Origin: a virus
Lineage: Duplodnaviria > Caudoviricetes
Virus record (IMG/VR): IMGVR_UViG_3300042972_000030
Location: 1 to 31,902 of that record
Length of the DNA: 31,902 nucleotides
Strand: one strand, 5' to 3'
Part shown: piece after piece, positions 1 to 31,902 of the stretch
Layout: each line of letters begins with the position of its first letter
Position numbering within the stretch: position 1 is the first letter of the stretch
Position numbers and translations under genes: made by a program
The notes under the pieces: model-generated
What the model saw: only the letters and a program-made list of their open reading frames with translations
The model's database searches: none
What the model was told of the DNA's origin: nothing

Positions 1-1731
1 ATGGAATTAACTGATGAGTGCCAGACTGAGGCCATCTCCGAGCGCCCACAGGAACTCATCAGACGGTTATTCAAGCATCGGCGTGTTGACCCAGTTTCAA
101 ACTGCTGGTTCTGGACGGGCGGTCATACGGATAATGGGTATGGACACGTGTATTTAGACAAATCGACGGTACTGGTTCACAGACTCAGTTATGAGATTTT
201 CCGTGGAGCTATCCCGGAAGCCCATATCGTTGACCACCGCTGCTTTAACAGACTCTGTTTTAATCCAAACCATTTACGCTGCATTACGATCGCGGAAAAC
301 AACCAACATAGATTCGGCGCATCAAGCAACAATCGGTCATCCGGCGTCAGAAACGTTTACTGGTATGGCTATAGGAAGAAATGGTTTGCGGCAATCCACC
401 ACAACGGCAAACAAATAAGAAGTGAATATTTCGACGATAAAGAACATGCATGCGAAGAGGCGGTAAGACTCAGAGCATTGTATTTCAAGGACCAAGGTGA
501 TAGCGATATGAAAGCCAAACACAGGAGGCCTCGCGGCACTGGAGCCGTATTTGTCGATTCACAAAATCGGTATACGTACACTCTGGAACTTCCCAATGAC
601 CCCGCGACAGGAAAACGCAGACGGAAAACATTTCGGAGCAAGGATCCGAATAAAGCCAAGGCCAAATATCTGGAAGCTCGGAAGAAACTTATATCTACCG
701 GAGTTCTTGCCTCGGATGTATCACCGAAACTGGCAGACTGGCTGGGACGCTGGCTTGAGGAGTTCAAGCGCCCCAATGTTAAGCCTCGCGTCTGGGAATC
801 CTACCGCTCCGATTGCCGGAACATCACGAACAGCATCGGTGCCGTCCGTATCGGGGATATCACTGCGGCGCATGTGCGCAAGTTGGAGAAGGACATCACC
901 TCGACGCGCAGCAGCAAGACCGCGCTCAACGCGTACCGTCGACTGAGCAACGCATTGGATGACGCCCTCGGCGAGGGATTGATAGAGGCTAATCCATGTG
1001 CCCATTGCGACCCGCCCAGGGTCGAGGCGAACCCGACGGTGATACTTGATGCCGGGCAGCCGGTGAAGCTCATACAGGCCGCCTCCAGTGGCTCTGGTGA
1101 GGTGAAGCGCAGGCGCGGGCAGAACAAGTGGCCGGACAGTGCCGAGGATGAAGCGATGTGGGGTCTCATGTGGCGGCTCGCGTTCGAGACCGGTATGAGA
1201 CAGGGGGAGCGGTTCGCCCTGACACCGGACGACCTGGTGCAGGTCGACGGCACGCCCGCGATCCACGTGTGCCACGAGTTGCAGCGGTATGCGAAGGGTG
1301 CGGTCATACCCTCATGGCTCAAGGCGGAACCGGTCGCCGGGGGAATATGGATGGTGCCGCCGAAGTCGAAGAAGGGCGAGCGTATCGTGCCCGTCAGCAA
1401 AGCCCTCTGGGATGACCTCTCCGCGTGGGCATCCGACCATGAACTGAAGTCTGGTGATCTGATCTTCACTCGCAAGGGACAACCATTGACCAACACGGTC
1501 GAACGCCGCCGCTGGTATCGCGCACTGGAGAAGGCCGGACTACCGAGAGTGACGATTCGCAGCGCACGCCACTACTTCGCCACCCAGCTCGCCATAGCCG
1601 GAGCCTCCGAAGACGCGCGCAAAAGCATCATGGGGCATGTCGACATCGGCACCACAGCACGGTATACGCATTGGGATGCGAAAGCGTTGTCGGAGATTAC
1701 CTGCAAGACGGCGCTGAGCGTGGAAAGTTAG
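1..1731 (+). CDS. int: Tyrosine integrase with in-frame N-terminal HNH endonuclease and AP2-like domain
   Basis: aa ~35-103 HNH motif (CWFWTG..GYG..HRLSYE..VDHRCFNRLCFNPNHL..EN); aa ~113-162 AP2-like (SGVRNVYW..KWFAAI..YFDDKEHA). From M170 (nt 508): arm-binding region (RPRGTGAVF..GKRRRKTF), core-binding region, and catalytic motifs TGMRQGE, PKSK, RSARH, MGH, Y. Confidence 0.92.
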   Translation: MELTDECQTEAISERPQELIRRLFKHRRVDPVSNCWFWTGGHTDNGYGHVYLDKSTVLVHRLSYEIFRGAIPEAHIVDHRCFNRLCFNPNHLRCITIAENNQHRFGASSNNRSSGVRNVYWYGYRKKWFAAIHHNGKQIRSEYFDDKEHACEEAVRLRALYFKDQGDSDMKAKHRRPRGTGAVFVDSQNRYTYTLELPNDPATGKRRRKTFRSKDPNKAKAKYLEARKKLISTGVLASDVSPKLADWLGRWLEEFKRPNVKPRVWESYRSDCRNITNSIGAVRIGDITAAHVRKLEKDITSTRSSKTALNAYRRLSNALDDALGEGLIEANPCAHCDPPRVEANPTVILDAGQPVKLIQAASSGSGEVKRRRGQNKWPDSAEDEAMWGLMWRLAFETGMRQGERFALTPDDLVQVDGTPAIHVCHELQRYAKGAVIPSWLKAEPVAGGIWMVPPKSKKGERIVPVSKALWDDLSAWASDHELKSGDLIFTRKGQPLTNTVERRRWYRALEKAGLPRVTIRSARHYFATQLAIAGASEDARKSIMGHVDIGTTARYTHWDAKALSEITCKTALSVES

Positions 1732-1750
1732 AGAATGAGGTTTCGAGCGG

Positions 1751-1762
1751 TGGGGGTATTCT
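1751..1762 (+). promoter_or_regulatory. Putative -10 region for leaderless transcription of 1769..2488
   Basis: TGGGGGTATTCT ends 6 nt before the GTG start; 11/12 identical to the motif upstream of the repressor. Confidence 0.45.
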
Positions 1763-1768
1763 CGAAAG

Positions 1769-2488
1769 GTGATTTTACGCATCGACCATAAAGACCTGGA
1801 GAACTACATCTCTAAGCACTCCAACGAAATAGGTAAAGGTGATCTTCCATCGTGGATCACCAATCTGGTAGCAGGGGTTTTTCTTATCCCATCAGCTTGG
1901 TCTGTAGGAAACAATGTCGTAAAATCGGTGTTGCTTTGTTGTGCATTGGCGTATTGTCTCTGGACAGCGTGTAGGATAGTGAAAATAATCAAAAACCCAT
2001 TTGATGCCAATAAGCTCTTGAAGGGTGTTGAGACCATGGATAGAACAAAGAGGCGCAGTTCGATTATCGCGTTACGCGATGCGACTGGCGAGTTTAAAAA
2101 CAGGTATCTCCTCTATCGTGATGATGGCTGGGGTTGTGATTTCTTCCCAAATCACAAGACCGCGGATCCTACAAGCTTGGATCAACAGCAGATAACCGAT
2201 TATATTTCCAATACGTTTGGCATTCCCAAAGAGTCTTTCGACCTTGCCTATGTAGGCCATGATGTCAGTGAAAAGAAAAGCACAGAGCATAATGATGAAC
2301 TGCGGTATTACGATTATCAGTTGTACAGTGCTGAAGTAAAGGATATTCCTGATTCTTGGAAAGATGCTTCCTTTAAGGTTGGTTCGAAACGCTGTAAGTG
2401 GATGAGTATTGACGAGATGCTTTCAGATGATGAAATCAAAAAAACAAATTATGATGTCGTGTCCATGGTTAGGGACAAGATAGTCTGA
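1769..2488 (+). CDS. Membrane protein with two N-terminal TM helices and a degenerate Nudix-like C-terminal domain (moron)
   Basis: Two hydrophobic segments at aa ~27-47 and ~50-72; C-terminal pattern SIIAL..YLL..W..FFP..YQLYSAEV..KWMSIDEM resembles the Nudix fold without a canonical Nudix box; AT-rich; own terminator. Confidence 0.6.
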   Translation: MILRIDHKDLENYISKHSNEIGKGDLPSWITNLVAGVFLIPSAWSVGNNVVKSVLLCCALAYCLWTACRIVKIIKNPFDANKLLKGVETMDRTKRRSSIIALRDATGEFKNRYLLYRDDGWGCDFFPNHKTADPTSLDQQQITDYISNTFGIPKESFDLAYVGHDVSEKKSTEHNDELRYYDYQLYSAEVKDIPDSWKDASFKVGSKRCKWMSIDEMLSDDEIKKTNYDVVSMVRDKIV

Positions 2489-2499
2489 TTTGGTTTCAC

Positions 2500-2528
2500 G
2501 GCCCGGCCTTGTGCCGGGCTTTTCTTTT
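2500..2528 (+). terminator. Intrinsic terminator
   Basis: GGCCCGGC-CTTGT-GCCGGGCT followed by TTTCTTTT, just after the stop at 2488. Confidence 0.85.
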
Positions 2529-2534
2529 ACCTAT

Positions 2535-2559
2535 GAGAAAGCCCCGCCGAAGTGGAGCT
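2535..2559 (-). terminator. Intrinsic terminator for the leftward genes
   Basis: Minus strand AGCTCCAC-TTCG-GCGGGGCT-TTCT: cUUCGg tetraloop with one mismatch, just downstream of 2565..2765. Confidence 0.6.
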
Positions 2560-2564
2560 GTGGA

Positions 2565-2765
2565 TCACTTGAATAGGTCCCAGAAGCTGAACGTTGTCTT
2601 CCTGTAGACCTTGTTGTAGGCGGCTTTGCGCGGGTTCTTCACCCATCCCGTGCCTTTCTTCCCGTATCCCGGGATGATGGCCTTCTTCGCCTGGCGTTTC
2701 CACTTCGACGTAGTCCTGGCCTTCAACGATCGTTTCAAACTCGGCGTGCGCATTCCGAACTTCAT
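2565..2765 (-). CDS. Small highly basic prophage protein (MKFGMRTPSLKRS..PGYGKKG..NKVY type)
   Basis: 66 aa, Lys/Arg-rich; resembles a conserved hypothetical I recall from integrase-proximal prophage regions; GAGGA SD upstream. Confidence 0.8.
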   Translation of the reverse strand: MKFGMRTPSLKRSLKARTTSKWKRQAKKAIIPGYGKKGTGWVKNPRKAAYNKVYRKTTFSFWDLFK

Positions 2766-2792
2766 GAGTTCCTCGATTCTCGATGGTTCTGG

Positions 2793-3257
2793 TTATTGGA
2801 TGATTTCCTTAGCGTTTTCGATGACTTCGGCATTCTCCTCGTCGTCGCCGATCATGAGCACGTAGCCCGCGTTCTCACCGAGATAAGCGCCCTTGTAGCG
2901 GCGTATGAGTCCCATCTCGATAAGTTGTGCCCATGTGCGGCTTATGCGCGTCCTGGCCGTGTTCTCGCGCTGTTTTGACAGCGTATCATCCCCGACCTGT
3001 TCGGCGAGCGCCGCGTCGTAGCTGAGCAGCCCGAAGGATTGGGCGATCTTTTTCCAGCCGCCGTCATAGTAGCGGGATGGTCGATACTCGTTGCCGGTGG
3101 GGTTCGGATAGTCATAGGTGTTCACGGCCATGTAGGTGAGTACGTTCAACGCGAACGAGTCGAGCACCCATACCTTGCTGTCCCTGCGCTTGAGGAGCTT
3201 TCCCTGGCTGGCCTTTTCGTAGACCTTGGCGACGTTCTTGTAGCCCATTGGTTCCAT
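2793..3257 (-). CDS. Hypothetical protein, possible winged-helix DNA-binding protein
   Basis: GGAGG SD; C-terminal helix-turn-wing pattern (TRISRTWAQLIEMGLIRR..NAGYVL). Confidence 0.7.
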   Translation of the reverse strand: MEPMGYKNVAKVYEKASQGKLLKRRDSKVWVLDSFALNVLTYMAVNTYDYPNPTGNEYRPSRYYDGGWKKIAQSFGLLSYDAALAEQVGDDTLSKQRENTARTRISRTWAQLIEMGLIRRYKGAYLGENAGYVLMIGDDEENAEVIENAKEIIQ

Positions 3258-3481
3258 CGTTTCCTCCTCGGAGTATAATGATGCTCTGAGGACGCTTGTT
3301 CTCTTAATCCCGTTTTCTTCTTGCTGGAGGAGCGGGATTTCTCATTTCCTTGCGCTCTCCATCATAACACGGATTGCACCACGGTACAACTGTAGAATGT
3401 TGGGGAACGCAACCATTCACGCGCTGCATGTACTCACCGTGATGCGCTCCACTACAACGCTATATAAAGGAAACAGGTATA

Positions 3482-3508
3482 AGACAGTAATAGACAGTAA
3501 TTAGACAG
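3482..3508. repeat. Short tandem direct repeats AGACAGTAAT x2 plus AGACAG
   Basis: agacagtaat agacagtaat t agacag read directly. Confidence 0.75.
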
Positions 3509-3606
3509 CCGCGTTTTTTGCAAAAACACGGGCGCGCGCGATACGAAGATGTTCACACGTATTGCCTGCGGTCGAGAACCAGATGCTTGTAATCTTTGAG
3601 CATCCG

Positions 3607-4089
3607 TTATTGATTCATGTTCTCAGTAGACATGTACAGATTGATTGAACCATCCTTGTTTGTCCAAACAATATTAAGGTTCCCGACGTTATCTTGCTGC
3701 TCGGAACCAAGCGGCTGGTTGATTTTCTGGATAATGTCATCGGGAATGGATAATTCTTCGAACGCACACCTGAAAACGTCTGATTCCACACCTTTACTTA
3801 ATGCACCGCCAAGTGACACCAAAGACAGCACTTTTGTCGGGGAGGTGATGTCATCAACTAAGTCAGCACCATTCTCAGATAGTGGAGCACACTTGGTGAT
3901 GGCTGCGTTAACGTCATCTTCGGTATACGTGCGCGATTCCACTGCTGTTGTAGTTGACTCGGAGGTACTAGATGCCGAGGAACCCGTGTTTGTGTTACTG
4001 CTAATCGGAGCCGCTTCATTGCCGCAGCCCGCCAAACCGATTGCCATTACTGTGCATAGCAGGGCAGTACCAATTTTCTTCATCTTCAT
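3607..4089 (-). CDS. Lipoprotein (possible superinfection-exclusion type)
   Basis: Basic N-terminus, hydrophobic core, lipobox LAGC, Ser/Thr-rich linker; lies in the lysogeny module. Confidence 0.8.
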   Translation of the reverse strand: MKMKKIGTALLCTVMAIGLAGCGNEAAPISSNTNTGSSASSTSESTTTAVESRTYTEDDVNAAITKCAPLSENGADLVDDITSPTKVLSLVSLGGALSKGVESDVFRCAFEELSIPDDIIQKINQPLGSEQQDNVGNLNIVWTNKDGSINLYMSTENMNQ

Positions 4090-4143
4090 CTCTTCCCCTC
4101 ATGATCGCTCTTCCCTCACTTCATTGTCGAGAGAATCATATCG

Positions 4144-4575
4144 CTACTTGGATAACACGAGATTCTGATAGTCTTCGATAACCTGTTTGGTAACGTCCAA
4201 TTCGTTGGCCATTCTGAAAACGTCTCCCTCATAGATCTGCTCGGCAATCGCATACTCGGCGGGTGATATGAGGCGCACGGCGGTCTCCCTGCGCGTCCTA
4301 TACTCGGCACGCCGTTGCATAATGCCATCACACCCGCCATCTCGATGCGCCCAGTGCACCAGCTCGTGGACGAGCGTGCAACGCTTAAGCGTGTACTTCA
4401 TATCACGATGGATAAGAATAGTATTTGCAGCGTCATCGTAGATGCCACAGTATCCATCTGGGAGTATTGAGCTTTCTATATGCACATCGAGATCAGCGGC
4501 TTTACTGCGCATGGCCCCATAGGTAAGGCCATGCAGTGGTGGCAGTTCACGCGCCTTCATCAGCGTCGTAACCAT
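4144..4575 (-). CDS. ImmA/IrrE-family metallopeptidase (anti-repressor)
   Basis: CTLVHELVH zinc motif and downstream E (RAEYR..ETA.RLI); directly follows and overlaps the repressor. Confidence 0.9.
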   Translation of the reverse strand: MVTTLMKARELPPLHGLTYGAMRSKAADLDVHIESSILPDGYCGIYDDAANTILIHRDMKYTLKRCTLVHELVHWAHRDGGCDGIMQRRAEYRTRRETAVRLISPAEYAIAEQIYEGDVFRMANELDVTKQVIEDYQNLVLSK

Positions 4576-4852
4576 TCTCCAAGTCTCTTTCAGTATTCTG
4601 CGAAGCAGCTAGGCCGTACATGCTCTCAGTCATGAGCTGCGATATAGATATGCCCCATAGATTGCAGATTAATTGCAAATCAGAGAGCGACCATTCGCTA
4701 TTATCATTTACACGCTCGCGGACGTAATGCTCAGCGCGTCCAATCTGCTTTGCAAACTGTCGGTTCGACAATCTGCGTGCGCCCATCTCTGCACGTATTG
4801 CCCTACTTATACGTAAACCGAAGTTGCTTACCTCTATCTTTTTGCTTCCCAT
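4547..4852 (-). CDS. XRE-family HTH immunity repressor
   Basis: HTH (LSNRQFAKQIGRAEHYVRERVN..WSLSDLQLIC); divergent from Cro-like gene; upstream of ImmA. Confidence 0.88.
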   Translation of the reverse strand: MGSKKIEVSNFGLRISRAIRAEMGARRLSNRQFAKQIGRAEHYVRERVNDNSEWSLSDLQLICNLWGISISQLMTESMYGLAASQNTERDLENGYDADEGA

Positions 4853-4858
4853 GCCTTC

Positions 4859-4887
4859 ATAATACCCCCATTGCGCCTAATTAGAAA
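4859..4887 (-). promoter_or_regulatory. Putative repressor promoter (leaderless)
   Basis: Minus strand TTTCTA-17 bp-TATTAT, then 6 nt to the ATG at 4852; no SD. Confidence 0.55.
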
Positions 4888-4905
4888 AACCTTCACAATT
4901 CCAGC

Positions 4906-4934
4906 TTGACAATGCGCCCAATTGGGCGCATACT
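4906..4934 (+). promoter_or_regulatory. Early lytic promoter with overlapping perfect palindromic operator
   Basis: TTGACA(4906)-17 bp-CATACT(4929); palindrome ATGCGCCCAATTGGGCGCAT at 4912-4931; ATG at 4942. Confidence 0.85.
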
Positions 4935-4941
4935 AAAAAAC

Positions 4942-5196
4942 ATGAACAAACAAAATACATTGAGCTCGACAGTCGCTGCGAGAATCCGCGCAGTAGCTGC
5001 GGCCAAGAAACTCACCATTGCAAATGTTGCCGGATTCCTCAATATCTCCGTTGACGCAGCCAAGCGTCGTCTACGTGGTGATGTTGAGTTCTCACTCTCA
5101 CAGGTCGAAGCATTCGCTCAGTCAACCGGATACCAGGCTGAAGAGTTCCTAGACCCACAATTCGTGCTTGCTTCTTCTCAGGAGCTGACGGCATGA
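4942..5196 (+). CDS. Cro-like HTH protein
   Basis: HTH (LTIANVAGFLNISVDAAKRRLRG..FSLSQV); start set at ATG 4942 because the track start at 4906 is the -35 box. Confidence 0.85.
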   Translation: MNKQNTLSSTVAARIRAVAAAKKLTIANVAGFLNISVDAAKRRLRGDVEFSLSQVEAFAQSTGYQAEEFLDPQFVLASSQELTA

Positions 5197-5501
5197 GTGG
5201 TCTTACTGAGAGTCGTGTGCGCGAGATTGTTCGTGAGGAGATTCAAGAGTGTTTCAAGCCATCCGAGTCTCAGAAGCTTGCGATGGAAGCTCTTCGTAGG
5301 ATAGCTAGTTTTGAGGTTCCTGAACGTGAGCCGTCTGCCAGCCTAGCGAAGTCGATAGCTTCCCTTGAAGAACAAGCAAGTCGGTCAGATTCGAAATTGA
5401 ATCCTCGAGGATCTGCATGCGAACTCGAACAGGGTCATCGGACCGATAAAACCATTCGGCGGACGCAGCCAGCAGATGCTGATTCCTCTGGAGCTCTCTG
5501 A
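5193..5501 (+). CDS. Hypothetical phage protein
   Basis: ATGA overlap with cro, GGAG SD, N-terminal TESRVREIVREEI. Confidence 0.55.
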   Translation: MSGLTESRVREIVREEIQECFKPSESQKLAMEALRRIASFEVPEREPSASLAKSIASLEEQASRSDSKLNPRGSACELEQGHRTDKTIRRTQPADADSSGAL

Positions 5502-5559
5502 TCACCTTGTCGGCGATGTCGAGATCGCGACTTTTTACTTCGGTTTCTTCATTATCCAT
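5305..5559 (-). CDS. Hypothetical protein antisense to and overlapping 5193..5501
   Basis: 84 aa, helical/coiled-coil character; possible -10 (GAAAAT) 7 nt upstream of the ATG. Confidence 0.45.
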   Translation of the reverse strand: MDNEETEVKSRDLDIADKVIRELQRNQHLLAASAEWFYRSDDPVRVRMQILEDSISNLTDLLVLQGKLSTSLGWQTAHVQEPQN

Positions 5560-5585
5560 ATTCCAGATTTTCTCACAAATAAGTA

Positions 5586-5607
5586 AAGCCCCGCTGCAAC
5601 GGGGCTT
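5586..5607. promoter_or_regulatory. GC-rich hairpin AAGCCCCG-CTGCAA-CGGGGCTT
   Basis: 8-bp inverted repeat in the intergenic space before 5631. Confidence 0.6.
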
Positions 5608-5630
5608 CGAATCAAGAGAAAGGTAATCAG

Positions 5631-6485
5631 TTGACTACACAGATTCTATCACCGGAGGTCGTTGAACGCGACCCTTCCACAACGTTGGAGGTGAGCAGCA
5701 TAGGCATGGAATTGGATTCCACACGGTCGAAGCATGAGGCTGAGATTGCGGTTTCCGACATGTTGAACCATGCATATTCGTGGCTTTCGCGCGCGGTCGC
5801 CTCGACGGACACGGACCCGATGCATGTGAAGGAGGTTCGCGCCTATGCTTACACGATCTCCGAGGCCACCAAGCAACGTGACCTGTCACGCAGCATCAAG
5901 ATGGACGCCGAGGAAATGGCTCGCCGCGCAGACTATGCGCTCGGCAAGGCCATCAGAGACGGACAAGATGCAGAAACCATAGCTACACGCGGCGGGAATC
6001 ATGGCAACCAGCATGTAGGTGGCAGATTCCTTGACGAGGAATCTGCCAAACCTGCACCTTCTTCGTTCATTCCCAATAACGGGGAACGACAGGACATTCT
6101 TGCTCTTGCCAACAATGCGAATCCATCCGAATTCGAGGAGGCTCTGACGGAGGCGAAGGCGGAGGGGAATCTGAGCCGCGCGAATCTCGTGCGCAAGGTC
6201 AGTCCAGAACGTCATGATTCAGAACTGGATGTCATTGATGTGGATTCCGAGACTGTGGACGTGGAGACCGGCGAAGTAGTCGAGGAAACCCCGAAACGGT
6301 TAAACCGGAGCATGAGGATATGCGCCACCACGGTCGGCGACCTGGAAACCACAATGACCCTGCTCTCATACATCGACTACGAGTCAATCACCACAACACA
6401 AGCCCGCGACTGGGCGGCACGTCTTGAAGAGCCGATGAAGGCGCTTCGCAAATTCAACACTCAAATCAACAGGAAAGCAGCATGA
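5631..6485 (+). CDS. Hypothetical early phage protein
   Basis: TTG start with AAAGG SD; RGGNHGNQH linker; coupled to the next gene. Confidence 0.75.
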   Translation: MTTQILSPEVVERDPSTTLEVSSIGMELDSTRSKHEAEIAVSDMLNHAYSWLSRAVASTDTDPMHVKEVRAYAYTISEATKQRDLSRSIKMDAEEMARRADYALGKAIRDGQDAETIATRGGNHGNQHVGGRFLDEESAKPAPSSFIPNNGERQDILALANNANPSEFEEALTEAKAEGNLSRANLVRKVSPERHDSELDVIDVDSETVDVETGEVVEETPKRLNRSMRICATTVGDLETTMTLLSYIDYESITTTQARDWAARLEEPMKALRKFNTQINRKAA

Positions 6486-7297
6486 CCATGACAGAACAAG
6501 CATTGAAAATCACACGCACACCACACCTGAAGACCATCAAGGTCGGAGAATGCAGAATCAATTCGACCGCGCAGCGCGAGGCGAACGCGAACGCCATCTC
6601 CACTCTCGCAAGCCACTTCAATCCCGACCTGATGGGCATCCCCGTCGTCTCATACAGGGACGGCATCTACTGGATCATCGACGGACAGCATCGCATCCTC
6701 GCCCTCAAACAGACGCTCGGAGAGGATGCCGACGCATGGGAATTCGTCGCCGAAGTCTACCAGAACATAAGCGAGGAAGAAGAGGCTGCGCTATTTCTCG
6801 AATTGAACACAAGAAAACCAGTCAAGGCGTTCGACCGGTTCAAGGTAGGCGTGACAGCAGGTCTTCCCGAACCGTCAGACATCGAACGCATCGTCATATC
6901 ACACGGGCTGCGCGTCTCACAGGACGGACAGCAGGGGAGCATCAGCGCGGTCGGCGCTCTCGAATCCGTGTACCGCAAGCATGGTGCGAAGGCCCTGGCA
7001 TCCACGCTCACCATCATGAGTTCCGCGTGGGATTCCACCGTGTGGGACGCGTTCCTCATCCGCGGTATCGCCTTGTTCTGCAACCGGTATGCCACGCGCA
7101 TCAGCCAGCCCAGACTCATCAAACGCCTGAGCGAATACCCCTACGGCGTGAAAGGCATCAAGGCTGATTCCGCACGAACGAAACGCTCACTCGGCACCAA
7201 CCAAGACGTGGCGACGGCCTCGATCATCACCAACGCCTACAACAAGGGTCTTCGCGGTGTGAACTCGCTGGGCGACTGGTTTAAGGATCAGCAATGA
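6482..7297 (+). CDS. ParB/Srx-like DGQHR-motif protein (DUF6551-like)
   Basis: AQR..FNPDLMGIPVVS..YWIIDGQHRILAL..EEAALFLELN motif set. Confidence 0.8.
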   Translation: MTMTEQALKITRTPHLKTIKVGECRINSTAQREANANAISTLASHFNPDLMGIPVVSYRDGIYWIIDGQHRILALKQTLGEDADAWEFVAEVYQNISEEEEAALFLELNTRKPVKAFDRFKVGVTAGLPEPSDIERIVISHGLRVSQDGQQGSISAVGALESVYRKHGAKALASTLTIMSSAWDSTVWDAFLIRGIALFCNRYATRISQPRLIKRLSEYPYGVKGIKADSARTKRSLGTNQDVATASIITNAYNKGLRGVNSLGDWFKDQQ

Positions 7298-7632
7298 GAG
7301 CGGCGACAAGGGCGACAGATCCGGACACGTCGTTTGAGGCGGCGGCATCCGTGAACATGCCCAGACAGAGAGTGCATGTGTTGATTGCTCTTCTATGCGC
7401 GACCGGAAACACCCCGACCGCAACCTATGAGCAGATCATCGCATCGGCGAGAAGGTGCGGTTTCAAGGATTCCGAGTCCGGTTTGCGCTCCAGGTGCAAG
7501 GATCTCGTTGCTGATGGATATGTGAGGGTCGCCGACCATAACGGCATCAACCATGACGGCAGGCGCGTCCAGCGATTCCAGCCCACATGGAAGACACATC
7601 AGATGTTCCAGAATCTCGGGAAGGCGGCGTGA
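7294..7632 (+). CDS. Winged-helix DNA-binding phage protein
   Basis: RATDPDTSFEAA N-terminus; SGLRSRCKDLVADGYV helix-wing. Confidence 0.75.
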   Translation: MRAATRATDPDTSFEAAASVNMPRQRVHVLIALLCATGNTPTATYEQIIASARRCGFKDSESGLRSRCKDLVADGYVRVADHNGINHDGRRVQRFQPTWKTHQMFQNLGKAA

Positions 7633-7634
7633 TC

Positions 7635-7853
7635 ATGAAGTCGATAGCAGATTTGAAGGATGTGGAGTGGTGGACGGCGATGGATGCGGCTCGGGTTCTG
7701 AACATTGATTACAAGGTCGTCAGGGATGCTTTCAACAATCGTGATGTTGTCGTCAGATACCCCGGATCGTCGCGTGCGAAGGCGAATGCTGACGAGTTGA
7801 GGGAGTGGGCTAAGCACGCTCCGTTGACGCCTGGGGGTGAGTGGATTGACTGA
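7635..7853 (+). CDS. Excisionase-like HTH protein
   Basis: WWTAMDAARVLNIDYKVVRDA..ELREWA; start after AAGGCGG. Confidence 0.65.
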   Translation: MKSIADLKDVEWWTAMDAARVLNIDYKVVRDAFNNRDVVVRYPGSSRAKANADELREWAKHAPLTPGGEWID

Positions 7854-7959
7854 TCACAGTTTGCCTCTTGATTTTGAGCGTTTGGATCCGCGTACGTTGC
7901 AACTGATTCGGGATGGGGAGGTGTCTCATGTCGTTGATCACGAGCGACGGGGTGCGTAA
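7846..7959 (+). CDS. Possible 37-aa ORF (MTDHSLPLDFERLDPRTL...)
   Basis: TTG start overlapping the upstream stop; fills the gap; not in the ORF track. Confidence 0.3.
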   Translation: MTDHSLPLDFERLDPRTLQLIRDGEVSHVVDHERRGA

Positions 7960-8113
7960 CCAGAGGTTGCGGACTGTTAAACGGTTCGGCTGGTTTGGTG
8001 CGGATTTGTATGACGCGGACGAGGTTGACGCGTTACTGGATGACCGGGTGATCCCCACATTGGAAGCGCATGAATCCGGGTTGATTGAAAGATTTGGAAG
8101 GACATTGAAATGA
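7928..8113 (+). CDS. DivIVA-domain-containing small protein
   Basis: LITSDGVRNQRLRTVKR..YDADEVDALLD matches the DivIVA N-terminal pattern (LTP.DI....F.....GY...EVD.FLD); GGAGG SD. Confidence 0.75.
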   Translation: MSLITSDGVRNQRLRTVKRFGWFGADLYDADEVDALLDDRVIPTLEAHESGLIERFGRTLK

Positions 8114-9342
8114 GAATTACTGAGTTGCGGGCTGAGAATGTGAAGCGGTTGAAGGCCGTTGATATCACGCCCGGTGAGCATTTGCAGATTATTGGTGGCA
8201 GGAACGCCCAGGGCAAGAGCAGTGTGTTGGATGCGGTGGCGTTGGCGTTGACGGGTAAGGATGCGAAGAAGCTGAATCCTCGTCCCCTTCGTGACGGTGA
8301 GAAGAAGGGGAAAGTGCAGCTGGATCTTGGTGAGTATGTGGTGACGCGTACGTTCACTGCGAATGATGGTGGCGCGTTGACGGTGACCGCTGGCCGTTCT
8401 GGTGCTCGGTTCCCCAGTCCCCAGCGTGTGTTGGATGACCTGATGGGTCGTTTGTCGTTCGACCCGCAGGAGTTCATCGGACTGTCGGGGCGGGAGCAGG
8501 CCGAGGTGTTGCGTGGCCTGGTGGATCTGCCCATTGATCTGGATGAGGTGGATGCGCAGCTCGACGAGTTGGCGCAGCAGCGGTTGGTCAAGGGACGCGA
8601 GCTGAGTGCCAAGGGTGATTATGCTCCTCTTGATCCCAATGCGCCGACCGAGGAGAAGGCGGCAACGACTCTGCTGAACATGATTCAGGCCGCCCGTGAG
8701 AGGAATCAGGAGATTTTCCTGTCACGCTCTGAGGCTGAAGCCACTCAGCAGAAGATAGCAGTCATTGTCCGTCAGATCGAAACTCTTCAGGCGCAGCTCA
8801 CGGAAGCACGGGACCTCCAAGACAGGCAGAATGATCGCATCAATGGCCTTGGTGAGCAGGAGGATACTTCGGAGCTTGAATCGCAGCTTGCAAACGTCGA
8901 GAAATTGAACGCCAAGGCGCGCGCGAATCGTGATGCTTCCAAGCATAATGCGTCCATCGATGCGGCCAAGGCCGAGTACGAGGGTTTCACCGGTCGCATT
9001 GAGGCGTTACGAGAGTCGAAGGACAAGGCGCTTGCCGAGGCGAAGTTCCCGATTGACGGGCTTGGTTTCGACGAGTCGGGCGTCACCTACAAGGGCGTGC
9101 CATTCCAACAGGCGTCAAGCATGGAGCAACTGCGAGTGTCCCTGGCGATCGCGATGGTGTCGAATCCGAAACTGCGCGTCATCCGCATCAAGGACGGTTC
9201 CCTCCTGGATGATGACGCTCTCGCACTAGTAGCAGAAACCGCCGAACAGCACGATTACCAGGTGCTCATGGAGCGGGTAGGTACCGGGGATCCCGGCGCG
9301 ATCATCATCGAGGACGGCCAGGTCAAGGAGGCCACCAAATGA
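8110..9342 (+). CDS. SMC/Rad50-like ATPase
   Basis: Walker A GRNAQGKSS, central coiled coil, signature-like ASSMEQ, Walker B-like VIRIKDGSLLD. Confidence 0.85.
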   Translation: MRITELRAENVKRLKAVDITPGEHLQIIGGRNAQGKSSVLDAVALALTGKDAKKLNPRPLRDGEKKGKVQLDLGEYVVTRTFTANDGGALTVTAGRSGARFPSPQRVLDDLMGRLSFDPQEFIGLSGREQAEVLRGLVDLPIDLDEVDAQLDELAQQRLVKGRELSAKGDYAPLDPNAPTEEKAATTLLNMIQAARERNQEIFLSRSEAEATQQKIAVIVRQIETLQAQLTEARDLQDRQNDRINGLGEQEDTSELESQLANVEKLNAKARANRDASKHNASIDAAKAEYEGFTGRIEALRESKDKALAEAKFPIDGLGFDESGVTYKGVPFQQASSMEQLRVSLAIAMVSNPKLRVIRIKDGSLLDDDALALVAETAEQHDYQVLMERVGTGDPGAIIIEDGQVKEATK

Positions 9343-9854
9343 ACAACATTCAGGAACTCATAGCCGACGGCGAGATCACCCCGTTCGAGGCGGCGCAACA
9401 ACTTGCGTTGGTGACGGCCATGCTGCGCCAATTGAAGGATTCGGAGACAGCGCTGCGAGGCTATCTGACCGACCATCTGGATCCGAAGGAGCATCTGACC
9501 ACGGCGCTGGGCGTGGTGAGTTACAAGCGTGGCAGTGAGTCCAGGTGGCGGGTGAAAGATCCGGTCGCTTACGGCCAGTGGCTCGCCATGAATGGTGAGA
9601 CCGCGAGTGTGGAGGAGGTCCTGTACCCGGTGGAGTACGTCACGAAACCAGATGCGATCGAGAAACTGGTGCGTGACCACGGTGGCGAACAGCCCGATGG
9701 CGTGGAGCTCTCGGGCGGCAGGTCCGATTCGGTGGCCACGTCGAAGGTCAAAGCGTGGAGCGAGGTCATGGCAGACCTGACCGCGCAACGGCAGGCTGGC
9801 GCACTGCTCGGCATCGACGGTGGCAGCCAGACGGGTGAGGAGGTGATGTACTGA
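9339..9854 (+). CDS. Hypothetical protein in the recombination module
   Basis: Coupled ORF with AAGGAGG SD between the ATPase and Bet. Confidence 0.75.
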   Translation: MNNIQELIADGEITPFEAAQQLALVTAMLRQLKDSETALRGYLTDHLDPKEHLTTALGVVSYKRGSESRWRVKDPVAYGQWLAMNGETASVEEVLYPVEYVTKPDAIEKLVRDHGGEQPDGVELSGGRSDSVATSKVKAWSEVMADLTAQRQAGALLGIDGGSQTGEEVMY

Positions 9855-10720
9855 TGGGTAGCGAGCTGACGATCACGAACGAACAGAACACGTTCACGTC
9901 GACGCAGGTTGCCGCGTTGCAGCAGATGGGCGTGCAGGATGCCAGCCAGGGCGATCTGGAAGTGTTCTTCCATCAGGTGCAGCGTACCGGCCTGGACCCG
10001 TTCGCCAAACAGATCTATATGATCGGCCGTAAAACAAAAGTGGGCGGCGACTGGGTGACGAAACAGACCATCCAGGTTGGTATCGACGGGTTCCGTCTCA
10101 TTGCCCGCAGGGCTGCCGATCTGCACCATGACACATACGGGGAACCAGAAATACTGTGGTGTGGCTCAGACGCGGTATGGCATGACGTGTGGCTGGACCC
10201 CCAACACCCGCCGATGGCCGCGAAAGCGGTCGTTCAGCGGGCGGGCGGAACATTTACCGGCGTTGCCACCTATGCGGAATATGCGGGCACGAGATACGAC
10301 AAAAAAAGCGGACAGCAGGTAGTCAATAGCATGTGGGCTTCCAAGCCCGCGATCATGCTGGGGAAATGCGCCGAGGCGTTGGCGTTGCGGAAAGCATTCC
10401 CGCAGGATTTGTCCGGACTGTACACGTCGGATGAAATGCAATCCGCGGATAATGCCGATACCCGTCTCGTAACAGTTACAGCAAATGAAACACCTGTGGA
10501 ACCATCCCCGTCGAAAGAGGATTGCCTACAGATTTCTCGACTCCTGGTTCAGGGTGGGGTGCAAGGCAAGGAACAGGCGGCACAGGCACTCAGCGCTCTC
10601 ACAGGCCGCGATATTCAGGCCACCAGTGAACTGACGATGGTGGAAGCCGAACAGTTGCTCTCCGGCCCTGAACTGGTCGTCTCCCGCACCCAGCAGGCAC
10701 TGGGGGAACACCATGAGTGA
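9854..10720 (+). CDS. bet: Phage single-strand annealing recombinase (Bet/RecT family)
   Basis: RTGLDPFAKQIY..QVGIDGFRLIA..W..KPAIMLGKCAEALALRKAFP..GLYTSDEM. Confidence 0.92.
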   Translation: MGSELTITNEQNTFTSTQVAALQQMGVQDASQGDLEVFFHQVQRTGLDPFAKQIYMIGRKTKVGGDWVTKQTIQVGIDGFRLIARRAADLHHDTYGEPEILWCGSDAVWHDVWLDPQHPPMAAKAVVQRAGGTFTGVATYAEYAGTRYDKKSGQQVVNSMWASKPAIMLGKCAEALALRKAFPQDLSGLYTSDEMQSADNADTRLVTVTANETPVEPSPSKEDCLQISRLLVQGGVQGKEQAAQALSALTGRDIQATSELTMVEAEQLLSGPELVVSRTQQALGEHHE

Positions 10721-10910
10721 CACCACTGTCAACGCAATCTGGTTCCTACTCATGTTCCTGATGATGATCGTCTCCTGCGCTATGTCGTTCCTGAGTTTCG
10801 TCTGGCTGGTGTGTGCCGCGGCTTCCGGCTTGGGGCTCATGCCCTGGATCGTCTTGTTCCCACTGTCATTGATAGGTGTGTGGATTACGGCGGGGCAGGT
10901 GGAGCTATGA
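10713..10910 (+). CDS. Small membrane protein (2 TM)
   Basis: Almost entirely hydrophobic 65 aa; overlaps neighbours at both ends. Confidence 0.6.
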   Translation: MSDTTVNAIWFLLMFLMMIVSCAMSFLSFVWLVCAAASGLGLMPWIVLFPLSLIGVWITAGQVEL

Positions 10911-11089
10911 CCACAGATGTTCCTTTGCTGCATGGTGCGGTGCGTATCTGCGAGGTGTGTGGCGGCCCTGATATCGGCCCGCTCCGCTGCCCGCACGCAA
11001 TCGACCCGCATTATCCGTGTCCAGCTCGTAAACCTCGCCCGATTAAGGGCAACAACCCATACACACAGAGAAGTAGGAGAAACAGATGA
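10907..11089 (+). CDS. Small Cys-rich protein
   Basis: ATGA-coupled at both ends; CEVC..CPH..CP. Confidence 0.55.
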   Translation: MTTDVPLLHGAVRICEVCGGPDIGPLRCPHAIDPHYPCPARKPRPIKGNNPYTQRSRRNR

Positions 11090-11517
11090 GTATTGATATT
11101 GAATTCGTCGGCAATGCCGGTGACAAACCCAAGACCGTCACCTTCAACGATGGCAATACGGTCACGAGCGTGAGTGTCGGCGTGAACCAAGGGTATTACG
11201 ACAAGCAGCAGAACTGGGTGGATCAGGGTACTGCATGGTTCACTGTCAAACCATTCGGCAAGCAGGCTGAATCTCAGTTGAAGCACATTACCAAGGGTGT
11301 GAAGCTGCTGGTCAATGGGAGTCTGAAAACCCGTGAATACACGGATAAACAGGGCATGAAGCGTCTCTCGCTTGAGGTGACCGCACGCAGGCTTGGCATC
11401 GTGCACACCGACAGGCAACAATCCCAACCCGAATACCGGTCACCACAATCCCAGCCGCACACTTCGCAATCACAGTCCGACCCGTGGGGAGGCAATAATG
11501 GCGACCCCGAGTTTTAG
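11086..11517 (+). CDS. ssb: Single-stranded DNA-binding protein
   Basis: OB-fold pattern (GNAGDKP..KGVKLLVNGSLKTREYTDKQG) and acidic tail DPEF. Confidence 0.93.
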   Translation: MSIDIEFVGNAGDKPKTVTFNDGNTVTSVSVGVNQGYYDKQQNWVDQGTAWFTVKPFGKQAESQLKHITKGVKLLVNGSLKTREYTDKQGMKRLSLEVTARRLGIVHTDRQQSQPEYRSPQSQPHTSQSQSDPWGGNNGDPEF

Positions 11518-11647
11518 CGCTTATGTGTATCCGGCTGAGACGCCATTTGAATGCGACAAATGCCCCTGTGGGGAAGACCTTAACGCTCAGGGGCATTGCA
11601 TGAGCGGAACGAATCATTACCAAGACGAGTACTGGGAGCAAGCATGA
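11498..11647 (+). CDS. Small Cys-containing protein
   Basis: GGAGG SD before ATG 11498; ATGA overlap with the resolvase. Confidence 0.45.
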   Translation: MATPSFSAYVYPAETPFECDKCPCGEDLNAQGHCMSGTNHYQDEYWEQA

Positions 11648-12147
11648 GCAGGAACAGGAGAAGTGCGAAGACGGCGGGCACGAGGTTCGAGACCGCGGTG
11701 CGTGACTATCTGGCTTGGGCGTTGCAGGATGAACGCATCATGCGTCCCAGGCTCCACGGCAGTAAGGATATGGGTGATATCGCGAACGTGTGCTTCATGG
11801 GGCAGAAGGTCTGTATCGAGTGCAAGAACACTGCGGCGAAAGCCTACAGACAGCATCTGCGCGAGGCGGCGGTAGAGGCGGGGAATCTGGACGCACCCTT
11901 CTACTTCGTGGTGCAGAAAGTGCCCGGCATCGGCATCAGGAGCATCGACAGCTTAGGCCAGCAGCTCGCCTACACGACACCAGAAGTGATCCGCATGATG
12001 CGACGGGAAGCACCACAGGATCTCTTTCTGAACAACACGATGAATGTCGGCCCGTTAGAACGATCGGGATTCATTTCACTCAGTCTCAAAAGCCTGGCAT
12101 TCATCTTGAACCACGGCATCACACTAGGAACGGAACAGGAATCATGA
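11644..12147 (+). CDS. Holliday junction resolvase (PD-(D/E)xK, actinophage type)
   Basis: AKTAGTRFETAVRDYL..DMGDI..CIECKN motif. Confidence 0.82.
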   Translation: MSRNRRSAKTAGTRFETAVRDYLAWALQDERIMRPRLHGSKDMGDIANVCFMGQKVCIECKNTAAKAYRQHLREAAVEAGNLDAPFYFVVQKVPGIGIRSIDSLGQQLAYTTPEVIRMMRREAPQDLFLNNTMNVGPLERSGFISLSLKSLAFILNHGITLGTEQES

Positions 12148-12425
12148 CACAAAAAGACATGCAACTCGAGTCAATAACAAGGATCGTCGAACCACTGCTA
12201 CCGAATAGGCACCGTGCGTTGTTCGAGTTGGAGGGCAAGCCAATCGTCTACATGGACATCCCCATTGACGCTCCCGAGCATGCAACCGTGCATTTCGACG
12301 ACGTACTGATCGATTCACCCACGGACGTGATCGAGTACATGCAATCCATGCTCAACGGACTATCCGAAGCACTCGAACAATACAAGAACAGAAGAAACCG
12401 GTTGGAGCAGGGGCAGGAATCATGA
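12144..12425 (+). CDS. Hypothetical protein
   Basis: ATGA-coupled; start taken at MTQKDM rather than the long track ORF. Confidence 0.65.
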   Translation: MTQKDMQLESITRIVEPLLPNRHRALFELEGKPIVYMDIPIDAPEHATVHFDDVLIDSPTDVIEYMQSMLNGLSEALEQYKNRRNRLEQGQES

Positions 12426-12634
12426 CACAAGAACATCTGCTTTCCACACAGAGCATCAAGGACGCTTTCGTGCAGGGAAGGCTGGGGTTATATACGGAGA
12501 TCCCGGTTGAGGCGATCGCGCGGAACGAAGAGAATTTCGATGCTTGGCTTGCTGCTCATGATGCTGATGTACTGCAACGGGCTATGGCGGTGATAGCAAA
12601 AGACACGGTCAGAAAAGGGGTTTTTGAATCATGA
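12422..12634 (+). CDS. Hypothetical protein (AAHDA motif)
   Basis: ATGA-coupled; FDAWLAAHDA. Confidence 0.7.
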   Translation: MTQEHLLSTQSIKDAFVQGRLGLYTEIPVEAIARNEENFDAWLAAHDADVLQRAMAVIAKDTVRKGVFES

Positions 12635-13017
12635 CACAGGGAAACGAACCAATTGAATTAACCGAACTCACGCCGGAGCCAAAAGAAGAAGGGTTCTATC
12701 TATTAAGCGATAAGGACAGTGGTCGAATAGTCGATTGCTGGTCTCACGATACCGATCGCCACTTCTCCTGGTCTGATATGGAATCTTGGGGCACATGGGA
12801 AACGATGCGCAAAGAAAGCTTGGGTTGGAGTCTTCAGTCGCTTGCCGCTCATGATGCTCAGATACGAGCAGAGGCACTCACGCTGACCGATAAGGAATCA
12901 AACAAACTATCTGAGGTCATTTGGAACTACGTCGAGGACGAGGATTTGGATGCGGCGACAGGCGAGGTTAAGAGCACCTTGGAGACGATTGCCAAAACCA
13001 GAATGGAGCAGAAGTAA
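12631..13017 (+). CDS. Hypothetical protein (AAHDA motif)
   Basis: ATGA-coupled; LAAHDAQIRAEAL. Confidence 0.7.
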   Translation: MTQGNEPIELTELTPEPKEEGFYLLSDKDSGRIVDCWSHDTDRHFSWSDMESWGTWETMRKESLGWSLQSLAAHDAQIRAEALTLTDKESNKLSEVIWNYVEDEDLDAATGEVKSTLETIAKTRMEQK

Positions 13018-13157
13018 TGGGTTGGTATGTACAGATAGGCAATTTCGAGACGACGTTCGGTGGGCCTAAATGCGGAAGGTGTGGTGGCAAACTGCTGCCG
13101 ATTCATTACATCTCTCTGCGCCATTGGCGTTGCCCCAATTGTGGGAAAACCTACTAA
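13017..13157 (+). CDS. 46-aa zinc-ribbon protein (not in ORF track)
   Basis: TAATG coupling, GGAG SD; MGWYVQIGNFETTFGGPKCGRCGGKLLPIHYISLRHWRCPNCGKTY. Confidence 0.65.
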   Translation: MGWYVQIGNFETTFGGPKCGRCGGKLLPIHYISLRHWRCPNCGKTY

Positions 13158-13169
13158 GGAGGTGGAGCA

Positions 13170-13439
13170 ATGAGTATCGCTGAACAGGAAGCAGAGGAAA
13201 AGATCGAGCGAATCCCTTGTATCTATGATTCCGATGATTTGCGTAAAGCCTACGTTGCCGGGCGTACCGCTGATCCCACGGAAGCGGAGATCGAGGCCAT
13301 GGCTCGTTTGGAGGCCCAGGAGGAGAACGAGGACGGTTTTGGTGAACCGTGGGATTGCATGGTTGAGGAGGATCAGAACGCGTTTCGGGCTACCGCGAAG
13401 CGTATGCTCCTGGCCGCTCGTAAGGCGGTGGCGGAATGA
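13170..13439 (+). CDS. Hypothetical acidic protein
   Basis: Strong AAGGAGG SD; coupled downstream. Confidence 0.7.
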   Translation: MSIAEQEAEEKIERIPCIYDSDDLRKAYVAGRTADPTEAEIEAMARLEAQEENEDGFGEPWDCMVEEDQNAFRATAKRMLLAARKAVAE

Positions 13440-13801
13440 CATTGCGAATTGAGAATTTTGCCGGGTGGCTGGCATGCGGCGAACGTGGTGAATCTTCTAA
13501 TGCGATTGTTGCGCGCGTCACCGGTATGCCAGTAGGAAACTACGGTGTCAGGTCTACTGGCTACCCGCATGATCCTTCGGATTTCCGTCGTTGCATCCAG
13601 TTAATCAATCAATACCCCGTGTTGCGTTCCAAGCTGTATGAAATGAGAGATGTCAGTGCTCAGTGGAGACAGGTTGTTGACCACTGGGATGAATTGGAAG
13701 CCTTGTATGAGACGGAGAGGAAGCGCGCTGATGGTAATGCTCCGTTGCTTTATGAGCGCTTACTCGACTTGGCAGACCAGGCGGTGAGCGCCGATGAGTG
13801 A
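13436..13801 (+). CDS. Hypothetical phage protein (PHDPSDFRRC motif)
   Basis: GESS..YPHDPSDFRRC..W..VVDHWDEL; coupled. Confidence 0.75.
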   Translation: MTLRIENFAGWLACGERGESSNAIVARVTGMPVGNYGVRSTGYPHDPSDFRRCIQLINQYPVLRSKLYEMRDVSAQWRQVVDHWDELEALYETERKRADGNAPLLYERLLDLADQAVSADE

Positions 13802-14165
13802 TATCGACCATGAATATACCGATGAGATTGTTTGCCCGTATTGCGGCAACGTGTTTGGTGACTCTTGGGAGTGCAGTCCGAACGACGAGAACGGCTGGAC
13901 CGATTGTGATGAATGCGGTCGTGTTATCGAATTCACTCGGAATATCACTGTTTCATATTCCACCGCTAAGCCGTCGTCAGCGCGGAATGAATCGTTTGGC
14001 GTCCCCGAAACAGTGAAGTGTGCAGTCTGTCGTAAAGCTGGCGATACGCGTTTCCACTGCCAATTCTGCGGTCAGTTTGTGTGCGGTGATTGCGAGAAGA
14101 AGAAAGCTGAATGCTGCAGTTGGTACAAGGAGGTCAAGGAACAGGAAGGAGAAACCGATGAGTGA
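13794..14165 (+). CDS. Multi-zinc-finger protein
   Basis: CPYC, CDEC, CAVC, CQFC, CGDC pairs. Confidence 0.7.
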   Translation: MSDIDHEYTDEIVCPYCGNVFGDSWECSPNDENGWTDCDECGRVIEFTRNITVSYSTAKPSSARNESFGVPETVKCAVCRKAGDTRFHCQFCGQFVCGDCEKKKAECCSWYKEVKEQEGETDE

Positions 14166-14517
14166 TTTCTGGGATTCGAAGACGGTCAGGGCGCGTAAGC
14201 AGCATCGGTGTGATCTATGTGGAGAGGTTATCGCGCCAGGTGAGTCGTATTCGCGTGGTGCCGGGGTGATTGAGGGTGATTTCTCAACTTGGAATGAGTG
14301 CATGCCTTGCTTGGAGTTTGCCAAAGTGTATTTCTCGGAGTCCGGCAATGATGAGATCACAGAGGATTCTGCTGTTGAGTTTGCTCGCGACCTGCTGTCC
14401 GATTCGCATGGCCCTTCACAAGCCAAGGTTGCTGACCTGGTGATTGCTGATTCGTTCATACGGCGAAGCGCGGGTCGATTTGCTGAGGCCTCTGATTGGG
14501 GTGATGACCTTGAGTGA
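14158..14517 (+). CDS. Zinc-binding phage protein
   Basis: RARKQHRCDLCGEVIAPGESY..CMPC; GGAG SD before ATG 14158. Confidence 0.72.
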   Translation: MSDFWDSKTVRARKQHRCDLCGEVIAPGESYSRGAGVIEGDFSTWNECMPCLEFAKVYFSESGNDEITEDSAVEFARDLLSDSHGPSQAKVADLVIADSFIRRSAGRFAEASDWGDDLE

Positions 14518-14755
14518 GCATGCTATTCAACGATGTTCCCTGCCGAAGCTGACTCGTTGGGCCAGTGGTGATGTTGCGAGATGCCCTGATTGCGGTCAGT
14601 GGTGGGTCAGCCGCAGCCACCTGGGCGAGTCAGTCGAAGAAACGTACGGGTATTGGCATCACATCGGCTGGCTCGCCATTCATACGCGGTACAGGGCGCA
14701 ATACAAGCATTGGAAAGGAGGCGGTGAGGATGGTGGCATTGCAGCCGGTGCTTGA
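14504..14755 (+). CDS. Small hypothetical protein (CPDC)
   Basis: Fills the gap and overlaps neighbours; start uncertain (14504 or 14510). Confidence 0.5.
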   Translation: MTLSEHAIQRCSLPKLTRWASGDVARCPDCGQWWVSRSHLGESVEETYGYWHHIGWLAIHTRYRAQYKHWKGGGEDGGIAAGA

Positions 14756-15233
14756 TCCGGCGTCCGGTGGACGCATGTTCTGGTTCGACAAGAAGGATGA
14801 CCGTGTGCTGTTCGGTGATGTCCGTGACGAGTCCTGGGAGCTGTGCGATGGACGTCGCTTCGATGTGAAGCCCGACCGGTTGATGGACTACAGGGAACTG
14901 CCGTTCCCCAACGCCTCGTTCCGCATGGTGGTGTTGGACCCGCCGCATTTGGAGAACGTTGGTGCCACCTCGTACATGGCTAAAAAGTACGGGGCTCTCG
15001 ACCGGGAGACATGGCAGGACGATTTGCGGCGCATGTTCCTCGAATGCTTCCGGGTGCTGATGCCTTACGGGGTGCTGGTCTTCAAGTGGAACGAGACACA
15101 GATCCCGTTGAGGCGCATCCTGACCTGCACTGATGAAGCTCCGTTGTTCGGCAACAAGCAGCCCAAGCAGACCGGGACACATTGGATCGTATGGATGAAA
15201 GGAGGTGGTGGTGATGACGTGGTTCAAGGTTGA
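14730..15233 (+). CDS. Orphan SAM-dependent (amino-)methyltransferase
   Basis: VLDPASGGRMFWFDK SAM-binding motif; catalytic-like DPPH; FRVL..GVLVFKW. Confidence 0.85.
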   Translation: MVALQPVLDPASGGRMFWFDKKDDRVLFGDVRDESWELCDGRRFDVKPDRLMDYRELPFPNASFRMVVLDPPHLENVGATSYMAKKYGALDRETWQDDLRRMFLECFRVLMPYGVLVFKWNETQIPLRRILTCTDEAPLFGNKQPKQTGTHWIVWMKGGGGDDVVQG

Positions 15234-16047
15234 TGATGGGTTTTACCGGAATGCGAAGACGGCGATGCTGTCGGATGCGGCGACGGCTTTGTGGTTGCGT
15301 GCGGCGACTTGGGCGTGCGACCAGTTGACCGATGGGTTCGTTCCCGAACGTATCCTGCCGATGCTGCGCCGTGGCGAGGGTATGGAGCAGGAGCTCGTGG
15401 ACGCGGGATTGTGGGAGCGTCTTGACGGCGGTTTCCTGTTTCATGACTGGCTGGATTACCAGCCCAGCGCCGATGAGGTGGAGGCGTTGCGGCAGAAGCG
15501 TTCCGAAGCAGGACGACGCGGCGGGAAACTGTCTGCAAAAGCTCGCTCTCGAGCAAATGTTGAAGCAAGTGCTCAAGCAAAACCGAAGCAAACGGGAAGC
15601 AAAAGTGAAGCAAAGTTCAACCCCGTCTCCGTCTCCGTACCCGTATCTAATACTTACGTATTAGATAGTGTCGCGGATGAGAATCCCGAAGCGGTTTCCC
15701 TCTGCAAACACCTCGCCGATCTCATCGAGGCGAACGGTTCGAAACGACCCTCGATCAGCAAACAATGGAAGGACGCGGCGAGACTGCTGCTCGACGCCGA
15801 TCACCGTGATCCCGTCGAAGCGCACCGGCTCATCGAATGGTGCCAGCATGACCCGTTCTGGATCCCCAACATCATGAGCATGCCCAAGTTCCGCAAGAAA
15901 TACGACACGCTCCGTCTACAGGCCGAACGATCCAACCCACGTTCCAAAGCCCAGCAGAACCAGGATATGAACGAGCAGATGGTCCGCAGATACGCCCAGG
16001 ACGCGCGGAACGCCAGACAGGCCGAACAGTTGAGGTTGGGGGCATGA
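15214..16047 (+). CDS. Phage replication initiator
   Basis: MTWFKVDDGF..LTDGFVP..FHDWLDYQ N-terminal domain; repeat-rich linker; C-terminal DPFW..NIMSMPKFRKKYDTL. Confidence 0.82.
   Translation: MTWFKVDDGFYRNAKTAMLSDAATALWLRAATWACDQLTDGFVPERILPMLRRGEGMEQELVDAGLWERLDGGFLFHDWLDYQPSADEVEALRQKRSEAGRRGGKLSAKARSRANVEASAQAKPKQTGSKSEAKFNPVSVSVPVSNTYVLDSVADENPEAVSLCKHLADLIEANGSKRPSISKQWKDAARLLLDADHRDPVEAHRLIEWCQHDPFWIPNIMSMPKFRKKYDTLRLQAERSNPRSKAQQNQDMNEQMVRRYAQDARNARQAEQLRLGA
15551..15667. repeat. Iteron-like repeats plus AT-rich inverted repeat (putative origin)
   Basis: AAGCAA at 15563, 15575, 15586, 15597, 15608 (11-12 bp period); TATCTAATAC-TTAC-GTATTAGATA at 15644-15667. Confidence 0.7.
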
Positions 16048-16574
16048 CCATGAACAACGACTACTGGGATACCGCCAGCGGCAAGCAGCGTCTCGCCGAC
16101 GCCAGCCTCCTGCTCACGAAGATCGGTGCCCACCACGGCAACGCCGTCCCCTCGGACCTGCAGGTACGCACCTTCGCTGAGGAGCTCGCCGACGACTACA
16201 CCCTCGCCGACGCGTTCGAAGCGATACGCCAGTTCTACATGGCCAACGACAAGAGCAAGTGGATGGGATCCGCACACGTGAACTCGGGCATGCGCACGCT
16301 ACGCAGGAAACGCATCCCCGAAGAAGCAGGGATCGAGACCTTGATCGAACGGTCTGGCATTGACGAGCAGCACATGCTCGTCTACCGGCGTGACCTCATC
16401 AACGGCATCAAACACGGCTACACCGTCGAACAGGCGCACGCCAGGGCCGTCAGCCACGCGAACAGCCTCGTCATCGAAGCCCCACCCGCCAAACCCCGCA
16501 AACCCCGGCAATACCATTTCGCGGGCCGATTGGACCGTATGAACCTGAACGACGTGATAGGAGAAACATCATGA
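16044..16574 (+). CDS. Putative helicase loader/inhibitor-like protein
   Basis: Directly after the initiator; helical pattern (YTLADAFEAIRQFY..WM..AHV). Function is inferred from position. Confidence 0.55.
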   Translation: MTMNNDYWDTASGKQRLADASLLLTKIGAHHGNAVPSDLQVRTFAEELADDYTLADAFEAIRQFYMANDKSKWMGSAHVNSGMRTLRRKRIPEEAGIETLIERSGIDEQHMLVYRRDLINGIKHGYTVEQAHARAVSHANSLVIEAPPAKPRKPRQYHFAGRLDRMNLNDVIGETS

Positions 16575-16717
16575 GGCGTAAAGCCAAACACGAGCTGATC
16601 GCACGCTACATCAACCTCGGCATGAACGACGAGGACATCCGCAAAAACGTGTACTGCACCCAACACGAAATACAAAGCGTCAGGGACATGCTCAACGACA
16701 AGGGGCCAACATGGTAA
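16571..16717 (+). CDS. 48-aa HTH-like protein (not in ORF track)
   Basis: ATGA coupling, GGAG SD; MRRKAKHELIARYINLGMNDEDIRKNVYCTQHEIQSVRD. Confidence 0.55.
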   Translation: MRRKAKHELIARYINLGMNDEDIRKNVYCTQHEIQSVRDMLNDKGPTW

Positions 16718-17463
16718 GCGCCATCGTCGGCTGCCAGGTATGCGGCGCGAAAACCGCAGGAGGCAGGATATGTGGCAGTTGCACGACCGGGCTGGCGCAC
16801 ACCCTGCGTCATCTGGCCGCACGCCTGCCAGACCTGCGTATCGTCGCCGCGAAGAAGGCTACGGTCATGGCACGAGAGCAAGGCCACGGGTCACGTACCG
16901 TCGCCCCGATCCCGTTGAACGCGGGAGCCTGGCAGTTGCAGCAAAGCATCGAAAAATACGCCGTCACCCTCGCCGGAGTGCTCACGCTCCCATATCGGAA
17001 ACTCCCCGCCGAAAGCCTGTTGAAAGGCGCAGCATCACGCACACCAGCATTGATGCAACGCAGGGACGCGGCCAGCATCCACACGTTGGCTTCGATCGCC
17101 AGCAGACGCCTCGACCGACAGTTGGAGCCACCACAATCACGGATCCTCATCGGACAATGCCCATACTGTGGTGACGACGTATGGAGCAGCGAAGACGACC
17201 TCGCCGCAGGCTGGCAGCCATGCCACTGCGGACAAACCATCAACATCCCATCAGTCCAAGAACAGAGAATATTCAAACTCGCCATCTCCGACGCGCAAGG
17301 CACCGCGGCAGCATTAAGCAAACTGTTGAAAAACTGCGGTGTTGATGTCAAGCGGAAAACGATCAACGAATGGAGACGACGCCAGGTATTGAAGCCGGTC
17401 GGACATCAGGACGGCAACCCCGTGTACCTGCTCTGGGACGTTTGGGCAGCGGCAAACCGGTAA
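16711..17463 (+). CDS. Zinc-finger/HTH protein, probable late transcription regulator
   Basis: CQVC/CGSC, CPYC/CHC and C-terminal HTH (VKRKTINEWRRR..PVYLLWDV); last early gene before the late promoter. Confidence 0.7.
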   Translation: MVSAIVGCQVCGAKTAGGRICGSCTTGLAHTLRHLAARLPDLRIVAAKKATVMAREQGHGSRTVAPIPLNAGAWQLQQSIEKYAVTLAGVLTLPYRKLPAESLLKGAASRTPALMQRRDAASIHTLASIASRRLDRQLEPPQSRILIGQCPYCGDDVWSSEDDLAAGWQPCHCGQTINIPSVQEQRIFKLAISDAQGTAAALSKLLKNCGVDVKRKTINEWRRRQVLKPVGHQDGNPVYLLWDVWAAANR

Positions 17464-17505
17464 CTGTGGCCAATATTTGCATTCACCAACTGTGGCCAGC
17501 ATGAT
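17462..17505 (+). promoter_or_regulatory. Putative late promoter with 11-bp direct repeats
   Basis: TTGCAT(17477)-17 bp-CATGAT(17500); AACTGTGGCCA at 17462 and 17488. Confidence 0.6.
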
Positions 17506-17667
17506 AGATACGATTGATTATTTTCATATGCGGGGCTCGGATAACACCGGGCCCTTAGCATACCTGCACGTAGACACGCTCCGGTGCGCTAGGACGTTTC
17601 GGGTACCGGTCGAGCCTATAAGTCGACCAACCATTCTTGTGCCGTCAAATAGCGGCGTCAACAATCC

Positions 17668-17738
17668 ATGTCGGTCGCACGGTACGATGACGGTCTCCAA
17701 AACCGTCAGACTTGGCTCGACTCCAAGCCGATATACCA
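17668..17738 (+). tRNA. tRNA-Trp(CCA), atypical or degenerate
   Basis: Acceptor ATGTCGG/CCGATAT + A + CCA; anticodon arm ACGGT-CTCCAAA-ACCGT; T-arm CTTGG-CTCGACT-CCAAG; shortened D region. Confidence 0.7.
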
Positions 17739-17803
17739 AACCCCGGTGGCCTTTACACCTTTCACCACCAGGCACCACACTTTCAAACAATGGAGGCAAT
17801 ACG

Positions 17804-18025
17804 ATGATGGCACCGCACACCGAGATAGAACTATCCATCACCGCCCCCGAAAGCGACGATGAACTGCTGTGCAGCTTCCGAGTCAAAGTGCCCGTGCGCA
17901 TCAAACCCACCAGCGAGAACGTCCACCAATACCACTCAGTCGAACTGTGCGTAGACCAGACCAGCCTGCAACATCGCTTCCAAAGAGCCGCTCAAGCCTT
18001 CATGGATGCATTCGAAAAAGAGTAA
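17804..18025 (+). CDS. Hypothetical protein
   Basis: GGAGG SD before ATG 17804; the upstream extension in the track overlaps the promoter and tRNA. Confidence 0.65.
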   Translation: MMAPHTEIELSITAPESDDELLCSFRVKVPVRIKPTSENVHQYHSVELCVDQTSLQHRFQRAAQAFMDAFEKE

Positions 18026-18073
18026 ACACTTGCCCTGCCTCGCCATAATCCAAGCGCAGACGAGAGCAGGGCA
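18023..18073. repeat. Hairpin repeat copy 1
   Basis: TAAACACTTGCCCTGCCTCGCCA...GCAGACGAGAGCAGGGCA. Confidence 0.85.
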
Positions 18074-18095
18074 CCAATCACCACGGAGGCACACG

Positions 18096-18320
18096 ATGAG
18101 CGAAGAGGAAGCAGAAGCCTTCCGCGAGAAGATTCGCAAAGCCCTCGAACCCGTCCTGCAATACGGCACACCATTCGCCTTCGTATGCGACACCACACCA
18201 CTCGAGGAAATCAACAGCGACGGCAACGGACACATCAGCTGGGTATCACCACCAGCCCAAGCACCATACGTCACCGTCGGACTATTCAGCATGGGTGCAG
18301 ACTGCTTCACCATCAAATAA
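18096..18320 (+). CDS. Hypothetical protein between the hairpin repeats
   Basis: GGAGG SD, ATG 18096, 74 aa. Confidence 0.65.
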   Translation: MSEEEAEAFREKIRKALEPVLQYGTPFAFVCDTTPLEEINSDGNGHISWVSPPAQAPYVTVGLFSMGADCFTIK

Positions 18321-18378
18321 TAAACACTTGCCCTGCCTCGCCACAACATTCAAAGCCACGGCAGACGAGAGCAGGGCA
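18321..18378. repeat. Hairpin repeat copy 2
   Basis: Same 23-bp left arm and 18-bp right arm as copy 1, different loop. Confidence 0.85.
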
Positions 18379-18412
18379 TTCATATTTTCGAACGAACGTG
18401 TAACCGAAACGG

Positions 18413-18850
18413 ATGGTGGGCGACATGATGGCAAGAGGAACGGAAACGGGCAAGCTCCAATGGCCCTGGAATGTGCAGCGCATCGCGTCTCCGCTGACTG
18501 TGAAGGTGCAGCGAGTGGAACTCTGTGGCACTGAACGCGAGTCTTTCTTCAAAGCGGTGAGCAGTAGTTACGAACCCGCTCTCGATTTTGAGCGTGGCAA
18601 CACGGTGTTCACCGATGGTGAGTACCTCTATGGGTATGTCATCGCATTAGATGGCGAAGGCCGACAGATCATAGACGACGCCATGAAAACACTGGTGTCG
18701 TACTTCACGCAGGTGCTGATACCTCCGTTGTTCCTCGACCGTCACGAAGGTGATCCGTACACCAGGTACATCCCCGCGCCCCTGATAGAAGACACCAGTC
18801 ACCCGCTCTTCCCCAACCATGCAGGAACGCTCCCTGCATGGCCCAGGTGA
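18413..18850 (+). CDS. Hypothetical protein
   Basis: 145-aa ORF in the late operon orientation; start uncertain. Confidence 0.55.
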   Translation: MVGDMMARGTETGKLQWPWNVQRIASPLTVKVQRVELCGTERESFFKAVSSSYEPALDFERGNTVFTDGEYLYGYVIALDGEGRQIIDDAMKTLVSYFTQVLIPPLFLDRHEGDPYTRYIPAPLIEDTSHPLFPNHAGTLPAWPR

Positions 18851-18856
18851 TACCCC

Positions 18857-19240
18857 ATGCCATGGAAAGTATGCAGCACTGCAGGATGCGCGAACCTCAT
18901 CGATCATGGAAGCAAGTGCGACAGGTGCAAGGCCGCCCGAGATGCACAGCGCAGGCCCACAGGCAACCCATACAACAGCAGAGGGCACCAATGGTTCAGG
19001 CACCAAGTACTAGCCCGAGACCCACGATGCGTATGCACCGGCCAATGCGGACAGCATGAAGGCATGTGCGGGAAACCAAGCACAATAGCAGACCACTACC
19101 CAACAGAACGAGTAGACCTAATCGCACAAGGGCTCAACCCGAACAACCCAGCCTACGGTCGAGGAATCTGCAAAGCATGCCACGACAGCAAAACAGCACG
19201 CAGCAAGCCCGCAGGATTCAACGACCAAACCAAACATTAA
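18857..19240 (+). CDS. Packaging-associated HNH endonuclease (HK97 gp74-like)
   Basis: CSTAGC zinc knuckle; VLARDPRC..IADH..GRGICKACHDSKT; directly upstream of terS. Confidence 0.85.
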   Translation: MPWKVCSTAGCANLIDHGSKCDRCKAARDAQRRPTGNPYNSRGHQWFRHQVLARDPRCVCTGQCGQHEGMCGKPSTIADHYPTERVDLIAQGLNPNNPAYGRGICKACHDSKTARSKPAGFNDQTKH

Positions 19241-19385
19241 GCAAGGTAAAGCGCAATGAAATGGCATTCCTGTGACCCGAAACACCCCAGGGGGGATGGG
19301 GTAAACGGTGAGCCATGAAAGACCGCCGGACAGAGCAAAAAAAGGCGCGGCATAATCAAAAGTTTTTCCGCGGGAGGTGGTTGGC

Positions 19386-19904
19386 GTGGTTTCCGGAGGG
19401 TTCAGGGCTGCGGCAGGTCGCAAACCGGATCCGCTTTCTGGGCGCTCGGAACGAGGAGGATATTCTCTCTCCGCATTGCCCAATAGGGGGTTTCAGGGCA
19501 AGACGCCAAAGTTCCCGTTGGGGAAATACGAAGTGTTCTATGTGGATGGTGACGGTGAGCGGGGCTATGACGATAAGGCCACTGCCCAGTTTGCGAAGCG
19601 TGAGAGAACGATATGGAGAACCTTGTGGCATACCCCTCAGGCGTGCGCGTGGTCACTGCCTGAATATGCGTATCTGATCTTTGATATTGCCTTGTATTGC
19701 CGTCAACTGGTGATTTGCGAGTCGTCGGACGCTAAGGCGGCGGACAGGGGCCTGCTCCCTCGTTATGCGGATCGGATCGGGTTGTCTGCATCTGGGCTTG
19801 CAGCGTTGGGTTGGAAGATCGTTCCGGATGAGGTTTCGATGAAGCGTATGGAGGTTCAGGCTGAGGATGAGACGGAGGTGCAGCCGCGTCGTTTGAGGGG
19901 CTAG
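19386..19904 (+). CDS. terS: Terminase small subunit
   Basis: SGGFRAAAGRKPDP N-terminus; LWHTPQACAW..RIGLS..GLAALGW; GGAGG SD favours GTG 19386. Confidence 0.8.
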   Translation: MVSGGFRAAAGRKPDPLSGRSERGGYSLSALPNRGFQGKTPKFPLGKYEVFYVDGDGERGYDDKATAQFAKRERTIWRTLWHTPQACAWSLPEYAYLIFDIALYCRQLVICESSDAKAADRGLLPRYADRIGLSASGLAALGWKIVPDEVSMKRMEVQAEDETEVQPRRLRG

Positions 19905-19907
19905 GTT

Positions 19908-21026
19908 ATGGACACGGATTTTCGCGTTGACTTCCCGACGTTGGGTGATCTGATAGACGCTTGGATCGCGCGGCACTGCAGACAGCCTGACGGTCCTCTA
20001 CGTGGTAAGCCATTCCACCTGTCAGACTGGCAGTTCTGGGTGGCTGCGAATCGTTGGCGGATAAGAGACAATGCTCGTTTTGTGCCTGCAGCCGAGGTCA
20101 CCGTCGATAACCCGATGGTCTTGAACCAGGCGTTTGTCTACCGGCAGACGCTCACTGCTGCGCCGCAGAAGACCGGTAAGGGCCCATGCACCGCGTCATT
20201 CGTGGCGGCTGAGGCCTGTGGGCCTGTGGTGTTCGATGGGTGGGCCAAGGCAGGCGATGTCTATCGGTGCTCGGAGAACGGGTGCTCATGCGGCTGGTCT
20301 TACCGATATAACCCTGGCGAACCCAAAGGCAGGAGACATCCGTCGCCGTTGATCCAGATGACCGCGAACAGTGAGGATCAGGTCGAGAACATGTACCGGC
20401 CATTGAAGGCGATGATCCTTCTTGGTCCTCTCAAGGGGATGTTGAAGGTGCGTGAGGGTTTTATCCGCATCATTCAGCCGGGTGCCGATGAAACTGTTGC
20501 TGATTTGGATCTTGACCGCATCGATATCGTCACGTCCTCGGCACGATCACGATTGGGCAACCCCATTACCGATGCCGAGCAGGATGAAGCCGGATTGTAT
20601 ACGAAAACCAATGGAATGATCAACGTGGCAGACACGCAGCGCCGTGGGGCCGCAGGTATGGGAGGTCGTACACATGCCTGGACGAACGCCTGGGACCCCA
20701 CGGAAAACAGCTACGCGCAAAGGGTCTACGAATCGGGGTCGGAAGACATCTTCGTGTTCTACCGGAACCCAGACCTCGACACCAGTCTCAGAAGCAAGGA
20801 CGGCACGCCGTTCTCGTTCCAAAGGAAAAGCGAACGACGGAAAATCCTCCAATGGGTTTACTCAGGAAGCCCCTGGGTGGACCTTGAATCTATTGAGGCG
20901 GAGGCATCGGAGATGATGAAAACAGATCCGGCGCAAGCCGAACGATTCTTCGGTAACCGACTGGTGCAAGGTGCAGGGGCGTGGCTTGCCGATGGACTGT
21001 GGCAGGCCGCTTATGCAGGCGCATGA
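19908..21026 (+). CDS. terL: Terminase large subunit, N-terminal ATPase part
   Basis: LSDWQ Q-motif, Walker A PQKTGKG, Walker B AEQDE, coupling TNA. Confidence 0.88.
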   Translation: MDTDFRVDFPTLGDLIDAWIARHCRQPDGPLRGKPFHLSDWQFWVAANRWRIRDNARFVPAAEVTVDNPMVLNQAFVYRQTLTAAPQKTGKGPCTASFVAAEACGPVVFDGWAKAGDVYRCSENGCSCGWSYRYNPGEPKGRRHPSPLIQMTANSEDQVENMYRPLKAMILLGPLKGMLKVREGFIRIIQPGADETVADLDLDRIDIVTSSARSRLGNPITDAEQDEAGLYTKTNGMINVADTQRRGAAGMGGRTHAWTNAWDPTENSYAQRVYESGSEDIFVFYRNPDLDTSLRSKDGTPFSFQRKSERRKILQWVYSGSPWVDLESIEAEASEMMKTDPAQAERFFGNRLVQGAGAWLADGLWQAAYAGA

Positions 21027-21663
21027 ACTGTGGATAGCGAATCCACAGGACGGTAGCCGCATCTGCGCGGGATTTGATGGCAGTGAGAATGATGATTGGA
21101 CCTGTATCAAATGCGAAACCGTGGACGGTCTCATCTTCACACCCAGATATGGTCCTGACAGGCGTCCGACTATTTGGAATCCAGCAGAGTGGGGAGGCCG
21201 TATTCCGCGCAGCGAGGTCAATGCCGCTTGGGATGAGCTCAACCGCAGATACAAGATAGAGCGCGCATACTGCGATCCGGGTTTCCGTGACGAGGTGTCG
21301 TGGGAATCACAGATCGAGGAATGGGACCAGTTGTACGGCCCGAAGAGGTTCATCCCGTGGGTGATGAGCGGCAACAGCCGTGTGAATGCGGTGTATGAGG
21401 CTTTACGCCGTTTCGAATCCGATTTGGAGCAGCATCACCTTACGCAGGACGGCTGTCCGATCACACTGACTCATATGGGCAACGCTCGGAAGATCGCGAA
21501 GCCAGGAGACCGATACGGTCTTGGCAAACCTCAGCAGGACAGGAAGATCGATGCCGCTGTTACCACGATCCTCGCCCACGAGGCCGCCTGCGACGCTCGC
21601 GCCGCTGGCTGGGGCAAAGTCCAACACAACTTCATTCTTACAGCCAGTTCCACTAGGAGGTAG
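21013..21663 (+). CDS. terL: Terminase large subunit, C-terminal nuclease part (separate frame)
   Basis: ICAGFDGSENDDWT, YCDP, RKIDAAVT RNase H-like nuclease motifs. Confidence 0.85.
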   Translation: MQAHELWIANPQDGSRICAGFDGSENDDWTCIKCETVDGLIFTPRYGPDRRPTIWNPAEWGGRIPRSEVNAAWDELNRRYKIERAYCDPGFRDEVSWESQIEEWDQLYGPKRFIPWVMSGNSRVNAVYEALRRFESDLEQHHLTQDGCPITLTHMGNARKIAKPGDRYGLGKPQQDRKIDAAVTTILAHEAACDARAAGWGKVQHNFILTASSTRR

Positions 21664-21666
21664 AAA

Positions 21667-23157
21667 ATGGCGCGTACTGCTGAACAGATAAACGCCGACG
21701 TGAATCTCCTGGCACGAAAGATCATGTTCCGCCGTCCTGATATCGAGAAACACGTTGGGTATTACAAAGGGCGCAGGGGGAAGCTGAATTTCGCTTCGGA
21801 AGAGTTCAAGATGTACATGAAGGAACGGTTCTCGGATTTCAGCGACAACTGGTGTGCGCCTGTCGCGCAGGCACCGGTGGAGCGCATCCATTTCCAAGGG
21901 TTTAAGGGATTGGATGGAATTGATGTCCCCTCATCGGTGCAACGCCGGTGGTCGGATAGTGATGCAGACAGGGGCTTGGCAGAAGCCGCTTTGATGATGA
22001 CCATCGCACGAAGGTCATATGGTCTGGTGACTGAGAAGCCCGACGGCAAGGCGCGGATCAGTTTCGAGCACCCGGATTCCGCCGCTGTACTCTACGATGC
22101 GAGGACTGGCATTGTCAGGGCTGGTTTGGTGTTGGTGCAGGATGATGTCGAGGAATTCGGCACCCTCATGTATCCCGATGCGGTGTTCCAGGTGAAACGC
22201 AAACGTCCCGTTTCGAGCATGGAGACGCAGCGTCTTCCGCCATCTGCGGACGGGTGGACGTTCCTTCCTGAATCGTTCGCTCCCAACCCATTGGGCGCGG
22301 TGCCTCTGGTCGAATTCCGAAACCAAAGCCTCCTTGATATGAATCCGCAATCGGATATCGAACCAGTCGAGTCGATGCAAGACGCCGTGAACGTGGTCTG
22401 GTCCTACCTGTTGAACGCATTGGATATGGCCTCGCTGCCCGCGAGGGTCATCATCGGAGGTGACAAGCTGGAAGAGCCGGTCTTGGACAAGAATGGAGCC
22501 CAGATCGGTACACGACCCGCCGAGTTGGACAAGACAGTCATGGATCGTATCACCCAGATAACCGGGGATGCGTCGATCGGCGAATGGACCGCGGCAAATC
22601 TTGAGGTCTTCAATCCGGTCATCGAGAAGGCTGTTGAGCACATCGCCGCTGAAACCCGCACGCCTGGTCATTACCTGCTGACCAATGCCGAAGTGCCCGC
22701 CACTGGATATGAGGTTGCCGAGGCTGGATTGGTGTCGAAGACCGTTGACCGCATCCGCTATCTGCGCTCAGGTATCAGGGAGATATCACGTCTCGCGGCG
22801 TTGACAGAAGGTGACGACCAGGCGGCAAAGGCCGTCGCTAACGCTGATGTGGTATTCGCGAGCCCACAATACCGGTCTCAGGCTGTGATGACGCAGGGCA
22901 TGCTGCAGATGCGGCAGGCGGGGTTCCCCTTGGAGTTTCTGCTCGAATGGTTCGGCCTGCCGCCCGATGAGGTTAAACGGGTCATGGATATGAAACGCCA
23001 AGAGGATGCCGACCCTGAGTTGGCGGCCATTGCGAAGTCGATTGGGGTTTCTAATGGATACGACGACTCTGGATCGCAGCAGTCGAAGCCTGGCGGTTCA
23101 GGAGACGCTGGCGCTGAGATTGGCGAAAAGAACGTGGCGGCAAATCAACCCGGATAG
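21667..23157 (+). CDS. Portal protein (SPP1 gp6-like)
   Basis: YYKG..NWCAPVA..NPLGAVPLVEFRN..SDIEPV..QDAVN; position after terminase. Confidence 0.9.
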   Translation: MARTAEQINADVNLLARKIMFRRPDIEKHVGYYKGRRGKLNFASEEFKMYMKERFSDFSDNWCAPVAQAPVERIHFQGFKGLDGIDVPSSVQRRWSDSDADRGLAEAALMMTIARRSYGLVTEKPDGKARISFEHPDSAAVLYDARTGIVRAGLVLVQDDVEEFGTLMYPDAVFQVKRKRPVSSMETQRLPPSADGWTFLPESFAPNPLGAVPLVEFRNQSLLDMNPQSDIEPVESMQDAVNVVWSYLLNALDMASLPARVIIGGDKLEEPVLDKNGAQIGTRPAELDKTVMDRITQITGDASIGEWTAANLEVFNPVIEKAVEHIAAETRTPGHYLLTNAEVPATGYEVAEAGLVSKTVDRIRYLRSGIREISRLAALTEGDDQAAKAVANADVVFASPQYRSQAVMTQGMLQMRQAGFPLEFLLEWFGLPPDEVKRVMDMKRQEDADPELAAIAKSIGVSNGYDDSGSQQSKPGGSGDAGAEIGEKNVAANQPG

Positions 23158-24307
23158 CATTCTGTCATCATGGGAAGCTGCTGTGCCATCGATGCTTCGC
23201 GTGTATGCGGCTTTGCAGACGAAAGCGGCGGAGACCGCGCTGGATGCGCAATCGGGCATGCTGGCTGATGCCGGGGATTATGTCCCTCCCCAAGTGATGG
23301 TCGACCCGAGGGCATTCGGATCCGGATATGCTGCAAGTGGCGGTTCTCTCTACGATTATTTCAGTGGTCCCGTCTACGATTCGCTGACCCTCATCAGGCA
23401 GGGGCTGAGTGTTGATGAGGCGTTGAACCGTGCTGGCAGGGCATACGGGTCGCTTGCATCGCTTGGCATAGCCGACACGGCCCGTCAGGCTGCAGGCGTG
23501 GACACTGCCACGCGCAGGGGTGTCGGATATATCCGTGTGGTGTCACCAGGCGCTTGCTCGCGTTGCATGATACTTGCCGGGAAGTTCTACAGATGGAACG
23601 AAGGGTTCCTGCGTCACCCCCGCTGCTATTGCAGGCATGTGCCATCAACGCAGAGCCTCGCCGGCGATATGATCACCGACCCCATGGAGGCGTTCAATAA
23701 CCTGAGCGAAGCCGAGCAGGACCGGCGATTCGGGAAGGAATCCGCACAGGCGATACGGGATGGCGCGGATATCAGTCAGGTAGTGAACGCGCGTTCCGGA
23801 GTGGCAGCCATCGGTTCCCCAGCCAGAAGAGGCAGATCAGTGGGCTCGTACACGACGAGCGGCACCGCCAACCTGCGCGGGCTCAACAAGAGCTTCTACA
23901 ACCAGATAGGTGGGAGTGGGCCGAGGCTCACGCCGGAAGGCATCTACAGCCAGGCGAAGAGCCGGGACGACGCGATCGCACTGCTGCGTTCGAACGGGTA
24001 CATCATCACGCCCGAAGATCGAGCGGACATCCTCTCCCGCCTCAACCCCGACTATCAGGCGATAGGCGGGACGATGGGGCGCGGAGGACGCAGCAGAGGC
24101 GCAACCTCCACGTACCGGCAGGCAGTCAGATCCGGCGTGCGCCAACCATTCGACGTGGCGACCATGACCGCGGCGGAACGCAGACTCCTCGACGCAAAAC
24201 TGCGATACAACCACGCCCTCAGCGGTACGGACATGAAGGAAATGGCCGCGGCGGAACGCAACTACAGACGTTGGCTGTCCTCCAACGGAGAGATTTACAC
24301 CCATTAA
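23054..24307 (+). CDS. Minor head/morphogenesis protein (MuF-like)
   Basis: YIRVVSPGACSRCMILAG..FLRHPRCYCRHVP motif; between portal and scaffold. Confidence 0.8.
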   Translation: MDTTTLDRSSRSLAVQETLALRLAKRTWRQINPDSILSSWEAAVPSMLRVYAALQTKAAETALDAQSGMLADAGDYVPPQVMVDPRAFGSGYAASGGSLYDYFSGPVYDSLTLIRQGLSVDEALNRAGRAYGSLASLGIADTARQAAGVDTATRRGVGYIRVVSPGACSRCMILAGKFYRWNEGFLRHPRCYCRHVPSTQSLAGDMITDPMEAFNNLSEAEQDRRFGKESAQAIRDGADISQVVNARSGVAAIGSPARRGRSVGSYTTSGTANLRGLNKSFYNQIGGSGPRLTPEGIYSQAKSRDDAIALLRSNGYIITPEDRADILSRLNPDYQAIGGTMGRGGRSRGATSTYRQAVRSGVRQPFDVATMTAAERRLLDAKLRYNHALSGTDMKEMAAAERNYRRWLSSNGEIYTH

Positions 24308-24328
24308 CGACTAGCGAAAGGCCATGTC

Positions 24329-24973
24329 ATGGCAGAAGAACCGTCAATAGCAACCCCAGAACCCGCAGCAACCGGTACAGAAGCGGAAAACAAGGCAGGA
24401 ATCCCGGCCCCCACCACACCGGAAGAACCGGTTGACTGGAAGACGAAGTTCGAAGCGCAGCAGAAAGTCAACCGCGATCTCGAAGCCAAGAACAAGGGGC
24501 TTTACGAGTTCAAGGACAAGACCTCGCAGCTGGAAGCCGAACTCGCGAAACTCAAAGGCACCGAGCAGGAATACCAGGAGTCCAAGAAAGCCCAGGCCCT
24601 TAAGGACTCGCTGCTGCAGCAGGCGAACGAACGCATTCTCAAAGCCGAGGTGCGCGCCTCCGCCGCAGGCAAGCTCTCGGACCCGTCCGACGCCCTGCGA
24701 TTCATCGACTTGTCCAAATTCTCCGTCTCTGAAGACGGCGAAGTGGACTCGGATGCGATCAGCTCCGCCATTAGCGAGCTCATCGAGTCCAAACCGTACC
24801 TAGGGGCGCAAGGCTCCACCGGCAACGGAGTAGGCATCACCCCACCGAGCGGAAGGCGCGACGGTGACAGTCCAGTGCAACTAACCCGAGCGGATCTGAA
24901 GGGCATGAGCCCTGCGGAGATCATCCAGGCGCAAGCCGATGGTCGGCTCGCTGATCTGCTCAAATCAAACTAG
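24329..24973 (+). CDS. Capsid scaffolding protein
   Basis: Coiled coil, DWK motif, KPYL; directly precedes the capsid gene. Confidence 0.8.
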   Translation: MAEEPSIATPEPAATGTEAENKAGIPAPTTPEEPVDWKTKFEAQQKVNRDLEAKNKGLYEFKDKTSQLEAELAKLKGTEQEYQESKKAQALKDSLLQQANERILKAEVRASAAGKLSDPSDALRFIDLSKFSVSEDGEVDSDAISSAISELIESKPYLGAQGSTGNGVGITPPSGRRDGDSPVQLTRADLKGMSPAEIIQAQADGRLADLLKSN

Positions 24974-24989
24974 CCAGTAAGGAGAACAC

Positions 24990-25823
24990 ATGGCTATCAC
25001 CAATTTCATTCCCGAGATTTGGAGCGCAAACCTGCTCCAGCCACTGCAGAAGGCCGAGGTTTTCGGCAGTGTGGTCAATAACGACTACGAGGGAGACATC
25101 AGCAACGTGGGGGACACGGTGCATATCACCACCCTCGCCAACGTCACCGTGGGGGATTACACGCCTCACACGGACATCAGCATCGAATCTTTGGATGACG
25201 GTGACCAAACCTTGGTCATCGACCAGTCGAAGTACTTCGGTTTCGAGGTCGATGACATTGAGAAGCGGCAGGCAGCCAACGACGTGATCGCCCCGGCGAC
25301 CGCCAACGCCGCATACCAGCTTGCCGACATCGCCGACAAGTTCCTCGCATCACTCATGGCCGCAGGTGTGGACACTGCTAACAAGCTTGCAGCGGTCACT
25401 TCAACCGACCCGGCAAAGCTCTACGACACCATTGTGGACCTCGGCGTGCGTCTCGATAAGGCAAGCGTACCCTCCGAGGGCCGTTGGGTCGTGCTGAACC
25501 CCGACCAGTATGGGCTCCTGCTGAAGGACGAGCGATTCATCAACGCTTCGGATGCGGCTCACGGCACCCTGCTCAACGGCATCGTCGGAGAAGCAGCGGG
25601 CTTCTCCGTACGCAAATCCAACAACGTGCCGACTGCCGAAGCGGTCGCCACCATCATCGCGGGATCAAACATCGCAGCGACCTTCGCCGAGCAGATCACC
25701 TCCGTGGAGGCGACACGCAAGGAGAAGGGATTCGCGGATATCGTCAAGGGCCTGCACCTGTATGGTGCCAAGGTCGTGCGCCCCACGGCTCTGGCGACCG
25801 TGGATTACAGCATCACTGCCTGA
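24990..25823 (+). CDS. Major capsid protein
   Basis: FIPEIWSA..DYEGDI..GDTVHI..LYGAKVVRP; AAGGAG SD. Confidence 0.92.
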   Translation: MAITNFIPEIWSANLLQPLQKAEVFGSVVNNDYEGDISNVGDTVHITTLANVTVGDYTPHTDISIESLDDGDQTLVIDQSKYFGFEVDDIEKRQAANDVIAPATANAAYQLADIADKFLASLMAAGVDTANKLAAVTSTDPAKLYDTIVDLGVRLDKASVPSEGRWVVLNPDQYGLLLKDERFINASDAAHGTLLNGIVGEAAGFSVRKSNNVPTAEAVATIIAGSNIAATFAEQITSVEATRKEKGFADIVKGLHLYGAKVVRPTALATVDYSITA

Positions 25824-25844
25824 GTATAGGAGGGAGGCGTCCGC

Positions 25845-26441
25845 ATGGCAGATATGACAGCACTGGCAGCAACGAGCGACCTCGACTCCTACCGCATCGA
25901 ATACGCCGGGCGGGAGGATCTGGCCGAGAGACTGCTCGCTTCGGTGTCCTCGTCCATTCGCGCCGCAGCAGGCCAGCCGATCAGCAAAGACACGTACACG
26001 GTGACGATACCCTCGGAGGCGTCGAGGAAACTCGACCTGCCCACACGCCCCGTGATCGATGTCGCGTCGGTCGCCCTGGACGGTCAGATCATCGAGGACT
26101 GGAAACTGCTCGGCAATGCCTTGTACCGAGAGGGTATGTGGCATATGCCGGGTCAGACCCCGGTCCCCGTCACCGTGACATTCACCGCAGGATACGATCC
26201 CGTTCCCGAGGACGTGGTGCGTCTCGTATGCTCATTCGTGTCCGCCGGGCTCGTGCAAGACGAGTCCGGAGGCCCAGGCGCTCACCGTGACATGGCGTAT
26301 GAGCGTATAGACGATGGGCAGGTCGGTTACCGGCAGGGCACTGACGAGGTGGTGGACGCCACCGAACTGCCCAAGGCCACCAAGGACGCTCTTCGAGCGA
26401 GGTTCGGCTCTCCCGGCATCAGCATAGGGGTGTTCCGATGA
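25845..26441 (+). CDS. Head-to-tail adaptor
   Basis: ALAATSDL..LDLPTRPVIDVASV..VTFTAGYDPVPEDV. Confidence 0.8.
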   Translation: MADMTALAATSDLDSYRIEYAGREDLAERLLASVSSSIRAAAGQPISKDTYTVTIPSEASRKLDLPTRPVIDVASVALDGQIIEDWKLLGNALYREGMWHMPGQTPVPVTVTFTAGYDPVPEDVVRLVCSFVSAGLVQDESGGPGAHRDMAYERIDDGQVGYRQGTDEVVDATELPKATKDALRARFGSPGISIGVFR

Positions 26442-26866
26442 GATTCAGCAGAGGCTTCATCGAAAGGATGCGCCGGTCCGCCGAATCCATGATGACCGAC
26501 CAGTTCACTATCCAACGGTTCACCGGACGGAATGTCACAGATCCTGATACTGGTGTGGATGTCCCTGAGATGACGCAGGTCGCGGACTCCAAGGGGAAGG
26601 TGCAGACCTCGGGGGGCATCGCCTCACAGGTGGTTACCGCGTCAGGCGACAGCAGCAATGTGGGCGGCAATGTGCCCGTGTGGAGCCTGTACCTGCATTT
26701 CCCTGTCACTCTTACCGGGCTCAAGGAGAAGGACGTGGCGGTTTGCACAGCCTCGGATGATCCCGACCTGATAGGCAGGAAATTCCGGCTAGTAAATCTG
26801 CAATCTGAGAAATCCCATGCCACGGCCAGACGGTGGAATGTGCAGGAGATGCAGGAAGGAGATTGA
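26438..26866 (+). CDS. Head closure/stopper protein (DUF6093-like)
   Basis: AESMMTD..DPDTG..DPDLIGRKF..KSHATARR. Confidence 0.75.
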   Translation: MRFSRGFIERMRRSAESMMTDQFTIQRFTGRNVTDPDTGVDVPEMTQVADSKGKVQTSGGIASQVVTASGDSSNVGGNVPVWSLYLHFPVTLTGLKEKDVAVCTASDDPDLIGRKFRLVNLQSEKSHATARRWNVQEMQEGD

Positions 26867-26867
26867 C

Positions 26868-27239
26868 ATGGCCATGATTGACGTATCCCAAGTGACTGCG
26901 CTCGCTAAAAAGCTCACTGCTGCCCCATTGAAGAAACAGTCTTTGGTAGCGGCGGCGGTGAAGAAGGGCGCGCAGAACATCAAGGAAAGCATTCAGAAGG
27001 ATGTGCAGGGGTCATCCAACAAGGCGATTCGCCGCATTCCCATCGCCTATGAGATGAAAGCCGAGGGCACGCGCATCGAGGCGGACATCGGACCCCGTAA
27101 GGAGGGTGCCGGCAATCTCGCTAACATCGCGTTTTTCGGCACTGAACGCGGCGGTGGCACGCATGAGTTTTATGGGCATGGTGAGGACGAGCTCCCGACA
27201 GCCGCCGATTACGTGCGCAAGGCGGCGAGCGGCCTATGA
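26868..27239 (+). CDS. Neck/tail completion protein (HK97 gp10-like)
   Basis: KKGAQNIK..AGNLANIAFFGT; position in the neck module. Confidence 0.72.
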   Translation: MAMIDVSQVTALAKKLTAAPLKKQSLVAAAVKKGAQNIKESIQKDVQGSSNKAIRRIPIAYEMKAEGTRIEADIGPRKEGAGNLANIAFFGTERGGGTHEFYGHGEDELPTAADYVRKAASGL

Positions 27240-27631
27240 CCTCGTACTCCCAAGCCCGTGCCGCGATCATCTCGCTTATCCCCGCGCTCACAGGATGGAC
27301 CGTGTACACGGATGGCATAGCCACAGGGAAGAAACCCCCATGGATTGTAGTCAGCCTATCGGAGAACGGTCGTGAGCATACCGAGGGTTTGGCGACCACG
27401 AATCATCTCGCCACGTTGGATGTGCGCGTAGTAAGTACGTCGGAGACCAGCATTGGTGTGATTTGCGACAAGCTGACCTCAGCACTGGATGGTGCTTCGC
27501 CTGGTAGCGGTGTGGGTTCTCTGGTCCCTGATGTGGATTCCGGCGTGTACGCGTCTGAACTCATTGATTCAGGCACCTCCCTGCCTTTCCTAATGCGCGT
27601 GCTCACCTGGCGTACCGGCTGGCCCGCCTGA
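27236..27631 (+). CDS. Tail terminator protein
   Basis: VYTDG..PPWIVV pattern; directly before the tail tube gene. Confidence 0.72.
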   Translation: MTSYSQARAAIISLIPALTGWTVYTDGIATGKKPPWIVVSLSENGREHTEGLATTNHLATLDVRVVSTSETSIGVICDKLTSALDGASPGSGVGSLVPDVDSGVYASELIDSGTSLPFLMRVLTWRTGWPA

Positions 27632-27652
27632 CAACAACGGATTATCAATCTC

Positions 27653-27681
27653 AAGCCTTGGCAACCTGTCAGGGCTTTTTT
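27653..27681 (+). terminator. Terminator-like hairpin before the major tail gene
   Basis: AAGCCTTGGCA-ACC-TGTCAGGGCTT followed by a T run. Confidence 0.65.
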
Positions 27682-27705
27682 CATACCCAAACGAAGGAGT
27701 AACAC

Positions 27706-28212
27706 ATGGCATTGCCCAAAGCATCCCTAGAGGATGGCAAGTTTCTGACCGTGTTCGTGACGACCATCGCCGACATCACCACACCCACCGTGGCCGAACT
27801 CACAACCCCACTGGTGGCGTTGTCGGATTACCTGACCGCCGACGGTTTCAAGATCACCCACTCGCAGGATTTCGCCGACGATGACCGCGAGGCATCACCT
27901 GCTGTCGGCCAGATTCCAGGCCAGGAGAAATACACGGACGGCTCCCTGCAGGTGATCGACAACACCAACATCTCAGATGAGGAGAACGTGGCTGTCGAGA
28001 AACTCACCAAGGGGACGAAGGGGTACATCGTGCGCCGTCGCGGCAAGGACAACACCGTGCCGTTTGAAGCTGGCGACATCGTATCGGTGTATGCGGTGAC
28101 CATCGGCATCAAGACCCCTGTAGCCCACGCCGCGAACGCCCGTCAGATGAGCACCATCAGCTATTCCGCCGACCCGAGCTCACAGGATGAGACCGCGACC
28201 GTAACGGCCTGA
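27706..28212 (+). CDS. Major tail (tube) protein
   Basis: FVTTIAD..PTVAEL..LSDYLTADG..GYIVRRRG..AGDIVSVYAVT; AAGGAG SD. Confidence 0.88.
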   Translation: MALPKASLEDGKFLTVFVTTIADITTPTVAELTTPLVALSDYLTADGFKITHSQDFADDDREASPAVGQIPGQEKYTDGSLQVIDNTNISDEENVAVEKLTKGTKGYIVRRRGKDNTVPFEAGDIVSVYAVTIGIKTPVAHAANARQMSTISYSADPSSQDETATVTA

Positions 28213-28313
28213 CACAAATTCTCCTTGCCTGTACGCGCTGGATCGCTCCCGCTTGCAGGCAAGGTACACCCAATCTTCTACCGGTAGCGATCTACTTTTT
28301 TAGGAGCGACCAT

Positions 28314-28805
28314 ATGACTTTTACCATTAAACGGCCCACGCGCAGCGTGGAGATCGTCACTGATCTGCAAGCACTACAAGACAGTATCGTTGCCGCGTCT
28401 GAAGCTCAGGAAGCGAAGGGTAAGACCGGTGTGCAAGCGTTGCGTCAGCGTGCCGCTGAACTCACTCAACAGGTGGATGAGAGCACCCTCGTTCTCACAC
28501 TGCGGGGGTTGAACGCATCGCAATGGAATCAGATCGTCATTAAGCGAACTGATTCAAAGGGAAACCGGCTGGTGAAGGATTGGCCAGGCATGATTTCCGA
28601 CGTTCTGCCAGTGATGCTCTCATCCGCACACGTGAAGACGGATCCGGATAGCACGGTCGAGTTGACTGCTTCAGATCTTTCTGAACTGCTCTCCGGTCTC
28701 GCTGATTCACAAGTGGCCGAATTAATGCAAACCGTTCAAGTATTGAATACGCCTGCTACCTCGGTCCCAAAAGCGTTGCGCGAGCTGACCTCGCCGACCG
28801 ACTAG
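28314..28805 (+). CDS. Tail assembly chaperone (gpG-like)
   Basis: Between tail tube and tape measure genes; slippery C CCA AAA near the 3' end. Confidence 0.82.
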   Translation: MTFTIKRPTRSVEIVTDLQALQDSIVAASEAQEAKGKTGVQALRQRAAELTQQVDESTLVLTLRGLNASQWNQIVIKRTDSKGNRLVKDWPGMISDVLPVMLSSAHVKTDPDSTVELTASDLSELLSGLADSQVAELMQTVQVLNTPATSVPKALRELTSPTD

Positions 28806-29155
28806 CAGACAATCCCGGGACACTCGAAGAGCTCCGGTGTGCCCAATCGCTTGGCATCTCGTACAAGCGGTTCCTCGGGTGGGTTCCCACACCGGATGAC
28901 CCGGTGGAGTGGGATGCAACTGAGCGTGACTGGATGCTCGCATTGCAAACGTATGAGACGGCACACAAGTGCCCTGTGTGCGGCATGGACATTGAGTTCT
29001 GCCATGACGAGCACAAAGTCCGCGAAGTATTCCAAGGGGCCGGCGTTGAAACCTGCTTCGTAGGTGCGATGCGCGAACAGGCGATGAAAAAGTTCAGCGA
29101 TTCCGGAGTCGTGCAGGCACCCAACTCGCAGACCACGAAACTGATCCCCAAATAG
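28766..29155 (+). CDS. Tail assembly chaperone extension (gpGT-like) via -1 frameshift
   Basis: CCCAAAA at 28766-28772; the -1 frame is open through ..LGISYKRFLGW..EWDATERDW..CPVC to TAG 29155. Confidence 0.8.
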   Translation, partial: PKSVARADLADRLADNPGTLEELRCAQSLGISYKRFLGWVPTPDDPVEWDATERDWMLALQTYETAHKCPVCGMDIEFCHDEHKVREVFQGAGVETCFVGAMREQAMKKFSDSGVVQAPNSQTTKLIPK

Positions 29156-29169
29156 TAAGGCGGTGCATC

Positions 29170-31902
29170 TTGGCGCTCAATGAGAACATCACGATCAGGC
29201 TCATGGCGGACACGTCGAACTACACCACCAAGATGCAGGCCGCCTCGGCGCAAGCAACACAGCTTTCAACATCGTTGGAAAAGCCTCGCAGCACCAGTGA
29301 CAAGCTCAAGGGCGCGTTCACCACAGCCGGGCTAGCGGTCGGAGCACTGTCAGCCGCAGTGGGCGTGGCAGCAGTGAAGAGCTTCATGGATTTCGACGCA
29401 TCCATGAGCACGGTACAGGCAAACACCAAAGCCAGCGCTAGCGAAATGAGCAAGCTGCGCGACGCCGCACTAGACGCAGGGCAACGCACAATATACAGCG
29501 CTACCGAATCCGCTGACGCAATAAACGAGCTAGCTAAGGCAGGCATGAGCACCGCCAACATCCTAAACGGCGGTCTCAATGGAGCCCTCGACCTCGCGGC
29601 GTCGGACGGCATGGCTGTTAGTGACGCCGCTGAACTCATGGCATCCACACTCGCACAATTCAACCTCAAAGGCACGGACGCCACAAAGGTAGCGGACGCG
29701 CTCGCAGCAGGTGCCGGTAATGCTCAAGGCTCAGCCAGTGATCTAGGTAGTGCTCTTTCGCAAGCCGGTTTGGTGGCGAATCAGTATGGAGTGAGCATGC
29801 AGGAGACCACCGGCACGCTCGCCGCGTTCGCGAACGCGGGCATGATCGGCTCCGATGCCGGCACGTCGCTTAAGTCCATGCTGATTGCTCTCGCTAATCC
29901 AAGCAAGAAGGCTCAAAAGGCGCTTGACGATCTGGGAATCAGCGCCTGGGATTCGCAAGGCAATTTTATTGGCTTGTCCGGTCTTGCCGGACAGCTGCAG
30001 ACAAAGATGGCCGGGTTGACTGACCAGCAGCGTCAGCAAGCTATGGCTACAATTTTCGGCACTGACGCAGTGCGGTCTGCTGGAGTCCTCTACAAAGAGG
30101 GCGCTAGCGGGATTGATAAGTGGACAAAAACTGTTTCAGACTCCGGTTATGCTTCCGAGCAGGCTGCCGCACGCACCAACAATCTCAAGGGTGACATCGA
30201 ACAGTTCTCCGGCTCCATTGAAACGATGCTCATTAAGATCGGCGGTGGCGCGAACGGACCACTGCGTACGATGGTGCAAGGTGCGACCGATCTCGTTACT
30301 GCGTTCAGTACGTTAGACCCGCATATTCAGCAGACCGTAGTGCTGCTGGGCGTTGCGGCAGGTGCAACCGCTGGGCTGCATAAGATGTTTGGAAACCTGT
30401 CCACTTCTTCCAGCGGATTCGGAAGGAGTATGGGACTCGTGCTCGACCCCGTACAGCGCTTGCAGGGGTTGTGGGGCGGGTTGAGCGCCGGGGCGCAGAG
30501 TATGGCCACGGCATTTCAGAACCCGACCAGGCAAATGGAATTGTTCGGTACGACCATGAGCCGTGGGACGGCTATCTCCAATGGTTTCAAAAGCGTCGGT
30601 TCCGGACTCATGTCCATGATGGGCGGACCTTGGGGGATTGCGTTCGCCGCGGCTGGCGCGGCTCTCGCCATCTGGTCGCAGAAAACTGCGGATGCGAAAA
30701 CACGCACAGACAATATGACCAGTGCGCTCAAATCGGGTCAGACAGCCGCTCAAAAACTCACACAGAATTTGCAGAGTGGGAACGACACTGACTGGGGTTG
30801 GTTCCAGAAAACCCGTACGGGAGCCGATAGTCTCGCTCAGGCGCTGGATAAGGCAGGTGTCAGCCAGAAGACCTTTGTTGATGCCGCTATGGGGGATAAA
30901 ACCGCAATAACATCATTCAACCAGGCGTTGGACGATTACATCAACAAGCACGGTGGTGCCGGAACAGTCACCGACGAGTTGCGCGCGCATTTGGAGCAGC
31001 AGACCAAAGCTGTTTCCGGTTCCAAGGAAGCCATGAAGGAGCAAGCCGAGGCAGACAAGCAAGCCACTGTCGAAAAGGTGAACAACACCTTGGCAACTGC
31101 TGGGCTCACCGATGCTACCGCAACCAACACGGATGCCACATCAGAAGCAGCCGATGCGAACGATATCCTCGCGGAATCCTTCGGGGCCTCCAGCAAGGGC
31201 ATTGACGATCAGGCATCAGCCTTGGGAGAGGCGTTGGATGCACTGAAAACCTACTATGGGTTCTCATTGGATGCGTCGGATGCCACTATCGCGCTCCACG
31301 AATCTTTCGATAAGGCGGCCAAAGCTGTTGCGGACAATGGTGCCACGCTCGATTTGAACACGGAGAAAGGGCGCGCGAACCAGTCCGCGTTGAACGACGT
31401 CGCCAAATCGGCGTTGAATGCGGCTGAGGCGCAGGCCCGTAACGGGCAGAGTGTAGACCAGATCCTGCCGACCATTGAGGATGCCAGGAACCGATTCGTT
31501 GATTTCGCCATGAAAATGGGCCTGAGCAAAGACCAGGCAAACGCAATGGCCGACCAGTCCGGTCTCACCAAGGATGCCGTGAACCAGCTCACCCAGTCCG
31601 TCAACAATGTGCCGACGGTGAAGACAGTAAAAATCAATGGTGACATCAGCGATGCCCAGGAAAAAATCGGGGTTATCAAGAACGATTTGCTGCAAATCGG
31701 TGACAAAACAGTACGGGTAACCATGAACTATGTCACAACTGGGGATACCCAAGGCTTGCATGTAGCAGTTGGTGGCAATGGTGGAACGCTGGTCAAAGCT
31801 TCCGGTGGTTATATTTCCGGCCCGGGTACCGCCACATCGGATTCGATACCAGCACGCTTGTCGAATGGAGAGTATGTCATTCGAGCATCCGCGGTCGATC
31901 AT
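29170..31902 (+). CDS. Tape measure protein (3' truncated by the window)
   Basis: TTG start, MALNENITIRLMADTSNY; TP901-type core (FDASMSTV..AINELAKAG..GSDAGTSLKSML..IFGTDAVR); ends ..GPGTATSDSIPARLSNGEYVI. Absent from the ORF track, consistent with no stop in the window. Confidence 0.92.
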   Translation, partial: MALNENITIRLMADTSNYTTKMQAASAQATQLSTSLEKPRSTSDKLKGAFTTAGLAVGALSAAVGVAAVKSFMDFDASMSTVQANTKASASEMSKLRDAALDAGQRTIYSATESADAINELAKAGMSTANILNGGLNGALDLAASDGMAVSDAAELMASTLAQFNLKGTDATKVADALAAGAGNAQGSASDLGSALSQAGLVANQYGVSMQETTGTLAAFANAGMIGSDAGTSLKSMLIALANPSKKAQKALDDLGISAWDSQGNFIGLSGLAGQLQTKMAGLTDQQRQQAMATIFGTDAVRSAGVLYKEGASGIDKWTKTVSDSGYASEQAAARTNNLKGDIEQFSGSIETMLIKIGGGANGPLRTMVQGATDLVTAFSTLDPHIQQTVVLLGVAAGATAGLHKMFGNLSTSSSGFGRSMGLVLDPVQRLQGLWGGLSAGAQSMATAFQNPTRQMELFGTTMSRGTAISNGFKSVGSGLMSMMGGPWGIAFAAAGAALAIWSQKTADAKTRTDNMTSALKSGQTAAQKLTQNLQSGNDTDWGWFQKTRTGADSLAQALDKAGVSQKTFVDAAMGDKTAITSFNQALDDYINKHGGAGTVTDELRAHLEQQTKAVSGSKEAMKEQAEADKQATVEKVNNTLATAGLTDATATNTDATSEAADANDILAESFGASSKGIDDQASALGEALDALKTYYGFSLDASDATIALHESFDKAAKAVADNGATLDLNTEKGRANQSALNDVAKSALNAAEAQARNGQSVDQILPTIEDARNRFVDFAMKMGLSKDQANAMADQSGLTKDAVNQLTQSVNNVPTVKTVKINGDISDAQEKIGVIKNDLLQIGDKTVRVTMNYVTTGDTQGLHVAVGGNGGTLVKASGGYISGPGTATSDSIPARLSNGEYVIRASAVDH

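Follow-up and report, generated by a model that had tools for sequence, protein, structure and literature searches.

The window, by which we mean the entire 31,902-nt stretch of DNA analyzed here, is a whole 31.9-kb virus record and encodes an integrase, a repressor-like protein, RecT, SSB, terminase, portal, capsid, and tail proteins. Its nearest integrases carry the names Bifidobacterium crudilactis and B. psychraerophilum, which makes a Bifidobacterium the likely host of this phage. At its very start lies a single reading frame that runs from an HNH-AP2 nuclease into a tyrosine integrase (Table 1). The initial annotation had claimed such a 576-aa protein, with an HNH and an AP2-like domain followed by an integrase from M170, and the ORF, Pfam, PHROG, and fold analyses all bear it out; the HNH-AP2-integrase fusion is real, reproducible, and unusual. 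The first start codon of the frame is the ATG at nt 1, and in the sister locus L001 a stop codon is found nine codons upstream.

Table 1 Features of the integrase locus and of related loci (window positions unless a locus is named).
Feature	Position	Strand	Remarks
Single open frame, HNH-AP2 nuclease and tyrosine integrase, 576 aa	1..1731	+	ORF, Pfam, contigs
HNH (His-Me finger) domain, aa ~15-103	43..309	+	C35, H60, D78, H79, C81, C86, H91, N100 present
AP2-like DNA-binding domain, aa ~112-162, three strands and a helix	334..486	+	Model, structural neighbours
Junction codons KDQGDSD	487..507	+	Where free-standing relatives end; stop codon absent
Shine-Dalgarno-like AAGGTGAT	494..501	+	6 nt ahead of ATG 508
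Off-frame stops	498..511	+	TGA TAG 498-503 (frame 3); TGA 509-511 (frame 2, ATGA overlap)
Integrase N-terminal (presumed arm-binding) domain	508..732	+	Allele type starts MKAKHRRPRGTG; flexible linker at aa 174-183, modelled with low confidence
Integrase core-binding and catalytic domains	733..1731	+	R400, K455, R520, R523, H546, Y555
Tract 100% identical to G003 (L001), likely recently transferred	1..572	+	Runs on ~150 nt upstream of the window
Patch of synonymous differences from L001	573..636	+	12 in 22 codons, 7 consecutive, right after the identical tract
Arm-repeat regions	L001 2717-2981; L003 and L006 2702-2965; L027 3669-3930		
Second HNH-AP2, inserted after the integrase catalytic YTHW	L005:1169-1847		33-35% identical to the window's nuclease

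The nuclease half matches Pfam HNH_3 over aa 58-101 (1e-13) and the PHROG 3593 HNH family over aa 18-163 (1e-39). Its nearest annotated relatives are HNH genes of the Arthrobacter phages Isolde, Hestia, and Persistence and of mycobacteriophage Cane17 (33-42% identity). In an alignment of 21 sequences, 19 of them unfused relatives, the window's nuclease keeps all eight invariant columns (H60, G69, H79, C81, C86, H91, N100, and A150) and 15/15 near-invariant ones, so that, judged on these residues, this half looks intact. Like a free-standing HNH-AP2 protein, it has an N-terminal HNH domain with its catalytic and zinc-binding residues and a C-terminal AP2 domain. The N-terminal model (pLDDT 81) places the HNH, the AP2, a low-confidence linker, and the integrase N-domain in this order; its best structural neighbour is I-HmuI (Z 6.7, rmsd 2.7, 80 aligned), and I-PpoI is another (Z 6.4), both Z scores being middling. 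Plant AP2 domains are found among the neighbours at equally middling scores (Z 5.2-5.4), with aa ~112-172 matching the GCC-box domain of AtERF1 (Z 5.4, rmsd 3.2, 55 aligned). The Pfam AP2 match is weak, below the cut-off, and its best stretch falls on the integrase N-domain. Solved structures gave no convincing match by sequence, and Foldseek none at E <= 0.001. In the full-length model aa 1-125 are of low confidence, as the alignment has only three rows there. The tandem of two beta-sheet/helix DNA-binding domains proposed earlier, one AP2-like and one in the integrase N-domain, is present in the predicted model.

The integrase half matches Phage_int_SAM_3 (244-295) and Phage_integrase (389-560, 2e-18). 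From the known motifs of tyrosine recombinases, we take R400, K455, R523, H546, and Y555 to be the catalytic set; the first His place of the His-x-x-Arg motif is held by an Arg (R520), which is invariant in an alignment of 29 integrases. The predicted N-domain (aa 183-233) consists of three strands and a helix, and no clear structural match was obtained for it. The arm domain has a low GC3 (0.45-0.48, against 0.76 for the core), which had raised the idea of a domain imported by the nuclease cassette; this was rejected, since L004, which has a different N-domain type and no HNH_3 seen, shows a GC3 of 0.47.

The two halves meet with no stop codon of the nuclease's own. M170 lies 92 residues past the DH motif, and seven unfused HNH-AP2 ORFs from six loci end 90-97 residues past theirs; together with the intactness of both halves, this spacing points to a whole nuclease gene minus only its stop. 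Stops lie close by in both other frames, so that a 1-nt indel of either sign would separate a nuclease gene from an integrase gene. The tandem TGA TAG first remarked upon at this place is thus there, and an indel would split the frame as described, but no such indel was seen in the contigs, and the pair carries little meaning, because TGA 498 lies within the Shine-Dalgarno sequence and the TAG is lost in a second allele (S168G).

The start signals of the two halves differ strongly. Against a generic anti-Shine-Dalgarno sequence, the 20 nt before M170 pair at -12.3 kcal/mol and those before M1 at +1.4, the starts of HNH-less int genes ranging from -7.6 to -12.4 kcal/mol by the same pairing. The suggestion that ATG 508 serves as an internal start is therefore well founded at the level of predicted duplex energy. 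A TG-C-TAATAT motif was noticed by eye in L001, 7 nt ahead of M1, and could be an extended -10 element giving a leaderless message; a promoter scan upstream of M1 returned 0 consensus sigma-70 sites, and no RNA dataset was listed with the fusion sequence. The plain integrase would be the dominant product, and the nuclease would be present in small amounts, as part of the read-through protein and in no other form. Should the cassette still home, it is this fusion that must act as the homing enzyme.

Two other readings draw on the same junction. The nuclease might be freed by recoding or processing, through a frameshift near codon 160-168 into TGA 498 or TGA 509 or through cleavage of the linker, which is disordered in the models; stops do lie at most five codons away in both other frames, but no slippery heptamer was seen by eye at 470-510 and TGA 498 belongs to the Shine-Dalgarno sequence, and we regard this as very improbable. 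The nuclease might also be a passive passenger, a once-mobile HNH-AP2 gene that lost its stop by an indel or at insertion, is hardly expressed, and would travel only by ordinary modular recombination with its attP and arm-domain type. The lack of a ribosome-binding site at M1 agrees with this, as do the off-frame stops around ATG 508 in both other frames, which resemble those of coupled genes.

An assembly or sequencing error joining two genes would be another explanation of the missing stop, as the window is a metagenomic record and the available evidence consists of contigs. Nevertheless, Logan contigs from 4/4 runs, belonging to four studies, cover nt 1-847 or 1-1031 and show neither a deviating letter nor a gap. 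The inspection of nt 470-510 called for by the initial annotation accordingly found no indel in any of the four runs, with the proviso that contigs rather than raw reads were compared and rare variants would stay invisible. The exact protein occurs on seven contigs and a 95% variant on ten, giving 17 contigs with two full-length variants; fused proteins lie on contigs of 72 kb and 106 kb and on a 39-kb record with direct terminal repeats and a joined attP, which may indirectly reflect integration and excision. Given this base-for-base agreement and a second allele with the same join, the idea that an assembly indel fused the genes by chance is disproved, and error of any kind has a negligible probability.

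The protein cluster holds eight members, in six of which nuclease or junction residues are continuous in frame with the integrase; the other two are a sequence starting at M170 and a core fragment. In P0054 and P0055 the nuclease is ~78% identical to the window's and the join, FKDQGDxDM, is likewise in frame, although both were called from M57, so that their N-terminal HNH half may be broken, and the P0055 integrase is truncated at 230 aa. Hence close homologues do not all carry a stop at the junction. The full-length architecture recurs, in the 7 + 10 contigs and the diverged allele, but fusions detected at the sequence level all come from the protein's own cluster. A blastn search against annotated phages gave no match, and a first metagenome scan 0 confirmed matches.

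The two fused alleles differ at 23/106 aa in the nuclease and at 2/75 in the arm domain. None of these substitutions fall on conserved columns (0/16, vs 23/90 for the others; p 0.003-0.014 over six tests with 19 references). The first conservation test, which used eight references and included the junction columns, had shown no signal (p = 1.0), a null result that would suit a passive passenger. However, the window retains all of its catalytic and zinc-ligand residues, as does the 78%-identical allele so far as its sequence can be seen, which is not expected of such a passenger. The nuclease conservation could also predate the fusion. That the frame stays fused in alleles with such different nucleases might instead indicate that the 576-aa protein is itself selected as a nuclease-armed integrase, whose integrase half would bring a nickase to att DNA or to the intasomes of sister phages; with a shared att core, this would bias which integration module survives superinfection. 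The retention of the frame has little power in this respect, as only seven junction codons can gain a stop.

Sequences related to the window reveal the DNA preceding nt 1. In L001, from a 39-kb sister phage with direct terminal repeats (G003), this DNA holds four arm repeats and the 3′ half of a tRNA, with a 9-bp inverted repeat that encloses a 7-nt spacer. A full tRNA-Gly(TCC) was found at the corresponding place in 4/8 related loci scanned. Arm repeats and a core at a tRNA are the marks of a lambda-type integrase, and both are present in L001. Arm repeats were found in 7/24 distinct rows. Their spacing is 11/229/12 in L001 and in the HNH-less L003 and L006, and 11/230/12 in the HNH-less L027, which has in common with the fused allele both the TAGGCT arm core and the RRPxGTG N-terminus. 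Across the four loci that could be compared, the arm-repeat sequence tracks the N-domain type of the integrase, TAGGCT going with RRPxGTG and TAGTCC with RRTKGSG.

The tRNA-type core lies 200-245 nt before int in 51/87 loci (a redundant set), a distance that leaves no room for an HNH gene. It lies 697 nt before int in 4/87 loci (two contigs, one sequence), the extra length being the nuclease, which is therefore present upstream of int in some close alleles of this locus and absent from others. The nuclease thus appears as an insertion into an otherwise standard module. No feature of the attP calls for an extra DNA-binding domain. The idea that the fusion alters directionality or arm binding finds no support here, as the arm spacing is equal with and without HNH and L027 has the same arm core; an AP2 domain acting as a required second arm-binding domain was likewise set aside on the arm geometry. 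The unchanged att geometry, the strong ribosome-binding site at M170 as opposed to none at M1, and the danger that a nuclease held at the att sites of its own phage might cut them all speak against an adaptive nuclease-armed integrase. The same geometry and start signals suggest that the plain integrase likely does the recombination.

Between the window and L001, 0 differences were found over nt 1-572 and 137 over nt 573-1731. These phages have only 5.9 of 31.9 kb in common, at 73-95% identity, and their longest exact run is this 572-nt tract, the next being 110 nt; in a contig with the same sequence as the window, the match to L001 goes on upstream for about another 150 nt, across the right arm. 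Such identity between phages that otherwise have little in common points to a recent transfer. Patchy presence and an identical tract form a homing signature, with which the cutting of competing int alleles, as envisaged from the start, would be consistent. However, long exact tracts are common in such mosaics, as a passive passenger would have it: a third phage, G004, shows exact runs of 898 and 516 nt with the window elsewhere, so that the 572-nt tract does not need homing. The synonymous patch that follows the tract may indicate the point of a crossover, or else a nuclease target that has been recoded.

G004 (locus L005; IMGVR_UViG_3300044212_000110) matches the window at 96-99% identity over some of its modules, has a different arm type and no nuclease upstream of int, and carries a second, unrelated HNH-AP2 cassette at the other end of the gene. 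This insertion is flanked by a repeated ATTGGG and supplies a replacement integrase C-terminus; its nuclease begins 2 nt past the integrase stop and, lacking a stop codon, continues in frame into the original tail, now displaced. Three members of this cassette's cluster have near-identical nucleases with three different tails, two of which match the tails of intact integrases. Copying into several alleles would leave such tails, and ordinary recombination could do likewise. To judge by its tail, which resembles the L005 replacement, P0054 may carry both cassettes.

With two distinct HNH-AP2 cassettes at one integrase, the locus looks repeatedly invaded by intron-less homing genes. The independent entry of a second HNH-AP2 into the same gene fits poorly with a passive passenger, which on balance we hold to be rather unlikely. 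The L005 cassette likewise retains a piece of integrase (the C-terminal helix), as might be expected if fusions were adaptive; the chance that both cassettes lie in frame by luck is ~1 in 9, which leaves selection for the fusion neither proven nor excluded. G004 also repeats 1.49 kb at both of its ends (L005 and L006); a joined attP precedes the end copy, whose integrase shows a 1-nt gap when compared with that of the first.

Several known systems resemble the locus in part. HNH-AP2 nucleases are placed in group 2 of the His-Me finger nucleases (PMC5714182), and HNH_3-AP2 (IPA-HNH) phage homing endonuclease genes are described as free-standing (Barth, Dunham & Seed 2023, PMC10448857). The window cassette is like the latter in its N-terminal HNH and C-terminal AP2, its intact motifs, its patchiness, its high-identity flank, and the lack of an intron or intein, but differs in having no stop of its own, in being fused to a whole tyrosine integrase, and in its site, attP/int instead of the neighbourhoods of polymerase, ribonucleotide reductase, and terminase genes listed for them (PMC10448857). 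Though it is thus not free-standing, its sequence suggests that it would work like the free-standing homing genes. A search for an intron or intein around the nuclease gave 0 Rfam matches in L095 and L103 and no intein among the Pfam matches, and this possibility was dropped.

Co-conversion by free-standing nucleases is established, with intronless homing of the T4 seg/mob genes and mobE in Aeh1 nrdA as examples (PMC2988022). The likeness lies in gene conversion of the flanks and in insertion in or beside a conserved gene; as described there, however, these genes split or flank genes of lytic phages, while the window has a temperate integration module and a fusion rather than a split. In fungal mitochondria, endonuclease ORFs bring a replacement gene end, as in Allomyces atp6 and Ophiostoma rps3 (PMC4019555). 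The L005 cassette has this layout, with a replacement C-terminus upstream and the old tail displaced behind the nuclease, and the window does not, as no old integrase start is stranded upstream. For tRNA-linked integrases such as KplE1 intS, attL and the arms are reported to overlap the int promoter, with autorepression (PMC2951348). Our locus has a predicted N-terminal arm-type domain and the same arm repeats, core in the tRNA anticodon arm, and int beside att, and is unlike that type, as there presented, in the ~0.5 kb of in-frame nuclease gene between arm repeats and integrase start. Finally, ShiLan has an unspliced homing HNH in a mycobacteriophage methylase gene (PMC11855218), similarly within a host reading frame and with no splicing element, but out of frame and internal, whereas the window HNH is in frame and N-terminal.

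No paper on a fusion of HNH and tyrosine integrase was found in a literature search that covered mostly journals outside subscription. Among candidate proteins of 316-1008 aa, 1/60 matched aa 20-170 and belonged to the same cluster; among those of 92-296 aa, 0/7 matched in a word-limited search. An integrase domain was found in 0 of the 27 longest among 150 representative matches. HNH_3 is present in 5/151 genomes of the genus, in none of which it was seen at a window-type integrase, and in 42/401 genomes of the order, where 0/20 loci examined (of 57 matches, with our own family profile) had an integrase-profile match. In the ESM Atlas, according to the annotation of the Atlas itself, NUMOD4 occurs in 82% of an integrase cluster of 124 members and HNH_3 in 26% of another of 54 members; taken as leads, these suggest that such fusions likely recur.

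These Atlas clusters, with their nuclease-associated domains, count in favour of an adaptive nuclease-armed integrase. In an unrelated phage, on the other hand, HNH and tyrosine integrase genes are adjacent in the same order and unfused, the HNH stop overlapping the integrase ATG by one base (L161:2061-3520). Taken with the arguments above, we think it unlikely that the fusion has been selected, and we give no greater credence to its more far-reaching version, a recombinase-guided gene drive in which the integrase half would direct the nickase joined to it towards the att core and the intasomes that sister phages have in common. Were that the case, one temperate phage would cut and overwrite its competitors' whole integration module (arms, arm-binding domain, and promoter), and the repeated acquisition of pieces of integrase by HNH-AP2 genes, seen at both gene ends and in other clusters, would be a selected strategy.

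The reading that we consider probable is an intron-less homing gene whose fusion to the integrase is a by-product, with recombination carried out by the 407-aa form. The HNH-AP2 gene, which lies past the attP arm repeats and ahead of the integrase start, would nick nuclease-free sister phages near int, and the cassette would be copied across with the flanking attP and int 5′ DNA, the missing stop being a by-product of the manner of insertion. Translation from the strong ribosome-binding site at ATG 508 would yield the ordinary 407-aa integrase, which would recombine at tRNA-Gly(TCC), and the nuclease would be made only as a 576-aa read-through at low level, perhaps from a leaderless message beginning at nt 1, with the flexible linker allowing both halves to fold independently. 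We infer expression, nicking, homing, the isoform ratio, and the leaderless start alike.

Homing genes are known to sit next to genes for replication and packaging in lytic phages. In the present case, both ends of one temperate-phage integrase have been occupied, with neither introns nor inteins, by two unrelated HNH-AP2 genes, each of which ends in sequence borrowed from the integrase. If the homing gene interpretation is true, the att arm type and the arm-binding domain move as a block, offering a route to the diversification of integrase specificity and to competition among prophages for one tRNA site. A fusion that is itself under selection would amount to a natural nuclease-recombinase chimera. 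The system is small and directly testable, and natural alleles with and without the nuclease exist.

Several other features were observed in these phages. The terminase large subunit of the window lies in two overlapping ORFs, 19908-21026 (372 aa) and 20971-21663 (230 aa); the split looks natural, as it also occurs in G004 and the two pieces belong to separate PHROGs families, and perhaps reflects a frameshift or a two-chain enzyme. In G530, from the Actinomycetales, a NUMOD4/HNH-like nuclease is apparently in frame inside a phosphoesterase-like ORF (L189:1564-2847, minus strand; family names assigned by eye). The cargo in the slot behind int differs among these phages: the window has a 239-aa ORF that matched neither Pfam nor PHROG (1769-2488), L001 an acetyltransferase-like gene, and L005 a two-gene pair that we presume, from its resemblance to such pairs, to be an antitoxin and a toxin. 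In the early region of the window, a DUF6551/ParB-like ORF (6482-7297) shows weak similarity to GmrSD and DndB.
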